Assembly (NCBI GenBank): GCA_002320595.1
Contig: DCKB01000010.1
Span: 3,305-67,304, forward strand
Source of the DNA: Christensenella sp. UBA1685
GTDB taxonomy: Bacteria > Bacillota > Clostridia > Christensenellales > CAG-138
Length of the DNA: 64,000 bases
Reading direction: 5' to 3'
Part shown: piece by piece, positions 1 through 64,000 of the stretch
Position numbering within the stretch: the first letter of the stretch is position 1
How the letters are laid out: each line of letters starts with the position of its first letter
Made by a program: the position numbers and the translations under genes
The notes under the pieces: generated by a model
Told to the model about the DNA's origin: nothing
The model's input: the letters and a program-made list of their open reading frames with translations, nothing else
The model's database searches: none

Positions 1-686
1 TTTTCGCCCTGACCCGAGATGATAAGCGGCGTGCGCGCCTCATCGATGAGGATGGAGTCCACCTCGTCCACAATGGCATAGTTCAGCTCGCGCTGCACCA
101 TCTGTTCCTTGTAGACCACCATGTTATCGCGCAGATAGTCGAAGCCGAACTCGTTATTTGTGCCGTACGTAATGTCGCAGGCATATGCCTTGCGGCGCGC
201 GTCGTTGTCAAGTTCATGCACGATGCAGCCTACCGTGAGGCCGAGGAAGCGGTAGATTTTTCCCATCCACTGCGCGTCGCGCTTTGCAAGGTAATCGTTT
301 ACGGTAACGATGTGAACGCCGTGGCCCGTGAGCGCGTTCAGGTATGCGGGAAGCGTTTCGGTGATGGTTTTTCCTTCACCGGTCTTCATTTCCGCAATGC
401 GGCCCTGATGCAGCACAATGCCGCCCAAAAGCTGCACATCGAAATGCCTTTGCCCGATGGTGCGCTGCGCCGCCTCGCGCACAACCGCAAAGGCTTCCGG
501 CAAAAGGCCGTCCAACGTTTCGCCCGCGCCAAGCCGTTCCTTGAATTCCATGGTCTTTGCGCGCAGCGCCTCATCCGAAAGCGCGTGCATTTCCGGTTCC
601 AGCGCATTGATCCGGTGCACCTGCGGCATCAGCTTTTTGACTCTGCTTTCGCTCGTATTGCCGAGCAGTTTATCGATAAAGCCCAT
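1..686 (-). CDS. secA: Preprotein translocase ATPase SecA, N-terminal part (continues beyond left edge)
   Basis: Minus-strand translation from ATG 684..686 reads [21 protein letters not shown]...[34 protein letters not shown]...[11 protein letters not shown]...[20 protein letters not shown] (SecA motor domain). Missing from the ORF track because there is no stop inside the window. Confidence 0.93.
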
Positions 687-843
687 TTTTTCCGCCTTTC
701 CTCTGTATTCACGCCGCACCCATAGAGTGCAACAGTTTGATTTTACCACGCAGCGCACAGCTTGACAACGTTTGTGCGCCAAAGCCTCACAGTTTTCACA
801 CAATTCATACGCTTTCGGGCTAAACTGTGCTATACTGTTATGT

Positions 844-1812
844 ATGAAAAAAGATACTTCAAAACAAGTGCTTGGCATGGTTTCCGCCACGGCCTCCTCG
901 CTTCTGTTCGGGCTGAGTTTCATGTTCGTAAAGCAAAGCGTAAACAATGTTTCCGCTTTCACGTTGCTTTCCTGGCGTTTCCTGTTCGCGTTCTTCGCCA
1001 TGGGCCTCTGTGCGCTGCTGGGATTGTTTAAGCTCAACCTGCGCGGCAAGGATTTAAAGCCCCTTCTGCTCATCGCCATATTCCAACCGCTGATCTATTA
1101 CCTCGGCGAAACCTGGGGCATCGCGCTGACCACTTCTTCCGAAAGTGGTACCGTTATGGCCTGCGTTCCGATTGTGACATTGATTTTAAGCGGCAGCATC
1201 CTGAAGGAACCGCCCACAAAGCTGCAAACCATCAGCATCATTGTTTCCGTTTTGGGCGTGCTCATTATCGTGCTTGTCAAAGGGCTCTCCGCCTCGCTAA
1301 ACCCGCTGGGATACCTGCTGCTTGTGGTCGCCATGTTCAGCGACAGCCTGTTTGTGATTTTCTCACGCAAGGCCGCGGCCTACACGAGCACCGAAAAGAC
1401 GTTCATCATGTCTGCAATGGGCGCGCTCGTGTTCACGCTTTGCGCGCTCGTTGAGCATGGAACTGCGGGCACGCTGCGCGAATTCGTGCTTCTTCCGTTT
1501 GTAAACCGCGATTTTCTGTTCTCCCTGCTCTATCTTTCCGTGGGTTGTTCCGTTGTCGCGTTTGTGCTGTGCAATTATGGCATTTCCATCATCGGTGCAA
1601 CGCGCTCCGCTTCGTTTGCAGCGCTTACCACCATTGTTTCCGTGGTTGCAGGCGTTCTGTTCCTGCACGAAGGCTTTTCCATATGGCAGGGCGCTGGAAC
1701 CATCCTAGTGCTTGCCGGAGTGTATGGCGCAAACCGTATGCCGAAAAATGCCGTGCCGCTTGAAAACATGGAAACCCTTGAAGCAATGCGCACGGAAGAG
1801 GGCGCCCAATAA
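844..1812 (+). CDS. EamA/DMT-family transporter (paralog 1)
   Basis: ORF 772..1812, trimmed to ATG 844 ([11 protein letters not shown]). Polytopic membrane protein with two EamA-like halves. Roughly two-thirds identical by eye to the next gene. Confidence 0.8.
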
Positions 1813-1881
1813 GCCCCTCTCCAGTTGTTGCTGCGTCCCCCGGCTTTCCCAAAACGAAAGATACAGGTAATAAAGTAAACC

Positions 1882-2856
1882 ATGAAACATACAGCCGCCA
1901 AATCGTCCGTTGCAATGGCCTGCGCCATGATGTCCTCTCTTCTTTTCGGGCTCAGTTTCATTTTCGTGAAACAGAGTGTGAATGAAGTTTCTACCTTTAC
2001 CCTGCTTTCCTGGCGTTTCCTGTTCGCATTTTTCGGCATGTGCATCTGTGCCCTGTTCGGGCTTTTAAAAATCAGTCTGCGCCGCAAGCCCCTCAAGCCG
2101 CTGCTTTTGATCGCCCTTTTTCAACCCATCCTTTACTACATCGTGGAAACCTGGGGCATTGCGCTGACCACTGCCACCGAAAGCGGTATCGTCATCGCAT
2201 GCATCCCCATCGTTACGGTGATTTTAAGCGCACTCATGCTTAAGGAGCCTCCCACCAGGCGGCAGACGTTAAGCATCGTGCTCTCCGTTGCGGGCATTTT
2301 CATCATGGTGTTGATCAAAGGGTTTTCCGCCTCGCTCAACCCCCTTGGATATCTGTTGCTTTTCATCACCATATCCAGCGCCGGGCTGTATGTGATCTAT
2401 TCGCGTAAAGCCGCTGCCTACACCAGCACAGAAAAGACCTTCATTATGTCCGCGGCGGGCGCCCTTGTGTTCACCGTATGCGCAGTGGTCGAACACGCTG
2501 CAGCAGGCACGTTTCGGGAGTTCATCACGCTTCCGTTTACGAATCATGATTTTCTTATTTCGCTGCTTTACCTTTCCGTCGCCTGCTCCGTAATCGCCAC
2601 CATGCTGCGCAATTACAGCATTTCAGAGATCGGTGCAACCCGCACCGCTTCCTTCGCCGTGCTTACCACAGTCGTCTCCGTTGTAGCCGGTGTTGTTTTC
2701 TTAAACGAGCCGTTTTCATTTGCGCAGGGCGTTGCTACCGTTCTTGTGCTCGCAGGCGTATACGGGGCAAACCACATACCGAAGAACGCAGTGCCGCTTA
2801 ATTCTCCGGCGTTCTGTGAATCGCTGCCCGAAAAAGAAAAAGGAGGCGGAGTTTGA
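1882..2856 (+). CDS. EamA/DMT-family transporter (paralog 2)
   Basis: ORF 1882..2856. Shares long blocks with paralog 1 ([57 protein letters not shown]). Confidence 0.8.
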   Translation: MKHTAAKSSVAMACAMMSSLLFGLSFIFVKQSVNEVSTFTLLSWRFLFAFFGMCICALFGLLKISLRRKPLKPLLLIALFQPILYYIVETWGIALTTATESGIVIACIPIVTVILSALMLKEPPTRRQTLSIVLSVAGIFIMVLIKGFSASLNPLGYLLLFITISSAGLYVIYSRKAAAYTSTEKTFIMSAAGALVFTVCAVVEHAAAGTFREFITLPFTNHDFLISLLYLSVACSVIATMLRNYSISEIGATRTASFAVLTTVVSVVAGVVFLNEPFSFAQGVATVLVLAGVYGANHIPKNAVPLNSPAFCESLPEKEKGGGV

Positions 2857-3614
2857 TGCTGCGTACCCTTTTCATCCTGCTTGGAGCATTGGGCGTGGGT
2901 GACACCCTCGTCGTTTCCGCATATTCCAACATGAATTTCGGCACGGTGCTCCCGCTGATCCTTGGCGCGCCGCTACTGCTCATAGGCATCTTTTTCAGGC
3001 CGGTTACAGCGTTCTTCAGCTCCACCGTACTTGGCGCATGGGTTAAGTGGGCTTTGGTCGCTGCATATACTGCCTTTTTTACGCTTGTAGCAATATGTTC
3101 CTGCCTGATTTACCGGGAAGGGCATGCATCGCCGCCTGCAGGCGCGGATGCGGTAATCGTGCTTGGCTGCGGCGTGCGTGGAGAGCGTGTTTCGCTTACG
3201 CTTGCGCGCAGGCTGGACGCAGCGCTCGCCTATTTGGAGGAAAACCCGAAAGCCTATGTTGTTGTTTCCGGTGGACAAGGTGCGGGGGAAGACATTTCCG
3301 AGGCGGAGGCAATGCGGCGTTACCTCGCTGCACATGGGATTGAAGAAAGCCGCATCCTCATGGAGGACAAATCCATGAGCACTTTGGAGAACTTCCTTTT
3401 TTCCAAGGCGCTGATCGATGATGCAGTTGGCCCGGATGCAAAGCTCGTGTTCGTAACAACACGCTTCCATGTGTTCCGTTCGGAGCGCATTGCCCGTTCG
3501 TTGGGCATTGAAGCCGAGGGGTTCGGCGCGGATGACGTTGCTTGGCTCAGCCCGAACAATTACCTGCGTGAAACTTGCGCCATCGTTTATTACCGGCTTG
3601 CCGGGCGCATTTAG
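2856..3614 (+). CDS. YdcF/ElyC (DUF218) family membrane protein
   Basis: ATG 2856 overlaps the upstream TGA (TGATG), with AGGAGG 10 nt upstream. N-terminal TM helices, then VIVLGCGV...VVVSGGQGAGEDISEAEAMRRYL...TTRFHVFRS, typical of DUF218. Confidence 0.7.
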   Translation: MLRTLFILLGALGVGDTLVVSAYSNMNFGTVLPLILGAPLLLIGIFFRPVTAFFSSTVLGAWVKWALVAAYTAFFTLVAICSCLIYREGHASPPAGADAVIVLGCGVRGERVSLTLARRLDAALAYLEENPKAYVVVSGGQGAGEDISEAEAMRRYLAAHGIEESRILMEDKSMSTLENFLFSKALIDDAVGPDAKLVFVTTRFHVFRSERIARSLGIEAEGFGADDVAWLSPNNYLRETCAIVYYRLAGRI

Positions 3615-3626
3615 CGGGCAACCTCC

Positions 3627-4496
3627 ATGCATTTTAAAGCTGCACGCGGAATCCTTTCCGCCCAAAATGGAATGAACCTGTTTCGTGGATGCACCCACGG
3701 GTGCATCTATTGTGATTCACGTAGCCTGTGCTACGGAATGGATCATATCTTTGAGGATGTTGAGGTAAAGTGCAATGCGCCGGAACTGCTTGAAGCTGCG
3801 CTGCGCGCAAAGCGTAAGCCCTGCATGATCGGCACCGGCGCGATGAGCGATCCTTACCTTCCTTTCCCGGAAACGCTCGCTTTGACCCGGCAATGCCTTT
3901 CAATCATCGAGCGCCATGGCTTCGGCCTTGCCATTCAGACAAAATCTGCGCGCGTTCTCCGGGATCTGGATCTGCTTCGCAGCATCAATGAAAAAAGCAA
4001 ATGCGTTGTTCAGATGACGCTTACAACATTTGATGAAGCGCTCTGCCGCATCGTCGAACCCAACGTAAGCACTACGCATGCACGCTTTGAAGCACTGCTG
4101 GCGCTTCAAAAGGCCGGCATTCCAACTGTTGTGTGGCTCTCGCCCATCCTGCCCTTTTTAAATGACACGGAAGAAAATCTGCGCGGGATATTGAGCTATT
4201 GCATTGACGCAGGCGTGCGCGGCATTCTCTGCTTTGGTATGGGCCTTACGCTCAGGGACGGCAACCGGGAATACTTTTATCGCAAGCTGGACGCACATTT
4301 CCCCGGCCTGCGGCAAAAATATGAGCGCACCTATGGTCTGAGCTACGAAGTAGGGAGCCCGAACAATGCACGCCTGATGCGCATTTTTGGCAGCATCTGT
4401 ACAGAGCATGGGATTTTACATGAGCCCGGTATGGTATTCGCCTATATACGGGAATATGAAAACAAGCGCAGCGGAGAACAGCTTTCGTTGTTCTAA
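3627..4496 (+). CDS. Radical SAM protein, SPL/DNA-photolyase-like (COG1533-type)
   Basis: CTHGCIYCDSR CxxxCxxC motif near the N-terminus; length 289 aa; overall pattern of the SplB-like family. Confidence 0.7.
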   Translation: MHFKAARGILSAQNGMNLFRGCTHGCIYCDSRSLCYGMDHIFEDVEVKCNAPELLEAALRAKRKPCMIGTGAMSDPYLPFPETLALTRQCLSIIERHGFGLAIQTKSARVLRDLDLLRSINEKSKCVVQMTLTTFDEALCRIVEPNVSTTHARFEALLALQKAGIPTVVWLSPILPFLNDTEENLRGILSYCIDAGVRGILCFGMGLTLRDGNREYFYRKLDAHFPGLRQKYERTYGLSYEVGSPNNARLMRIFGSICTEHGILHEPGMVFAYIREYENKRSGEQLSLF

Positions 4497-4521
4497 GGCC
4501 GCACCCCCAACAGGACTAAGT

Positions 4522-5400
4522 ATGGAAAAAATGATGCAAAGGAAAGGCAAAAAGAAAACAATGTTCCTGATTGCGGCGGTTCTGGCCGCTGTATTGGTAT
4601 TTTCTGCATTTGCGCTCTCACAAAAGCTTTCCGTGCAGCGTTATGTGCTTTCCACCGAAAAGCTGGGCGGCCCCGTGCGCCTTGCCGTTGTCGCTGATTT
4701 GCACAGCACGCTTTACGGGGAAGGGCAGGAGGAGCTGATTGCCGCCATCCGGCAGGAGTCGCCGGATGCAGTGCTTTTTGTTGGCGACATTGTGAACGAT
4801 GGGCTTTCCGAGGAACCGGTGCGGTTTCTGTTTGAAGCGCTCAGCCCGCAATACCCCTGTTTCTATGTTAGCGGCAACCATGAATACTGGTCCGACCGGT
4901 ACAGCGCAATCAAAGCCATGATTTCCGGCTGTGGCGCCACGGTGCTGGAAGGCGAAGCGGCCCCGCTTGTGATAAACGGACAGGAGCTTTGTATCGCCGG
5001 CGTAGACGATCCGGAGTTCTGGGGCGGCTATTCCGCTTACGGCGGCTATGATATTCCCGCCGAATGGCTGACACAACTCAAAGCCTGCGGGGAAGCTGCA
5101 GCAAAAAGCGGTGCTTTCTCTGTGCTGCTCTCGCACAGGCCGGAGCTTGTGGATATCTATCGGGAAAGCGGGTTCGACCTTGTGGTTTCCGGCCATGCGC
5201 ACGGTGGTCAAGTGCGCATCCCCGGCCTCGTGAACGGCCTGTTTGCCCCCTGCCAAGGCTGGTTCCCACAATATGCAGGCGGCGTCTATGCGCTTGGCAG
5301 CACAACCCTTGTTGTGAGCCGCGGCCTTTGCCGCAATGAGCTGCCGCGCGTGTTCAACCGCCCTGAACTTGTGGTCCTCACCCTCTCCCCGCAGGCATGA
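4522..5400 (+). CDS. Membrane-anchored metallophosphoesterase
   Basis: ORF 4387..5400, trimmed to ATG 4522 (MEKMMQRKGKKK plus a TM anchor). Motifs VVADLHS, GDIVND, SGNHE, SGHAHGGQ. Confidence 0.8.
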   Translation: MEKMMQRKGKKKTMFLIAAVLAAVLVFSAFALSQKLSVQRYVLSTEKLGGPVRLAVVADLHSTLYGEGQEELIAAIRQESPDAVLFVGDIVNDGLSEEPVRFLFEALSPQYPCFYVSGNHEYWSDRYSAIKAMISGCGATVLEGEAAPLVINGQELCIAGVDDPEFWGGYSAYGGYDIPAEWLTQLKACGEAAAKSGAFSVLLSHRPELVDIYRESGFDLVVSGHAHGGQVRIPGLVNGLFAPCQGWFPQYAGGVYALGSTTLVVSRGLCRNELPRVFNRPELVVLTLSPQA

Positions 5401-5445
5401 GTCTATCAGGCTGCGATGTTGGATATTCCGGCGGTTTTTGTTACA

Positions 5446-6210
5446 TCAGTTCCCTATTGCACGGTATATGCTGCCGTCCGGCGTGCGATCCATGAATCCG
5501 TATTCGACGAGTGCGCGCCGGAGCGTCGCGTAATCCGCATGGATGCGCCCCAGCACGCGGTTGATCTCCTTTTCGGAATATGCCTTTTCTGCCCTGAAGT
5601 TTTTCATGATTTCACGCAAAACAATGATTTTTTTCTTTTCCTTCACCGGAATCTGCCTGAGCGCACCGGTTTCATCGAAATATGTTTTTACCGTTTTTTC
5701 ACGCTCGGCAGCGGTAATTCCATAGCGGTCGTCCACCATGGTGGCTGCGGGATGTACCGGATCAAGCATCCCCTGTGCGGTGGCGCCGATCCCTTTTTCC
5801 GTTTTTTCCGCAAGCGAATGCATCAAAGCAAGGTAGAGCGTTGCCTGCTTTTCCTTTTCCCGCAATTTAAAGCGATGGCTGCGCACGGTGGAAGGCGCGA
5901 TTCCTGCATGCTTTGCAATTTCAGCATCCGCCCGCCCCGCTGAAATATGTTTTAAAAGCTGCTGCTGCAATTCCGTAAGCCCGGTGAGCGCCGGTTCCTG
6001 CTCCAAAAGCCAATCCGCAACCGTGCCATGCGCTTGCGTCACATGCCGCTTGGCTGCGCCTTGCGCATCGTAAAGCAGGCCGCCCTCCATTTCGTACACC
6101 CTGCCTGCTTCAAACGCTGTTCCGCAGAGGAGGCAAACATATGTCGTTCCCTCCCGCACATATCCCTGCGCGATCTCTATGATTTCATGTTCCCAAAGTT
6201 GTTTCTCCAT
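5446..6210 (-). CDS. DUF2087-domain transcriptional regulator (LuxR-type HTH in the middle)
   Basis: ORF 5446..6252, trimmed to ATG 6210 (GGAGGAG upstream). HTH-like AEIAKHAGIAPSTVRSHRFKLREK; C-terminus KKKIIVLREIMKNF...YSEKEINRVLGRIHADYATLRRALVEYGFMDR, typical of DUF2087. Confidence 0.6.
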   Translation of the reverse strand: MEKQLWEHEIIEIAQGYVREGTTYVCLLCGTAFEAGRVYEMEGGLLYDAQGAAKRHVTQAHGTVADWLLEQEPALTGLTELQQQLLKHISAGRADAEIAKHAGIAPSTVRSHRFKLREKEKQATLYLALMHSLAEKTEKGIGATAQGMLDPVHPAATMVDDRYGITAAEREKTVKTYFDETGALRQIPVKEKKKIIVLREIMKNFRAEKAYSEKEINRVLGRIHADYATLRRALVEYGFMDRTPDGSIYRAIGN

Positions 6211-6299
6211 GCGCATTCTCCTCCGCTGGTTTTCATACGCACAGTATACCAACTTATTTTATATTTGTCCACTTAATTATAAACTTCAATGCATCTAGT

Positions 6300-6683
6300 T
6301 TACTTCTTTGTTTTCGGCGTAAAGATTACCGCGTTCAGATATCCAAATACGATCGCCGCCGCTACGCCGCCTGCCGTGGCTGTAATGCCCCCGGTAAACG
6401 CTCCGATTACACCGTTTTCCATCGCGCCTTCCATCGCGCCTTTGCCCAGTGCATACCCGAACCCCGTTAATGGCACCGTTGCACCCGCACCCGCAAGCTC
6501 CACGAGCGGCTCATAGAGTCCAAACGCCGTGAGCACCACGCCGAGGGTCACGAACAGCACAAGGATGCGCGCAGGCGTAAGCCGCGTCAAGCTTATGAGG
6601 AGCTGCCCAACGACACAGATTGCGCCGCCGATCACAAACGCCCAGAAAAAATCTATCCAGTCCACTCTTTCACCTTCTTTCAA
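6300..6683 (-). CDS. spoVAE: Stage V sporulation protein AE (SpoVAEB-type)
   Basis: Small 4-TM protein, FVIGGAICVVGQLLI...TGFGYALGKGA pattern, directly after spoVAD. Start is ambiguous: TTG 6683 or GTG 6665. Confidence 0.85.
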   Translation of the reverse strand: MKEGERVDWIDFFWAFVIGGAICVVGQLLISLTRLTPARILVLFVTLGVVLTAFGLYEPLVELAGAGATVPLTGFGYALGKGAMEGAMENGVIGAFTGGITATAGGVAAAIVFGYLNAVIFTPKTKK

Positions 6684-7701
6684 TTACTACCGCATGCGCA
6701 ATTCCCGGGATGCTGTCCCCCTGCATGCCGGCCGTCGGGCTCATGAGCGCGCCGGTGGCCATAAAGAGCATGCGCGTGAAATCTCCCTCTTCCATGCGCC
6801 TTAACAAAAACGCATTGAGCGTAACGGCGGAACAGCCGCATCCGCTGCCGCCACAGTCCACCTTCTGCGCGAGATCAAAAATCATGTTCCCGCAATCCCG
6901 GTGCCGGTCGCTGAGATCAATCCCCTTGTCCCGGCAAAGTTCGTTGAACATTTCGCTTCCGAAGCTGCCGAGGTCCCCCGTCACAATCATGTCGTAATCC
7001 GAAACCGTGCGGTTCTGCTCGCGCAGGTGTGCGGCCAGTGTATCCGCTGCCGCAGGCGCCATTGCTGCGCCCATGTTATTCGCATCCGTAATCCCAAGGT
7101 CCACGACCCTGCCAATGGTGCCGCCTGTCACAAAAATATGCCTGAATTGAGCGCCGCCCGCATAGCCTGCCTCTACGAGCAGGCTTGATCCCGCGCCGGT
7201 TACCGTGCGCTGCGCAGTGGGTGTGGTTTGGCCGCCCATCTCCAGCGGGAAACGGTACTGGCGCTCTGCCGTGCTGAAATGGCTTGTGGCCGCGCAGGCA
7301 ACATGCCCGGCATACCCGCCATCAATAAGCATGCTGCCAAGCAAAAGGGATTCCGCCATCGTGGAACATGCACCGTACAGCCCCAGGAATGGGATCGCCA
7401 ATTCACGCGCCGCAAAGTTTGCCGTAATAATCTGGTTGAGCAAATCGCCCCCCAAAAGCAAATCGATCTCAGCGGGCTGCATGGCGCAGCGTTCCAATGC
7501 ACGGCGGACTGTCTGCTCAAACATCTTGCGTTCCGCCTTCTCCCAAGTATCCTCGCCCCAGGTATCATCTTCCAAAATCAAATCGAAGTATCCGCCAAGG
7601 GGCCCTGCGCCCTCCATATCTCCCACGATCGTTGCACCCGCTGCAATGCGCGGGGGGGCCTCAAATACAACGGTCTGTCTGCCTAAGCGTTTTTGTTTCA
7701 T
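6670..7701 (-). CDS. spoVAD: Stage V sporulation protein AD (thiolase-fold)
   Basis: ORF 6670..7746, trimmed to ATG 7701 (GAAGGAGAG upstream). MKQKRLGRQTVVFE...GLYGACST...CGGSGCGCSA is typical of SpoVAD. Confidence 0.9.
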   Translation of the reverse strand: MKQKRLGRQTVVFEAPPRIAAGATIVGDMEGAGPLGGYFDLILEDDTWGEDTWEKAERKMFEQTVRRALERCAMQPAEIDLLLGGDLLNQIITANFAARELAIPFLGLYGACSTMAESLLLGSMLIDGGYAGHVACAATSHFSTAERQYRFPLEMGGQTTPTAQRTVTGAGSSLLVEAGYAGGAQFRHIFVTGGTIGRVVDLGITDANNMGAAMAPAAADTLAAHLREQNRTVSDYDMIVTGDLGSFGSEMFNELCRDKGIDLSDRHRDCGNMIFDLAQKVDCGGSGCGCSAVTLNAFLLRRMEEGDFTRMLFMATGALMSPTAGMQGDSIPGIAHAVVIERR

Positions 7702-7714
7702 GCGGTGCTCTCCT

Positions 7715-8176
7715 TCATTTTGCCAGCAGGCATGCAATAAGCCCAACGATGACCGAGGCTCCTATGCCATAAACAAGCACCGGCCCCGCGATGGTAAACA
7801 TTTTTGCCGCGGTGCCAAGGATGAGTCCTTCCCGCTTAAACTCCATTGCAGGAGATACGATTGAGTTTGCAAAGCCTGTAATCGGCACAATAGAGCCTGC
7901 TCCGGCCCATGTTCCGATTTTATCGTACACACCAAAGCCGGTGAGTGTTGCGCCCAGAAACACCATAACAATGGCTGTAAGTGCGGCTACGCCTTCCGCA
8001 TCCAAATGTAACGTCGTCTCGCCAAAGACGCGTACCGCCTGCCCGATACAGCAAATCAGCCCGCCTGCGATGAATGCGCGCACGCATTGCGAAACTGTTT
8101 TGCTGCGCGGCATCTTTTCGTTAACCCGCTGTTGATAGCGCTGCTCCTGCGCCGTTTTCTGCCTTTTTTCCCCCAT
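7715..8176 (-). CDS. spoVAC: Stage V sporulation protein AC
   Basis: ORF 7715..8185 begins at a GTG; ATG 8176 with GGAGG upstream is the likelier start. FIAGGLICCIGQ...VPITGFANSIVSPAMEFK...GPVLVYG signature. Confidence 0.9.
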   Translation of the reverse strand: MGEKRQKTAQEQRYQQRVNEKMPRSKTVSQCVRAFIAGGLICCIGQAVRVFGETTLHLDAEGVAALTAIVMVFLGATLTGFGVYDKIGTWAGAGSIVPITGFANSIVSPAMEFKREGLILGTAAKMFTIAGPVLVYGIGASVIVGLIACLLAK

Positions 8177-8181
8177 TTGCT

Positions 8182-8313
8182 TCACTCCTCCTTGTCCGAA
8201 TTTTGAATCAGTTTGCTCCCCTTGTAGCGCGTTTCCCGGTCCATTGGCCCCTCGCTTCCCGCGCCGCCATGCAAGTCCACACGCGGCAGCTTATTGTATG
8301 GCGTCTCGTTCAT
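8182..8313 (-). CDS. Micro-ORF (43 aa), hypothetical, first cistron before spoVAC
   Basis: My own translation: MNETPYNKLPRVDLHGGAGSEGPMDRETRYKGSKLIQNSDKEE. GGGAGG lies 9 nt upstream of ATG 8313. The stop overlaps the GTG/ATG region of spoVAC. Below the 60-aa cut-off of the ORF track. Confidence 0.35.
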   Translation of the reverse strand: MNETPYNKLPRVDLHGGAGSEGPMDRETRYKGSKLIQNSDKEE

Positions 8314-8461
8314 TTCGTTCCGCCTCCCGCATTACAAAATATGTACCGTTTGCACTCGGCGCCGTGCGCATTCCGCTGAGCGAATCATAAAGCAGCACGC
8401 CAAAGAGCACCAGCAGCAGGACAATCGCCGCCGTCAGCATATATCTCCGCCTTTTGAGCAT
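8291..8461 (-). CDS. Micro-ORF (56 aa), single-TM hypothetical protein
   Basis: My own translation: MLKRRRYMLTAAIVLLLVLFGVLLYDSLSGMRTAPSANGTYFVMREAERNERDAIQ. GGGAGG lies 8 nt upstream of ATG 8461. Overlaps the next micro-ORF by 23 nt. Confidence 0.4.
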   Translation of the reverse strand: MLKRRRYMLTAAIVLLLVLFGVLLYDSLSGMRTAPSANGTYFVMREAERNERDAIQ

Positions 8462-8535
8462 TGTTTTTTCCTCCCTTAGTTGGTTTTACGGGTAGTGTTT
8501 GCATGGGCTGCGTTTTTTATGAAACGCAGGCATAA

Positions 8536-8558
8536 GAAAAAGCCCTTTGGAAAGGGCT
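8536..8558 (-). terminator. Rho-independent terminator after the DivIVA-GNAT gene
   Basis: Minus-strand AAAGCCCTTTCCAAAGGGCTTTTTC: GC stem followed by a T-run. Confidence 0.7.
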
Positions 8559-8605
8559 TTCAATTTGCAAAAAGCAGGAGGCGCTTCTTCTTAAGCAGGC
8601 ATTGA

Positions 8606-9388
8606 TCAGAACTCCAAAACCATATCATACCAGACCGCTCCGCCGTGCTCAGATGCGGAAACGCCTTCATCCTGATAGCCGAACTTCGCATAATAGTGGA
8701 TCAGGCGGTCTTTGCAGGTGAGCGTGCAGCCCTTGCGCCCGGCAGACCTGGCATCGTCGATGAGCGTGTTCATCAGCCGCGCGGCAATGCCGTGCTTTTG
8801 ATATTCCGGCAACACGCCAATGCTCATCACGCTCTGCCACGCACCCTTGTCATCATGCATGGTTGCAAACTCAAACATGTCATCCACAATGGTGCGCCGC
8901 TCACATGCCATGCCATTGATGAAACCGATTACGCGCCCATCCACTTCCGCCACCCAGAAGTTTTTTGGGAACGTTTGAATGCGCGCTTCGATACGATCCC
9001 GCGTAGCAGCCTCTGCCTCCGGAAAGCACGTTGCCTCCACCATCGTAACAGCATCGAGATCCTCCGGCGCAACATAGCGGATTGTTACAGTTTCGCTCAT
9101 TGTATTTTTCTCCTCTGCATTTTCTTTTTTCTCATCGGTTTCCACAGGTTTTGAAGCGGGTGCTTCCGCTTTCTGTCCGGTTGCCTCCTTGGCATCCTCA
9201 CGTTTTCCGGTATAATGCTCCAACTCCTCAAGAAGCATCCGAATGCGCAGCTGTGCGATTTCCAGCTCCTGCTCGGCCCGTTCGTTTGCACGCACGATTT
9301 CATCCAAAAATGTGTCCACTTCGCCGATGTCATATCCCCAAAACGCACGGCTGAACTGCTTGTTGATGATTTCCTCCGCCTTAATCAT
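8606..9388 (-). CDS. DivIVA N-terminal domain fused to a GNAT N-acetyltransferase
   Basis: Residues 1-60: IINKQFSRAFWGYDIGEVDTFLDEIV plus a coiled coil (DivIVA domain). Residues ~100-260: VIGFINGMA, IGVLPEYQKHGIAARLMNTLIDDARSAGRKG, YYAKFGY (GNAT). One uninterrupted frame. Confidence 0.8.
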   Translation of the reverse strand: MIKAEEIINKQFSRAFWGYDIGEVDTFLDEIVRANERAEQELEIAQLRIRMLLEELEHYTGKREDAKEATGQKAEAPASKPVETDEKKENAEEKNTMSETVTIRYVAPEDLDAVTMVEATCFPEAEAATRDRIEARIQTFPKNFWVAEVDGRVIGFINGMACERRTIVDDMFEFATMHDDKGAWQSVMSIGVLPEYQKHGIAARLMNTLIDDARSAGRKGCTLTCKDRLIHYYAKFGYQDEGVSASEHGGAVWYDMVLEF

Positions 9389-9504
9389 GCTGTTCCTCCA
9401 TTTCCTGCCCAGCTTTTGCCCTACGGCTTCCGGCGCAAATTCGCCTTCTTTTTTGCAGCAAACGCCGTATCCACGCAGGATACGGCGCTTGCTTCGCTTC
9501 TTGC

Positions 9505-9957
9505 TCAGATGAGGCCGTCGTTATCGTTCTCATCGTTGCCGATCACGTCATAGTTGGTGGGAGCTACGACGAAGATGCCGCGGGAAATTTTGTAGATTGT
9601 TCCGTTGAGGGCGTAGATCGCGCCTGCCATGAAATCAAGGATGCGCTGTGCGCAGTCGAGTTCAAGATCCTCCATGTTCACGATCACAGGCTTGCGGCTC
9701 TTGAGATTATCGATGATGTTTTGTGTATCCTCATAGCTGATAGGATGATACACAATCATCTTCTGCTGCGCCGCCGAGGGAAGGTTGACGACGTTGCTGT
9801 TCGCTGCCGCGGACTTACTGCGGCCGCGGTTGCCGATGCTCACAACGTTGTCAGCATCCCTGGAATCCTCTTCATAGAGATCATCCATGTATTCGTCCTC
9901 TGCATCCGTCTCCTCAATTCCGATATAATCGAGGAACTTGTTCAACAATCCTGCCAT
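9505..9957 (-). CDS. sepF: Cell division protein SepF
   Basis: 150 aa. C-terminus IVYHPISYEDTQNIIDNLKSRKPVIVNMEDLELDCAQRILDFMAGAIYALNGTIYKIS matches the SepF core; sits downstream of ylmE. Confidence 0.9.
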   Translation of the reverse strand: MAGLLNKFLDYIGIEETDAEDEYMDDLYEEDSRDADNVVSIGNRGRSKSAAANSNVVNLPSAAQQKMIVYHPISYEDTQNIIDNLKSRKPVIVNMEDLELDCAQRILDFMAGAIYALNGTIYKISRGIFVVAPTNYDVIGNDENDNDGLI

Positions 9958-10041
9958 TTTTTATATTCCTCCAAAAATTATTTTAATTGGCGCTTGGAGA
10001 AATACCGCTCGACCCGAAATTTGCGGAGAACTGATCTCTGT

Positions 10042-10746
10042 TTACGTTCTCGCAGCAGCGTATTGCCTGGCCCCAAACAGGGCTGTGCCCACGCGGATCA
10101 TCGTGGCGCCTTCGGCAATTGCCGCCATATAATCCCCGCTCATGCCCATAGAAAGCTGCTCCATTGAGACGTTTGAAAGCTGATTGCTGCCAAGCGTTTC
10201 AAACAGCGCCCGCATCTTTGCAAAGTAAGGGCGCGCCCCGTCTTCGCCCACCGCTGGCGGGATGCACATCAGCCCCTTCACACGGATGCCGTTCATGGCG
10301 GAAATCATCTCTAAAAACCCAGGAAGCTCGTCCGGCCCGATGCCGCCCTTTTGCGCCTCGCCGCCGATGTTGACTTCAATCATCACATCCTGCACCACGC
10401 CCGCGCGTGCTGCCAGGCGGTCAATTTCCTGCGCGAGCGCCAAGCGGTCCACGGACTGGATCATATCGACCTTCCCGATGATATATTTTACCTTATTTGT
10501 CTGCAATTGTCCAATTAAATTCACCTCTGCGCCGCGTGCGCGAAAGAATTCGAGTTTTCCTGTGAGCTCCTGCACGCGGTTTTCTCCCACGGCCGTCACA
10601 CCGCAGTCAAGCGCCTCTGAAATGCGCGCTTCTTCCACGAATTTCGTAACGGCAATCAGCTTGACCGTATTCACATCCCGCCCGGCCCTTGCGGCCGCCT
10701 TTTCCATGTTTTCGCGAATTGTCAAATAATTCTCCCGAATGCTCAT
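10042..10746 (-). CDS. ylmE: YggS/YlmE-family PLP homeostasis protein
   Basis: VKLIAVTKF...GENRVQE...LIGQLQTNKVKY...SMGMSGDY...IRVGTALFG signature; 234 aa. Confidence 0.9.
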   Translation of the reverse strand: MSIRENYLTIRENMEKAAARAGRDVNTVKLIAVTKFVEEARISEALDCGVTAVGENRVQELTGKLEFFRARGAEVNLIGQLQTNKVKYIIGKVDMIQSVDRLALAQEIDRLAARAGVVQDVMIEVNIGGEAQKGGIGPDELPGFLEMISAMNGIRVKGLMCIPPAVGEDGARPYFAKMRALFETLGSNQLSNVSMEQLSMGMSGDYMAAIAEGATMIRVGTALFGARQYAAART

Positions 10747-11927
10747 GGCTTCACATACCTCTGCCCCGCCGCGATTGGATTCGCAGCGTCCTTCGTCTGA
10801 ATTAGCGCATTTTCTTCATCCTTTGCAAGGATGTTTACCGCAACCTCATGTTCCTCACCGCCCGTGCGCAGCATGATGTATGCCGCACCGTCATGCATGG
10901 CAACAGCATCCAACGGCACCAGAAGTCCGCTTGCTTCCATGGAAACCGTAGCGTTTACGGTACGTGCGTTCAAAAGCGCGCCGATCGGCTCTGTAAATTC
11001 GAGCAGATTGACTACCCCGCCATCGTAAACTGCCGCTTCAAGCGCCGCAGCGGTAAACAGCTTGTCCGGCACCCCCTCAAACTGAACTGTGTATTGTGCG
11101 CCTGCAAGCGTGCGCAGCGGCTCGTTCTTCCCCGTCAGGAAGGCAACATGCCAACGGTTGGGGTTTACGAGGCGGTAAAGCAGGTTCTCCGCGCTGCCCC
11201 CCGCCATGTTCGCCGTATTTTTCAAGGCATTTGAAATGAGTTCAGGGTTGAGCATGCCAAGCTTGTCATAATTGAGCGCCTGCTCATATCCGTCGAAATA
11301 GAAGCTGACGACCCCTGCGCCGGAAGCCGTCACTTCCGTAACATAGGACGCAAGCTGCTCCTGCTTTGTCTGTTCGGCAGCATAGAGCGCGCTCAGCGCT
11401 TCTGTGGGCTGCACGGTATTGCGCAGATACTCCTTGCGCTGCGCCAGCAGCAATGCAAGCTCGTTTTCCAACGCTAAAAGGTCGCCTTCCCCGCCAAGCA
11501 AGCGCGTGCGGATGGCCAACCGTTTCTGGGCAATCTGCAGTTCAATGTTCGCAAGATTCGCATTCTCAACCCCGGAAAGCAGCGCCGTCTGCGCCTCGTA
11601 GATCTGTGTTTCCACGGTGATGAGGGATTGCATCATGTCATCGCTGTATCCCCACTTGAATACCCGCGCTATGGGCATGCCTTCATAGCTTTCTGCGCCT
11701 TCGGCCGCCTGGAACATCACCTTGTCGTATTTATCCACGGTAACGCTCATTTCATCGCGAATCACAATGCCCTTAACCGCAAGCTCCATCCGCATCGTGC
11801 CCGTTTCGAGCGTGCCGCCGCCCGAATCCGAAAGCAAAAGCACGACCGCCACGGTCACAGCGACGAGCATGAGTGCAAGCAGCATATAAAATTTTCCAGT
11901 AAAGCGTACCCTTCTGCGCCTTGCCAT
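10743..11927 (-). CDS. HlyD-like / membrane-fusion-type coiled-coil protein (division-cluster associated)
   Basis: N-terminal TM anchor, central coiled coil (ANIELQIAQKRLAIRTRLL...LALENELALLLAQRKEY), beta-rich C-terminus. Overlaps the ylmE start by 4 nt. Confidence 0.45.
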   Translation of the reverse strand: MARRRRVRFTGKFYMLLALMLVAVTVAVVLLLSDSGGGTLETGTMRMELAVKGIVIRDEMSVTVDKYDKVMFQAAEGAESYEGMPIARVFKWGYSDDMMQSLITVETQIYEAQTALLSGVENANLANIELQIAQKRLAIRTRLLGGEGDLLALENELALLLAQRKEYLRNTVQPTEALSALYAAEQTKQEQLASYVTEVTASGAGVVSFYFDGYEQALNYDKLGMLNPELISNALKNTANMAGGSAENLLYRLVNPNRWHVAFLTGKNEPLRTLAGAQYTVQFEGVPDKLFTAAALEAAVYDGGVVNLLEFTEPIGALLNARTVNATVSMEASGLLVPLDAVAMHDGAAYIMLRTGGEEHEVAVNILAKDEENALIQTKDAANPIAAGQRYVKP

Positions 11928-12046
11928 GTCTCCTCCGCAATGCCGTAATATCTAAATTATCCCATCTATTTTACAGCGTTGCGGACGCTTTTGAAAGAGC
12001 GTCCGCAAATCTTTTGCGGATTTTTCATTTTTTTGCTTTCTGTGCA

Positions 12047-13318
12047 TCAGGCTTTTCCGGTTTGCAGCATCCTCTCCAGCTTATCCGAAAGGCTTCCCAT
12101 ACGCCCCACAGCCGAAGCGCACATCTCATTTGCATCAAGCACCTTGGGGAGGATCGCCTGCACATCCTCCATGGTGATGCCCTCAATCCGCCGCATGATC
12201 TCCTCTTCGGAATACACTTTGCCGCGCAGAAGTTCCATTTTCCCGATGGCATTGTTGCGTGCCGAGGTGCTTTCCTGCCCGAGCATGTAGCTTCCCTTGA
12301 GCTGCTCCTTGCTGCGGGTGAATTCCTCCTCTGAAAGGCCCTTGCGCCGGAGCTTTTCAAGCTCTTCCAGAATCAGGGACGTTACCTGCTCTGCCGTGCT
12401 CTCGCCGGTGCCTGCATATAAGGCAAAATAGCCCGTCTGCGTATAAGAAGAGGGATAGGAATAAACCGAATACGCCAACCCGCGCGCCTCACGGATGCTT
12501 TGGAACAGACGGGAGCTCATGCTGCCGCCCAACGCGTTATTGAGCACAAACAACGCATATTGCCCATCCTCATCCAAGGCGAAGCCGGGAAACCCAAGGC
12601 AGAGATGCACCTGCTCAATATCCTTTTCCACCGCGCGGAACCGATGCCCTCCCGTAAGCGCGCTCACCTTGCGCGCACTACGCTCGCCAAGTCCGCCGCC
12701 CGAAAAACGCCGGTTCAGCTCATCCATCAGCCTTTGCCGTTCAAAATGCCCGGCGCAGGAAATCACGATATTATTCGGCATATAATGCCGGCCCATATAA
12801 TCCATGAGCGTTTCGCGCGTAAAAGCGCGCACACTTTCCTGCGTGCCCAAAATGGGGTTTGCAAGCGGCGTGTTCTCATAAAGCAGCGAGCAGAGCGTTT
12901 CATGCGCTACATCCTCCGGAGAATCCTCCGTCATAAGGATTTCCTCGCAAACCACGCCTTTTTCACGTTCGATGTCGGCTTCGTCAAATTTCGAATTGCG
13001 CACCAGGTCGGAAAGCATGTCCGCTGCGCGGGGCAGATGCTCATCCAAAACCTTGGCGTAAAAGCAGGTGCATTCCTTCGCGGTAAACGCGTTCAGATTG
13101 CCGCCGATTGCATCCATCTCCGCAGCGATCTGGGCCGCAGTGCGCCGCTCGGTTCCCTTGAACAGCATATGTTCAATGAAATGGGATGCGCCCGCGTCCG
13201 CTCCGCTTTCGCAAACGGAGCCGGCGTCGATCCACACGCCCATTGAAACGGAACGGTAATGCTCCATCGGCTCGCCGATTACGCGGATGCCGTTTTCCAA
13301 CTTGTCACGAAAAACCAT
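12047..13318 (-). CDS. M16-family zinc peptidase (MlpA/YmxG-like)
   Basis: HFIEHMLFKGT (HxxEH zinc motif). 423 aa. In the pnp-ylxY-mlpA order known from Bacillus subtilis. Confidence 0.85.
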   Translation of the reverse strand: MVFRDKLENGIRVIGEPMEHYRSVSMGVWIDAGSVCESGADAGASHFIEHMLFKGTERRTAAQIAAEMDAIGGNLNAFTAKECTCFYAKVLDEHLPRAADMLSDLVRNSKFDEADIEREKGVVCEEILMTEDSPEDVAHETLCSLLYENTPLANPILGTQESVRAFTRETLMDYMGRHYMPNNIVISCAGHFERQRLMDELNRRFSGGGLGERSARKVSALTGGHRFRAVEKDIEQVHLCLGFPGFALDEDGQYALFVLNNALGGSMSSRLFQSIREARGLAYSVYSYPSSYTQTGYFALYAGTGESTAEQVTSLILEELEKLRRKGLSEEEFTRSKEQLKGSYMLGQESTSARNNAIGKMELLRGKVYSEEEIMRRIEGITMEDVQAILPKVLDANEMCASAVGRMGSLSDKLERMLQTGKA

Positions 13319-13321
13319 TGT

Positions 13322-14017
13322 TTACCCTAAGCCGAGCACATCGCCTACGCGCACGGCTTCCAATCCTTTCCCTTTAAATCCGTTGAGCAGCCCGGGCAGA
13401 GCCTCCGCAGCGGCGGCCGTTGGCTGCATCAGTAGTATACTTCCTTCAATCGGGTCATTCAATCCGCGCTGTTTTATTTCTTCCGCACTGCCGGCCGCAC
13501 AGCGCAAATCCAACGTAGACAGAACATGCGTAAGGCCAAGCTTCTTTGCTGCGCGTGCAGAAACGGTCACATTGCGCGCGCCGGAATAATAAAGCAAAGG
13601 GCGCACGCCGCAGGCAGCTTCAATTTTATCCAGCGAAACGGCAACGTCGCGCTGCACCTCGGACAGCTTTCCATCAAGGGAAGGGTCATTCCCCATGGTG
13701 GCAATCTCATGCCCGTCCGCAGCCATGCGAAGCAACAGCGCCGCATTGTTTTCCGCCCAAGCTCCGCTGACGGCAAACGTAGCTTTCGCCCCATGCGCAG
13801 CAAGCGCATCCAAAATGGAATCAAGCGATGCAGCCTCCCATGAAACGGCGAACTGCAGCGCAATGGCATCCTCCGCGCGGCCGCGGTAAGCAGGCGCATA
13901 ATAAAGCTGAGCCACCGCAGCCGCAGCATCGGGCCGGCTGGTGGCAAAATAAAGCGCTGCGATCAAAAGAATCAGCAAAAGGTTCACAAGCGCTCCGCTT
14001 CGTTTCCGCATCTTCAT
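13322..14017 (-). CDS. Polysaccharide deacetylase family protein (YlxY/PdaB-like)
   Basis: ORF 13322..14062, trimmed to ATG 14017 (GGGGGAGG upstream). TM anchor, then LQFAVSWEA...ATFAVSGAWAENN...DGHEIATMG (NodB-type). Confidence 0.7.
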   Translation of the reverse strand: MKMRKRSGALVNLLLILLIAALYFATSRPDAAAAVAQLYYAPAYRGRAEDAIALQFAVSWEAASLDSILDALAAHGAKATFAVSGAWAENNAALLLRMAADGHEIATMGNDPSLDGKLSEVQRDVAVSLDKIEAACGVRPLLYYSGARNVTVSARAAKKLGLTHVLSTLDLRCAAGSAEEIKQRGLNDPIEGSILLMQPTAAAAEALPGLLNGFKGKGLEAVRVGDVLGLG

Positions 14018-14091
14018 GGTTTCCTCCCCCGCATGTCCGTACTCTCGGTTTATGGTATTCACCTTGCGGGAGAATTATGAAACGGAACGCT

Positions 14092-14121
14092 GTGCGGGAG
14101 GGGGAATTCCCCCTCCCGCAC
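14092..14121 (-). terminator. 13-bp perfect-stem hairpin between pnp and the deacetylase gene (terminator/processing site)
   Basis: GTGCGGGAGGGGG-AATT-CCCCCTCCCGCAC. No clear U-tract on the minus strand, so it may only attenuate. Confidence 0.45.
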
Positions 14122-14140
14122 CTGCTTTTCTTTGTTGTTT

Positions 14141-16246
14141 TTATTTGTCGTTCTTTTTGTCGTTCGGCAGCAGGCCCTTGCGGGTCAGGTCAATCTTGCC
14201 GTCCGGCTTGATGTCGATCACGCGCACAAGGATCTCGTCCCCAACGGAAACAACGTCCTCAACGCGTTCCACAAACTTATTGTCGAGGTTCTTGATGTGC
14301 ACAAGGCCCTTCTTGCCGGGCTTAAGCTCAACCTGCGCGCCGATTGGCAGGATGTTGACCACCTTGCCGAGGAATACTTCGCCGACCTCAATGTCCTTCA
14401 CAATGCTGTCTATGATTTTCTTCGCCGCAGCGGAAGCTTCCGCATCGGGCGAGAGGATGAACACGCGGCCGTCGTCCTCGATATCGATCTTCACGCCGGT
14501 ATCGGCAATGATTTTGTTGATGGTCTTTCCGCCGGAACCGATGACCTCGCGGATCTTATCCGGATGGATGGTGAACTGCAGTACGCGCGGCGCAAACGGA
14601 CTGATCTCAGCGCGTGGCGCAGAGATGGTCTCCATCATCTTGTCGAGGATGAAGAGACGGCCGCGGCGTGCCTGCTCCAGAGCACGGGTGAGAATCTGCT
14701 CATCAATGCCCTTGATCTTAATATCCATTTGGATGGCAGTGATTCCCTCACGGGTACCTGCCACTTTGAAGTCCATATCGCCCAGGAAATCTTCAAGGCC
14801 CTGAATGTCGGTCAAAACCGCGATGTTGCCGTTGTCCACATCCTTAATGAGGCCCATCGCAACGCCCGCAACAGGCTTTTTGATCGGCACGCCGGCATCC
14901 ATAAGCGCCATGGTGCTCGCGCAGATGGAGGCTTGGGAAGTGGAGCCGTTCGAGCTGATGACTTCGGACACGAGGCGGATTGCATACGGGAATTCCTCCT
15001 CGGAGGGCAGCATGGGGACAAGCGCGCGCTCCGCCAGTGCGCCGTGGCCGATCTCGCGGCGGCCGGGGCTGCGCACCGGGCGCGTTTCGCCTACGCTGTA
15101 CGGCGGCATGTTGTACTGATGCATATAGCGCTTGAAGGTATCCTCGCTGATTCCATCCAACGTCTGCCCTTCATCGAGTGCGCCAAGGGTGGCAATGGTC
15201 ATAACCTGCGTCTGCCCCCGGGTAAAAACAGCGCTGCCGTGCGTGCGCGGAAGGATGCCGACCTCGCTCCAAATGGGGCGGATTTCCTCCTGCTTGCGGC
15301 CATCCGGACGGATGCCGCGGTTAATGATCTTATCGCGGACGATTTCCTTGGTGATGTTATACAGGATCGCATCCACATCCTTTGCAGAATCCGGGAAGTT
15401 CTCCGCAAAATGCTCCGTCACCTCGGCCTTGACCTCTGCAGAACGGGCCTCGCGCTCCTTGCGGTCGAACGTGTCAAGCGACCATTCAACCTTGTCCATT
15501 GCGTATTCGCGCACGAGTGCAACGAACTCGGGATCGGGCTGATAGATGTTCACTTCCATCTTCGGCTTGCCGATTTCAGCGGCAATGCTTTCGATGAAGG
15601 AGACGATTTGCTTGATGGTTTCATGGGCAAGCAGGATCGCCTTGAGCATTTCCGCCTCGGTCAGCTCGTTTGCGCCGGCCTCAACCATCATGACCGCATC
15701 GCGCGTTCCGGCAACGGTCAGGCTCAGGCGGCTCTTTTCGCGCTCGGCGCTGTTTGGATTGATGATGTATTCACCGTCCACATAGCCCACGCTCACGGCG
15801 CCAGTGGGGCCCATGAAGGGTGCGTCGCTGATGGAAAGGGCGATGGAAGAGCCGATCATGGCAAGTATTTCGGGCTGCACATCCGGTTCCACGGAAAGGA
15901 CTGTGGCAATCACCTGAATGTCGTTGTAAAAGCCCTTGGGGAACAGCGGGCGCAGCGGCCTGTCAATGAGGCGGCTTGCGAGGATCGCACGCTCGGAAGG
16001 GCGGCCTTCGCGCTTGATGAATCCACCGGGGATCTTGCCCACGGAATACATCTTTTCTTCAAATTCCACGCTCAGCGGAAGGAAATCCACACCGTCACGC
16101 GGCGCTTTTGCCACCGTTGCGCACACGAGCACCGCAGTATCCCCGCAGCGCACCAGCGCGGATCCGCCGGCTTGTTCAGCATATTTACCTGTTTCGACGG
16201 TCAGCGTTCTTCCCGCCAGTTGCATTGAAAATGTTTTTCCCTGCAT
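14141..16246 (-). CDS. pnp: Polyribonucleotide nucleotidyltransferase (PNPase)
   Basis: 701 aa. Two RNase PH domains, then KH and S1 ([28 protein letters not shown]); [18 protein letters not shown] at the N-terminus. Confidence 0.97.
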
Positions 16247-16577
16247 GTCTTCATGCTCCTTTGTTCTTTCATATTAATTTCAAACTATTTTATTATAGCG
16301 CATTTCCCTAGAAAAATCATCACTTTTATTCCAATTTGCATATATTTTTTGCCTTTCATCTCCGCTATTCTGCTTTAACAAATATTATCATCCGTTAACA
16401 GCATTCTCGGATCGTTCGCGAGATGGCCCCACCTTTCCTTTTGTTTTATTCGCAGGCGTCACGCCCGTTCCATTGACAAACAATCGCACCTAATATATCA
16501 TGATTTATGACGTTTGTTTGCCCTTGTCAACTGAAGGTTCAGTTTCATGAACAGCGCCCAATCGGAGGAAAATCGAT

Positions 16578-16940
16578 ATGCAAGAAATGGAAAAGCCTTC
16601 CCCTATTCGCAAGTTTATGGAAAAAACCGCAAAGCGCAAAACGTTTTATATTTCCGATGTTTTTGCCGTATTCTGGCTTTTGCTTTTTTTACTCGTCCGC
16701 CCTACTTGGCCTGAGGTTGTCGCCTTTTTTCACCTGATTGCGTTTTTTCTGCTGCTTCCTCCTGTTTGGGGAAATTGGCGAAATGCCTTCCTTTTGCCGC
16801 CCGACCCGTATACCCGGAATAAAGTCCAAAATGGAGCGCGTGCGACCATTTATCTCCATATATTGCTTGCCACATATTGTGCATTTGTTGCCGTGAGAAC
16901 ATATTCGCGCGGTTGGATAAGTTTCCCCGCCTGGTGGTAA
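16578..16940 (+). CDS. Hypothetical small membrane protein
   Basis: GGAGG 8 nt upstream of the ATG; TTGACA-17-TATCAT promoter at 16473..16501. Three hydrophobic segments; no motif recognised. Confidence 0.45.
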   Translation: MQEMEKPSPIRKFMEKTAKRKTFYISDVFAVFWLLLFLLVRPTWPEVVAFFHLIAFFLLLPPVWGNWRNAFLLPPDPYTRNKVQNGARATIYLHILLATYCAFVAVRTYSRGWISFPAWW

Positions 16941-17008
16941 CATGCAAAAAGGCCGGGTGGCACAATGGCAGCACCCCCGACCTTTTGCTTTTCCGAATTT
17001 AAGTCTCT

Positions 17009-17413
17009 TTATTCCGCAGTTTTTTCCGTCTCCGGAGCTTCCCCGTTTTTGCGCTTATAATAGTCCTCAATCGCGCTCTTGACGGCTTCTTCCGCAAGCA
17101 CGGAGCAATGGATTTTCTGCGGGGGAAGTCCTTCAAGCGCTTCAACCACGGCGGCGTTCGACAGCTTAAGCGCCTCGTCGATGGACTTGCCTTTAATCAT
17201 CTCCGTTGCCATGGAGGATGTGGCAATCGCCGCACCGCACCCGAATGTTTTAAAGCCGCAGTCCTCAATGATGCCGTCATCGTTTACCTTGATGAACATC
17301 TGCATAATATCGCCGCACTTTGCGTTGCCCACCATGCCCACGCCGTTAGCATCCTGCACCTCGCCCATGTTGCGCGGGTGGCTGAAATGATCCAGAACCT
17401 TTTCGGTATACAT
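17009..17413 (-). CDS. nifU: Fe-S cluster scaffold NifU/IscU
   Basis: HFSHPRNMG...GNAKCGDIM...FKTFGCGAAIATSS...IHCSVLAEEA (three conserved Cys). Confidence 0.93.
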   Translation of the reverse strand: MYTEKVLDHFSHPRNMGEVQDANGVGMVGNAKCGDIMQMFIKVNDDGIIEDCGFKTFGCGAAIATSSMATEMIKGKSIDEALKLSNAAVVEALEGLPPQKIHCSVLAEEAVKSAIEDYYKRKNGEAPETEKTAE

Positions 17414-17447
17414 CGCTTTACTCCTTACTCTCCGTGTTTAAATTTGG

Positions 17448-18608
17448 TTATGCATGGTAAAGGGGAGACATCGCACGCAGGCGCTCTGCCACCTTGGGCA
17501 GCACGTCCAGAACGTAATCAATATCCTCCTCCGTCGTTTCATCGCTCAGGGTGAGCCGCACGGAGCCGTGCGCAACCTCGTGCGAGAGACCAAGCGCAAG
17601 CAAAACATGCGACGGGTCAAGCGAGCCGGATGTACAGGCCGATCCGCTCGAGGCTGCGATGCCGTTCATATCCAGCATCAACAGGATAGACTCGCCTTCG
17701 ATGTATTTGATGCTGTAATTCACATTGTTCGGCAGGCGCATCGTCGGATGCCCGTTGAGCTTCACCTCCGGAATGCGTTGTGCAATGCCTGCGATGAGCT
17801 TATCCCGAAGTCTGGTCATGCGCGCTGCGCTTTCTTCAAGGGTTTGTGTGGCAAGCGCAATCGCAGCGCCAAGGCCCACAATGCCCGCAACGTTTTCCGT
17901 GCCCGCCCGGCGGTTGCGCTCCTGCGCGCCACCCATCACATAGGAAGGCAGGCGAATTCCCTTCTTCATGTAAAGCGCGCCCACGCCCTTTGGCCCATGG
18001 AACTTGTGCGCGGAAAGGGACAGCATGTCGATGTTCATGGCCTTTACATCAATCGGCACATGGCCGACAGCCTGCACCGCGTCCGTATGGAACAGCACGC
18101 CGCGTTCCCGGCAGACTTTTCCGATCTCCGCAATGGGCATGATGGTGCCAACCTCATTGTTTGCAAACATGATGGAAACAAGGATGGTCTTGTCCGTTAT
18201 GGCGTTTGCAACCTGCTCCCCCGTGACCATGCCGTTTTCGTCCACAGGGAGGTAGGTCACCTCAACCCCACGCTTTTCAAGCGCCTCGCAGGTATGCAGG
18301 ATCGCGTGATGTTCCACATTGGTCGTGATGATGTGGTTGCCTTTTTTCGCATAGCGCTCCGCAACACCGAAGAGCACCGTATTGTCGCTTTCTGTGCCGC
18401 AGCCGGTGAAAATAATCTCCTCCGGCAACGCGTTGAGGGCCTTTGCCACCTGATCGCGCGCATGGTCAACGCCCTTTCGCGCTTCTTGGCCGAAGGAATG
18501 CGGGCTGGATGGGTTGCCGTAAATGGTCGTAAGATACGGCATCATCTGCTCGAGCACCTTGGGGGAAAGCGCGGTGGTTGCCGCATTGTCAAGATAAACC
18601 TTTCTCAT
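17448..18608 (-). CDS. nifS: Cysteine desulfurase NifS
   Basis: YLDNAATT...FTGCGTESDN...SAHKFHGPKGVGALY...SSGSACTSG motifs. Confidence 0.95.
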   Translation of the reverse strand: MRKVYLDNAATTALSPKVLEQMMPYLTTIYGNPSSPHSFGQEARKGVDHARDQVAKALNALPEEIIFTGCGTESDNTVLFGVAERYAKKGNHIITTNVEHHAILHTCEALEKRGVEVTYLPVDENGMVTGEQVANAITDKTILVSIMFANNEVGTIMPIAEIGKVCRERGVLFHTDAVQAVGHVPIDVKAMNIDMLSLSAHKFHGPKGVGALYMKKGIRLPSYVMGGAQERNRRAGTENVAGIVGLGAAIALATQTLEESAARMTRLRDKLIAGIAQRIPEVKLNGHPTMRLPNNVNYSIKYIEGESILLMLDMNGIAASSGSACTSGSLDPSHVLLALGLSHEVAHGSVRLTLSDETTEEDIDYVLDVLPKVAERLRAMSPLYHA

Positions 18609-18660
18609 TCTCTATTAAAACCATCCTTTCGTTTTCGCCGTTGTGCCGCACCGCGCGGCC

Positions 18661-19107
18661 TTATTTATCGAGCGTCCGCTCCGTTTGCGTTCTGTAATCA
18701 TCCGCCATGTCCTTGAGGCTTGTTGCGGAAAGCACTTCATTGATGCTGGCCTGCAGCTTCAGCCAAAGCGGCCTTGCCGAGCAGGAGCATGCATTGTCGC
18801 AGCTGACATGCTCGGAACTCACGCAGTCGATCACCGTGGTGGAGCCTTCCAACACGCGCAGGATCTCCCCGACGTTGATCTCCTCCGGCGGGCGCGAAAG
18901 CGCATAGCCGCCCTGTGCGCCGCGGCTGGAGGTGACAAGCCCCGCCTTGCGCAGGCTGCCGATCAGCTGTTCCAGGTACGCATCGCTTATGCCCTGCTGC
19001 GCTGCAAGCGAAGCAGTGCTCACCGGGCCATTCCCATAGGCAAGCGCAAGATCAACCATGGCTTTTAAGCCATAACGCCCGCGCGTGGAAAGCTTCACGT
19101 CCCTCAC
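18661..19107 (-). CDS. Rrf2-family transcriptional regulator (IscR/CymR-like)
   Basis: KLSTRGRYGLKAMVDLA...ISDAYLEQLIGSLRKAGLV.SSRGAQGGY. Three Cys at CVSSEHVSCDNACSC. The true start may be GTG 19098. Confidence 0.9.
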   Translation of the reverse strand: MRDVKLSTRGRYGLKAMVDLALAYGNGPVSTASLAAQQGISDAYLEQLIGSLRKAGLVTSSRGAQGGYALSRPPEEINVGEILRVLEGSTTVIDCVSSEHVSCDNACSCSARPLWLKLQASINEVLSATSLKDMADDYRTQTERTLDK

Positions 19108-19142
19108 CTCAATCCCAAGTAGTTTGGTTGGATTTCGGGTAT

Positions 19143-19171
19143 ACTATACCATTGCCCAGAGGCTTTGTCAA
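19143..19171 (-). promoter_or_regulatory. Promoter of the iscR-nifS-nifU operon
   Basis: Minus strand TTGACA (19166..19171), 17 bp, TATAGT (19143..19148). Confidence 0.6.
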
Positions 19172-19314
19172 TAATTCCGAGCAAATCAGTTTGGATTTGC
19201 GTTTTGCTTTTCCTGCATGTGCAGCAAAATTTTGTTTGACAGAGATATTGTTTTGTGTTATTTTATAAATAAGTTAAAATAGATAGATCAGATTTAATAA
19301 AAGGAGGTAGGTTT

Positions 19315-19887
19315 ATGAAACTGCGGAAATTCTTGGCTCTTTTCATGTCCGTCCTCTTTATGGTTTCTCTCACCATGAGCGTTGCAACAGCAACAGACGT
19401 TCCCAATTCACCTCCAGACCTCACGCCGCAGCCCATTTTAGGCGCTGACGCACCGCATGCCCTTCAACGCATACCACTGGGCATAACCCGCTCCACAAGC
19501 CGCCCAACGACCTTTTGGAACATTGCCGTGAAAGGTGTGTACGGCGGTACGTTCACTGGCGTTACTTCTACAATTTACACAAACTATTTCTTTGATACCG
19601 GCGGGAAATCCAAATATACCATCCGTGTGGATGTAGCCAATGACTGGCCGGATGGAACAACTTTTCGAGTAAAGAATTACTGTTATACATGCGGCAGCAC
19701 GCTTTTCCCCAAGCTGCTTGGCGAAACTGGCGATATTTCCACAGATGGATCCGGCACCGGCTATCTATATTATAACATGCCGGTTTCCGGGCATGAGGAC
19801 CATTTCGTTTATCCGGGCGTGCAATGCACAGGACCATACTCCATTTCTGGCACAATCGATGTGAATTACGCTGATACGCCATGGTAA
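19315..19887 (+). CDS. Secreted hypothetical protein (190 aa)
   Basis: AGGAGG upstream. Sec signal MKLRKFLALFMSVLFMVSLTMSVATA. Gly/Thr/Tyr-rich, beta-like mature part; no motif recognised. Locally AT-shifted. Confidence 0.6.
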   Translation: MKLRKFLALFMSVLFMVSLTMSVATATDVPNSPPDLTPQPILGADAPHALQRIPLGITRSTSRPTTFWNIAVKGVYGGTFTGVTSTIYTNYFFDTGGKSKYTIRVDVANDWPDGTTFRVKNYCYTCGSTLFPKLLGETGDISTDGSGTGYLYYNMPVSGHEDHFVYPGVQCTGPYSISGTIDVNYADTPW

Positions 19888-19958
19888 ACCTCAAAGCGGC
19901 CGGCATGCAAAAAACTGCCGGCCGCTCACACTTACTTACTCTATTTGGAGGTAAGCTT

Positions 19959-20801
19959 ATGCCGCAATATCGAATCCGGGATAAAATCCAGCTCACACAA
20001 ACACAACTCAAATTGATTGCCGCTCTCTTTATGACGTCCGGCAGCATTGCCTTATATGGCTTTGAAGCAGGCGCAGTTGCGCAAAACTACAGCGTTTTCA
20101 GTGCTTTGGGATGGGTCTCCGCCCCAATTTTCCTTTATTGCCTGCTCGAATCCCTGCGCTATACCAGTTCGCGGCCAAAGCTGCTTCTGCGGCTGTACGC
20201 GGCAAACATTCTGTTTAGCCTTCTCAGGATTTTATTGAACCTGCTTGCGCAGCCGCTGTTCGGTTTTACCAGCGTTCCCAATGCCTTTGCCGCGCTTTTC
20301 TTTATTGCAGCCTCAATTACATTGATTGATATGCTGTGCAAAGCGATTCAGCGCAAGAACCGGAAAGCGTTCCTTCAGGCAGGCGCCGCAATTTTTGCCG
20401 TTGCTCTCTGGTGTGTTGTGGAGCCGCATATCGCAAGCCGCATCTTTTCCGCAACAGGCAATCCGGAAGCCGGTACAAATGCCGTCAACATGCTCCGCGC
20501 GCTGCTTCCAAGCCTGATATGGCTCGATTACACCGTGCCGCTCATCGGGTTTGGGATTTTATGGTACTTCATACGCAGTCGGAAATGGCAGATTGTGGCT
20601 TTTGCATGTTTTTGCTTTGTCCTGATCATTTGCTGTATCGCAGGCGTTCCGGAACTTCGTCACATGCGTTTTATGGTTTTCGCGCTCCCCCTGTTGCTCC
20701 TGTATAATGGGAAGCGCGGGCGCGGGTTCAAATATTTCTTTTACTTGTATTATCCCGCGCACATTTTGCTGATTCAGCTCGCTGCCGGGCTGATTTCCTG
20801 A
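19959..20801 (+). CDS. TraX-like polytopic membrane protein (putative acyltransferase family)
   Basis: ORF 19881..20801, trimmed to ATG 19959 (GGAGG upstream). Multi-TM. The C-terminal GKRGRGFKYFFYLYYPAHILLIQL resembles the TraX family signature (from memory). Confidence 0.55.
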   Translation: MPQYRIRDKIQLTQTQLKLIAALFMTSGSIALYGFEAGAVAQNYSVFSALGWVSAPIFLYCLLESLRYTSSRPKLLLRLYAANILFSLLRILLNLLAQPLFGFTSVPNAFAALFFIAASITLIDMLCKAIQRKNRKAFLQAGAAIFAVALWCVVEPHIASRIFSATGNPEAGTNAVNMLRALLPSLIWLDYTVPLIGFGILWYFIRSRKWQIVAFACFCFVLIICCIAGVPELRHMRFMVFALPLLLLYNGKRGRGFKYFFYLYYPAHILLIQLAAGLIS

Positions 20802-20818
20802 TGTTCTGCCGCGCGAAA

Positions 20819-20845
20819 GAGGCTGCCTGAGCAGCCTCCTTTTTT
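20819..20845. terminator. Bidirectional terminator between the TraX-like gene and glyA
   Basis: GAGGCTGC-CTGA-GCAGCCTC followed by TTTTTT; a short A-rich run precedes it. Confidence 0.7.
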
Positions 20846-20863
20846 ATGCGTTGCCTCAAAACG

Positions 20864-22102
20864 CTATTGATACAGCGGGTATTTCTCCGTCAGTGTCAGC
20901 ACGCCTTCCTTCACTTCCTGCACAGCGGCTTCGCCTTCGGAAATGATACGGGCGATATAACCTGCGACAAGCTCCATATCCGCTTCTTTCAGGCCGCGGC
21001 TCGTGACGGCAGGCGTACCCAAACGGATGCCGCTTGTGACGAAGGGGCTGCGCGTTTCGCCGGGCACGGTGTTCTTGTTCGCGGTGATGTTCGCCGCATC
21101 CAGCAGCGCTTCCACCTCTTTTCCCGTGCGGCCCTCCGCACCGAGATCAACGAGCATCAGATGGTTGTCCGTGCCGCCGGAAACGAGCTTTACGCCGCGC
21201 GCCATAAGGCCTTTTGCAAGCGCCCCGGCGTTTTTCACGACCTGCTGCTGATAGGCCTTGAACTCCGGCTGCAACGCTTCCTGCAGGCAAACGGCCTTTG
21301 CGGCGATGGTGTGCATCAGCGGGCCGCCCTGTGTGCCGGGGAAAATCGCCTTGTCGATCTGCTTGGCAAGCGCTTCCTTGCAAAGGATCATGCCGCCGCG
21401 CGGGCCGCGCAGCGTCTTGTGCGTCGTGGTGGTGACAACGTCCGCGTAGGGGACGGGGTTCATGTGAAGCCCCGCCGCGACAAGACCTGCGATGTGCGCC
21501 ATATCCACCATGAAAAGAGCGCCGGTTTCATCCGCGATTTCGCGCAGTTTTGCAAAGTCGATCGCACGCGGATATGCGGATGCGCCTGCAACGATCATCT
21601 TGGGTTTGTGCGCAAGGGCAAGGCGGCGCACTTCATCATAGTCGATCATTTCCGTTTCGGGATCTACACCATAGGCAACGAAGTTATAATACTTGCCGGA
21701 CATGTTCACGGGGCTGCCGTGCGTCAGGTGTCCGCCATGGGACAGATTCATGCCAAGCACGGTGTCTCCATAGTTCAGGAGCGCAAAATAAACGGCAAGG
21801 TTCGCTTGCGCGCCGGAATGTGGCTGCACATTTGCGTGTTCTGCGCCAAACAGCCTGCATGCGCGTTCACGGGCCAAGTTTTCTACGATGTCCACGCACT
21901 CACAGCCGCCGTAATACCGTTTGCCGGGATAGCCTTCGGCATATTTGTTGGTCAAATGGCTGCCCATCGCTGCCATCACGGCCTCCGAAACGAAGTTTTC
22001 GGAAGCGATCAGCTCCAAATGGTCGCGCTGGCGCTTGAGTTCCAACTCCATTGCTTCGGCAACCTGCGGATCCGTTGCGCGAATCAGGTCAAATTGAATC
22101 AT
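20864..22102 (-). CDS. glyA: Serine hydroxymethyltransferase
   Basis: 412 aa; LELIASENF...[13 protein letters not shown]...[14 protein letters not shown] signature. Confidence 0.97.
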
Positions 22103-22170
22103 AATGCCCTCCCGTTTTTTTGAATAAATATAGTTCAGCCGCGCATGCGCCCGGCCGATTATCCAAGCTT

Positions 22171-22199
22171 ATTATAAAGGAGCTTTCCCCCACTTACAA
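22171..22199 (-). promoter_or_regulatory. glyA promoter
   Basis: Minus strand TTGTAA (22194..22199), 17 bp, TATAAT (22171..22176). Confidence 0.55.
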
Positions 22200-22245
22200 C
22201 CATTGTTAAAGAAATCTCCATGCATTTTTCCGGTGCAGCCCATCG

Positions 22246-22279
22246 AAAAAAGCGGTCCAAGGCACGCTGCCCGGACCGC
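22246..22279 (-). terminator. Terminator after proS
   Basis: Minus strand GCGGTCC-loop-GGACCGC followed by TTTTTT. Confidence 0.7.
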
Positions 22280-22292
22280 CCGTATCCTTTTG

Positions 22293-24020
22293 TCATTCCG
22301 CCCTGCATGCCGCGAGAAGCTCGTCTCTCAGTGCAGCAATGCGCTCCACCGCCTCTGTCACAGGCACCTTTTCGCTCACCTTCTTGTCACGCGTGGAAAG
22401 TTCGATGCAGCCTTCCTTCAGGTTGCGCGGGCTTGCGACAACGCGCACCGGAACGCCAAGCAGGTCCGCATCCGAGAACATTACGCCCGCGCTCACGGAG
22501 CGGTCGTCGTAAATGACCTCCAACCCGCGTGCCTGCAACGCTTCATAAAGCGAATCCGCATATGCGCGCACTTCGGCATTGTCTGCACGCATGCAGCAAA
22601 GATGCACCTGCCACGGTGCGATAGACATCGGCCAAATGGGGCCGTACGCGTCGTGATGCGCTTCGCATACGGAGGCTGCAAGCCGGCCAACGCCGATGCC
22701 ATAGCACCCCATGATGGGATATTGCAGCTGGCCGTTCTGGTCAAGATATTGCATGCCCATGGTTTTGGTGTATTTGGTGCCGAGCTGGAAGATGTTTCCA
22801 ACCTCAATGCCACGGGAAATGCTGAGTGTGTGCTTGCCGCACTTGGGGCAGATCCCGCCTTCTTTTACCTTGGCGAAATCGTGGAACGCAGCACCGGGGC
22901 AATCCCGCTCGAAGCAGAAGCCCGTGTAATGGTATTCCTCGCGGTTTGCGCCGCAGCAAAGGTTATTCGTTCCCTTAAGCGAGCTGTCGAAGAGCGCCGT
23001 CACGCCCTTGGGCAGGCCGAGCGGCCCGATGTAGCCGGCTGCAATGCCGCTTTCCGGCGTGATGGTTGCCGGGTGGATCGCTTCGCCCAGAAAATTCGTA
23101 AGCTTTGTCTCGTTTGCTTCCAGATCGCCGCGCAGGAACAATATGACGTATTCGTCCGTCGCGTTTTTCTGATAAACAACCGCCTTGCAGGATTGTTCCA
23201 CCGGCAGCTTCAGGAACGTGCAAACGTCCTCGATGGTCTGTTGGCCGGGCGTGTGTACGGGTGTGAGCGGGGCGTCCTCCGCATCCTTTTTGTTTTCAAT
23301 GATGCTTTCCGCCGCTTCCATGTTCGCCCGCCAGCCGCATTCCGGGCAGGTGACGATGGTGTCCTCGCCCACGGGGGTAAGGAGCATGTATTCATGGGAA
23401 ACGCTGCCGCCCATCATGCCCGAATCGGACAGGACGGCCACGGTTTCCGGGATGCCCGCGCGCGCAAAGATACGCTCGTATGCGTGATAGCAGCGGGCAT
23501 AGTATTGTTCCAGATCCTCCTGTGAGGTATGGAAGGAATAGGCGTCCTTCATCGTGAACTCACGCACGCGGATCAGGCCGGCGCGCGGGCGCGCCTCATC
23601 GCGGAACTTGGTCTGGATCTGGTAGATCATGAAAGGATACTTGGAATAGCTTTGGCCATATTCGCGCACAAGCTGCACGGCCGCTTCCTCGTGCGTCATG
23701 CCAAGCACAAGCGGGCTGCCGTTGCGGTCCGAAAGGCGCATCAGCTCACTGCCGACGCTCTGATACCGGCCGGATTCCTCCCACAGGGAAGCGGGCATCA
23801 CCACCGGGAACTGCACTTCCTGGCCGTCGATGGCGTCCATCTCCTCGCGGATGATGGCCTCGATTTTGCGCGTGACGCGCCGAAGCGGCATGTACGAAGA
23901 AAAAATGCCGTTGGCAACATATTTCATGTAGCCTCCGCGCAGCATCAGCGCGTGGCTGTCGATCACGCAATCGGACGGGCGCTCTTTAAACCGATCCCCC
24001 ACAAGGCGTTCAAGCTTCAT
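22293..24020 (-). CDS. proS: Prolyl-tRNA synthetase (bacterial type with editing insertion)
   Basis: ORF 22293..24113, trimmed to ATG 24020 (GGAGG upstream). IDSHALMLRGGYM...QIQTKFRDE.RPRAGLIRVREFTMKDAYSF...CYGIGVGR. Confidence 0.95.
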   Translation of the reverse strand: MKLERLVGDRFKERPSDCVIDSHALMLRGGYMKYVANGIFSSYMPLRRVTRKIEAIIREEMDAIDGQEVQFPVVMPASLWEESGRYQSVGSELMRLSDRNGSPLVLGMTHEEAAVQLVREYGQSYSKYPFMIYQIQTKFRDEARPRAGLIRVREFTMKDAYSFHTSQEDLEQYYARCYHAYERIFARAGIPETVAVLSDSGMMGGSVSHEYMLLTPVGEDTIVTCPECGWRANMEAAESIIENKKDAEDAPLTPVHTPGQQTIEDVCTFLKLPVEQSCKAVVYQKNATDEYVILFLRGDLEANETKLTNFLGEAIHPATITPESGIAAGYIGPLGLPKGVTALFDSSLKGTNNLCCGANREEYHYTGFCFERDCPGAAFHDFAKVKEGGICPKCGKHTLSISRGIEVGNIFQLGTKYTKTMGMQYLDQNGQLQYPIMGCYGIGVGRLAASVCEAHHDAYGPIWPMSIAPWQVHLCCMRADNAEVRAYADSLYEALQARGLEVIYDDRSVSAGVMFSDADLLGVPVRVVASPRNLKEGCIELSTRDKKVSEKVPVTEAVERIAALRDELLAACRAE

Positions 24021-24084
24021 AACAACAATTACCTCCGCAATAGGCGGCGCATATCGGCCGCCGCGCTTGTTTCTTATCCGATTT

Positions 24085-24113
24085 ATTGTAGCAAACCCTG
24101 TGAAAAGTGGCAA
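24085..24113 (-). promoter_or_regulatory. proS promoter (no T-box leader seen)
   Basis: Minus strand TTGCCA (24108..24113), 17 bp, TACAAT (24085..24090). The leader is only ~60 nt. Confidence 0.6.
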
Positions 24114-24230
24114 CGCCTATTTCGCGCAAAACCGGCCTCTTCGGCATTTTTCTGCAAAATCGTGTTTGCCGGCTCCGCGTGCATATGGTATGATTGGTGC
24201 GGAATTTGTCTCACCATAGGGGGTAATTCA

Positions 24231-25127
24231 ATGAATTCAAATGCAAACAGGCGAAAGTCTCAGGGGATCGCGCTGCTCATTTTGGGCGTCGTTCTGCTTG
24301 GCATCGGGCTTATGGCTTTTATCGGCGTGCAAAGCGATCTGAAAAAGTATGAGGCTGAAGGCACGCGGGATTTTAACCAGCTCACTGAAGCCGAGCTTTC
24401 CGGCAAGCCCTATGTGGAAGGCCGGGTGGAATTCGTTTTTGAGGTGTTTGCCGAAGAATACACGACGAATTACGGTATTCGCCTTTCAGACGACAGCGAC
24501 AAGCTTTATTACCTGATTCCGCTTGTAACGGAGGAGGGCTACATCGACTATTTCGTGACGCTTGAGGCAACCGAGCGCTATTACGAAACGCTGAACCAGA
24601 TTTACGAGGAAACCTGGGACGAAAGCCTGCCCGCCGTCTACACGGAGCTTTACCTTGACGATGCAAAGATCCGTTCTCTGCCTTCCAGCATTGAAAGGAT
24701 TCTTTATGACTGGTGCGAAACCGGAGAATTTTACCAAAACGGCAGCTTTGTGGATTGGTGCGTTGCGTCCGATTTCTTCGGCACGACCGATTCCGCGGAA
24801 ATCGTTTCGCACGTTCTGCCCTATATGATCGTTCCGGACAGCAAACCTGGAGGTTCCGCCCTCATCGGGCTCGTTATGGCGGGTATTGGCCTCGCGCTGC
24901 TCGTGGTAGCCGTCGTGCTTCTGAACAAGGCGAAAAACGTGCCTGCTGCGCCGAACGAAGCCTTTGCGTCGGAAGCCCCCGCAGAGGAATTCTCCACGCC
25001 GGAAGCCGCCCCGTCCAATGCCGCACCGTCCCGCACAAACTTCTGTCCGCAATGCGGTGCGCCGCTTGAACCCGGCGCAAAATTCTGCCCCTCCTGCGGT
25101 GCAAAGGTGGAAGGCATGCATCGCTAA
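24231..25127 (+). CDS. Two-TM membrane protein with C-terminal zinc-ribbon
   Basis: ORF 23529..25127 is mostly a shadow of proS; the real start is ATG 24231 (MNSNANRRKSQGIALLILG). C-terminus NFCPQCGAPLEPGAKFCPSCGAKV. Confidence 0.6.
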   Translation: MNSNANRRKSQGIALLILGVVLLGIGLMAFIGVQSDLKKYEAEGTRDFNQLTEAELSGKPYVEGRVEFVFEVFAEEYTTNYGIRLSDDSDKLYYLIPLVTEEGYIDYFVTLEATERYYETLNQIYEETWDESLPAVYTELYLDDAKIRSLPSSIERILYDWCETGEFYQNGSFVDWCVASDFFGTTDSAEIVSHVLPYMIVPDSKPGGSALIGLVMAGIGLALLVVAVVLLNKAKNVPAAPNEAFASEAPAEEFSTPEAAPSNAAPSRTNFCPQCGAPLEPGAKFCPSCGAKVEGMHR

Positions 25128-25167
25128 CTTCCCGCTTTATATTTTTTCAGAAAGTTGGTATCTGCTC

Positions 25168-26361
25168 ATGGCACTCGATCCAAAAACCCTGCTGTGCGAG
25201 GCAAAAGCCCTGCAAGAGGAGCTTGTCACCCTCCGCCGCGACCTGCACGCCCACCCCGAGCTTGGCAGCTGCGAGGTGCGTACCACCTCGCTCATCAAAA
25301 AGTATCTGGAGGAATTGGGCATTGAAGTTCGCCCCTGCACCGAAACGGGCGTTCTCGGCATCCTTTACGGCGGTAAGCCGGGCAAGACCATCGGCCTTCG
25401 TGCCGACATCGACGCACTTCCGATTCAAGAGGAAACCGGCCTCCCCTTCGCCTCGAAAAACGCGGGCGTTATGCACGCCTGCGGGCATGATTTGCATACC
25501 GCGTCGCTGATGGGCGCCGCCAAGATTCTTTCGGCGCACCGCGATGCGCTTTGCGGAAACGTAAAGTTCTTCTTCCAGCCTGACGAAGAAGGCAATGGCG
25601 GTGCGGAGCGCATGGTCAGGGCCGGCTGCCTGCAAGACCCAGATGTGGACGCTGTTTTCGGCGGGCACAGCAGCACCGGCAGAATCGCCGGCCATTATGG
25701 TTTGAAATACGGCAAAACCTACGCGGCTTCCAACCCGTTCACCATTCTCATCCGCGGCCAGGGCTGCCACGGCGCATATCCCGGCAGCGGCATTGATTCT
25801 ATTGCCGTCGCCTGTCAGGTCGTGACTGCGCTTCAAACCCTTGTATCCCGCCGGATTTTCGCAACGGATTCCGCCGTAGTCACAGTGGGCAGCTTCCACG
25901 CGGGTACCGCCGGAAACATCATTGCCGGCGAAGCCGAGCTCAAGGGAATCATCCGCACGCTTGGCCCTGAAATGCGGGAAAAGATGTGCCGCATGGTGAA
26001 GGAAACCGCAGAAGGCGTCGCCGCGGCCATGGGCGCTTCCGCGGAGGTACAAATTCGAACCAGCTACCCCGGCGTTGTAAATGAAGATGGGTTTACAGCG
26101 CTTGTGCAGCAGGCAATGGCCGAGCTTGTGGGCAAAGAAGGAATTGAGCTGGAAACCGTCCCCAACATGGGAACCGAAGACTTTGGGTATTTCATGGATG
26201 GTATCCCCGGCTGCTATTGCTCCTTTGGTTTTGGGGACGGAAGAAACGAGTGCCGTTTCCCTGCCCATGGCCCGTATTTCCGCGCAAATGAAGCCGGGCT
26301 CGCGTATGCCGCCGCCCTCCACGCAAACGTTGCGGTGCGCTATCTGAACGGCGGGCGTTAA
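25168..26361 (+). CDS. M20-family amidohydrolase (N-acyl-amino-acid amidohydrolase type)
   Basis: LRRDLHAHPELG...GLRADIDALPI...MHACGHD...FQPDEEG motifs. Start taken at ATG 25168. Confidence 0.85.
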   Translation: MALDPKTLLCEAKALQEELVTLRRDLHAHPELGSCEVRTTSLIKKYLEELGIEVRPCTETGVLGILYGGKPGKTIGLRADIDALPIQEETGLPFASKNAGVMHACGHDLHTASLMGAAKILSAHRDALCGNVKFFFQPDEEGNGGAERMVRAGCLQDPDVDAVFGGHSSTGRIAGHYGLKYGKTYAASNPFTILIRGQGCHGAYPGSGIDSIAVACQVVTALQTLVSRRIFATDSAVVTVGSFHAGTAGNIIAGEAELKGIIRTLGPEMREKMCRMVKETAEGVAAAMGASAEVQIRTSYPGVVNEDGFTALVQQAMAELVGKEGIELETVPNMGTEDFGYFMDGIPGCYCSFGFGDGRNECRFPAHGPYFRANEAGLAYAAALHANVAVRYLNGGR

Positions 26362-26378
26362 TGGGTTTCACACGTAAG

Positions 26379-26415
26379 AAAAGCCCCGGGCCATTACAGC
26401 GGCCCGGGGCTTTTT
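26379..26415. terminator. Bidirectional terminator (M20 gene / trxA)
   Basis: AAAAGCCCCGGGCC-ATTACAGC-GGCCCGGGGCTTTTT. Confidence 0.85.
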
Positions 26416-26428
26416 CACGGATGCCTTT

Positions 26429-26758
26429 TTACAGATTTTCTTCAATTGCTTCCACGAACGCCTGCTTCGGGCGCGCACCGACCATTTTTTCTACGATCTC
26501 CCCGCCGCGGAACAGGAAAATTGCAGGGATGGACATGATCCGATACCGCTGTGCAAGGGCGGATTCTTCATCCACATTCACCTTGCAAACCTTTGCACGG
26601 CCGCTGTACTCCTCGGCCAACTCATCCAAGATAGGCGCGATCATGCGGCAGGGGCCGCACCACGTTGCCCAAAAATCAACGAGCACGGGTTGCTCGCATC
26701 TCAGCACCTCCGCATCAAAGGTTTCTTCCGTCACATGCAACACTTTCTCACTCGCCAT
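26429..26758 (-). CDS. trxA: Thioredoxin
   Basis: ORF trimmed to ATG 26758 (MASEKVLHVTEETFDAEVL). WATWCGPC active site. 109 aa. Confidence 0.93.
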   Translation of the reverse strand: MASEKVLHVTEETFDAEVLRCEQPVLVDFWATWCGPCRMIAPILDELAEEYSGRAKVCKVNVDEESALAQRYRIMSIPAIFLFRGGEIVEKMVGARPKQAFVEAIEENL

Positions 26759-27194
26759 TATTTTCTCCTCCTTCATTCGCTCGTTCGGGTTCTTCCGTCT
26801 GCTCAATGATCTCCACCATGCGCGGCTTAAATTCCGTCATGCGGGAGAACTTCGGCTCCAGGGCACGCAGGATAAAGAACGCACCTGCTGCAAACAATAC
26901 CCCGCCGAGCGCCGCGTACAAATCGCCCTGCAGGGAACCGATAAACGCACCCACAAGCAGTGCCACAAGCGGCACGCCATACAGAATCAGGCTTGCCTTA
27001 AGTACGCTTTTGGCATGCATTTCAATCCCAACCAGATCGCCGATCTGCGCGTTCAGCGCATTATCAATATCAATGTCGGCCTCATTGCTGCCCAAACGGA
27101 AGCAGGCGTTACAATGCCCGCAAGCGTCGCTGCGCACGAAGCGCACAACGGCCTTCTTTCCCTTTGTTTCTATCACCTTTCCCGTTTGACGCAT
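26748..27194 (-). CDS. RseC/MucC-family (SoxR-reducing-system-like) membrane protein
   Basis: MRQTGKVIETKGKKAVVRFVRSDACGHCNAC, then two TM helices. The stop overlaps the trxA start by 11 nt. Confidence 0.65.
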   Translation of the reverse strand: MRQTGKVIETKGKKAVVRFVRSDACGHCNACFRLGSNEADIDIDNALNAQIGDLVGIEMHAKSVLKASLILYGVPLVALLVGAFIGSLQGDLYAALGGVLFAAGAFFILRALEPKFSRMTEFKPRMVEIIEQTEEPERANEGGENNGE

Positions 27195-27276
27195 CGTGGT
27201 TCCATTCCTTTCCAAATCAACTGGCTTTTGCCAAGTTTTATTATATCACATCCGAACCCGCGCGGCATCCCCAGTT

Positions 27277-27996
27277 TCAGCCTGCGCCGCCTTTTTTATT
27301 CAGGTTCCGGTAAATCAGCACACCGGCTGCCGCGAGCGCCGCCGCCACGCCGAATGCGATGAGCGCAAACTGGTAATTTTGAAGGCCGAGCGCATCTCCG
27401 CCAATGGTAGAAGTCACAATAGAGGGGATGCGCGCCGTAGAAGAAATCAGCAGCCACGTTCCAAGCGGCATCTTCGTGAGTCCAACGCAATAGGTCATCA
27501 CATCCTTTGGGGTGCCCGGAATAAAGAACAGGAGGAATACCAGAAAGTTCAGTTCGCGCCCCGCCCTGAGGAACCGCACGGAATCAATCTGTTCCGGCGG
27601 GAAGAACACCTCCACTGCACGCCTGCCGAACGAACGCACGAACAGGAATACCACAAGTCCCCCGATCAGCGCTCCGAGCATGCAAAGGCCCGTGCCCTCC
27701 CAAACCCCAAAGGCATACCCGGCTGCAATCTCCAGCGGCTCGCCGGGAATGAACGCAACGATAACCTGCAGCGCCATCATGCCAACAAAGGACAGCCGTC
27801 CCCAAATTCCATGCGTATCCACCCAATCACGGAACTTCTGCGGATCGTCGATGAATTTAAGCAGCGGCCGTCCCACCAGCACACAGGCAATAGCAAGAAA
27901 AGCAGCAAAAGCAATAATCGCCGCAATCGTGCGCTTTATGCGCCGCTTTTCCTCCGGCGTACGGTTTTTGAAATCGGGCTTGCAAGGCATTTGCAA
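27277..27996 (-). CDS. TVP38/TMEM64 (DedA-related, VTT-domain) membrane protein
   Basis: FIPGEPLEIAAGYAFG...FFIPGTPKDVMTYCVGLT pattern; multi-TM. Confidence 0.75.
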   Translation of the reverse strand: MQMPCKPDFKNRTPEEKRRIKRTIAAIIAFAAFLAIACVLVGRPLLKFIDDPQKFRDWVDTHGIWGRLSFVGMMALQVIVAFIPGEPLEIAAGYAFGVWEGTGLCMLGALIGGLVVFLFVRSFGRRAVEVFFPPEQIDSVRFLRAGRELNFLVFLLFFIPGTPKDVMTYCVGLTKMPLGTWLLISSTARIPSIVTSTIGGDALGLQNYQFALIAFGVAAALAAAGVLIYRNLNKKGGAG

Positions 27997-28114
27997 TGGT
28001 CTCCTTCTGTTCGGGATGCCGGGTCTATTCTGTCCGGCTCATACAAAAGTATAACAGCACAACATCAATAAACCTTCAATACCGGATTATGGTTTTCTTA
28101 AATTTCAGCGATCC

Positions 28115-28150
28115 AAAAGCGGCCCAGGCGAACTTTCCGGGCCGCTTTTT
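28115..28150. terminator. Terminator after aspS (bidirectional form)
   Basis: AAAAGCGGCCC-loop-GGGCCGCTTTTT. Confidence 0.75.
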
Positions 28151-28161
28151 GCGTTTGCGCT

Positions 28162-29955
28162 TTATTTTTCCACATCCGTGCAGATGTGCAGCTCCCGAAG
28201 CTGCTTTTCTTCCACTACGTTGGGCGCATCGGTCATCAGGCAGGAGGCCGTCTGCACCTTTGGGAACGCGATGACGTCGCGGATGTTCGTGGTGCCCGTC
28301 ATGAGCATCACAAGCCGGTCAAGGCCATAGGCAAGGCCGCCGTGCGGCGGAGTGCCATACTTGAATGCGTCGATGAAATACCCAAAACGTTCGCGTGCCT
28401 GCTCCGGCGTGAAACCGATCGTCTCGAACATTTTCTCCTGCAATTCTGAAGAGTGGATTCGGATGGAGCCGCCGCCCGCCTCGTAGCCGTTGATGACCAT
28501 GTCGTAAGCCTTGGCGCGCGCCTTGCCCGGATCGGTATCAAGCAATGCAATGTCTTCATCCTTGGGGCTCGTGAACGGGTGGTGGCACGCAACATAGCGG
28601 TTTTCTTCCTCATCCCATTCAAGCAGCGGGAAATCCGTTACCCAGAGCACATCGAACTTCGTCTGATCAATGAGGTCAAGCCGCTTGGCAATCTCAACGC
28701 GCAGCGCGCCGAGCGAAGCGTACACCACCTCGTTTTTCGCATCCGCAACGAAGAACAGAATGTCCCCCTGCTCCGCGCCCGCGGCTTTCTGAACATCCGC
28801 AATCTGCGCCTCGGTTAGGAACTTTGCGAACGAGCACTGGAGCCCCTCGGGTTTCAAGCTCATCCACGCCATGCCCTTTGCGCGGTAGATCTTCACAAAC
28901 TCCGCAAGCTCGTCGATCTTCTTGCGCGGGAATTTCTCCACGCCGCCCTTGACGCAGATGCAGCGCACGCTGCCGCCGCCCTCAATGGCGGAATTGAACA
29001 CCCCGAAGCCGGAACCGCGCACGATGTCCGTCACATCCACAAGCTCCAGACCAAAGCGGGTATCCGGCTTATCGGAGCCAAAGCGGTCCATGGCCTCCTG
29101 CCAGGGCAGGCGGCGCAGCGGAAGCGGCAGGTCAATGCCCTTGACCTCCTTCAAAAGCCGCGCAATAAAGCCCTCGTTCACAGCGAGCACATCCTCTTCA
29201 TCCACAAAGGACATTTCAAGGTCAATCTGCGTAAATTCCGGCTGGCGGTCTGCGCGCAGGTCCTCATCGCGGAAGCAGCGGGCGAGTTGGAAATAGCGGT
29301 CATACCCTGCGATCATCAGGAGCTGCTTGAACTGCTGCGGGCTCTGCGGAAGCGCATAAAACTCGCCGGGATGCACGCGGCTCGGCACAAGGTAGTCCCT
29401 TGCGCCCTCCGGCGTGGAACGGCCGAGCATCGGCGTTTCGATTTCAAGGAAGCCCTGTTCATCGAAATAGCTGCGGGTGATCTGCGCGATGCGGTGGCGC
29501 ATCATGAGAATCTCCTGCATGCGCGGCCTGCGCAGGTCGAGATAGCGGTACTTCAGGCGGAGATCCTCTTTCGTGTTCACGTTATCGTCAATGTAAAACG
29601 GCGGGGTTTCCGCGCTTGAGAGAATTTTCAGCTCGCTTGCGATGACTTCATATTCGCCCGTTTTCATCTCCTTGTTGACCATCTCCGGCGTGCGGCGCGC
29701 AAGCGTTCCCTTTACCGCGATTACATATTCGCTGCGGATGGTTTCCGCAAGTTCAAACACCTCTTTGGGCAGGCCGGATTCGTTGAACACAACCTGCATC
29801 AGGCCGCTGCGATCCCTGAGGCCGATGAAGATGAGCGCGCCCAGATTGCGCCATGTTCCCGCCCAACCCATGAGCGTTACTTCCTGCCCGATCTGTTCCG
29901 CCGTAAGCTCGCCCACGCGGTGCGAGCGTTTCCAGCCCTGCAATAATTCAGCCAT
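28162..29955 (-). CDS. aspS: Aspartyl-tRNA synthetase
   Basis: 597 aa; GWAGTWRNLGALIFIGLRDRSG...FRDEDLRADRQPEFTQID...GGGSIRIH...PPHGGLAYGLDR. Confidence 0.97.
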   Translation of the reverse strand: MAELLQGWKRSHRVGELTAEQIGQEVTLMGWAGTWRNLGALIFIGLRDRSGLMQVVFNESGLPKEVFELAETIRSEYVIAVKGTLARRTPEMVNKEMKTGEYEVIASELKILSSAETPPFYIDDNVNTKEDLRLKYRYLDLRRPRMQEILMMRHRIAQITRSYFDEQGFLEIETPMLGRSTPEGARDYLVPSRVHPGEFYALPQSPQQFKQLLMIAGYDRYFQLARCFRDEDLRADRQPEFTQIDLEMSFVDEEDVLAVNEGFIARLLKEVKGIDLPLPLRRLPWQEAMDRFGSDKPDTRFGLELVDVTDIVRGSGFGVFNSAIEGGGSVRCICVKGGVEKFPRKKIDELAEFVKIYRAKGMAWMSLKPEGLQCSFAKFLTEAQIADVQKAAGAEQGDILFFVADAKNEVVYASLGALRVEIAKRLDLIDQTKFDVLWVTDFPLLEWDEEENRYVACHHPFTSPKDEDIALLDTDPGKARAKAYDMVINGYEAGGGSIRIHSSELQEKMFETIGFTPEQARERFGYFIDAFKYGTPPHGGLAYGLDRLVMLMTGTTNIRDVIAFPKVQTASCLMTDAPNVVEEKQLRELHICTDVEK

Positions 29956-29970
29956 TGTTCTTCTCCTTCT

Positions 29971-31236
29971 TTATCGTTCCAAGATTGCTTTTACGGTTTC
30001 AACGAATTCCGCAAGCGGTGTTGCCGCCTCTTCGCCCGTCTCCATGTTTTTGAGCTTGATGACGCCGGTTTTCACCTCATCATCCCCGAGGATCGCCACA
30101 AAGCGCGCACCAAGCTTGTCGGCATATTTGAACTGTGCCTTAAAGCTGCGGCCAACATGGTCAAATTCGGCCTTCACGCCCGCATCGCGCAGCGCCTTCA
30201 CAAGGCGCATGCCCTCGCCGCGCGCCGCTTCGCCCATAGCCGCGAGATACACGCCCACGGGTTCGGGCGCAGGAATCTCCCGGAAGCTTTCCGCCACAAG
30301 CAGGAGGCGTTCCATGCCCAAGCCAAACCCAACGCCCGGCATCTTCGGGCCGCCGAGCTGCTCCAGCAGGCAATCATACCGCCCGCCGCCGCAGACCGTC
30401 CCCTTGTATTGCCCCTCGGTTGAAATGATTTCAAAAACGGTCTTTGTATAATAATCCAGGCCCCGCACGATCATCGGGTCGATCATATATGCGATGCCCA
30501 TCGCTGCGAGCGATGCCTTCAGTTCCTCGAAATGCGCCTTGCAGTCATCGCACAGGCAGTCGATCATCTTCGGCGCGCCGGCTGCAATCCTCTTGCACGT
30601 TTCCTCCTTGCAGTCAAGGATGCGCAGAGGGTTCTTTTCAAAGCGCGTCCGGCAAGTCTCGCACAAACCGTCGTAATTCGCCTGAAGATACTCCCTGAGC
30701 TTTGCATTGTATGCCGGGCGGCACTCCGGGCAGCCGATGCTGTTCACGTTGACGGAAAGCCCCCCGATGCCGAGCGTGCGGAACAGGTCGAGCGCAAGCG
30801 CGATGCACTCCGCATCCACGCTTGCGCGCGGCGCGCCATAAACCTCCACGCCAAACTGGTGATGCTCGCGCAGGCGGCCTGCCTGCGGCTTTTCATAGCG
30901 GAACACGGGGCAGTAAAGATAATACAGCTTCGTGGGCTGCGCCTCGTTGAAGAGCTTGGACTCCATAAACATGCGCGCAACGCCTGCCGTCCCTTCCGGC
31001 TTGAGGGTCACGGAACGGTCGCCCTTATCGGTAAAGGTGTACATCTCCTTTTGTACCACGTCCGTGGTGTCGCCCACGCTGCGCAGGAAAAGCTCCGTGT
31101 GCTCAAGCACGGGCGTGCGCGTTTCATGAAAGCCATAGGTCGCGCAGAGTTTGCGGATCAAGCCTTCGATATACTGCCATTTGTAGCTTTCCTTCGGGGT
31201 CACATCCCGCATCCCCTTGGGTATTTGATATTGCAT
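29971..31236 (-). CDS. hisS: Histidyl-tRNA synthetase
   Basis: ORF 29971..31395, trimmed to ATG 31236 (GAGGAG upstream; MQYQIPKGMRDV). RYEKPQAGRLREHHQFGVE...GGGRYD. Confidence 0.96.
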   Translation of the reverse strand: MQYQIPKGMRDVTPKESYKWQYIEGLIRKLCATYGFHETRTPVLEHTELFLRSVGDTTDVVQKEMYTFTDKGDRSVTLKPEGTAGVARMFMESKLFNEAQPTKLYYLYCPVFRYEKPQAGRLREHHQFGVEVYGAPRASVDAECIALALDLFRTLGIGGLSVNVNSIGCPECRPAYNAKLREYLQANYDGLCETCRTRFEKNPLRILDCKEETCKRIAAGAPKMIDCLCDDCKAHFEELKASLAAMGIAYMIDPMIVRGLDYYTKTVFEIISTEGQYKGTVCGGGRYDCLLEQLGGPKMPGVGFGLGMERLLLVAESFREIPAPEPVGVYLAAMGEAARGEGMRLVKALRDAGVKAEFDHVGRSFKAQFKYADKLGARFVAILGDDEVKTGVIKLKNMETGEEAATPLAEFVETVKAILER

Positions 31237-31244
31237 CGTCCTTC

Positions 31245-31497
31245 TCCTCACATAAAAATAAGGGTTTTCCGTTCCTTCTTTCAAAGGGACGGGAAACCCG
31301 CGGTGCCACCCTTGCTTGCGCACATCGCCTGCGCGCCGCTCATGCCCCGTTAACGCCGGGAAATACGACCGCGCCTTATCAGTGCGGCAGCTCACGGGCG
31401 TCCTTCACGCGGTGCGCCGCGGGGCGGCTTTCAGCCACGGCCTGCCCTCTCTTTGCGCTTGCATGCGCGCTACTCTTCCGATCACAGCCTTTTTGCC
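31245..31497 (-). promoter_or_regulatory. Complete T-box riboswitch leader of hisS-aspS
   Basis: Minus-strand RNA contains GATCGGAAGAGTA, AGAGAG, GGCTGAAAG, and a specifier region with CAC and GAC. It also has the T-box sequence AAGGGTGGCACCGCGGG (31297..31313) and the terminator GGGTTTCCCGTCCC...GGAACGGAAAACCC followed by TTATTTTTAT (31252..31299). Confidence 0.85.
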
Positions 31498-31531
31498 ATT
31501 ATAGCCGTGCAGAGAATAATTGTCAACAGGC
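31324..31531 (-). repeat. Direct repeat copy 1 (208 bp: promoter plus 5' part of the T-box leader)
   Basis: Base-by-base match to 33778..33985, with 2 mismatches (31418, 31485). Offset is 2454 bp with no indels. Confidence 0.95.
31498..31526 (-). promoter_or_regulatory. hisS-aspS promoter (copy 1, functional position)
   Basis: Minus strand TTGACA (31521..31526), 17 bp, TATAAT (31498..31503): perfect consensus. Confidence 0.8.
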
Positions 31532-31632
31532 GTTCTAGCCGCTCATCTGCAAGCCTGTAGGAAAGCCCTCCGCTCCTATGCCCTGCCCGCATCGGCGTTC
31601 GTATGAATATACAATATATTTACTCGAAGCCG

Positions 31633-31661
31633 TTGACAGGTGGTGGATGGAATACTAAAAT
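31633..31661 (+). promoter_or_regulatory. Promoter of the cassette operon
   Basis: TTGACA (31633..31638), 17 bp, TAAAAT (31656..31661). AGGAGG lies before ATG 31716. Confidence 0.6.
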
Positions 31662-31715
31662 GAATTTAAATAAATATATTACAAATCTTACTGCAATGCT
31701 CAAAAGGAGGTAAAA

Positions 31716-33023
31716 ATGAAGATCAAGAGATATTTCGCTTGTCTGGTTTTGATTATCGCTGTCCTGTCGACAGGATTTTCAAATGCTTCTTCATCCTTTA
31801 AATGTTCCAATGTTGGTCATCTGCAATTCTACACGTCTCCATCGGTCGAAGCGCCTTCAGGGATTATTTCCGCTGTCAACGAATTCATTGAATACCGATA
31901 TGAGTATTTAGCGTTTAGAACACAACCTTCGAGTTACAGGAGTATCGTTTCAAACAAAAGTATAGTTGCACGGAATTTTTTTGAAATTGAGAATGCACTG
32001 TTATATGCCGAAATGGCTTCTCAAAAAACAAACGGCATTGAATGCTCCTATGCTGACTACAATTTGGAAGTCAATTATTCAAGCATAGAAACCAACGCCT
32101 CAAAAACATCTGCCGAGGTCATTGTATCCGTAACTTGTAATTTTCGCTATAGAATTTCCCCAGAAATCAACTCAGCAAAAGGTAATATATACATTCTGAA
32201 TTTAGAAAAAAACGCTGATGTATGGGAAATTACGAGCAGAAAGAACACGACTTTCTTTGATTCAATAGTTTGGGAGAGTAATGAAGAGCGCACACTTTCC
32301 AAAGCAAATATAATCAAGGAAAGATGTATTGCTAATGCTAAGGCCTATGCCGATAACACGATGGGATATGACGGTTCAGTCATAGAACAAGTTTCAGATA
32401 CATTTAGTACAGAAGCTTCGACCAGTTCCAATTATACTTATTTTTCCAGTTCGAAACGTTCTGCTGCTGCAGCTACTGCCAGAAACTACGTTGCAGCTAG
32501 CGGAGTTAGTGGAACTACATACACATATACTTATCCTGAATCACAATATGCGCAAAATGGCTCTGATTGTACCAACTTTGTTTCATTCTGCTTAAACTAT
32601 GGCGGAGGTATCCCTCAAGATCGTGTTGGTACCTATCAATGGTATCCGGGTAGATCTTGGTGGACAAACGTTGACAAGTTTTACAGTTACCTTATGGGAA
32701 CAAAATCAGAAACCGAAAAAGGGATTGTCGCATCTGTTCATTACAGTGGTACCACTTACCCGAGTGCAACAGTGCTACGTTCTCTTCCACTCGCAAGTAT
32801 CGTTCAGTTTAGTTCTAAACCCTCTAGTGAAAATGATTGGACGCACTCAGCCATCGTAACTTATAGTTTAGAATCCGGAACCACTTATGTATGTATGCAT
32901 AGTGCATATGGTTGGAATTCGCAATGCTTGTTAAGTGAATTCTACTATGATGAATATGTATATAACACAAATTCAAATGGAACTGGGATTCGCTTAATTG
33001 ATATTGAGGGATATTATGCCTAA
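31716..33023 (+). CDS. Secreted protein with C-terminal putative Cys-His amidase domain (PF12671-like)
   Basis: Signal MKIKRYFACLVLIIAVLSTGFSNA. C-terminal GSDCTNFVSFCLNYGGGIP...WYPGRSWW...WTHSAIVTY...VCMHSAYGW. Low GC. Confidence 0.7.
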   Translation: MKIKRYFACLVLIIAVLSTGFSNASSSFKCSNVGHLQFYTSPSVEAPSGIISAVNEFIEYRYEYLAFRTQPSSYRSIVSNKSIVARNFFEIENALLYAEMASQKTNGIECSYADYNLEVNYSSIETNASKTSAEVIVSVTCNFRYRISPEINSAKGNIYILNLEKNADVWEITSRKNTTFFDSIVWESNEERTLSKANIIKERCIANAKAYADNTMGYDGSVIEQVSDTFSTEASTSSNYTYFSSSKRSAAAATARNYVAASGVSGTTYTYTYPESQYAQNGSDCTNFVSFCLNYGGGIPQDRVGTYQWYPGRSWWTNVDKFYSYLMGTKSETEKGIVASVHYSGTTYPSATVLRSLPLASIVQFSSKPSSENDWTHSAIVTYSLESGTTYVCMHSAYGWNSQCLLSEFYYDEYVYNTNSNGTGIRLIDIEGYYA

Positions 33024-33699
33024 TCTGCCGCACCGCAAACGATTGCTCCTTCTGCCCCTCGTATTGCTGCTCTGCGCTTGCGCAGTTTCTCCGAAGAATA
33101 CCCCGTTTGCGGAGCTTTCCTCCCGCGTGGAAGCGGTGCTTCATACGCCCGCAGACGAGCGCAAAGCATATTTCGCATTGCATTATGGCGACCTGCTCCG
33201 CGCCGGCCAGATCGCTTTCCCGGAGGAGTATGCCACCCTTTCCGGAGCGGAAAAAGCAGAAGAATGGGCGGCGAGCCTTGATACTGCTTCCGACTATGAA
33301 GCAACCCTGCTGGCGATCAACCAAGGGGACGCAACGCGGCTGAAGGAAATGGAAGAGAACAGCATCCCTGCCATGTTTTCCAACCATGGCATTACGCTCG
33401 CAGAGCTTGCCTGCTTGGAGGAAGGCGGCACGGCATGGCTATCCTTCGGCCTTTCTGCGGGGGATGCCAGCCTCCCTTCGGAAGCTCCTTCTCTCAAGGT
33501 AAATGGAATACCGCTCCCGTGCGAGCGGTTGCTGCTGGGGCTTGGAACACCCGATTTGAACCCTGCGGAGCTTGGCATTTTCAGAGCAGAATGGCCAAAA
33601 GGGAATCCATCGGGAACAAGCCGCATCGAATTGCGCATCGGAGAGGCCGTATTTGCGTTCGAGTGCGATTGGGACGCACAGCTTTGCAAGTTATCATAA
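33016..33699 (+). CDS. Hypothetical lipoprotein, translationally coupled to the amidase gene
   Basis: ORF 32998..33699, trimmed to ATG 33016 (GAGGG upstream). This ATG overlaps the upstream stop by 8 nt. MPNLPHRKRLLLLPLVLLLCAC signal/lipobox. GC returns to ~55%. Confidence 0.6.
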   Translation: MPNLPHRKRLLLLPLVLLLCACAVSPKNTPFAELSSRVEAVLHTPADERKAYFALHYGDLLRAGQIAFPEEYATLSGAEKAEEWAASLDTASDYEATLLAINQGDATRLKEMEENSIPAMFSNHGITLAELACLEEGGTAWLSFGLSAGDASLPSEAPSLKVNGIPLPCERLLLGLGTPDLNPAELGIFRAEWPKGNPSGTSRIELRIGEAVFAFECDWDAQLCKLS

Positions 33700-33704
33700 A
33701 TGTG

Positions 33705-33766
33705 TGGCGCGCCGCCTCGGCGCGCCATAAAAACCCTCTCATGCCCCGCCATGGGGCTTTTCGTTT
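33705..33766 (+). terminator. Two hairpins ending the cassette operon
   Basis: TGGCGCGCC-GCCTC-GGCGCGCCA (33705..33727), then GCCCC-GCCAT-GGGGC followed by TTTTCGTTT (33743..33766). Confidence 0.6.
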
Positions 33767-33777
33767 ATGTGTTGTGT

Positions 33778-33985
33778 ATCGCCTGCGCGCCGCTCATGCC
33801 CCGTTAACGCCGGGAAATACGACCGCGCCTTATCAGTGCGGCAGCTCACGGGCGTCCTTCACGCGGTGCGCTGCGGGGCGGCTTTCAGCCACGGCCTGCC
33901 CTCTCTTTGCGCTTGCATGCGCGCTACTCTTCCGATCATAGCCTTTTTGCCATTATAGCCGTGCAGAGAATAATTGTCAACAGGC
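33778..33985 (-). repeat. Direct repeat copy 2: orphan promoter plus truncated T-box leader
   Basis: Matches 31324..31531 at 206/208 positions. Lacks the T-box sequence and terminator, which lie outside the repeat. Confidence 0.95.
33952..33980 (-). promoter_or_regulatory. Orphan copy of the hisS promoter, directed into the cassette (antisense)
   Basis: Minus strand TTGACA (33975..33980, overlapping the TGA of the GAF gene), 17 bp, TATAAT (33952..33957). Confidence 0.7.
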
Positions 33986-34432
33986 AAAACACACCTTCTC
34001 GATCTCCCGGGCAACCGCTTCAAGCCCTTCCCTGTCCGCCGCGGTGAAACGCGCAAAATGCGGGCTGTCAATGTCAAGCACGGCAACAACATCCCCCGCC
34101 TTGTTATGAAGCGGAATCACAATCTCGGAATTGGAAGCGCTGTCGCACGCGATGTGCCCGGAAAATTCGTGCACATCCTCAACGCAAACCGTTTCGTTTG
34201 AAGAAAACGCCGTTCCGCACACGCCCGCACCGAACGGGATATGCATGCACGCGGGCTTCCCCTGAAACGGCCCAAGCAGCAGTTCCCCGTTTTTTGCAAC
34301 GTAAAACCCAACCCAGTTGATGCCGCCGAGCGACGCATTCAAAAGCGCGGAAGCGTTGGCAAGGCATGCCACAGTGTCGGTTTCGTCCTCCAGCAAAGCG
34401 CGCATCTGCCGCGCGAGCAAAGCATAGTCCAT
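33977..34432 (-). CDS. GAF-domain protein (free methionine-R-sulfoxide reductase/YebR-like)
   Basis: ORF trimmed to ATG 34432 (MDYALLARQMRALLEDETD). NWVGFY...LLLGPFQGKPACMHIPFGAGVCG...HIACDSASNSEIVIPL pattern. Confidence 0.8.
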   Translation of the reverse strand: MDYALLARQMRALLEDETDTVACLANASALLNASLGGINWVGFYVAKNGELLLGPFQGKPACMHIPFGAGVCGTAFSSNETVCVEDVHEFSGHIACDSASNSEIVIPLHNKAGDVVAVLDIDSPHFARFTAADREGLEAVAREIEKVCFAC

Positions 34433-34454
34433 CGCGTTTTCCTTCTTTCGCTTT

Positions 34455-35921
34455 TCAGCGTATTTCATACAGTCTGCGCTTTTCTTCCGCAAGCCGGTCG
34501 ATCTTTGCGATATATGTCGCTATGTCTTTCGGGTTCGGTATGCGCTCCACACGGCGCTCGGCATCGTAAATGCACTTTGTCATGGCGCCCGCGCCGTGGG
34601 CCATGATGGAGGTCGTGTCCTCCATCATGTCGATGTTATAAACACATTCCTTTCCGGGCAGCGCATAGCCGACGTTCTCCAGATTGCCGCGCATGTATTT
34701 CTGCCGGTACATATAATACGGCCGCATGCCGAGCGCATGCGCAGCCTCCGCGCCGGTTGTGACCATCGCTTCCGCGACGTCCGCCTCCGGCAGCGGATAT
34801 TCGCCCAGCCTTTCCACAAGGCGGGAAGACCGCTTCAATGCAAGCGTATGCACGGTGAGGTTGTCCGGCGCAAGGCGCACGATCTCATCCAGCGTATGGC
34901 GCATGTCGTCCACCGTTTCCCCCGGAAGCCCTGCAATCACATCCATGTTGATCGAAGCAAAGCCCGCCTCCCGCGCCATATGGAAGGCCGTCTTGATTTC
35001 CTCCGGCGTATGGCTGCGGCCAATGAGGCGCAGCGTGCGCTCATTCATGCTCTGCGGATTGATGGAAACGCGCCCCGCGCCTGCCGCACGCAAAACGTTG
35101 AGCTTTTCCTGCGTGATGGTGTCGGGCCGCCCGGCTTCCACGGTCAATTCAACGCCGAAGCCGCCATAAGCGGAAAGCGCGAAATCGAGCAGCCGCCGGA
35201 GCTCCTCCGCAGTGAGCACCGTAGGCGTTCCGCCGCCGAGATACATGCTGCGCACGGTATGCCCAGTGTCCCTTACGATCTCTGCGCCATGCGCAATGTC
35301 CCGCTCCAAGGCCGCAAGGTAGGATGCCATGTCCGTCTTTTCCGTGCGCACGGCGGAGGCAAAGGAACAGTACAGGCAGCGGGAAGCGCAAAACGGAATG
35401 CCGATGTAGACATCCACATCCTCCTTCCGCTGCCCGTGCAGGATGGGCATTTGCACGCCGACGATCTCCGCTGCAAGTGAAAGCTTCTCCTCGGAAACGT
35501 CAAACTCCTCCCGCATCATGCGCATAGCCTCCACTGCGCCTTCGCGTGCAATCAGTTCGCGCAGCAGGCGCGTAGGGCGGATGCCCGTGAGCGAGCCCCA
35601 CGGCAGTTCCAGCCCGGTTGCCGCGCGCATCGCCCGAAACGCCGCAATCTTCACAGCGCGCTTGCGGCAGCGCTTTTCCGCGAGCGCATCGCCTGTCACG
35701 GCCGGGCGTTCATATGTGGAAACAGCCCTTTGCCCGCAGAGGCGCACCTCTGCGCGGGCGCGCCAAAGGCCGCCGTCCTCTTCCAAAACAACGGATACCG
35801 CATCCGCGCAGGAAGCGCCGCAGGCTTCCGCAGGGACGATCTCCTCCATGGCAAGAAACAGCCTGAGCTCGTCCGCAATGTCCGCAAAAAACGCGGGCTG
35901 GTTCGTGTAAAGGCTTACCAT
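34455..35921 (-). CDS. hemZ: HemZ-type oxygen-independent coproporphyrinogen-III-oxidase-like radical SAM protein
   Basis: IGIPFCASRCLYCSF radical-SAM motif in the middle of a ~490-aa protein, then YLGGGTP. ATG 35921 overlaps the upstream stop (ATGGTAA). Confidence 0.75.
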   Translation of the reverse strand: MVSLYTNQPAFFADIADELRLFLAMEEIVPAEACGASCADAVSVVLEEDGGLWRARAEVRLCGQRAVSTYERPAVTGDALAEKRCRKRAVKIAAFRAMRAATGLELPWGSLTGIRPTRLLRELIAREGAVEAMRMMREEFDVSEEKLSLAAEIVGVQMPILHGQRKEDVDVYIGIPFCASRCLYCSFASAVRTEKTDMASYLAALERDIAHGAEIVRDTGHTVRSMYLGGGTPTVLTAEELRRLLDFALSAYGGFGVELTVEAGRPDTITQEKLNVLRAAGAGRVSINPQSMNERTLRLIGRSHTPEEIKTAFHMAREAGFASINMDVIAGLPGETVDDMRHTLDEIVRLAPDNLTVHTLALKRSSRLVERLGEYPLPEADVAEAMVTTGAEAAHALGMRPYYMYRQKYMRGNLENVGYALPGKECVYNIDMMEDTTSIMAHGAGAMTKCIYDAERRVERIPNPKDIATYIAKIDRLAEEKRRLYEIR

Positions 35922-36565
35922 CGCCCTGCGCCCCAATCGCGCATCACAGGGTTGTGCTGCCGCTCGAATTCAAGCGTGGTCTTGCGCATATGCCCCGGGT
36001 ATACATCGTAATCCCCCGCAAGCGGGAACAGCGTGTATGCGATGGATTCATACAGCTCCCGTTCGCTTCCGCCCGCAAGGTCGCTGCGGCCCACGCTCAG
36101 GCGAAACAGCGTGTCGCCCGCAAAGATCATGCGCTCCCGCTCCAACAGATAGCAAACGGAGCCCTTGGAATGCCCGGGCGTATGCAGCACTTTCACCGCG
36201 AAGCCCGCGGCGTCAAGCGTTTCCCCGCCTTGCAGCAGCACGTCTGCCCGGCAGGGGGGAACCTCCATCCCCGCAAACACGGAAAGGCTTGCGCGCTTGC
36301 TGTAAAGCGCCTCCGCATCCTCCGCATGGATGCAGACCCTTGCGCCGAATTCCTTTTGCAGCGCCGCAACGGCAAGGATATGGTCAAAATGCCCATGGGT
36401 GAGCAGGATGTGCGTAGGCTTCACGCCACGATCCGCCATCGTGTCCCGCACGAGCGCAGCATCCGAAGGATCCACGATGAAGCATTCGCCCGCGCGCGCG
36501 CCAAGCATGATGTAAGTGTTGACCTCAAGCGGCCCTGTAAGCAAGGTAATGGGTTGCATGTTCAA
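35915..36565 (-). CDS. MBL-fold metallo-hydrolase
   Basis: LLTHGHFDH...HTPGHSKGS...GD motifs; 216 aa. Confidence 0.85.
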
Positions 36566-37008
36566 AACGTCCTTTCACTGTCAAGCAGGATCGTCACCGG
36601 CCCATCGTTGATGAGTGAAACCTGCATGTCCGCGCCGAATTCTCCCGTTTCCACGGGGAGCGCCTCCCGAAGGCGCGCAATCAGCGTCTCGTACAGCGGA
36701 ACAGCCTTTTCCGGCCGTGCCGCGCGGATGAAGCTTGGCCTGCGCCCTTTGCGCGCATCGCCATAAAGCGTAAACTGCGAAACAAGCAAAATGGAACCCC
36801 CGGCATCCAAAATGGAGCGGTTCATCTTGCCCGCCTCATCTTCAAACACACGAAGCCCCAAAAGCTTTTCGCAGATATAATCAAGGTCTTTCTCCGTGTC
36901 ATTTTCCTCAATGCCTAAAAGCACGAGATACCCAATTCCGATTTTCCCCACGGCAGCGCCGCAGATTTCAACCGCTGCGCTGCGCACACGCTGCACGACT
37001 GCGCGCAT
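36562..37008 (-). CDS. dtd: D-aminoacyl-tRNA deacylase
   Basis: MRAVVQRV...[20 protein letters not shown]...[16 protein letters not shown]. Confidence 0.95.
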
Positions 37009-37039
37009 GGCATGCCCTCCTTTACTGCATAAACTGTTG

Positions 37040-37061
37040 AAAAGCGGGGGCCCGCTTTTTT
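37040..37061. terminator. Short hairpin terminator after relA
   Basis: AAAAGCGGGGGCCCGCTTTTTT; short stem, so weak. Confidence 0.45.
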
Positions 37062-37074
37062 GAAGGGCCGTGCC

Positions 37075-39240
37075 CTATACGTTGATGCGGTAAACCTCGT
37101 TTACCAGCTTGACGCGTTTCACCTGCTTGATGATGGATTCGAGCTGGTCTGCACCGCTCACATCAAATGAAAGCTGCACGTTCACGATGTCTCCGGTGGT
37201 CTTTGCATTCATGGACTTGATGCTGATGTTGAGATTCAAAAGGATCTGTGAAATCTCCATCAAAAGCCCGGGGCGCTCTCCTGCAATCACTTGAATGCTG
37301 GCGGTGTAGGTGGATTTCTCGCTTCTTGTCCATTCCGCCTCGATCATGCGCTCCGGCTCCACCATCAGGTCCGCCATATTGGGGCAATCCGCCCGGTGGA
37401 TGGAAACGCCGCGGCCGCGCGTGATGTAGCCGATGATCGGGTCGCCCGGAAGCGGGCTGCAGCAATGCGCAAAGCGCACCACCATATTCGGCTCGCCGCG
37501 AACGATTACGCCCCTGCCCTGCTGGCCGCTTTGCTGCGGGCGCTGGCCTTCTTTCTGTTCCAGCCATTCAGCAGCTTGCTGGGCCTTTGCCTCCTTGCGG
37601 TATTGCTCCATCAGCTTGTGGAGCACCTGCCCGGTCGTAACGCCGCCATACCCAATGGCGGCATACACATCGTCCAGATCGGACATGTTGAAGCGTTTTA
37701 GGATGTCATCAAAGTATTCCGCCTTGGAAAGTTCGGAAAGCTGCCGGCCCTGCCGCCGTGCAGCCTCGGAAAGCATCTCCTTGCCGCGCTGAATGTTTTC
37801 TTCGCGGTTCGCCTTTTTAAACCATTGGCGGATTTTCGCTTTTGCCTGCTGGGTTTTAACGATTTTGAGCCAGTCGCGGCTCGGCGTGGCGTTGGGCGCG
37901 GTGACGATCTCCACCACATCGTTGTTTTTCAGTTTGTAATCGAGCCGCACAATTGCGCCGTTGACCTTTGCGTGCTGCGCGTGGTTGCCCACGTTTGAAT
38001 GGATGCGGTAAGCGAAATCAAGCGGCGTGGAACCCGTTACAAGGTCGATAATCTGCCCGCGTGGGGTCAGCACATAAACATAATCGCTGAAGAAATCCTT
38101 GCGGATATTCTCCACAAATTCGCGCGTATTATCCGCATAGTTTTCCAGTTCAAGCGCCTCGCGCAGCCAGGCGAGCTTGCTGTCCAATTCGTCCCGGTTT
38201 GCGCGCCCCTCTTTGTACATCCAATGCGCCGCAATGCCATATTCCGCCGTTCGGTGCATCTCAAACGTGCGGATCTGCACCTCAAACGGCAGGCCTGTTT
38301 CGGAAAACAGCGTCGTATGAAGCGAACGGTACATGTTCGTTTTCGGCATGGCGATGTAATCCTTGAACCGGCCGGGCACGGGCTTCCAGATGGCATGGAT
38401 AATGCCAAGCGCAGCATAGCAGTCGTTGATGGTATTTACGATCACCCGTACCGCGATAAGATCATAAATGTCCTGCACGACGCGGTTCTGCCGTTGAATT
38501 TTTTTGTAAATGCTGTAAAGGTGCTTTGGCCGCCCGTTGATCTGCGCCTCGATTCCTGCGGCCGCAAGGTGCGTTTTTATGGTGGCGATGGCAGTTTCAA
38601 GCGTTTGCATGCGTTCGCGCTGCTGCGGCTCGATCTGCTTTTTCAGGTTCTGGTATTCCTCCGGCCAAAGGTATTGGAAGCAAAGATCCTCCAGCTCGCA
38701 TTTGATTGCGCCCATGCCGAAGCGGTGTGCGAGCGGCGCATAAACATCAAGCGTTTCACGCGCTTTTCGGATCTGTTTCTCCTCGGTACAATATTCGAGT
38801 GTGCGGAGGTTGTGCAGGCGGTCCGTCAGCTTGATGATGACCACGCGCACATCCTTTGCGATCGCAAGGAAAAGCTTGCGCAGGTTCTCAGCCTGCGCCT
38901 CCTCCTTGGTCAAAATATCGCTCTTTCCGGTTTTTGTGAGCTTTGTAACGCCATCCACCATGATGGCGATGTCTTCCCCGAAGTTCGTGCGCACGGTATC
39001 AAGCGTCACTGCGGCACAATCCTCCACCACATCGTGCAGAAGGCCGGCGATCACCGTATGGCTGTCCATGCCCATGTCAAAAAGCATCCGCGCCACCGCT
39101 TCCGGATGTGTGTAATACGGCTCGCCCGATTCGCGCTTTTGATCCTTGTGCGCCTCCTTTGCAAAGGCAATCGCGCGGTCCAAAAGCTCCATTTCCTCCT
39201 GCGTAAAACGCTGTGCGCAGGCTTCCCGCAAGTCAGCCAT
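37075..39240 (-). CDS. relA: Bifunctional (p)ppGpp synthetase/hydrolase RelA/SpoT
   Basis: ORF 37075..39663, trimmed to ATG 39240 (MADLREACAQRF). HD domain (YYTHPEAVA...LLHDVVED), synthetase (RFKDYIAMPK.NMYRSLHTT), TGS and ACT. Confidence 0.96.
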   Translation of the reverse strand: MADLREACAQRFTQEEMELLDRAIAFAKEAHKDQKRESGEPYYTHPEAVARMLFDMGMDSHTVIAGLLHDVVEDCAAVTLDTVRTNFGEDIAIMVDGVTKLTKTGKSDILTKEEAQAENLRKLFLAIAKDVRVVIIKLTDRLHNLRTLEYCTEEKQIRKARETLDVYAPLAHRFGMGAIKCELEDLCFQYLWPEEYQNLKKQIEPQQRERMQTLETAIATIKTHLAAAGIEAQINGRPKHLYSIYKKIQRQNRVVQDIYDLIAVRVIVNTINDCYAALGIIHAIWKPVPGRFKDYIAMPKTNMYRSLHTTLFSETGLPFEVQIRTFEMHRTAEYGIAAHWMYKEGRANRDELDSKLAWLREALELENYADNTREFVENIRKDFFSDYVYVLTPRGQIIDLVTGSTPLDFAYRIHSNVGNHAQHAKVNGAIVRLDYKLKNNDVVEIVTAPNATPSRDWLKIVKTQQAKAKIRQWFKKANREENIQRGKEMLSEAARRQGRQLSELSKAEYFDDILKRFNMSDLDDVYAAIGYGGVTTGQVLHKLMEQYRKEAKAQQAAEWLEQKEGQRPQQSGQQGRGVIVRGEPNMVVRFAHCCSPLPGDPIIGYITRGRGVSIHRADCPNMADLMVEPERMIEAEWTRSEKSTYTASIQVIAGERPGLLMEISQILLNLNISIKSMNAKTTGDIVNVQLSFDVSGADQLESIIKQVKRVKLVNEVYRINV

Positions 39241-39295
39241 TCGCTCACCTCCCCTCGGTTCTTTTCCGATCTGATTCTGATTCCAGGCGGTTCCG

Positions 39296-39808
39296 TCAAT
39301 ACTGAATGACGGCGCCGACATCGTAGCCTTCAAGCGCCTTCCGGCCGTCAAGATCCGTAAGTTCCATCGCAAAGCGAATCGCAGCGACTTCGCCGCCCGC
39401 CTGCTCAACCAGCTTTGCCGTTGCAAGCGCGGTGCCGCCTGTTGCAAGCAGGTCGTCCACAATGACGATGCGCATGCCGGGCCTGATCGCCTCGGCGTCG
39501 ATCTCCAGCGCATCCGTGCCGTATTCCAGCGCATATTCGTGGCGCAGCGTTTTGCAGGGGAGCTTCCCCGGCTTGCGTGCAAGCACAAATCCCGCGCCGA
39601 GCGCATAGGCAAGCGCAGAACCCAGCACGAAGCCACGCGCTTCCGGACCCACGACCAGATCAATCTTTTTGTCCTTCAGCTCTGCGGTAAAGGTATCAAT
39701 CAGGCAATGCAGCGCCTCTGGCTCCTTCACAAGCGTCGTAATGTCGCGGAACAGGATGCCCTTCTTCGGAAAATCAGGAACAGAACGGATGGTGTCTTTC
39801 AGGTTCAT
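39296..39808 (-). CDS. apt: Adenine phosphoribosyltransferase
   Basis: FPKKGILFRDITTL...VIVDDLLATGGTA signature; 170 aa. Confidence 0.95.
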   Translation of the reverse strand: MNLKDTIRSVPDFPKKGILFRDITTLVKEPEALHCLIDTFTAELKDKKIDLVVGPEARGFVLGSALAYALGAGFVLARKPGKLPCKTLRHEYALEYGTDALEIDAEAIRPGMRIVIVDDLLATGGTALATAKLVEQAGGEVAAIRFAMELTDLDGRKALEGYDVGAVIQY

Positions 39809-42321
39809 GGTTGCTCCTCCTCGTGGTTATGCGTTTGCGCGCACGCTTTTTCGCGGCGCGTTGCGTTCTTGGCATGCTCATGCATCTCAAAAAGGGATGC
39901 AAGGCGTTGAAAGGTATCGCTTTGTGGGAGTTCACGCCACCCTTGCGGCGGGGCAAAACGCAAAGACGCACCGTCGCCGGCTTCCAGAAAGCCGAGTTCC
40001 AAAGAAATATCCGCGGCGAGCACGCATGCATAGCGCGGTGCGCGGGTTTCCCGCGCAAGGTGGTCCAGCAAGGCCTCCCGGTTGTAGAAGCTGCCGTCCC
40101 CCTTCCGCAGGGCCTGATAAAACGGGATAAACCACGCCCGGTCAACCCGCAGCGCGGCAAGAAGCTCGCCCGCATCGTCTGCCTCATGCGGTGCAACAGC
40201 AAGCTGTGCCTCCGGTGCAAGCGATTTAAGCGCATCCAAAACGCCGAGGGTGACCGGCGTATCATAAACGAGCACGGTGCGGAAGCGCCTGATTGAAAGC
40301 GCATCCAGCTCCGGAGCAAGCACCGCCGCGTGATACGCACATGGTCCAGCCGCATTTTTGCCGAAGCTGACCTCCATGCGGCCATACAGCCCCCGCTCGG
40401 AAGCCAGACGCAAAAAGCGCGCAGCGCCCGCCGGTGTAAAACACAGCACCAACAGCCCCGCGATATCGCGCGCGGTGTGCGCAAGCAGAAAATTCTCCGG
40501 CTCAGCTACAAAAAACGCCTGTTCGGCACGCATCTTATTATAGCGAATGTTCGCACAGATTGCATCAATAAATTTTTCCTGCCGCGCAGCGAGATACCGT
40601 TCCGCCTCCGGCACGGCAGCCGGGCGCATGGCCTTAAGCTCGACCTGGAGCGTTTGCCGGCCGTTGTATTCGTTCACGGTGGGCACATACAGCAGGTCGC
40701 ACCGCCCGTAATCATTGATTTGCGCAAAGCGGCCGCCCCCGTAAAACCAGACGCCCTCGGCATACTGGTTTTTCTGTTCCAGCGTCAGGCGCAGATGCTT
40801 TCCTTCGTCTCCGATGCGCCGAAGGCGTTTCACAGCCGCTCCATCGGTGCGGAATACCGGCATTGGATTTCCTTCCCCGAAGGGCGCAAGCATGGCAAGC
40901 TCCCCGGCAAGCTGCATCGTGAGTTCAGAAAACGGCGCTTCCGCTTCATAGCGTGCCGCCGGCAAAAACGTTTCCTCCGGCGCTGCCGCGCGCACGCTTT
41001 CATCAAAGCCTGCGGCAAAGGCCTCAAAGTTTTCCACGGGGAGCGTCATCCCCGCAGCATAGGCATGTCCGCCAAAGCGAGTAAAATACCGTTCGTTCGC
41101 TTTGAGCGCCGCATGCAGATCCACACCCTCGATGGAGCGCGCGGACCCCGTCAGCACCCCATTCCGTTCAGAAAGGAGCACAACGGGGCGATAATACCGC
41201 TCCGCCAATTTGGAGGCCGCAATGCCGACCACGCCGGGATTCCAATCCGCATGCTTTAAAACAATCCCGCGCTTATCCGTCAAATCGTCCGCCTCGATTG
41301 CGGCTGAGGCGGCTTCGTAGATTGCTCCTTCCTCCTGTTGGCGGGCGGCATTCAGCTCGTTCAGGCGCTGTGCAAGTGTTTTGGCGCGCTCCGCATCCGT
41401 TTCTGTCAAAAGTGCAACGCCAAGCGAGGCGTCTTCCATGCGTCCGGCCGCGTTAAGCCGGGGCGCAATGGCGAAGGCAAAATCCCGCGCCGTTAAGACG
41501 CGTTTTTTTTCAAAGGCAGCCTCAACGAGGGCACGAAGCCCCAACGGACTTTCCCCCGCGTTCACCGCCGCGAGCGCCAGCGCTGCGAACACGCGGTTTT
41601 CCCCCGTAAGCGGCACAACATCCGCGACCGTAGCAAGCCCCGCAAGCGCAACATACGGCAGCGCAGCGGCGCGGCCGCCGTGCGCCTCGATCAGCTTGAA
41701 TGCCATGCCCGCGCCGCAGATGTTTTTGTTCGGATAGCAACAGCCTGCAAGCGTGTGGCACAGGATCGCTTCACAGGGGGGCAGCACATCCCCCGGCAAG
41801 TGGTGATCGGTCACAATCGCATCCATGCCGAGTTCCCGGCAGCGCAGAAGTTCCGCGTTTGCCTTCACGCCGTTGTCCACCGTAACAATCAGCTGCACGC
41901 CCTCCGCCGCAAGCCGCTCCACCGCGGCAAGGTTCATGCCATACCCCTCCGCATGGCGGGACGGGATATGGTAGGACACGTTTGCGCCGCACCCGCGCAG
42001 ATACATCAACAGCATGCTTGTGGCGCATACGCCATCCACGTCATAATCGCCGTAAATGCAGATGCGCTCCCGCTGTGCTATGGCGCGCGTAAGCCGTGCC
42101 ACGGCCTTTTGCATCTCCTCAAAAGCAAACGGATCGCACAGCATCTCCGCGCTCGGATGTAAAAACGCTTCCGCCTCCGCTGCATCTCGAACGCCGCGGG
42201 CAATGAGAAGCCATGCCGTGCGCGCGGAAACGCCGAGCGCGCGTGCAAGCCGTGCAGCCTCCTCCCGGCGCGCGGCCTCCTCGCCCTGCTTTAATTCAGT
42301 GAAAGGCAGGAAGCGCAGCAT
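39805..42321 (-). CDS. recJ: Single-stranded-DNA-specific exonuclease RecJ (long form)
   Basis: DHH motifs (ICIYGDYDVDG, IVTVDNG, IVTDHH) and DHHA1 (GGHAYAAG). 838 aa with an extended C-terminal region. Confidence 0.9.
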   Translation of the reverse strand: MLRFLPFTELKQGEEAARREEAARLARALGVSARTAWLLIARGVRDAAEAEAFLHPSAEMLCDPFAFEEMQKAVARLTRAIAQRERICIYGDYDVDGVCATSMLLMYLRGCGANVSYHIPSRHAEGYGMNLAAVERLAAEGVQLIVTVDNGVKANAELLRCRELGMDAIVTDHHLPGDVLPPCEAILCHTLAGCCYPNKNICGAGMAFKLIEAHGGRAAALPYVALAGLATVADVVPLTGENRVFAALALAAVNAGESPLGLRALVEAAFEKKRVLTARDFAFAIAPRLNAAGRMEDASLGVALLTETDAERAKTLAQRLNELNAARQQEEGAIYEAASAAIEADDLTDKRGIVLKHADWNPGVVGIAASKLAERYYRPVVLLSERNGVLTGSARSIEGVDLHAALKANERYFTRFGGHAYAAGMTLPVENFEAFAAGFDESVRAAAPEETFLPAARYEAEAPFSELTMQLAGELAMLAPFGEGNPMPVFRTDGAAVKRLRRIGDEGKHLRLTLEQKNQYAEGVWFYGGGRFAQINDYGRCDLLYVPTVNEYNGRQTLQVELKAMRPAAVPEAERYLAARQEKFIDAICANIRYNKMRAEQAFFVAEPENFLLAHTARDIAGLLVLCFTPAGAARFLRLASERGLYGRMEVSFGKNAAGPCAYHAAVLAPELDALSIRRFRTVLVYDTPVTLGVLDALKSLAPEAQLAVAPHEADDAGELLAALRVDRAWFIPFYQALRKGDGSFYNREALLDHLARETRAPRYACVLAADISLELGFLEAGDGASLRFAPPQGWRELPQSDTFQRLASLFEMHEHAKNATRREKACAQTHNHEEEQP

Positions 42322-42323
42322 GG

Positions 42324-43652
42324 TCAGCTTTCCCGCTCAGCGGCAAAAATGCCAAGCGCGCATTCCGTGCGCTTCTTTTCAAATTCGCAGGTAGCCCGAT
42401 ATGGCTTGCGGATATCGCCGTTGTATTTCCAAGCGTTTGCCGCACAACCGCCGCTGCAAAAATACTTTGCCCAACAGGCGCGGCATTCCGGCTTTGTGAG
42501 GATGTTGCAGGAAAGAAAGTCCTGCTGCATCCCCGTATTGAACTCCCCGGAAAGGACGCTGCCCATCTTCCATTCCGCCTCGCCCACGAACTGGTGACAG
42601 GGGAAAATATCCCCATCCGGTGAAACGGCCACATATTCCGCACCCGCGCCGCAGCCGGAAACGCGCTTTTTCAGGCACGGGCCGCCTGCGAGATCCACCA
42701 TAAAATGGAAGAAATTGAACCAACGTCCCGCCTTTCTTTCGGAAAGCAGGAAGCTTGCAAGCTTATCATATTCCGCAAGCACCGTTTCCACGTGCTCCGC
42801 CCGGATCGCATAGGGGCTTTCGTCCGGCAGGACGACAGGCTCCAACGAGATCTGCTCAAAGCCCATTTCGCGCAGAGCCTTCACATCGTTTGTAAAATCC
42901 AGGTTCCGGTTGGTGAACGTGCCGCGCACATAATGTTCCTTGTCGCCGCGGCGGCGCACAAGCTCCTGCGCCCTGGGGGCAATAAGATCAAACGAGCCCT
43001 TCCCGTTCGCCGTGGGGCGCAGCGCATCATGGATCTCACGCCGGCCGTCCAGGCTCAGCACAACGTTGTGCATCTCCCGGTTGATGAAGTCGATCTTTTC
43101 ATCATCGAGCGCTACGCAGTTGGTGGTGATGGTAAAGTTGATGCGCTTGTCATGCTTCTTTTCAAGTTCCCGGCCATAGGCGACCGTTTTTTTGACCACA
43201 TCCCAGTTCATGAGCGGTTCGCCGCCGAAAAGGTCCACCTCCAGGTTGTGGCGTTTTCCGGAATGCGCGATGAGAAAATCAAGCGCTGCGTAGGCAACCT
43301 TCTCCGGCATCAGCATGCGCGCGCCGTGAAACTCGCCCGTGTCTGCAAAGCAATATTTGCAGCGCAGATTGCAATCGTGCGCCATATGCATGCACATGGC
43401 CTTTATGACCTGACCGCCCGTGCCTTCCGGCGGGACGAGCTCCTCCGCTTCAAACGCGCCTGCATCATGCAGGGAATTGAGTTCCGCGACGATCTCGCCG
43501 ACCTCTTCCTTCGGATAAGGTAGGCTTTCAAGCGGCCGGCCCTCCTCAAGAGCGCGCACCACTTCGTATGCCTGCTCGTCCATGCTGTGCACAGCACCGC
43601 TTTCTACATCCAGCGCCAAATAATAATTCTGAAAACGAAATGCGTGAATCAA
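42324..43652 (-). CDS. scfB: SCIFF radical SAM/SPASM maturase
   Basis: TTG start with GGAGG upstream. MAHDCNLRCKYCF radical-SAM motif; Cys-rich C-terminal SPASM region (CGAGAEYVAVSPDGDIFPCH...CRACWAKYFCSGGC). Adjacent to scfA. Confidence 0.88.
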   Translation of the reverse strand: MIHAFRFQNYYLALDVESGAVHSMDEQAYEVVRALEEGRPLESLPYPKEEVGEIVAELNSLHDAGAFEAEELVPPEGTGGQVIKAMCMHMAHDCNLRCKYCFADTGEFHGARMLMPEKVAYAALDFLIAHSGKRHNLEVDLFGGEPLMNWDVVKKTVAYGRELEKKHDKRINFTITTNCVALDDEKIDFINREMHNVVLSLDGRREIHDALRPTANGKGSFDLIAPRAQELVRRRGDKEHYVRGTFTNRNLDFTNDVKALREMGFEQISLEPVVLPDESPYAIRAEHVETVLAEYDKLASFLLSERKAGRWFNFFHFMVDLAGGPCLKKRVSGCGAGAEYVAVSPDGDIFPCHQFVGEAEWKMGSVLSGEFNTGMQQDFLSCNILTKPECRACWAKYFCSGGCAANAWKYNGDIRKPYRATCEFEKKRTECALGIFAAERES

Positions 43653-43765
43653 GTTATCCTCCTAAACAACACAAAGAGGCCGTCCGAACTGCGGAGGCAT
43701 TGGGCAGGCTTCTGCCCCTGGCCGTTCCGTTTCCGGGCAACCTCACGTGTTTATGACCCAACAAA

Positions 43766-43777
43766 GGCGAAAACGCC
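43766..43777 (-). terminator. Small hairpin directly after scfA (attenuator between precursor and maturase)
   Basis: Minus strand GGCG-TTTT-CGCC followed by TTTGTT, immediately after the TAA. Confidence 0.4.
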
Positions 43778-43921
43778 TTATTTGCTCTCCTTCTGGCACT
43801 TCTGATTTGCGACCGTGCAGGAGGTCTTGCAGGCGGACTGGCAGGATGCCTGGCACTCGCCGCAGCCGGTATGTGCGGAAGCATTGATGCAGGGCTGCTG
43901 GATGGTCTTGATGTGTTTCAT
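43778..43921 (-). CDS. scfA: SCIFF ribosomal peptide precursor (six-Cys-in-forty-five family)
   Basis: MKHIKTIQQPCINASAHTGCGECQASCQSACKTSCTVANQKCQKESK; GGAGG upstream of ATG 43921. The ORF-track entry 43778..43999 carries a spurious N-terminal extension. Confidence 0.9.
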   Translation of the reverse strand: MKHIKTIQQPCINASAHTGCGECQASCQSACKTSCTVANQKCQKESK

Positions 43922-43998
43922 TGGTATATCCTCCATACTGTTCAAAGTAGTTTTCACTCCCGTTATTATACACAAATCGCGTGCAGGCGGCAACCCCA

Positions 43999-44400
43999 TT
44001 ATTTCCCGAACACCTGCGCGGCCATCGCTGCGAGTGCCCCCGCAAGCAGGCCAACGCCGAAATCTGAAAGCAGCGCCACGGATACGACGAACGTATCCGC
44101 CAGAATGGAAAACACCATGAATGCAAGGGCGGCATAAAACAACCCGGCGATGCCGCCGTATAACCAGCGCCGCTTAGTGCAGCGCCGTACAGCAAGAAGC
44201 GATGCTGCCGCCGCTGAAATCACCTTGATCACCGCATTTGCGATGGGCATGCTCTCCGCAGGCAGGATTTCCTTCCAAAGCGCAAGCGCATACAGCACGA
44301 TCAGCGCAATGCTGATAACGGAGGCAAGCAGCCCGCCCTTAAGAATTTCAATAAACATATTCGGGGCACGTTCGCCCGCTTTCACGCTTCGCATAAGCAC
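43999..44400 (-). CDS. Small 4-TM membrane protein (TIGR04086/YrzE-like, often next to SCIFF)
   Basis: 133 aa with four hydrophobic helices, directly upstream of scfA. Family assignment is from memory. Confidence 0.45.
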   Translation of the reverse strand: MLMRSVKAGERAPNMFIEILKGGLLASVISIALIVLYALALWKEILPAESMPIANAVIKVISAAAASLLAVRRCTKRRWLYGGIAGLFYAALAFMVFSILADTFVVSVALLSDFGVGLLAGALAAMAAQVFGK

Positions 44401-44447
44401 ACCTCTCTTTTGGTTTATGCATATGCGTCCGTGTTGTGAATATGCAA

Positions 44448-44714
44448 TTAAATATGCTCCAGATTGTTTGGTAATGCACGCACCCGCTTAAATACCGTTT
44501 CAAAAAGCTCTACCCCTAAATGAAACCCGCATTCCGCAGCAGCATCTATTGCTGCACGCCGGTAGCTTTCTTCCGCCATTAAAAACTGTTCTGCGATTGC
44601 GCTTTGCTCTTCGCTCAAGCTTTCCAACAGCTTTTTTCGTGCCCTTTCAGCTGCTGCACGCTTCATTTTGTACATCGAATTGTTTTCTAAAGCTGACTCA
44701 CTAATTACGTGCAT
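44448..44714 (-). CDS. Hypothetical helical protein (88 aa), divergent from the XRE regulator
   Basis: GGAGGGG upstream of the ATG. LSEEQSAIAEQFLMAEESYRRAAIDAAAECGFHLGVELF resembles small proteins found beside XRE regulators in Firmicutes accessory DNA (DUF6809-like, from memory). Confidence 0.45.
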   Translation of the reverse strand: MHVISESALENNSMYKMKRAAAERARKKLLESLSEEQSAIAEQFLMAEESYRRAAIDAAAECGFHLGVELFETVFKRVRALPNNLEHI

Positions 44715-44739
44715 CTCATCACCCCTCCTTAATCATGGT

Positions 44740-44758
44740 CCATTTCGTGCCATTTCGT
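44740..44758. promoter_or_regulatory. Tandem 9-nt direct repeat with 10-nt period in the divergent promoter region (candidate operator)
   Basis: CCATTTCGT-G-CCATTTCGT at 44740..44748 and 44750..44758. Confidence 0.35.
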
Positions 44759-44806
44759 CAACCCTAAACGCATTAACGCGATAATATTGGCAAGGCAGGT
44801 GATTCT

Positions 44807-45145
44807 ATGCGGTATGAGCGGCTGCATGAAATGCGAGAAGACCGCGATTTTACGCAACAGCAGGTTGCCGACTATCTCAAGGTATCCCTCAGCGCATACA
44901 AAAACTATGAGCTCGGGATTCGCTCCATTCCTGTGGAAATACTGATAGAGCTTGCGTTGTTTTACCAAACCTCCGTCGATTATTTAATTGGATTGACCAA
45001 TCGTCCATCCCATACCCCTACAGCGGGAAATTTACAACATCAAAAAATAAACCGGGTTGATGGGGCGGTGTCCGTAAAACAGTTAATCCTCCGCATGGTA
45101 ACGATCATGCGGAGGACTTTTTTGCTGTTTATTCAAACTTGCTAG
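44807..45145 (+). CDS. XRE-family helix-turn-helix transcriptional regulator
   Basis: LHEMREDRDFTQQQVADYLKVSLSAYKNYELGIRSIPVEILIELALFYQTSVDYLIGLT (HTH_3). Confidence 0.85.
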   Translation: MRYERLHEMREDRDFTQQQVADYLKVSLSAYKNYELGIRSIPVEILIELALFYQTSVDYLIGLTNRPSHTPTAGNLQHQKINRVDGAVSVKQLILRMVTIMRRTFLLFIQTC

Positions 45146-45374
45146 CGGCTAAGGGTTTGGAAAAACTGTTTGCGGGCAGCGAGTCCATAGGGGATAGCCG
45201 CTTTAGCGGCGCAAGGAGGTGTATCCACCTTGACGGAACGAAGTGACAAAACAATTCTCGGTCAAGCAGTTTTCTTCTGCTGACGGAGAATGAAGCTCCA
45301 CAGGACGCACGATACTCCCGATAGGAGAGTATAGAAGTGCGCCATTACTCCTTTGGCAATTCAATAACTGGAAG

Positions 45375-45743
45375 TTATTTAATCGAAGTTCCAATGTGTT
45401 TATCTATTCTCCACTGTGGAGCATCACCATCTTCAGTCCAATATTCATCCATTGATATAATTTTGTCATTTTCTGTTTTAATAAAGGATGTTACATGGAA
45501 AGCAGCGCTCCTATCTTTGGGATAGACAAGCGTAGCTGTGATGACTAAATCACCCATCACTTCTACTCTTTCAACAATTCCATCCCAATCTCCAGGATAT
45601 TCACAGTTGGCAATGATAAATTCATCAACAGTAAAATGTTCATTTGTGCAGTGCCAGTTTATATATGCTTTTTCATGGAAAAATTTTTTTATCTCTTTCT
45701 CGTCTTGTGCGAGAACCGCTTTCCAAAATCCCTTTATATTCAT
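45375..45743 (-). CDS. NTF2/SnoaL-like fold protein
   Basis: 122 aa, low GC. IKGFWKAVLAQDEKEIKKFFHEKAYINWHCTNE...DKIISMDEYW pattern. GGAGG upstream; TGnTACAAT extended -10 upstream. Confidence 0.5.
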   Translation of the reverse strand: MNIKGFWKAVLAQDEKEIKKFFHEKAYINWHCTNEHFTVDEFIIANCEYPGDWDGIVERVEVMGDLVITATLVYPKDRSAAFHVTSFIKTENDKIISMDEYWTEDGDAPQWRIDKHIGTSIK

Positions 45744-45929
45744 TTCCCATTGCCTCCATAAATTCCGATTATTTTCACACTTTTTTGATGGTTATTGTAG
45801 CATAAGTGTATGGAGAAATCTACACCTGTGAAAAACCTCCCAAACAAAAACGGTTCGGGAGGTCAATTCACTTTACTGTCTTACGAGTACACCACTATCT
45901 TTGCAGCCCGGTTTTATTTTGCTCTGTTT

Positions 45930-45957
45930 CAAAAGCGGCGCAGAGAATCCGCGCCGC
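45930..45957 (-). terminator. Terminator after yajC
   Basis: Minus strand GCGGCGC-GGATTCTCT-GCGCCGC followed by TTTTG. Confidence 0.7.
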
Positions 45958-45985
45958 TTCGGTTCACATTTAAAAGCCGGTTTTC

Positions 45986-46315
45986 TCAGCCCTTGATGGT
46001 GCCGTCGTCCATGGTGTTTTCAACAGCCACATCCTCCACATTGGCAATTGCGCCGCGCGCGAACACAAGCTGCACCCGATCCGGGCCTACGGAGATGGTG
46101 ATCACATCATCCTTGACGTTGGTCACAGTGCCGTAAATACCGCCGATGGTGCGCACGCGATCCCCCGTCTTGATGGCAGCAAGCATTTGTTTGATCTTCT
46201 TATCCCGCTTGCGCTGAGGGATGATCATAACCAGCATCAGCACGACCATCATGATGATGATCAGGCCGCCGCCGTTGAAAAAGTTGGCGATTGACGTCAT
46301 GAAATCCGAGTTCAT
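45986..46315 (-). CDS. yajC: Preprotein translocase subunit YajC
   Basis: One TM segment, then IIPQRKRDKKIKQMLAAIKTGDRVRTIGGIYGTVTNVKDDVITISVG. Confidence 0.9.
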   Translation of the reverse strand: MNSDFMTSIANFFNGGGLIIIMMVVLMLVMIIPQRKRDKKIKQMLAAIKTGDRVRTIGGIYGTVTNVKDDVITISVGPDRVQLVFARGAIANVEDVAVENTMDDGTIKG

Positions 46316-46451
46316 TCCAATGAATACCGTCCTTATTTAATGATTCAAATACAAAGTGCGACAACGTGCACCGTGCTTTTTTCTATGATAATACGCCGCG
46401 GGCGCGCTCGTCAAGCACATTTCCCCTCCGCCGCCAGAATGTCACATTGTT

Positions 46452-47330
46452 TCAACAAAATTCCAGCGTGCAGTTTGCCTTTTTTGCACCGGAGAGCAAT
46501 TCCTCCATGCTTTCCGCGCCGCTTCCTGCAAGAAGCGCCTCCCTGTTGAGCGGGCAAAGCATACTGAACATCATCCGTTCGCCCTTGGGCAGTCCTTCCG
46601 GGCGCGCGCCGTACGGAAGGCGGAACCGCACCGCTCCAAAGCGCGCGGCAAGCGCACAAACAAGCGGCATTGCATTCCGTCCAGCAAGTTCCGTAAGCTC
46701 TGCGCCGCCTTCTTCCGCAAGGCAGAGCGCATATGCACCGCCTGCGGCAAACGCTTCCCCGCCAAGCACCGCGGTCTCTTTGCGCATCAGTTCCATATCG
46801 CGCACTGTGCGCACCATCATGCCGTTATACCCCGCTGCAAGCGCATCGTAGCAGGCAAGCATCTCCTCTGCCGAAGGCGTATGCAGCGCGGGTTCCGGCG
46901 CGGCAAGCTCCCCCGCTTCAACCCGAAACCGCTCATGCCATGCAAAAGGCCGGTAGCCGAACTGCGCGTAAAAATCTACATCCGGTTTTAGCAAGGCCGC
47001 GCACACGCCCTCCTGTGCAAGGCGCGCATGCGCCGTGCGGATCAATGCAGCGGCGATGCCTTTGTGCCGCTGTTCCGGCAGGGTTGCCACGCCTGCAATC
47101 ATCGCGCAGCGTTTCACCTGTGTGCCGAAGCAGAGCGGATAGGGCAAGGCGTGCAGAGCGCCCGCCATGCGCCCATCCTCCAAAAAAGCGGCAAGCACAT
47201 ACGCAGGCTTCGTGCGGCATGCAAAATAATAATCGGAATATCCTGCCGCATCCTCCGGGAAGCAGGCATCCCAGACCGCCTGCGCCGCCGCGTATTCCTC
47301 CGGCGTAATGGGCCGCACGGTGAAGCTCAT
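46452..47330 (-). CDS. GNAT-family acetyltransferase with C-terminal extra domain (Eis-like architecture)
   Basis: IAGVATLPEQRHKGIAAALI...YAQFGYRP GNAT core in the N-terminal half; ~130-aa C-terminal extension. Confidence 0.6.
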   Translation of the reverse strand: MSFTVRPITPEEYAAAQAVWDACFPEDAAGYSDYYFACRTKPAYVLAAFLEDGRMAGALHALPYPLCFGTQVKRCAMIAGVATLPEQRHKGIAAALIRTAHARLAQEGVCAALLKPDVDFYAQFGYRPFAWHERFRVEAGELAAPEPALHTPSAEEMLACYDALAAGYNGMMVRTVRDMELMRKETAVLGGEAFAAGGAYALCLAEEGGAELTELAGRNAMPLVCALAARFGAVRFRLPYGARPEGLPKGERMMFSMLCPLNREALLAGSGAESMEELLSGAKKANCTLEFC

Positions 47331-48217
47331 GCAAGCCTCCCATGGAACTTGTCAATCATGAATGCAGGGTTGTAGGAAAGCTTCGCGCGGCGCAGCCCTT
47401 CAAGGCCCATGTCCTCCTCGCGGTTGATGTATTTCACCTTCGTCCACGCATGCTCCACAAACTGCTGGTTAATGATAGTATAAAGTCCGGGAATTCCGCT
47501 GTCCGCTTTTTCGATGTGGATGACCGCAATCTCCCCGTCGATCTGCTCGCCAAGCGTAAACGCGGCAAGCTTCCCCTGAATGCGTATCCCGCCGCCCTTG
47601 ACGCCAAGCGTATCCATATGCGTCAGGATCCGCCGGATTGCCTCCTTTTCGCTTAGCACACCGGGCTCTGAGGCATCCTTTCCGGAGAGCCACTCGCAGT
47701 AAACGCCCATGCATTCGCATAGCATGTCCGGCGTAATTTCCACATACTCGGCCACGTCCCCATATTGCGCGCGGAATTGATTAATGTGGTTGCGTTTGCC
47801 ATGCAGCTTTTTCCCGGAAAGCGTCAAAAGGCTTTCCATGGAATACACATAATCCGAATTGTCCCTGTCCTCCTCCAGAACAAACCCGGGACAACGCTCA
47901 AACGCCGCCTTGATCGGGCCGCAGATTGCACGGAAGGAGGGTTCCGCCCCAATTTTCCGGAAATATGCGACGGCATCCGCAAGCGCCGCAGCATAATCGC
48001 CCTCCGGATTTTCCGTAAGCGGAGCGAACATGAACGGGCTGTTCTCCCAGGATGCCGCAATGAACAATGCGCCGTTATGTTCGGCAACGCGGATTCCTTC
48101 CCCCTGCCCCCACATAAAAAGGTTTGTAAACGTATATTCCGAGCATTGCAGGCGCCATGGCTTGGTGTAGCGTTCCACAAGCGCCTTCATTTGAATGTCA
48201 ATCGGTTGAAACTCCAT
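47327..48217 (-). CDS. DUF2156 protein (MprF C-terminal aminoacyl-transferase-like domain)
   Basis: SEYTFTNLFMWGQGEGIRV...GKKLHGKRNHINQF...INREEDMGLEGLRRAKLSY pattern. Overlaps the downstream GNAT gene by 4 nt. Confidence 0.65.
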   Translation of the reverse strand: MEFQPIDIQMKALVERYTKPWRLQCSEYTFTNLFMWGQGEGIRVAEHNGALFIAASWENSPFMFAPLTENPEGDYAAALADAVAYFRKIGAEPSFRAICGPIKAAFERCPGFVLEEDRDNSDYVYSMESLLTLSGKKLHGKRNHINQFRAQYGDVAEYVEITPDMLCECMGVYCEWLSGKDASEPGVLSEKEAIRRILTHMDTLGVKGGGIRIQGKLAAFTLGEQIDGEIAVIHIEKADSGIPGLYTIINQQFVEHAWTKVKYINREEDMGLEGLRRAKLSYNPAFMIDKFHGRLA

Positions 48218-48299
48218 AAATACCCCTTTTTTGATTTGCGCGACTCCCCGCGAATTCCATGGTTATTTTACCCAATCCCGCCACGGAATGCAACCAGGG

Positions 48300-49454
48300 T
48301 CACTCCACGCACATGAGCGTGCACACCGCGCGCGCCGTGATGCATTTTTCCGCGCCTTCGTCGTTCATTTTTTCGCTTGTGGTGGCCTTCACGCCAATGC
48401 GGGCGGCCTCCACGCCAAGCGCCTGTGCCAAGGCTTCCCGCATGGCGGGGATGTACGGCGCAAGCTTCGGCCGCTCCGCGATGACCGTGGCATCCACATT
48501 GCCGGGCAAAAAGCCATGCGCCCGCAGCAACGCCGCCGTTTCCCGCAAAAGCGCAAGCGACGAGATGCCCCGGTAGCGCGCATCCGTATCCGGGAAATGC
48601 ATGCCAATGTCGCCGAGCGCTGCCGCGCCAAGCAGCGCATCGGTCACCGCATGGGTCAGCGCATCCGCATCCGAATGGCCGAGCAGCCCCGTTTCATGCG
48701 GGATTTCCACCCCGCCGAGCACAAGTTTTCGCCCCGGCACAAGCGCATGGGTGTCCTCGCCAAAGCCCACGCGCGGCAGGGATGCGCCGCACGCCGCCCG
48801 GAAGAACGGCAAGTCCTGCCGATAGGTCAGTTTCTGGTTCATAATGCTTCCTTCCGTAAAATGCAGCGCATAGCCTGCCGCTGCGTACACCGCACAATCG
48901 TCCGTTGCCTGAAGGCCGCCGGCCTCTGCCGCCTCATACGCGGCAAGGATGCGCGCAAAGTCAAACGCCTGCGGCGTCTGCATCAGGAAAAGCGTCTCCC
49001 GTGGAAGCAGGGTGCCCTTTGCATCGCGCACGGTATCGCGCATGGGGATGGCCGCAACGCCGCACCCGTGCTCTCGCGCGCCGCACACGGCGGCATCGAT
49101 CACAGCAGGCGGCACAAGGCAGCGCGCCGCGTCGTGAATGGTCGCAATGCCCGCCTCCACCCCATGCTTTTGAAGCGCCCGAAGCGCATTGAGCACCGAT
49201 GCGCCGCGCGCTGCACCGCCTGTGCAGACGATTACGCGCGCGTCCTTTTCCGCCAGGGAAAGCGCTTGCGCACGTGTGTTCTCCGAAACGGCAACCACAA
49301 TCCGCTCCGGCGGGCATTGGCTTTCAAGAAATGCTTCATAGCAAAGCTGCAGCGGCGTTTTGCCGCCAAAGGCAAGCGCGAGTTTGTTTTCGCCCATGCG
49401 CGCCCCCGCGCCTGCCGCGAGCAGCACGGCGTACACAGTGTCCTGCCCGCGCAT
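48300..49454 (-). CDS. ispDF: Bifunctional IspD/IspF (MEP cytidylyltransferase / MEcPP synthase)
   Basis: ORF trimmed to ATG 49454. N-terminal half [13 protein letters not shown] (IspD). C-terminal half [11 protein letters not shown]...[35 protein letters not shown] (IspF). Confidence 0.9.
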
Positions 49455-49455
49455 A

Positions 49456-49704
49456 TCACTCCTCCGGCAGGACTTCATACATCGAGGAAGCATCCGCTTT
49501 TGCTGCATGCTCCTGCACGGAAAGAATCCTCACGCGCAGATGCCTGCCGCCCATAAGGAGCGTCAGCACATCCCCTTCCTTCACCTCGCTTGAAGCCTTC
49601 GCGACTTTTCCATTGATCTGCACCCGCCCAAGCCCTGCGGCTTCATTGGCAACGGTGCGCCGCTTTATGATGCGGGAAACCTTTAAATATTTGTCCAAAC
49701 GCAT
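49456..49704 (-). CDS. RNA-binding S4-domain protein (YabO-like)
   Basis: [38 protein letters not shown]; 82 aa. Confidence 0.85.
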
Positions 49705-49745
49705 ACGTTTTTCCTCCGTCCTTCGGTTCGATCTCCAGTATAAAG

Positions 49746-49775
49746 AAAAACGGCGGCAGTTTCAACCGCCGCCGC
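49746..49775 (-). terminator. Terminator after the prsA-like gene
   Basis: Minus strand GCGGCGGCGG-TTGAAACT-GCCGCCG followed by TTTTTC. Confidence 0.7.
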
Positions 49776-49789
49776 ATTTTCTTTCACAA

Positions 49790-51232
49790 TCAGGAATCGA
49801 GCAGAACCTTGTACACATCCTCGTGCAGCGTCACGGTTCCGTCGTTCATCCATTCGTCCACAAGCGCCGTCCATTCCTCGCTGCGAACATCTTCAAGCAG
49901 ATAGACGCGGATGCCCTCTTCGATGCTTGCAAGTTCAACGGTGCCGGCGGGTTCGTCTGCAAGGTAAAAGATGATGTGGTAGCCGTCCTCATCCGCAAAG
50001 GCCTCTGAATACTGACCGATGGAAAGCTTTCCGAACTGCTCCTTCACGATGTCAGACCAATCGTTGTCACACGCATATTCCTTGGCGATCAGGATGCCCT
50101 TTTCCGCAAAAACGGGATAATCGCTGTAATCATCCGGGCTGCTCTTTTCCTTCACAAGCGTTGCAAAGTCAGCGCCGTTCTGGAGCTCGCCGTAAATGCC
50201 GTTCGCCTTCTCGCGCGCGGCGGAAACATAGGCCTCATACAGTTCCTCGTTTGCCGCCTGAAGTTCCTTGTATTGCGCCACAAGCTCCTGCATCTTTGCA
50301 GCATCCGCGCTTGAGGCATCCAAAGCCGCCGCAAAGGCCAAAGCGCCGTATTCTTCCTTGATGAGCTCCATATCGGCCTCATTCGCCTCGTAGTCCTCGG
50401 GAAGCTCCCCTTCATATGCACAGAAAATATGCAGGATGCGGGAATAGCCGCCCGGCGCAAAAGCCACAGGCGCGTCGCCGGTCATTTCGTAGGATTCCTC
50501 ATCGTACTTATACGCCTCCGGGGATTCCGCATAATACGTCATCTGTTCTTCCACCAGAGAATCATATTCGGCCTGAATCTGCTCGTCCGTAAGGGCTACG
50601 TCCTTAAGCTGATCGTTCTGCAGCAGTTCCTGCATGTAAGCGTCAGTCACGTTCTTGCTCAGGAATTCCGTGTAATCTTCATAGGTTGCATTGTCGTTGT
50701 TCAGGTTGTAGGCCGCCTCTTCCAGGATGAGCTCCATCGTGCGTGCATCCACATCAATGGTGGCGTCGCTTTCCGCTTCGGATTCGGCCTGTGAGCGGTA
50801 ATATGCATCCAGCTCGTTGAGCTCGGTTTCAATGCGCTCATCCAGTTCCGCCTGCTGCAGCTCGTCAAACTTATCATAGCCCATTTCTTTCGCCTTTGCC
50901 GCGATAAGCTTTGCCTCTACAAGGCTGTTGACAACATCATCAAGCAGCATCGCAAGCGTTTCCGGATCGCTGCTCAGATTGTAGCCATAGGCTGAAAAAT
51001 ATTCCACATAGGAATCGAACGTTTCCTTCACATCGCCCAATGTGATCGTTTCGTCTCCAATCTCTGCAACAGCGGCCGCCAGGTTCAGGTCGGAATCGCC
51101 GCCATCCGTCGTGACCGGCGCCGGGGATGTTTCCGGCTTATCCGTTTGGGTATCGCCCCCGGTCAGGGCGCAGCCTGCGGCCAGAGAGAGCAGCATCAGC
51201 GCCGCCAGGAACAGGGCAAGGTATTTCTTCAT
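49790..51232 (-). CDS. Lipoprotein peptidyl-prolyl isomerase/foldase (PrsA/SurA-like)
   Basis: ORF trimmed to ATG 51232 (GAGGAG upstream). MKKYLALFLAALMLLSLAAGC lipobox. Acidic helical middle. Parvulin-like end SIGQYSEAFADEDGYHIIFY. Confidence 0.6.
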   Translation of the reverse strand: MKKYLALFLAALMLLSLAAGCALTGGDTQTDKPETSPAPVTTDGGDSDLNLAAAVAEIGDETITLGDVKETFDSYVEYFSAYGYNLSSDPETLAMLLDDVVNSLVEAKLIAAKAKEMGYDKFDELQQAELDERIETELNELDAYYRSQAESEAESDATIDVDARTMELILEEAAYNLNNDNATYEDYTEFLSKNVTDAYMQELLQNDQLKDVALTDEQIQAEYDSLVEEQMTYYAESPEAYKYDEESYEMTGDAPVAFAPGGYSRILHIFCAYEGELPEDYEANEADMELIKEEYGALAFAAALDASSADAAKMQELVAQYKELQAANEELYEAYVSAAREKANGIYGELQNGADFATLVKEKSSPDDYSDYPVFAEKGILIAKEYACDNDWSDIVKEQFGKLSIGQYSEAFADEDGYHIIFYLADEPAGTVELASIEEGIRVYLLEDVRSEEWTALVDEWMNDGTVTLHEDVYKVLLDS

Positions 51233-51309
51233 CAAACTTCTCCTCACATTTTTTGAGATCATGGCAACGCCCGCAGTACGCGGGCCAAAACGCCATGTTT
51301 ATTATATCA

Positions 51310-54300
51310 TCAATTTGCCTCAATACAATCGGCAAGGGTGTAAACAAACTGTGGCAGCATGCCACAAAGTTTTTCGGCATCCGCGCGCGGCATGCGGACC
51401 GAAAGCGCCGGAACTTCGCCGTTTAGGAACTGCGCGCCCGGGATCTCGCCGATGGCCTTCAAAAGTTTCTGCCCGTTCATGGGTGCGTCCTTATCAAACG
51501 TAAAGCGCACTTCGCCATCCCGCACGGAAAGCTGGGCAATATGTGCGCGGGACGCTTCCGCTTTGATGAGCGCGATGTCGAGCAGGTTCTTCGTTTCCGG
51601 CGGGATCTCGCCGTAGCGGTCGATCAGCTCATCCTGCACATCGTAAAGATCCTCCCGCGAGGCGATGAGCGCGATGCGCTTGTACATCGAAAGCCGCTCC
51701 GTTTCCCGCGGGATATACGGATGCGGGATTGCCGCCGAAAGCGGCACATCCATTACCGTTTCTATGGCGCGCGGCTCGGCTTCCCCGCGCGCCTCCTTCA
51801 CCGCGCTGTTGACAATCTTGCAATACAGGTCATACCCGACGGCTGCCATGTGCCCATGCTGTTCAGGCCCGAGCAAATTGCCCGCGCCGCGGATCTCCAA
51901 ATCCCGCATGGCAATCTTGAACCCGGCTCCAAACTGCGTGAACTCCCGGATGGCCGAAAGGCGCTTCTCCGCGACCTCTGTAAGCACCTTATCCCGCATG
52001 AAGGTCAGGTATGCGTAACCCAACCTGGCTCCGCGCCCCACGCGGCCGCGAAGCTGATAAAGCTGGGAAAGCCCCATCCTGTCCGCCTCATAGACCAGAA
52101 TGGTATTCACGTTTGGGATATCCAGCCCGCTTTCGATGATCGTGCTGCACAGGAGCACGTCGTAGCGCTGTTCCATGAAATCGAGCATCGTCTGTTCCAG
52201 CTGCTGTTCGGGCATCTGCCCGTGGGCATACCCGATGCGCGCTTCCGGCACAAGCGCGCGCAGCTGCTCTGCAAAGCGTTCCATGTTGCGCACACGGTTG
52301 TAAACGAAATATACCTGCCCGCCGCGGCCGATCTCCTTCAGGATCGCTTCCCGTGCCATGCCGTCGCTGTATTCCATCACATAGGTCTGCACCGGGTAGC
52401 GTTGTTCGGGCGGCGTTTCGATGACGGACATGTCCCGGATCCCCGTCATCGACATATGCAGCGTGCGGGGGATGGGCGTAGCGGACAGGGTCAGCACATC
52501 CACGCTTTGCTTGATGTTTTTGATCTGCTCTTTATGCCCCACGCCGAAGCGCTGTTCCTCGTCGATGATGAGCAACCCAAGGTCCTTGAAGCGCACGCTT
52601 TTGCCAAGCAGCTTGTGCGTGCCGACCACCACATCAATGCTGCCCTTTGCAAGCCCCTCAAGGATGGTTTTTTCGTCTTTGCCGGCCTTAAAGCGCGAAA
52701 GCAGCGCTACGTTCACCGGGAATCCCGCAAAGCGCGCGGCGAGCGTGTTGTAATGCTGCTGCGCCAGGATGGTGGTCGGCACGAGGAACGCCACCTGCTT
52801 GCTGTCCATCACAGCCTTAAAGGCCGCGCGCAAAGCGACCTCTGTTTTGCCGTAGCCCACGTCGCCGCAGAGCAGGCGGTCCATCACGCGGGAGGACTCC
52901 ATGTCCTTTTTGATCTCCGCGATGCAGGTGAGCTGATCCGGCGTTTCTTCATATGGGAAGCTTTCCTCCAACCGCGTCTGCCACGCGGTATCCGGTGAAA
53001 ACGCAAAGCCCTTGCGGTTCATGCGTTCGCCATACAGCCGTACAAGGTCAAACGCCAGCTTTTTCACGCTTTCCCGCGTGCGGGAAACGGTGCGCTGCCA
53101 GTCCCCGGAACCGAGTTTGGAAAGGCGGACGCTTTCCTCTTCCCCGCCGATGTATTTCTGTACCCGATCCAACTGATCCGTCGGGATATAAAGTTTTTCT
53201 CCTCCCGCATAGGCAAGGTGCAGGTAATCCCGGGTTACGCCGCCCACGGTAAGCGTAATTACCCCGACAAAACGTCCTACGCCGTGCAGTTCGTGCACCA
53301 CAAGGTCGCCCACGGAAAGCTCCGAAAAGGCAAGCTGCGGACGTTTTTTATGTGCGGCGGCCGTCCGTTTCTGCACCGCGCCGTAAAGCTCCGCCTCACT
53401 TACGGCCACAAGCTTGATCTCCGGATATTCAAAGCCCTTTTCAATGGATTCGCCCGTAATGATGACCTCGCCCGGCACAAGCGGCCGTGTGAGCGCATCC
53501 GTTACGGCGGCATGCACATCCATATCGAGCAGCTGGTCCTGCAGGCGCACCGAATGGCTTCCCGCATAGATGGCTGCCGTCGTTCCCGCTTTTCGCCAGG
53601 ACGCAACGTCTGAAGCAAGGATGTCCTGCGCTGCGAGGTATTTTGTCGCAGGGCGCGTTTCAAAGCGGAACAGGCATTTGGGGGCGATCAGGCCGTAGGT
53701 ACGCGTAAGCGCGAACAGCGTCGCGGTGCGCGGCGTATCGAGCTGTGCAAGGAGGACGGAAGGCCGCCCAAGCAGTTCTGCCTGCTCCGGCTCTGCGTTT
53801 CCGTCCGCAAGCAGCGCGGACACGGTGTCAAGGTGTTCCATGTGCGCCACCTTCGCGCTTTCCTCCACGCGCTGCGGCTCATCGATAAGGAGAATGGCAT
53901 CCTCCGGAAGATAATCCTGCAAATACGCATCGTCATAGAACAGCGGCATGAAAAGTTCCGCCCCCGCAGGCGTTCCACCCGCAGAAAGCACGGCAAGTTC
54001 TTCCGAAAGGCGCGGCTTCTTTTTGAATGCGCGCAAAGCCCGCGCACGCGCCGCTTCGGTCAGGGGCATCTCGCCTGCGGGGGGAACGGTGACCGCCTCA
54101 ACGTTTTCAATGGAGCGCTGCGAAAGCGCGTCGTAGGTGCGCATGGTGTCGATTTCGTCATCAAAAAACTCGATGCGCACCGGGTTTTCCGCGGTGATTG
54201 GGAACACATCAAGATACCCGCCGCGCAGGCAAACCTGCCCCTTCGCCTCACAAACCTCCACGCGCTCATAGCCCGCATCGACCAGCCGTTTGAGCAGCGT

Positions 54301-54756
54301 CTGCGGCTTGACCGCCTCTCCTGCACGGATCTCTGTCGTCATCGTGCGAAGCGCTCCCGGCGGGGTAAGGCGCTGCAGCAGCGCGGCTGCGGAAACGGTG
54401 ACGAGCATGTTTTCCCCGCGAAGCAGCCCGGAAAGCGCCTTTACGCGGCGCGCCGCAAGCCCGGCCGACGCCGTGAAGCCGCGCCCGGCAAGCGGCATGT
54501 CGCGCGCGGGCAAATGGATTGCGGCAGGCGCATAAACCGCCGCCTCTTCCCGGATGCGCATGGCGGAAGCTTCGTTTGCCGTAACCACGAGCACGGTTTT
54601 TCCCGTATCGCAAAACAGCGCTGCCGCCATATGCGCGCGGTGCGCTTCGCCAAGGCCGAATACGGCTGCGGCACCTTCATTTTTCATCAGCGCTTCCCGC
54701 AGCCGGCGGTATTCCGGGTGCCTGCCGAGAAACTCAATGAGCGGATGCTTATTCAT
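51310..54756 (-). CDS. mfd: Transcription-repair coupling factor
   Basis: ORF trimmed to ATG 54756 (MNKHPLIEFLGRH). DRLLCGDVGYGKTEVA, LLIIDEEQRFG, LTLSATPIPRT, QLRGRVGR helicase motifs. Confidence 0.96.
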   Translation of the reverse strand: MNKHPLIEFLGRHPEYRRLREALMKNEGAAAVFGLGEAHRAHMAAALFCDTGKTVLVVTANEASAMRIREEAAVYAPAAIHLPARDMPLAGRGFTASAGLAARRVKALSGLLRGENMLVTVSAAALLQRLTPPGALRTMTTEIRAGEAVKPQTLLKRLVDAGYERVEVCEAKGQVCLRGGYLDVFPITAENPVRIEFFDDEIDTMRTYDALSQRSIENVEAVTVPPAGEMPLTEAARARALRAFKKKPRLSEELAVLSAGGTPAGAELFMPLFYDDAYLQDYLPEDAILLIDEPQRVEESAKVAHMEHLDTVSALLADGNAEPEQAELLGRPSVLLAQLDTPRTATLFALTRTYGLIAPKCLFRFETRPATKYLAAQDILASDVASWRKAGTTAAIYAGSHSVRLQDQLLDMDVHAAVTDALTRPLVPGEVIITGESIEKGFEYPEIKLVAVSEAELYGAVQKRTAAAHKKRPQLAFSELSVGDLVVHELHGVGRFVGVITLTVGGVTRDYLHLAYAGGEKLYIPTDQLDRVQKYIGGEEESVRLSKLGSGDWQRTVSRTRESVKKLAFDLVRLYGERMNRKGFAFSPDTAWQTRLEESFPYEETPDQLTCIAEIKKDMESSRVMDRLLCGDVGYGKTEVALRAAFKAVMDSKQVAFLVPTTILAQQHYNTLAARFAGFPVNVALLSRFKAGKDEKTILEGLAKGSIDVVVGTHKLLGKSVRFKDLGLLIIDEEQRFGVGHKEQIKNIKQSVDVLTLSATPIPRTLHMSMTGIRDMSVIETPPEQRYPVQTYVMEYSDGMAREAILKEIGRGGQVYFVYNRVRNMERFAEQLRALVPEARIGYAHGQMPEQQLEQTMLDFMEQRYDVLLCSTIIESGLDIPNVNTILVYEADRMGLSQLYQLRGRVGRGARLGYAYLTFMRDKVLTEVAEKRLSAIREFTQFGAGFKIAMRDLEIRGAGNLLGPEQHGHMAAVGYDLYCKIVNSAVKEARGEAEPRAIETVMDVPLSAAIPHPYIPRETERLSMYKRIALIASREDLYDVQDELIDRYGEIPPETKNLLDIALIKAEASRAHIAQLSVRDGEVRFTFDKDAPMNGQKLLKAIGEIPGAQFLNGEVPALSVRMPRADAEKLCGMLPQFVYTLADCIEAN

Positions 54757-55402
54757 TCGCTTCCCCTTGTCCGGCTTTGTTGGCCGGCATGAGCACGAAC
54801 GGTTCTTCCGCCGGTTCTGCCTTTGGTTTTTCCTTCTTTGGGCGTTTGTTGAAGCGTGCCTGCGCTTCCCTGAGTTCACCGTGCACAATCAGTTCCACTG
54901 CGTCCGCAGCGCTGTTCATCGCGGCAAGCAGAAGCTCTTTTTCCTCTGCATCCGGCGCGCCGAGCACGTGGGATACCAGGTTCCGCTGCCCATCCGGGTG
55001 TCCAATCCCCACGCGCACGCGCGGAAAATCGTCAAACCCCAATTGGTAAATGATGCTGCGCATGCCGTTGTGCGTGCCGGAAGACCCGCCTTCGCGGATG
55101 CGCAGTGTGCCGACGGGGATATCGATGTCGTCATAAATGACGATCAGTTCGGAATTCTCACATTTATACCAGTTTACAAGGTCGCGTGCCGCCCAGCCGG
55201 AATTGTTCATAAAGGTATCCGGCTTCGCGAGCACCACCCGCTCGGCGCCGATGCGCCCTTCCCCAAACACGCTGCGGAAGTTGGAACGGCAAACGTCGAT
55301 ATTATGGCGGTCCGCCAGAATATCCAGCGTCATAAAGCCAACGTTGTGCCGCGTGCTCTGGTATTCACGCCCGGGGTTTCCCAGGCCCAACACGATAAAC
55401 AT
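54749..55402 (-). CDS. pth: Peptidyl-tRNA hydrolase
   Basis: ORF trimmed to ATG 55402 (AAGGAGG upstream). MFIVLGLGNPGREYQSTRHNVGF...GTHNGMRSI. Has a ~30-aa Lys/Pro/Glu-rich C-terminal tail. Overlaps the mfd start by 8 nt. Confidence 0.93.
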   Translation of the reverse strand: MFIVLGLGNPGREYQSTRHNVGFMTLDILADRHNIDVCRSNFRSVFGEGRIGAERVVLAKPDTFMNNSGWAARDLVNWYKCENSELIVIYDDIDIPVGTLRIREGGSSGTHNGMRSIIYQLGFDDFPRVRVGIGHPDGQRNLVSHVLGAPDAEEKELLLAAMNSAADAVELIVHGELREAQARFNKRPKKEKPKAEPAEEPFVLMPANKAGQGEANE

Positions 55403-55654
55403 AGTTCCTCCTTGTTGCTTTCCCTGCACGCAATGAGCCCTCATGCCGTTGCGGCATGGGGGTCGAACGCTTCACATTAGGGCTTGATTATTTTTCCGAT
55501 CCGGCCCTGCGGAAAGCCGTATGTGCCTTTCTCTCACGATTCATTATAAAGCTTTCCCGGCTGCCGCGCAAGCAGGGGATGACAAACCCGTCCGCTTACG
55601 GTATACTTTATTTTGTGTTATTATAGTGAATTTTGCGGAAAGTGGCGAACGGAT

Positions 55655-57406
55655 ATGGATTTGTTTGGAGTTCTGACCTTATTTGGCGGGATTGCACTGT
55701 TCCTTTATGGCATGCGCGTTATGGGGGAAGGAATCGAGAAGCGCGCCGGGAAGCAGATGCGCATCATTTTGGAAAAGTTGACTGCAAACCCGCTCAAGAG
55801 CATTCTCCTCGGTGCGGCAGTGACGGCCATCATTCAAAGCTCGGCCGCAACGACGGTCATGGTCGTGGGCTTCGTCAATTCCGGCATTATGAAGCTGTCC
55901 CAGGCTACGGGCGTCATCATGGGCGCAAACCTCGGAACAACCATCACCGCCTGGATCTTAAGCCTTTCCGGCATCGAAGGCGAAAGCGTATTCGTTCAGC
56001 TTTTGAAGCCTTCCTCCTTCTCTCCGGTGCTTGCAATGGTTGGCGTTTCCTTCCTGCTGTTTTCCAAAAGCAACAAACGCAGGGATGTCGGCACGATTCT
56101 GCTCGGTTTTTCCATCCTCATGTTCGGCATGCAGACGATGAGCGGCGCTGTGGCCCCGCTTGCGGACATTCCGGAGTTTACGCGGATCCTGACGTTGTTT
56201 GAAAGCCCCATCCTCGGCGTGCTTACGGGCGCGGTTATCACTGCAATCATCCAAAGCTCCTCTGCCTCCGTTGGCATTCTGCAGGCGCTTTCGGCAACGG
56301 GAAGCGTTACGTTTTCTTCTGCGATTCCCATTATTCTCGGCATGAACATCGGCGCTTGCATCATCACGCTGCTCTCCTCCGTCGGCACCAGCCGCGAAGC
56401 GCGGCGCACAGCGCTCGTGCATTTGTATTTCAGCCTGATTGGAAAAGTGTTAGTGACCGCGCTGTTCATGCTCGCCAATGCGGCATTCCGTTTTTCCTTC
56501 ATGGAAACATCCGTCAATCCCGTTAGCATCGCCGTTATCCATTCAGCGCTCAACCTCATCAGCATTATTGTAATGCTGCCATTTATGCGCCAGCTCGAAC
56601 GCCTCGCCTGCTTCACCGTCAAAGGCAATACGGCTGCTGACGAGCAGGCCGTACTGCTGGATGAACGGTTCATGGCCACCCCCGGCCTTGCGGTTGACCG
56701 CAGTCGCGCATTGACCAAGGACATGTCCGATTGCTGCATTTCCATGTTCCGCGACGCGCTTTCGCTCATTCGGTATTATGACGCAAAAACTGCGCAAAGC
56801 ATTGCCGAAGCGGAAGAAAAGATCGACATTTACGAGGATCGCATCGGCACCTATCTCGTTGAACTTTCCGCAAAGAGCCTCACGCAAACCGATAACCGCG
56901 AAACGCAGAAGCTGCTGCACGCAATCGGAGATTTTGAGCGCATCGCAGACCATGCTTTGAACATTTCGGAATCCTGCGGCGAAATGCATGAAAAAGGGCT
57001 CTCTTTTTCAGCCTCCGCCCTCGATCAGCTTGATGTGATCATCGCCGCCGTCACAGAAGTGCTGGATCTTTCCACGCGCGCGTTCTTCAACGACGACGTT
57101 GCGCTTGCTGCGCGCGTTGAACCGTTGGAGGATGTTGTGGATGATCTGCGCGCGGAACTGAAAACACAGCATATCGAGCGCCTGCAGCGCGGCGGCTGCA
57201 CGATTGAGCTCGGCTTTATTTTCACCGATCTGCTTACAAATTTCGAGCGCATTTCCGACCATTGCAGCAACATCGCCGCTTATGTGATTCAAACCGCAAT
57301 GCATACCATGGCCATGCACGAATATATGCATGTGCTCAAGGATATGGACAGCGGTAGGTATGAAGGAATGCGTAAGGAATATTTGGAAAAATACAGACTG
57401 AATTGA
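55655..57406 (+). CDS. Na+/phosphate cotransporter family protein with PhoU-like domains
   Basis: ORF trimmed to ATG 55655. LFGGIALFLYGMRVMGEG...AIIQSSAATTVM and a second AIIQSSSASVGI repeat. C-terminal PhoU-like helices (ERIADHALNI, ERISDHCSNIA). Confidence 0.88.
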   Translation: MDLFGVLTLFGGIALFLYGMRVMGEGIEKRAGKQMRIILEKLTANPLKSILLGAAVTAIIQSSAATTVMVVGFVNSGIMKLSQATGVIMGANLGTTITAWILSLSGIEGESVFVQLLKPSSFSPVLAMVGVSFLLFSKSNKRRDVGTILLGFSILMFGMQTMSGAVAPLADIPEFTRILTLFESPILGVLTGAVITAIIQSSSASVGILQALSATGSVTFSSAIPIILGMNIGACIITLLSSVGTSREARRTALVHLYFSLIGKVLVTALFMLANAAFRFSFMETSVNPVSIAVIHSALNLISIIVMLPFMRQLERLACFTVKGNTAADEQAVLLDERFMATPGLAVDRSRALTKDMSDCCISMFRDALSLIRYYDAKTAQSIAEAEEKIDIYEDRIGTYLVELSAKSLTQTDNRETQKLLHAIGDFERIADHALNISESCGEMHEKGLSFSASALDQLDVIIAAVTEVLDLSTRAFFNDDVALAARVEPLEDVVDDLRAELKTQHIERLQRGGCTIELGFIFTDLLTNFERISDHCSNIAAYVIQTAMHTMAMHEYMHVLKDMDSGRYEGMRKEYLEKYRLN

Positions 57407-57459
57407 ATAAACGGAAACAGGATTTGCAGGAAGCGCCCCGTTTGGGGTGCTTTTGCGTG

Positions 57460-57490
57460 TCGAAAAAGTGGCTAATAGCCACTTTTTCGA
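57460..57490. terminator. 31-nt perfect palindrome (bidirectional terminator form) after the Na/Pi transporter gene
   Basis: TCGAAAAAGTGGCTA-A-TAGCCACTTTTTCGA. Confidence 0.6.
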
Positions 57491-57695
57491 GTTTTCACAG
57501 CGTTTACCTCTCGCCTCGCTCCCAGGCGGCAAACGCTGCAACGTGCGAAACCCCAAGGGGTTTCATCCGTTTCGGCGCGCATGTCGCCGAAGCCGGATGT
57601 AAGTCAAGGGCTGCGGCCCTTGACAATCCCGGTTTTTTTGACAGCCTGCGGCCGCCCCTCCCGGGGCGCTTTTTGCACCGCAAAAAGCCCGATGC

Positions 57696-58538
57696 TCACC
57701 CTTCCCGCACAACGGCGCTGCCGCCGACGCGGATGGAAACCGCGCCGTTTTCGCCTTGTGTGAGGCGGGAATAAACTTTTGAAGGCTTCTCCATGGCCTC
57801 CCCCTGCACGAACAGATTGGTTTTGCCGGGGAACACCAGTCCGCGGCGGTATAGATAATAGGTCAGCGCGCCGTTGGAGGTGCCCGTTGCAGACTCTTCG
57901 TCGATGCCGTAAAGCGGAGCAAAGTTGCGGCAATGCACCGCATCCTCCGCGCAGGCAAACGCATGCACCCCAGTGACCGAAAGCCGCTTTGAAAGCAGAG
58001 AGATCGCCTCCATGTCCGGTTTGAGCGCAGCAAGCAGCGCCGGGCGGGCAAGCGGCATCATGATGTCCGGCAGCCCGGTATCCACAATGGCGGGCCGGAG
58101 CGCGCCGAATGCATCCGCAGGCAGGCCGTACATCGCAAGCAGAGCCGCTTCGTCCGCTTCGGAAAGAGCGCCAAGTTCGCGGGGCGAAGCCATGTCAAGC
58201 CAAACGAGGCCGTCCGCGACATCCACGCGGATGTCGCCTGCGCCGGTTTCCGCAATATAGGTGCGTCCGCCTTCGATCAGCCCTTTCTGAAGCAACAGCG
58301 AGAACGAGCCGACCGTCGCATGCCCGCAAAGCGCGACCTCTTCCACCGGTGTAAAATAGCGCACCACAAAGCGCTCCGGCCCGATGCGGCGCAAAAAGGC
58401 GGTCTCCGAATAGCCCATCTGCGCGGCTACACGGCGCATTTCCTCCTCATCCGGCAGCGCGCCTTCAAAAAGCGCAACGCCGGCAGGGTTGCCGCCAAGC
58501 GGCACATCCGTAAACGCATCAACGGTGTATAGTTTCAT
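57696..58538 (-). CDS. PhzF-family isomerase
   Basis: ORF trimmed to ATG 58538 (AAGGAGG upstream). MKLYTVDAFT...GNPAGV...ETAF...CGHATV...DEESATGTSNGAL. Confidence 0.88.
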   Translation of the reverse strand: MKLYTVDAFTDVPLGGNPAGVALFEGALPDEEEMRRVAAQMGYSETAFLRRIGPERFVVRYFTPVEEVALCGHATVGSFSLLLQKGLIEGGRTYIAETGAGDIRVDVADGLVWLDMASPRELGALSEADEAALLAMYGLPADAFGALRPAIVDTGLPDIMMPLARPALLAALKPDMEAISLLSKRLSVTGVHAFACAEDAVHCRNFAPLYGIDEESATGTSNGALTYYLYRRGLVFPGKTNLFVQGEAMEKPSKVYSRLTQGENGAVSIRVGGSAVVREG

Positions 58539-58600
58539 GGGTTCCTCCTTAGCCAAATGAACTGTTTCACCGATATAAGTTTATCATAAAAGCAGCGCTA

Positions 58601-58629
58601 TTGACAGTGAAATGCGATTCCGTTATTAT
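58601..58629 (+). promoter_or_regulatory. feoAB promoter
   Basis: TTGACA (58601..58606), 17 bp, TATTAT (58624..58629). Confidence 0.55.
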
Positions 58630-58707
58630 TGAAATTGAATTTGATTGCGCTAACCCGGTCCGAAGCCCGGGCTACCCAGCCATTTGGAAAGAGGCGGAAA
58701 ACCGAAT

Positions 58708-61248
58708 ATGGAACAAAAAAAGAGAAGGGCTCTGTGCGATCTAAAAATCGGTGAAAGCGGGCATGTATACGCCGTAAATGCGACGGATCAACGGATGCGG
58801 CGGCACATCGTGGACATGGGGATCACGCCCGGTACGGAAATTCGTATCGTAAAAGCTGCGCCGATGGGGGATCCGATTGAGATCGCTCTGCGCGGATACT
58901 CCATGTCTCTGCGCAAAGCGGATGCGGCCACCATCCTTCTGATGGAAGAAGCGGAGCACGAAACATTTCATAAAAGCGTGGAAAGGGCGCGTGCGGAACA
59001 TGAGGCGCACGCGCATGCACTGCTTGCGGAAAAGCAGCATCCAAGCAATACGGACAAAGAAGGCCATGCCCGTGCGGCAATGCTTACAGGCTTCATGTTA
59101 GAGCACGGCACCTGCTGTGATCTGAAGAACGGTGCGCTCTGTTCCCGGGAAGTATTTGACGATGGCGAGCCGGTTCGCCTTGCGCTTGCAGGCAACCCGA
59201 ACTGTGGAAAAACGACGCTCTTTAATGCGATGACCGGCGGAAAGGAATATGTCGGAAACTGGCCAGGCGTAACGGTTGAAAAAAAAGAAGGCAAAATCAA
59301 GTCCGTTGCAGGCACGGACGGTGAAGCGCTCTGCACGCATGGGCACGAGATGACGCTTGTAGACCTGCCCGGCATCTATTCGCTTTCCCCTTACTCAATG
59401 GAAGAGGTCGTGGCGCGGGATTATATCATCAATGAAAGGCCGGATGCCATCATCAACATTGTGGACGGCACAAACCTGGAGCGCAATTTATACCTGACCG
59501 TACAGCTTCTCGAGTTGGAGCGGCCGATGATCATCGCCCTGAACATGATGGATGAAGTGGCAAAAAACGGGGATACAATCGATTGCAAGCGCCTTGCTCT
59601 TGAGCTTGGCATCCCGGTGGTGCCAATCAGCGCGCGCACGGGGCAAGGGATAGACGAACTGATCAAAAGCGCGCAAAAGCTCATCTATGCAGCGCATACG
59701 CAGCTTCACGAGGGCTTCCATATCGAGCCGGACGACGTATACGACGATTATACCCACATGCAGCACCACCGCATCGGCGAGCTGGTTGAGCCCTATGCCA
59801 AAGCGGCGGGGCTTCCCCTTCACTGGACCGAAATCAAGCTCCTTGAAGGGGATGACCGCGTGCGCGATGCGTTAAACCTGCCGGAGGACACGGCGGCGCA
59901 GGTCGATGCAATCGTGCGGGATTATGCGGCCGCAAACCCGGTGGGCGACAACGAAAGCACCGTAGCGGACAGCCGGTACCGCTACATTGAACGCGTAACG
60001 GCCGCAGCGCTTACGCGCGGCAAAAAGGATGCGGCACTTGAGCGCAGCGCGAAGATCGATGCGCTGCTGACCCATAAGGTATGGGCGATCCCCGTGTTTC
60101 TTCTCATTATGGCCGCAATTTTCGCACTGACGTTTTCAACGCTTGGCGCATTCCTTTCAGACGGCGTCGGCATGCTGATCGACGATGGCCTTGCCCCGCT
60201 TGTGCGCGCGGCGCTCGTACCCGCGCCCGCGTGGTTCACAAGCCTTGTGTGCGATGGAATCATCAAGGGCGTGGGCGGCGTGCTTACGTTTTTGCCGCAG
60301 ATCGCGCTGCTGTTCCTCTGCCTTTCCATTTTGGAGGACAGCGGCTACATGAGCCGCATCGCGTTCATTATGGATCAGCCCATGCGCCGCTTCGGCCTTT
60401 CCGGGAAAAGCTTCATCCCGCTGTTGATGGGCTTTGGCTGCACCGTTCCGGCCACGATGGGCGCGCGCACCATGGATAACGACCGCGACCGTCGCATAAC
60501 CGTGCTCCTGCTGCCGTTCATGAGCTGTTCCGCAAAGCTGCCGGTTTACGGCCTGCTTGCGGGTGCGTTCTTCCCGCGATACCGTGGAATCGTGATTTTC
60601 AGCCTGTACATCCTCGGCGTCGCGCTCGGCATCCTTTCCGGCCTTCTGTTTAAAAGGACCATGTTCACCGGCGAGGAAGCTCCTTTTGTGATTGAACTTC
60701 CACCCTACCGCATGCCGAGCGCAAAAAACGTGCTTACGCATGTTTGGGAGCGCGTTTCGCACTTCCTGGAAAAGGCGGGGACGATTATTTTCGCCATGAG
60801 TGTGCTGCTCTGGTTCCTTGAAAGCTTCAATTTTTCGTTCCAGATGGTGGAAAATGCGGGGGACAGCATCATCGGCCGTATCGGCTCACTGATTGCCCCG
60901 GTGTTTACGCCGCTTGGCTTCGGCACCTGGCAGGCGGCCGTCGCACTGATCACAGGCATCGTGGCCAAGGAAGCGGTGGTCAGTTCCCTTGCGATGTTCT
61001 ATGGTTTCTCTGTGAGCGCGGAAAGCGCTGTTGTGGGCAGCGCGCTTGCAGGCACGTTCACACCGCTTGCCGCATACAGCTTCCTCGTGTTCGTGCTGCT
61101 GTACACGCCCTGCATGGCCGCCGTTGCCACCATGCGGCGCGAGCTCGCCAGCCGCAAGTGGACGGCGTTCGCCGTGGTTTACCAGATCGGCATTGCGTAC
61201 ATCGCGGCGCTTCTGACGTATTTTATCGGCAGCTTTTTCGCAGGCTAA
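58708..61248 (+). CDS. feoB: Fused FeoA-FeoB ferrous iron transporter
   Basis: ORF trimmed to ATG 58708. N-terminal FeoA (LKIGESGHVYAV...RRHIVDMGITPGTEIRIV). G-domain LAGNPNCGKTTLFNAMTG...DLPGIYSL. Polytopic permease. Confidence 0.93.
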   Translation: MEQKKRRALCDLKIGESGHVYAVNATDQRMRRHIVDMGITPGTEIRIVKAAPMGDPIEIALRGYSMSLRKADAATILLMEEAEHETFHKSVERARAEHEAHAHALLAEKQHPSNTDKEGHARAAMLTGFMLEHGTCCDLKNGALCSREVFDDGEPVRLALAGNPNCGKTTLFNAMTGGKEYVGNWPGVTVEKKEGKIKSVAGTDGEALCTHGHEMTLVDLPGIYSLSPYSMEEVVARDYIINERPDAIINIVDGTNLERNLYLTVQLLELERPMIIALNMMDEVAKNGDTIDCKRLALELGIPVVPISARTGQGIDELIKSAQKLIYAAHTQLHEGFHIEPDDVYDDYTHMQHHRIGELVEPYAKAAGLPLHWTEIKLLEGDDRVRDALNLPEDTAAQVDAIVRDYAAANPVGDNESTVADSRYRYIERVTAAALTRGKKDAALERSAKIDALLTHKVWAIPVFLLIMAAIFALTFSTLGAFLSDGVGMLIDDGLAPLVRAALVPAPAWFTSLVCDGIIKGVGGVLTFLPQIALLFLCLSILEDSGYMSRIAFIMDQPMRRFGLSGKSFIPLLMGFGCTVPATMGARTMDNDRDRRITVLLLPFMSCSAKLPVYGLLAGAFFPRYRGIVIFSLYILGVALGILSGLLFKRTMFTGEEAPFVIELPPYRMPSAKNVLTHVWERVSHFLEKAGTIIFAMSVLLWFLESFNFSFQMVENAGDSIIGRIGSLIAPVFTPLGFGTWQAAVALITGIVAKEAVVSSLAMFYGFSVSAESAVVGSALAGTFTPLAAYSFLVFVLLYTPCMAAVATMRRELASRKWTAFAVVYQIGIAYIAALLTYFIGSFFAG

Positions 61249-61252
61249 GGCT

Positions 61253-61450
61253 ATGGAATTCATTTGGTATCTTCTTGCGGGCGCAGCGCTCGTTTACAGC
61301 ATTTTCTGCCTGATCCGGCATCTGCGGCGCAGGCGTCTGGGCTGCTCCTGTGCTTCCGGTGCATGCAAAGGTTGCAGCCGCGCCGCAGAGTGTTCACAAA
61401 AAAATCCAAATGGAAGCAGGAATTTGTGCTATACTAAACGAAAGAAATAA
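61253..61450 (+). CDS. FeoB-associated Cys-rich small membrane protein
   Basis: One TM segment (IWYLLAGAALVYSIFCLI), then RRRRLGCSCASGACKGCS, immediately after feoB. Confidence 0.65.
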   Translation: MEFIWYLLAGAALVYSIFCLIRHLRRRRLGCSCASGACKGCSRAAECSQKNPNGSRNLCYTKRKK

Positions 61451-61494
61451 GCAGCACAGGACATTGGATCCGGTGCGTGAAAGGGGTAAGAAGG

Positions 61495-62037
61495 ATGCGT
61501 ATCACAATCACCGGCAAGAACATCGAAGTTTCTGATTACCTGAACGATCTCGTCATCAAAAAGGTAAGCAAGCTGGACAAGTATTTCCCCGAGGATACCG
61601 AGGCACATGTCACGTTGGCGGTGGAACGCAACCGCCATATCGTAGAAGTCACCATCCCCTATACCGGCGGCATCATCCGCGGTGAAGAGACTTCCGGCGA
61701 CATGTATGCTTCCATCGATAACGTTCTCGCCAAGTTGGAAAAGCAGATTATGCGGCACCGCACCAAGCTGGAAAAGAGCCTGCGAGCGGGCGCGTTCAAA
61801 GCGCCGGAACCCGTGTTTGCGGATTCGTTCAGCGCGGATGAGGACGAAATGGAAGAAGCGCCGCGCGTAGTAAAGGTTAAGCGCTTCGACATCAAGCCCA
61901 TGACCGTGGAAGAGGCTATGCTTCAGCTTGAATTGCTCGGCCACTCGTTCTATATGTTCACCAACGGCGATTCCGGCCAGATCAACGTCATCTATAAGCG
62001 CAAGGATGGTAATTTTGGCCTCATCGAGCCCGAATAA
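61495..62037 (+). CDS. hpf: Ribosome hibernation promoting factor (long HPF)
   Basis: ORF trimmed to ATG 61495. MRITITGKNIEVSDYL...KLDKYF...; C-terminal dimerisation domain KPMTVEEAMLQLELLGHSFYMFTN. Confidence 0.93.
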   Translation: MRITITGKNIEVSDYLNDLVIKKVSKLDKYFPEDTEAHVTLAVERNRHIVEVTIPYTGGIIRGEETSGDMYASIDNVLAKLEKQIMRHRTKLEKSLRAGAFKAPEPVFADSFSADEDEMEEAPRVVKVKRFDIKPMTVEEAMLQLELLGHSFYMFTNGDSGQINVIYKRKDGNFGLIEPE

Positions 62038-62073
62038 ACCCGGGGCTCATTATAAAAGAAACAAAAAGCATTG

Positions 62074-62101
62074 GGCCGCTCCTTTTCGGAGCGGCCTTTT
62101 T
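62074..62101 (+). terminator. Terminator after hpf
   Basis: GGCCGCTCC-TTTTC-GGAGCGGCC followed by TTTTT. Confidence 0.85.
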
Positions 62102-62114
62102 GCGCTTGCATGGC

Positions 62115-62143
62115 TTGCAACGCAGAAAGAAGGATGGTATAAT
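62115..62143 (+). promoter_or_regulatory. Promoter of the AbrB-like / ABC-2 operon
   Basis: TTGCAA (62115..62120), 17 bp, TATAAT (62138..62143). Confidence 0.6.
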
Positions 62144-62201
62144 TAAGGATATAAGTATAACTAGTATGACTAAACATACTTTCAGAAAAGGAGGATGCGC
62201 T

Positions 62202-62438
62202 ATGCTGAAAGGGCCGGAGGGCAAGTGTATTTTCGGCACGGTGAAGGTGGGCGAAAAGGGGCAGATCGTGATCCCAAAGGAAGCGCGGGAGATGTTCGGC
62301 ATCAAGCCCGGGGATCTGCTTCTGCTGCTGGGGGATGAAAAGCAGGGAATCGCAATCGTAAAAAACGAAATCTTCATGCAATTTGCGCAATACATATTGA
62401 ACGCGCCGCTCTGCGGCGAGAAAGAGGAAGAAGAATGA
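62202..62438 (+). CDS. AbrB/MazE/SpoVT-family DNA-binding protein
   Basis: ORF trimmed to ATG 62202 (GGAGG upstream). GTVKVGEKGQIVIPKEAREMFGIKPGDLLLLLGD (SpoVT-AbrB swapped-hairpin motif). Confidence 0.8.
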   Translation: MLKGPEGKCIFGTVKVGEKGQIVIPKEAREMFGIKPGDLLLLLGDEKQGIAIVKNEIFMQFAQYILNAPLCGEKEEEE

Positions 62439-63178
62439 ACGCGATTGAAACCACGGGGCTGACAAAACGCTTCCGTGGGCGCACAGCCGTGGACGATCTG
62501 AACCTTACCATTGCGCAAGGCGAGTTTTTCGCGTTGCTTGGGCAGAACGGCGCGGGCAAAACCACGACCATCCGCATGTTGACCTGCCTGCTTGCGCCAA
62601 GCGCCGGGGATGCGCTTTTGATGGGCGAAAGCATTGCCCGCAATGCGGAAGCCGCAAAAGCGCACAGCAACCTTTCCCCACAGGAAACAGCCATTGCCCA
62701 AAACCTGACCGTACGGGAAAACCTGATGCTCATTGCGCGGCTTTACGGTGCAAACAAGGCCGATGCTGCGGGGCAGGCAGAAGCAGCCATGCGGGAATTC
62801 GGCCTTTCCGCGCGCGCACGGGACCGGGCGAAAACCCTTTCCGGCGGCATGCAGCGGCGGCTTTCCATCGCCATGGCGCTGATTACGAAACCGAACGTCC
62901 TGTTTCTGGACGAACCGACGCTTGGGCTGGATGTGCGCGCCCGGCGCGAGCTTTGGAAAACCATTTCGGCACTCAAGGGCAAAGTGACCGTTGTGCTGAC
63001 GACGCATTACTTGGAAGAAGCCGAAGCGCTTGCCGACCGGATCGGCATCATGCATGAAGGAAGGCTTCAGGCGCTCGGTACGGCTGCGGAGCTTTGCGCC
63101 AAAGCAAACGCAACGAACTTTGAGGATGCGTTCTTGGCCCTTACGGAAAGCGAAGCGGAAACGGAGGCTGCATTATGA
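62435..63178 (+). CDS. ABC transporter ATP-binding protein
   Basis: Walker A GQNGAGKTT, signature LSGGMQRRL, Walker B VLFLDEPTLGLD. Confidence 0.93.
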   Translation: MNAIETTGLTKRFRGRTAVDDLNLTIAQGEFFALLGQNGAGKTTTIRMLTCLLAPSAGDALLMGESIARNAEAAKAHSNLSPQETAIAQNLTVRENLMLIARLYGANKADAAGQAEAAMREFGLSARARDRAKTLSGGMQRRLSIAMALITKPNVLFLDEPTLGLDVRARRELWKTISALKGKVTVVLTTHYLEEAEALADRIGIMHEGRLQALGTAAELCAKANATNFEDAFLALTESEAETEAAL

Positions 63179-63906
63179 ACAGGATGCTTGCATTGGCTGG
63201 GCGCACCGGCAAGGAGCTTTTGCGCGACCCGGTTACGCTCGTATTTGGCGTGGGGCTGCCCCTGTTTCTCCTCGTTTTGATGTCCGTTATTCAGAACAAC
63301 GTGCCCGTGGAAATTTTTGCCATAGGGCAGCTTGCCCCGGGCATGGCGGCGTTCAGCCTGTCGTTTGTTTCCATGTTTGCGGCAATCCTGCTTGCCAAGG
63401 ATAAAAGCACCTCCTTCCTACTGCGCGTGTTCGCATCGCCCGCACTGCCGCGCGAATACATTCTCGGCTATGCGCTGCCGATGCTCCCTATCGGTGCTGC
63501 ACAATGCGCCGTGTGCTTCCTGACGGCGTTCTGCTTCGGCCTTGCGCCAAGCTGGAACATCCTGCTCGCCATGCTGGTTTTGTTGCCCACAGCGGCGCTT
63601 TACATCGCCTTTGGGCTGCTTTTCGGCGTGCTTCTCACGGATAAACAGGCCGCGCCGATTAATTCCATTCTCGTGAACGTAGCAGCGCTCCTTGGCGGCA
63701 CCTGGTTTGATCTTACGCTTGTCGGCGGCACTTTCAAAAAGATCTGCACCCTGCTTCCCTTCGTGCATGCAACGGAATCCGCGCGCGCCGCGCTCGCGGG
63801 GAATTATGCGGCCATCCTGCCGCACCTTGCCTGGGTTTCCGGATGGGCGGCGCTGCTTCTTGTGGCGGCTGTACTGCTGTTCAAAAAGAAGATGCGGGAA
63901 AATTGA
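63175..63906 (+). CDS. ABC-2 type transporter permease
   Basis: Six hydrophobic segments. Overlaps the ATPase gene stop by 4 nt. Confidence 0.8.
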   Translation: MNRMLALAGRTGKELLRDPVTLVFGVGLPLFLLVLMSVIQNNVPVEIFAIGQLAPGMAAFSLSFVSMFAAILLAKDKSTSFLLRVFASPALPREYILGYALPMLPIGAAQCAVCFLTAFCFGLAPSWNILLAMLVLLPTAALYIAFGLLFGVLLTDKQAAPINSILVNVAALLGGTWFDLTLVGGTFKKICTLLPFVHATESARAALAGNYAAILPHLAWVSGWAALLLVAAVLLFKKKMREN

Positions 63907-64000
63907 CGGAGCGATCCGAAAAAGCCGGGATACGCCCCGGCTCGCTGATTCACTTGCAATGAATCCGCCCCGCAGGAACTCTGCCGGGCGGATTATGGTT

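What the first reader, a model, noticed from the sequence alone, without database searches (positions are those of the whole stretch)
31324..33985. 208-bp direct repeat duplicating the hisS-aspS promoter and T-box 5' half brackets a 2.25-kb inserted cassette
31324..31531 and 33778..33985 are collinear, in the same orientation, and offset by exactly 2454 bp. In my base-by-base comparison they differ at only 2 of 208 positions (31418 C vs 33872 T; 31485 C vs 33939 T). The repeat holds the consensus promoter (TTGACA-17-TATAAT, minus strand) and the Stem I/specifier part of the T-box leader. The right copy abuts the upstream gene as an ancestral locus would: its -35 box overlaps the TGA of the GAF gene at 33977..33979. 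The left copy continues into the T-box sequence, terminator and hisS. Between them, 31532..33777 carries two plus-strand genes. The first is strongly AT-shifted (two sampled 60-nt lines at 38-40% GC, against 55-70% in sampled flanking lines). I see no integrase, transposase or terminal inverted repeats. A long duplicated target flanking an insert fits two mechanisms. One is single-crossover (Campbell-type) integration of a circular molecule carrying ~208 bp of homology. The other is a duplication-insertion event. Homologous recombination between the repeats could also excise the cassette precisely and restore a single leader, making it a potentially reversible accessory module inside an essential aaRS control region.
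Basis: partly seen in the sequence, partly recalled or inferred. Interest (0 to 1): 0.8.

Follow-up and report, generated by a model that had tools for sequence, protein, structure and literature searches.

The report
Duplicated hisS leader brackets old gene cassette
The 208-base repeat is real, but it is the scar left where two alternative versions of one chromosomal locus were joined through their shared hisS control region, around an old two-gene cell-wall amidase/lipoprotein cassette; it is not a fresh or mobile insertion.

Summary
Observation confirmed: 31324-31531 and 33778-33985 are a 208-nt direct repeat with 2 mismatches and a 2454-nt offset. Each copy holds the last 9 nt of the GAF gene, a consensus promoter and the T-box 5' part. 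Only the left (proximal) copy is a complete T-box. At least 17 independent assemblies carry both copies, so it is not an assembly artefact.

Relatives show an exact empty site (L022, L024, L025, L029), so the cassette is an addition. It is old, though. The lipoprotein gene has the same synonymous divergence to a sister species (dS 0.65) as the flanking housekeeping genes (0.69-0.82). No recombinase, terminal repeats, or phage or plasmid relatives were found.

A third allele class exists (L023 group, variant V, the X3 strain): the cassette sits in place of GAF with a single leader. The window looks like the "GAF-leader" and "cassette-leader" alleles laid end to end. The likeliest route is one homologous exchange plus one illegitimate join (Campbell or HFIR type).

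The distal copy is an orphan. It is decaying in most strains and was homogenised with the proximal copy in the window's clade. No within-species empty-site allele or excision product was seen.

Verdict: an ordinary kind of event in an unusual place. Interest is moderate to low.

The parts
31324..31531 (-). Proximal repeat copy (P): last 9 nt of the GAF reading frame (GCCTGTTGA), the consensus promoter, and T-box Stem I / Stem II / 5' half of stem III. This is the working leader of hisS-aspS.
33778..33985 (-). Distal repeat copy (D): same content, contiguous with the GAF gene. It is an orphan promoter plus a truncated T-box that points antisense into the cassette.
31282..31494 (-). Complete T-box leader (RF00230, 98.4 bits). 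The specifier is read as GAC (Asp) and the T-box bulge as UGGC.
   Evidence: GAC is conserved in the L022, L023 and L115 leaders while its neighbouring bases vary. The tRNA assignment is an inference from T-box rules.
33794..33948 (-). Truncated T-box in the distal copy (55.8 bits, below gathering score). It has no stem III 3' half, antiterminator or terminator.
31498..31526 (-). Promoter of hisS-aspS (TTGACA-17-TATAAT).
33952..33980 (-). Orphan copy of the same promoter. Its -35 box overlaps the GAF stop codon. In 10 of 16 strains compared the -35 box is TTGAAA.
31532..33777 (+). Cassette: a self-contained transcription unit (promoter, two overlapping genes, terminator) antisense to the surrounding operons.
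31633..31661 (+). Promoter-like site of the cassette (TTGACA-17-TAAAAT). It lies in a spacer that is only 77% identical among conspecific strains.
31716..33023 (+). Secreted 435-aa YjcM-like protein: signal peptide, NTF2-like N-terminal domain, C-terminal Amidase_6 (PF12671) papain-fold amidase. AT-rich (GC3 33%).
   Evidence: PMC10318531
33016..33699 (+). 227-aa lipoprotein (lipobox L-x-A-C, with invariant A21 and C22). No known family. Its start overlaps the amidase stop by 8 nt. GC 57%. Under purifying selection.
33743..33766 (+). Intrinsic terminator of the cassette (GCCCCGCCATGGGGC followed by a T-run), 11 nt from the right junction.
33977..34432 (-). 151-aa GAF-domain gene. It is the ancestral upstream neighbour of the hisS leader.
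29971..31236 (-). hisS
28162..29955 (-). aspS
34445..36400 (-). Radical-SAM plus MBL-fold gene tract next to GAF. It is 93.7% identical to variant V, against 98.1% further out. It is a distinct haplotype that travels with GAF and the distal copy.

Best explanation
The repeat is the seam of a homology-dependent joining of two pre-existing versions of this locus.

Relatives carry two simpler forms. Form E is radical-SAM gene, GAF, promoter/T-box, hisS-aspS. Form C is radical-SAM gene, a few relic bases of GAF, the antisense lipoprotein(+amidase) cassette, the last 9 nt of GAF, promoter/T-box, hisS-aspS. The window is E up to leader nucleotide 208 followed by C from the outer end of the cassette onward. 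The leader segment that both forms share is therefore present twice.

The most likely route (inferred) is one homologous exchange plus one illegitimate join at a short similarity: leader 'GCGCGCAGGCGAT' against GAF nt 19-30 'GCGCGGCAGAT'. This could have been a circularised fragment integrating by a single crossover in the leader (Campbell type), or a linear fragment by homology-facilitated illegitimate recombination (HFIR).

How it works now:
- The proximal copy is the functional promoter and Asp-specific T-box of hisS-aspS (shown by the Rfam match; its function is inferred).
- The distal copy supplies the last two codons and the stop of GAF. Otherwise it is an orphan: a promoter plus Stem I-II with no antiterminator or terminator, firing antisense into the cassette and probably stopped in part by the cassette's hairpin (inferred).
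- In most strains the distal copy is decaying (-35 TTGAAA; GA-motif AUGA changed to AAGA). In the window's clade it has been overwritten by exchange with the proximal copy. That is why only 2 mismatches remain.

The cassette is an old resident, not a mobile element. It encodes a secreted YjcM-like Amidase_6 cell-wall amidase and a translationally coupled lipoprotein that may be its partner or inhibitor (speculative).
For: - Three allele classes exist. E: L022, L024, L025, L029, L114. C: the L023/L103-L106/L111/L112 clade and variant V (L109, L113, L121, L122), plus a contig in run X3. E+C: the window and all of L001-L021, L107, L108, L110.
- E aligns gap-free to both outer flanks of the repeat. 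C shares the cassette's left junction, including the GAF tail.
- The cassette is as old as the split from the L023 clade: lipoprotein dS 0.65 against hisS 0.70, rSAM 0.82, MBL 0.69. GAF is likewise vertical (dS 0.62 to L022).
- Yet D and P are 93-100% identical to each other and only 85-88% identical to orthologous leaders. So D is younger than the cassette's residence here, or has been converted.
- In strains L015-17, P plus the T-box 3' part plus the hisS 5' part are 99-100% identical to C-type variant V. D differs from P at 13 sites spread over its whole length (6.3%). That is the same divergence as the rSAM-MBL tract that adjoins GAF and D (93.7% to V, against 98.1% beyond). This is the pattern expected if D and P came from two haplotypes.
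- In the laboratory, single crossover of circular molecules yields inserts flanked by 109-950-bp duplications of the homologous segment (PMC3240628). HFIR is defined.
- Gene conversion: D differs at 6 sites between strains whose GAF (99.6%) and cassette end (100%) are nearly identical, and the window-clade D equals the P haplotype of L004.
Against: - No E-type genome closer than about 83% to the window species was found, so the postulated close E-type partner is unsampled.
- The strains are recombination mosaics. For example, the C-type X3 contig shows none of the V-type leader substitutions among the differences listed (5 further differences were not shown), and strain L014 has a V-like MBL gene. 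Haplotype arguments are therefore soft.
- The junction microhomology works equally well for a deletion in the opposite direction.
- The identical C-type junction in V and L023 could be shared ancestry or a recurrent deletion.
- A circular intermediate cannot be tested.
- There is no transcript evidence for either promoter.
Confidence: 0.5

Rival explanations
1. A single duplicative insertion (Campbell-type or duplication-insertion) of a foreign cassette into an E-type ancestor created both copies at once, before the split from the L023 clade. C-type genomes are later deletions of GAF plus D between the similar motifs in the GAF 5' end and the D end. L022 either branched earlier or lost the cassette by recombination between D and P. 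The copies stay alike through repeated gene conversion.
For: - GAF-D and P-hisS are each collinear with the empty site.
- C-type genomes keep a relic of the rSAM-GAF spacer and the GAF start.
- The motifs GCGCGGCAGAT and GCGCGCAGGCGAT offer a substrate for a recurrent deletion that ends exactly at the D/cassette junction.
- Gene conversion between the copies is independently supported.
- The window species, L022 and L023 form a near-trichotomy, so a single gain is possible.
Against: - It needs conversion to have kept D-P divergence at or below 6.7% over a period in which orthologous leaders diverged 12-15%.
- V is sister to the window species (94-98%), yet it carries the same C-type junction as the distant L023 clade. 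That requires either a long-lived polymorphism or an independent identical deletion.
- It does not predict that D's divergence from P in L015-17 equals that of the adjoining rSAM-MBL tract.
- It leaves the origin of the first duplication unexplained.
Confidence: 0.3
2. The distal copy is a functional regulatory module and not a scar. Its consensus promoter makes an antisense RNA that represses the amidase-lipoprotein operon, or a Stem I 'decoy' that binds tRNA-Asp and tunes the hisS-aspS T-box. Selection and gene conversion maintain it. This is compatible with either origin model.
For: - D has a perfect 12/12 promoter in the window's clade.
- D is retained in every window-type strain.
- D is not evolving faster than the constrained P copy between clades (6 against 9-10 differences).
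- A hairpin followed by U5 downstream of the truncated leader could release a short RNA.
Against: - In 10 of 16 strains D carries TTGACA to TTGAAA in the -35 box and AUGA to AAGA in the conserved GA motif. Both positions are invariant in all functional leaders.
- The C-type lineages (the L023 clade, V, and apparently the X3 strain) manage without D.
- The D-derived RNA folds no better than shuffled sequence (z = -0.41).
- No RNA data are available.
Confidence: 0.1
3. The cassette is the remnant of a site-specific integrative element or transposon, and the repeats are its attL/attR or target duplication.
For: Direct repeats flank an insert that differs in base composition.
Against: - The 2246 nt contain no recombinase or transposase.
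- The terminal inverted-repeat score is at the level of shuffled controls.
- There are no phage, plasmid, viral-contig or PHROG relatives beyond a weak peptidase hit.
- Only half of the cassette is AT-rich.
- A repeat of 208 nt is far longer than a transposon target duplication.
- The cassette is never seen at another locus.
Confidence: 0.04
4. Assembly artefact: the real state is an empty site plus a separate 2454-bp circle, or a chimera.
For: With identical repeats longer than the reads, a de Bruijn graph cannot tell the two states apart. Logan contigs do break at the repeat.
Against: - At least 17 independent assemblies from different pipelines give the same order.
- In many strains the copies differ at 7-14 sites, and each variant set is linked to its own flanks.
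- Short contigs L108 and X27 span the right junction, and L113 and X28 contigs span the left junction.
- Related species carry derivative layouts that only make sense if the cassette is chromosomal.
Confidence: 0.02

Closest known systems
Campbell-type (single-crossover) insertion-duplication of a circular molecule
   Same: The insert is bracketed by direct repeats that equal the shared homologous segment, and an empty site with one copy exists in relatives. The repeat length (208 nt) falls within the 109-950 bp seen experimentally in E. coli conjugation (PMC3240628).
   Different: This is a natural, fixed chromosomal example with no vector or plasmid. The 'circle' would have been a fragment of a sister allele. 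The homology is a promoter plus riboswitch 5' half, so one product is an orphan regulatory element.
Homology-facilitated illegitimate recombination (HFIR)
   Same: One end is joined by homology and the other at a short similarity. Foreign or non-allelic DNA is trapped next to a conserved anchor (definitions in PMC3240628 and PMC5361080).
   Different: Classical HFIR usually deletes recipient DNA. Here the net result is an insertion with a duplicated anchor. The microhomology is imperfect, and the direction (join or deletion) cannot be read from it.
Effector-immunity module displacement leaving orphan genes and 3' relics (V. cholerae T6SS arrays, Rhs/CDI loci)
   Same: Alternative modules compete for one chromosomal slot between conserved genes. 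Relics of displaced genes remain (the 67-aa amidase relic; the GAF 5' and 3' relics). The hydrolase is lost repeatedly while the downstream small gene is usually kept (PMC5361080).
   Different: There is no secretion-system context. An immunity function of the lipoprotein is untested, and the lipoprotein gene is itself frameshifted in L103-105.
T-box leader RF00230, including naturally tandem T-boxes
   Same: The proximal copy is a canonical transcription-attenuation T-box. Both copies carry Stem I with the same specifier.
   Different: Tandem T-boxes are adjacent, complete and co-transcribed. Here the second copy is 2.4 kb away, lacks the decision-making 3' half, and is separated from the first by antisense genes.
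B. subtilis YjcM-YjcN (PDB 9a4p) and Tae3-type Amidase_6 effectors
   Same: The domain layout of the amidase model is the same (Foldseek E 1.2e-8 to YjcM), and an adjacent partner gene is present. PF12671 is placed among the NlpC/P60/CHAP-like peptidoglycan amidases (PMC10318531).
   Different: Sequence identity is only 15%. The lipoprotein shows no detectable similarity to any known protein or structure. Its model is unusable (pLDDT 49.5).

Membership tests
T-box leader (Rfam RF00230) | Score at or above the gathering threshold over the full model (Stem I with specifier, Stem II/IIA-B, stem III, T-box sequence, antiterminator/terminator) | tested here: met
   Proximal copy plus downstream sequence, 31282-31494(-): 98.4 bits against a threshold of 93, model positions 1-219.
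T-box leader (Rfam RF00230) | The same test applied to the distal copy | tested here: not met
   33794-33948(-): 55.8 bits, below 93. 67 model positions (stem III through terminator) are absent. It is a fragment, not a riboswitch.
Campbell-type insertion-duplication | The insert is flanked by two direct copies of a segment that is single-copy at the empty site | tested here: met
   208-nt copies. There is a single copy in L022, L024, L025 and L029, collinear with both outer flanks.
Campbell-type insertion-duplication | A donor exists in which the insert is already linked to the homologous segment | tested here: met
   C-type alleles have the cassette directly upstream of the same leader, with the same left junction.
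Campbell-type insertion-duplication | A circular intermediate, or reversibility by recombination between the repeats | not testable with these tools
   No circle-junction or empty-site reads could be examined. The raw-read run X24 had no coverage, and Logan contigs break at the repeat.
Homology-facilitated illegitimate recombination | An illegitimate junction at a microhomology next to a homologous anchor | tested here: inconclusive
   The D end GCGCGCAGGCGAT resembles GAF nt 19-30 GCGCGGCAGAT, and the relic in V/L023 reads GGCGCAGAT / GGGTGCA. This is compatible with either a join or a deletion.
Integrative element / transposon | A recombinase or transposase gene | tested here: not met
   The cassette holds only two genes, an Amidase_6 protein and a lipoprotein.
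Integrative element / transposon | Terminal inverted repeats or a short target duplication | tested here: not met
   The best terminal inverted-repeat score is 14, against a shuffled mean of 12.3 and maximum of 19.
Integrative element / transposon | Occurrence at other loci or on phages or plasmids | tested here: not met
   The cassette proteins occur only at this locus. No phage, plasmid or viral match was found.
Amidase_6 (PF12671) papain-fold cell-wall amidase | Pfam match above the cut-off, with conserved Cys and His | tested here: met
   63.7 bits against a cut-off of 23.2, residues 247-403. D284, C285 and H377 are invariant in 13 homologues. The fold matches YjcM. Enzymatic activity was not tested.
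Secreted hydrolase / immunity-lipoprotein pair | Export signals on both proteins and co-transcription | tested here: met
   A signal peptide and a lipobox can be read from the sequences. The genes overlap by 8 nt and share one promoter and one terminator.
Secreted hydrolase / immunity-lipoprotein pair | The partner neutralises the hydrolase | not testable with these tools
   Only indirect evidence exists. The amidase is lost three times independently while the lipoprotein shows dN/dS 0.23. However, the lipoprotein is frameshifted in L103-105, and the nearest amidase homologue context examined has no such lipoprotein called downstream (a sigma-70-type gene follows; L102).

The most novel reading that the evidence does not exclude
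The orphan distal module is kept because it works. A strong constitutive promoter transcribes a terminator-less T-box Stem I/II RNA that runs antisense into the amidase-lipoprotein operon. This would silence a potentially self-harmful cell-wall amidase, and possibly also act as a tRNA-Asp-binding decoy that shifts the set-point of the hisS-aspS riboswitch. Gene conversion from the essential proximal copy would act as its repair mechanism.
Probability: 0.08. Interest if true: 0.7.

Novelty: new member of a known kind. Interest (0 to 1): 0.35.

Why it matters
This is a clean natural example of how bacteria can add genes between essential operons without any mobile-element machinery. The neighbours survive because the shared control region is duplicated. 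The by-product is a spare promoter and half a riboswitch that then either decays or is homogenised by gene conversion.

The case also shows that near-identity of flanking repeats cannot be used to date an insertion. Here the cassette predates a species split, yet its repeats differ at 2 of 208 sites.

For annotation, it warns that a T-box 5' half next to a consensus promoter may be a scar and not a regulator.

The locus (radical-SAM gene to hisS) appears to be a repeatedly used slot for small secreted-protein genes in an uncultured gut Clostridia lineage. That may interest people studying strain-level variation in gut bacteria.

Tried and rejected
1. Assembly chimera, or circle plus empty site. 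Rejected on many independent assemblies and on the linkage of copy-specific variants.
2. Mobile-element origin. No recombinase, no terminal repeats, no phage/plasmid/IMG-VR/PHROG/PADLOC relatives.
3. A leader-derived relic at the cassette's hisS-proximal end (a shared 9-mer, ATGAGCGGC). The local alignment scores no better than shuffles, with 279 of 500 shuffles at least as good. Dropped.
4. Structure of the lipoprotein. The AF2 model has pLDDT 49.5, so no fold search was run. No PDB, Pfam, NCBIfam, PHROG or PADLOC hits.
5. Transcript evidence. The runs labelled RNA-Seq are held only as contigs with no strand and low, DNA-like coverage. They are not informative about either promoter.
6. Read-level test for empty-site alleles or circles. 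The only raw-read run (X24) had no reads on the region, and contigs break at the repeat.
7. Search for a close empty-site relative. The single genome-collection and metagenome-collection scans and 12 exact-protein look-ups found E-type layouts only at about 83% identity or less.
8. Reading the direction of the event (join or deletion) from the junction sequence. It is ambiguous, because the same microhomology serves both.
9. Literature search for a described T-box leader duplication flanking an insert. Nothing matching was found.

Full report
**1.

A repeat search of 29000-36500 finds one outstanding direct repeat: 31324-31531 and 33778-33985. It is 208 nt, 99% identical, with spacing 2454. 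Everything else in the region is 42 nt or shorter and no more than 90% identical.

Alignment shows two mismatches and sharp loss of similarity on both sides. Read on the minus strand, each copy begins with GCCTGTTGA, the last two codons and the stop of the 151-aa GAF-domain gene. It continues through TTGACA-17-TATAAT (12 of 12 matches) and into the T-box.

Rfam finds a complete T-box only at 31282-31494(-), at 98.4 bits against a threshold of 93. The distal copy scores 55.8 bits and stops after the Stem II region; the repeat ends in the loop of stem III.

The specifier loop reads GAA-G-GAC-G and the T-box bulge reads UGGC. By the usual T-box rules this indicates tRNA-Asp. The GAC is conserved in related leaders while its neighbours vary. 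The tRNA assignment is an inference.

**2. What lies between the copies.**

31532-33777 is a self-contained plus-strand unit, antisense to everything around it. It contains, in order:
- a promoter-like site at 31633-31661;
- a 435-aa gene at 31716-33023;
- a 227-aa gene at 33016-33699, whose ATG overlaps the first gene's stop by 8 nt;
- an intrinsic terminator at 33743-33766, 11 nt from the junction.

The first protein has a signal peptide and a C-terminal Amidase_6 domain (PF12671, 63.7 bits). D284, C285 and H377 are invariant across 13 homologues. Its AlphaFold model (pLDDT 69) best matches B. subtilis YjcM as modelled in complex with its neighbour YjcN (PDB 9a4p, E 1.2e-8). The N-terminal half resembles NTF2-like folds. 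PF12671 is classed with the NlpC/P60/CHAP peptidoglycan amidases (PMC10318531).

The second protein has a lipobox (invariant A21-C22) and no detectable relatives outside this lineage.

The amidase gene and its promoter region are 31-42% GC (GC3 33%). The lipoprotein gene, the terminator and all flanks are 57-59% GC (GC3 60-73%). The compositional switch falls exactly at the gene overlap.

**3. Not an artefact, not sporadic.**

Exact-protein look-ups for the amidase, lipoprotein, GAF and HisS returned contigs from at least 17 different assemblies (MEGAHIT, SPAdes and others). All have the same gene order, and every contig that spans both sites has both repeat copies with the same 208-nt boundaries.

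In several strains the copies differ at 7-14 positions, and each version is linked to its own flanks. The alternative graph traversal (empty site plus circle) is therefore excluded. No conspecific contig with an empty site was seen.

**4. Relatives give three allele classes.**

The one genome-collection scan (HisS), the metagenome scan and further look-ups place the window in an uncultured gut Clostridia lineage. A six-gene alignment gives:
- window-L022 85.6%, window-L023 84.9%, L022-L023 86.1%, a near-trichotomy;
- L024/L025 about 78%;
- L029 67%.

The allele classes are as follows.

- **E-type** (radical-SAM gene, GAF, single leader, hisS): L022, L024, L025, L029, L114. L022 aligns without a gap to window 34434-33778 and to 31532-31100. 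The overlap between those two alignments is the duplicated block, so L022 is an exact empty site.
- **C-type** (cassette in place of GAF, one leader):
  - The L023/L103-L106/L111/L112 clade is 95-99% identical within itself and about 83% to the window. It lacks window 33772-34461 (GAF plus the distal copy) and 31788-32911 (the amidase body). What remains of the amidase is a 67-aa in-frame relic joining the signal peptide to the C-terminal tail.
  - Variant V (L109, L113, L121, L122) is 94-98% identical to the window. It lacks GAF and the distal copy and has the amidase ORF cleanly removed between the two ribosome-binding sites.
  - A contig in run X3 is 98.6% identical to the window, has an intact amidase, and carries a V-length (629-nt) unlike segment where GAF and the distal copy would be.
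- **E+C type**: the window.

C-type genomes keep the cassette's left junction, including the orphaned GAF tail (CCTGTTGA) in front of the -35 box. They also keep a relic of the rSAM-GAF spacer and GAF start at the other end. That junction is homologous between V and L023.

**5. The cassette is old.**

Nei-Gojobori estimates between the window and L023:

| Gene | dS |
|---|---|
| lipoprotein | 0.645 (dN/dS 0.23) |
| hisS | 0.70 |
| radical-SAM gene | 0.82 |
| MBL gene | 0.69 |

GAF between the window and L022 gives dS 0.62. Both the cassette and GAF have therefore been inherited alongside their neighbours since these species separated.

The amidase has only 41% or lower identity to anything outside the lineage. 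It has no match in phage, plasmid or viral collections. The nearest homologue context examined is a 42%-GC genome. The cassette ends have no inverted or direct repeats beyond chance. So this is neither a recent insertion nor a recognisable mobile element.

**6. The two copies are too alike for that age.**

D and P are 93-100% identical within a genome but only 85-88% identical to the orthologous leaders of L022, L023 or L114.

Two distal haplotypes exist. The first, in the window's clade, is identical to a proximal haplotype (L004). The second, in L011-L019 and L110, has six private changes. Yet GAF (99.6%) and the cassette end (100%) on either side are essentially identical between these strains. 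A divergence island confined to the repeat, with one state equal to the other copy, is the signature of intragenomic gene conversion (inferred). This explains the 2-of-208 figure in the window.

The older distal haplotype carries TTGACA to TTGAAA in the -35 box and AUGA to AAGA in the conserved GA motif. Both positions are invariant in all working leaders. That argues for relaxed constraint on the orphan copy.

**7. How the layout arose.**

In L015-17, the proximal copy, the T-box 3' part and the 5' part of hisS are 99-100% identical to C-type variant V. The distal copy differs from the proximal one at 13 sites along its whole length, or 6.3%.

The radical-SAM/MBL tract adjoining GAF and the distal copy (34445-36400) is 93.7% identical to V. 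Sequence beyond 36450 is 98.1%, and the hisS side is 96-98%. The distal copy therefore behaves as part of a left-hand haplotype, and the proximal copy as part of a right-hand, C-type haplotype.

I read the window layout as an E-type left half (through leader nt 208) joined to a C-type right half (from the cassette's outer end). That takes one homologous exchange and one illegitimate join. The join lies where the leader (GCGCGCAGGCGAT) resembles the GAF 5' region (GCGCGGCAGAT) that survives as the relic in C-type alleles.

Equivalently, it is HFIR with a linear fragment. In E. coli, single crossovers of circular molecules produced inserts flanked by 109-950-bp duplications of the homologous segment (PMC3240628).

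I give this 0.5. The main rival (0.3) is an original duplicative insertion into an E-type ancestor, followed by microhomology deletions that gave the C-type, with long-term concerted evolution of the copies.

The data cannot settle the choice for these reasons:
- the same microhomology serves a join and a deletion;
- no close E-type genome was sampled;
- the strains are recombination mosaics. The C-type X3 contig shows none of the V-type leader substitutions among the differences listed, and L014 has a V-like MBL gene.

**8. How it works now (mostly inferred).**

The proximal copy is the promoter and Asp-responsive attenuator of hisS-aspS. The first 9 nt of the distal copy complete the GAF reading frame. 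The rest of the distal copy is a promoter plus Stem I-II with no decision-making 3' half, so any transcript would be constitutive and antisense to the cassette. The cassette's terminator hairpin with a downstream U5 could stop part of that transcript.

There is no strand-resolved RNA evidence.

The amidase is dispensable. It carries a nonsense codon in L108, an in-frame deletion in the L023 clade, and is removed cleanly in V. The lipoprotein is usually kept under purifying selection but is frameshifted in L103-105. A hydrolase/partner or hydrolase/immunity relationship, like YjcM-YjcN or Tae3-Tai3, is a hypothesis only.

**9. Reversibility.**

Recombination between 208-nt repeats could excise the cassette precisely, and L022 could in principle be such a revertant. 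However, nothing observed requires it. The outgroups have the empty site ancestrally, and no within-species empty site was found. The losses that are documented remove GAF plus the distal copy, or the amidase, and not the cassette.

**10. Verdict.**

The feature is a natural insertion-duplication scar in an aminoacyl-tRNA synthetase leader, with an orphan promoter and half-riboswitch subject to decay and gene conversion. It is a new member of a known kind. Interest is 0.35.

The most novel reading not excluded is a functional antisense or tRNA-decoy role for the distal copy. I give it a probability of about 0.08.

Noticed in passing
L022:7611-8243; also L114:941-1559 and L109:1055-1671: A second insertion of the same style. 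A 553-593-bp segment carrying an antisense 134-aa small lipoprotein gene sits between the radical-SAM gene and GAF. In L022 it is bracketed by a 40-nt direct repeat (88%) that duplicates the 3' end and stop codon of the radical-SAM gene. It is present in L022, L114 and V but absent from the window, the L023 clade and L024/L025. Taken together with the cassette, all four presence/absence combinations occur, which implies recurrent precise loss or inter-lineage recombination.
   Followed up: partly
L115:5474-6794 (also L116-L120): In another related species, a homologue (73%) of that small lipoprotein gene is inserted between GAF and the hisS leader. Homology to the window stops at 31529, within 2 nt of the window cassette's left junction. 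There is no duplication, and the GAF C-terminus is altered (155 aa). The site just upstream of the hisS -35 box has therefore been hit at least twice by different genes.
   Followed up: partly
window 31716-33023; L108:1-1092; L023:8325-8528; L113:1124-1170: The amidase has been inactivated independently three times: a CAA-to-TAA nonsense codon before the catalytic Cys in conspecific strain L108, an in-frame 1124-nt deletion in the L023 clade, and a clean removal between the two ribosome-binding sites in variant V. The lipoprotein gene is itself frameshifted in L103-L105 (protein P0018).
   Followed up: yes
window 31532-31715: The cassette's promoter spacer is only 77% identical, with 9- and 11-nt indels that change the -10 region, between strains that are 98-99.8% identical everywhere else (window against L011, L107, L110). 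It is 96% identical to L015. Two deep haplotypes of the amidase promoter coexist in the species.
   Followed up: partly
window 33015-33023: There is a sharp compositional boundary exactly at the 8-nt overlap of the two cassette genes (GC3 33% against 60%). It is also visible in the relics of the L023 clade, so it has persisted without amelioration since before the species split. Either the amidase half was spliced in front of a native lipoprotein gene long ago, or AT-richness is intrinsic to this amidase family (the homologue in L102 is 37% GC in a 42% GC contig).
   Followed up: partly
window 35945-36245: Inside the MBL-fold hydrolase gene, identity to variant V drops to 87-90%, the lowest in the region. 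Strain L014 is 99.2% V-like there while its neighbours are not. This is local mosaic recombination.
   Followed up: no
window 33677-33854: In a wastewater run labelled RNA-Seq (X27), a 178-nt contig spans the right junction (lipoprotein 3' end, terminator, distal-copy 3' part) at word depth 12.6, against 2.4-3 for amidase fragments. If this is RNA, it could reflect a stable 3' end. It carries no strand information, and part of the contig is repeat sequence.
   Followed up: no
window 33976 and 33938 (distal copy) in L011-L019 and L110 (L012 keeps T at the second position): The commoner distal-copy haplotype has TTGAAA in place of TTGACA in the -35 box, and AAGA in place of AUGA in the conserved GA (K-turn) motif. 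Both positions are invariant in every functional leader examined.
   Followed up: yes
window 31282-31494: The hisS-aspS operon is controlled by a single T-box whose specifier reads GAC (Asp) with a UGGC bulge. It reads as Asp and not His (CAC/CAU), so HisRS expression would be tied to tRNA-Asp charging in this lineage.
   Followed up: partly
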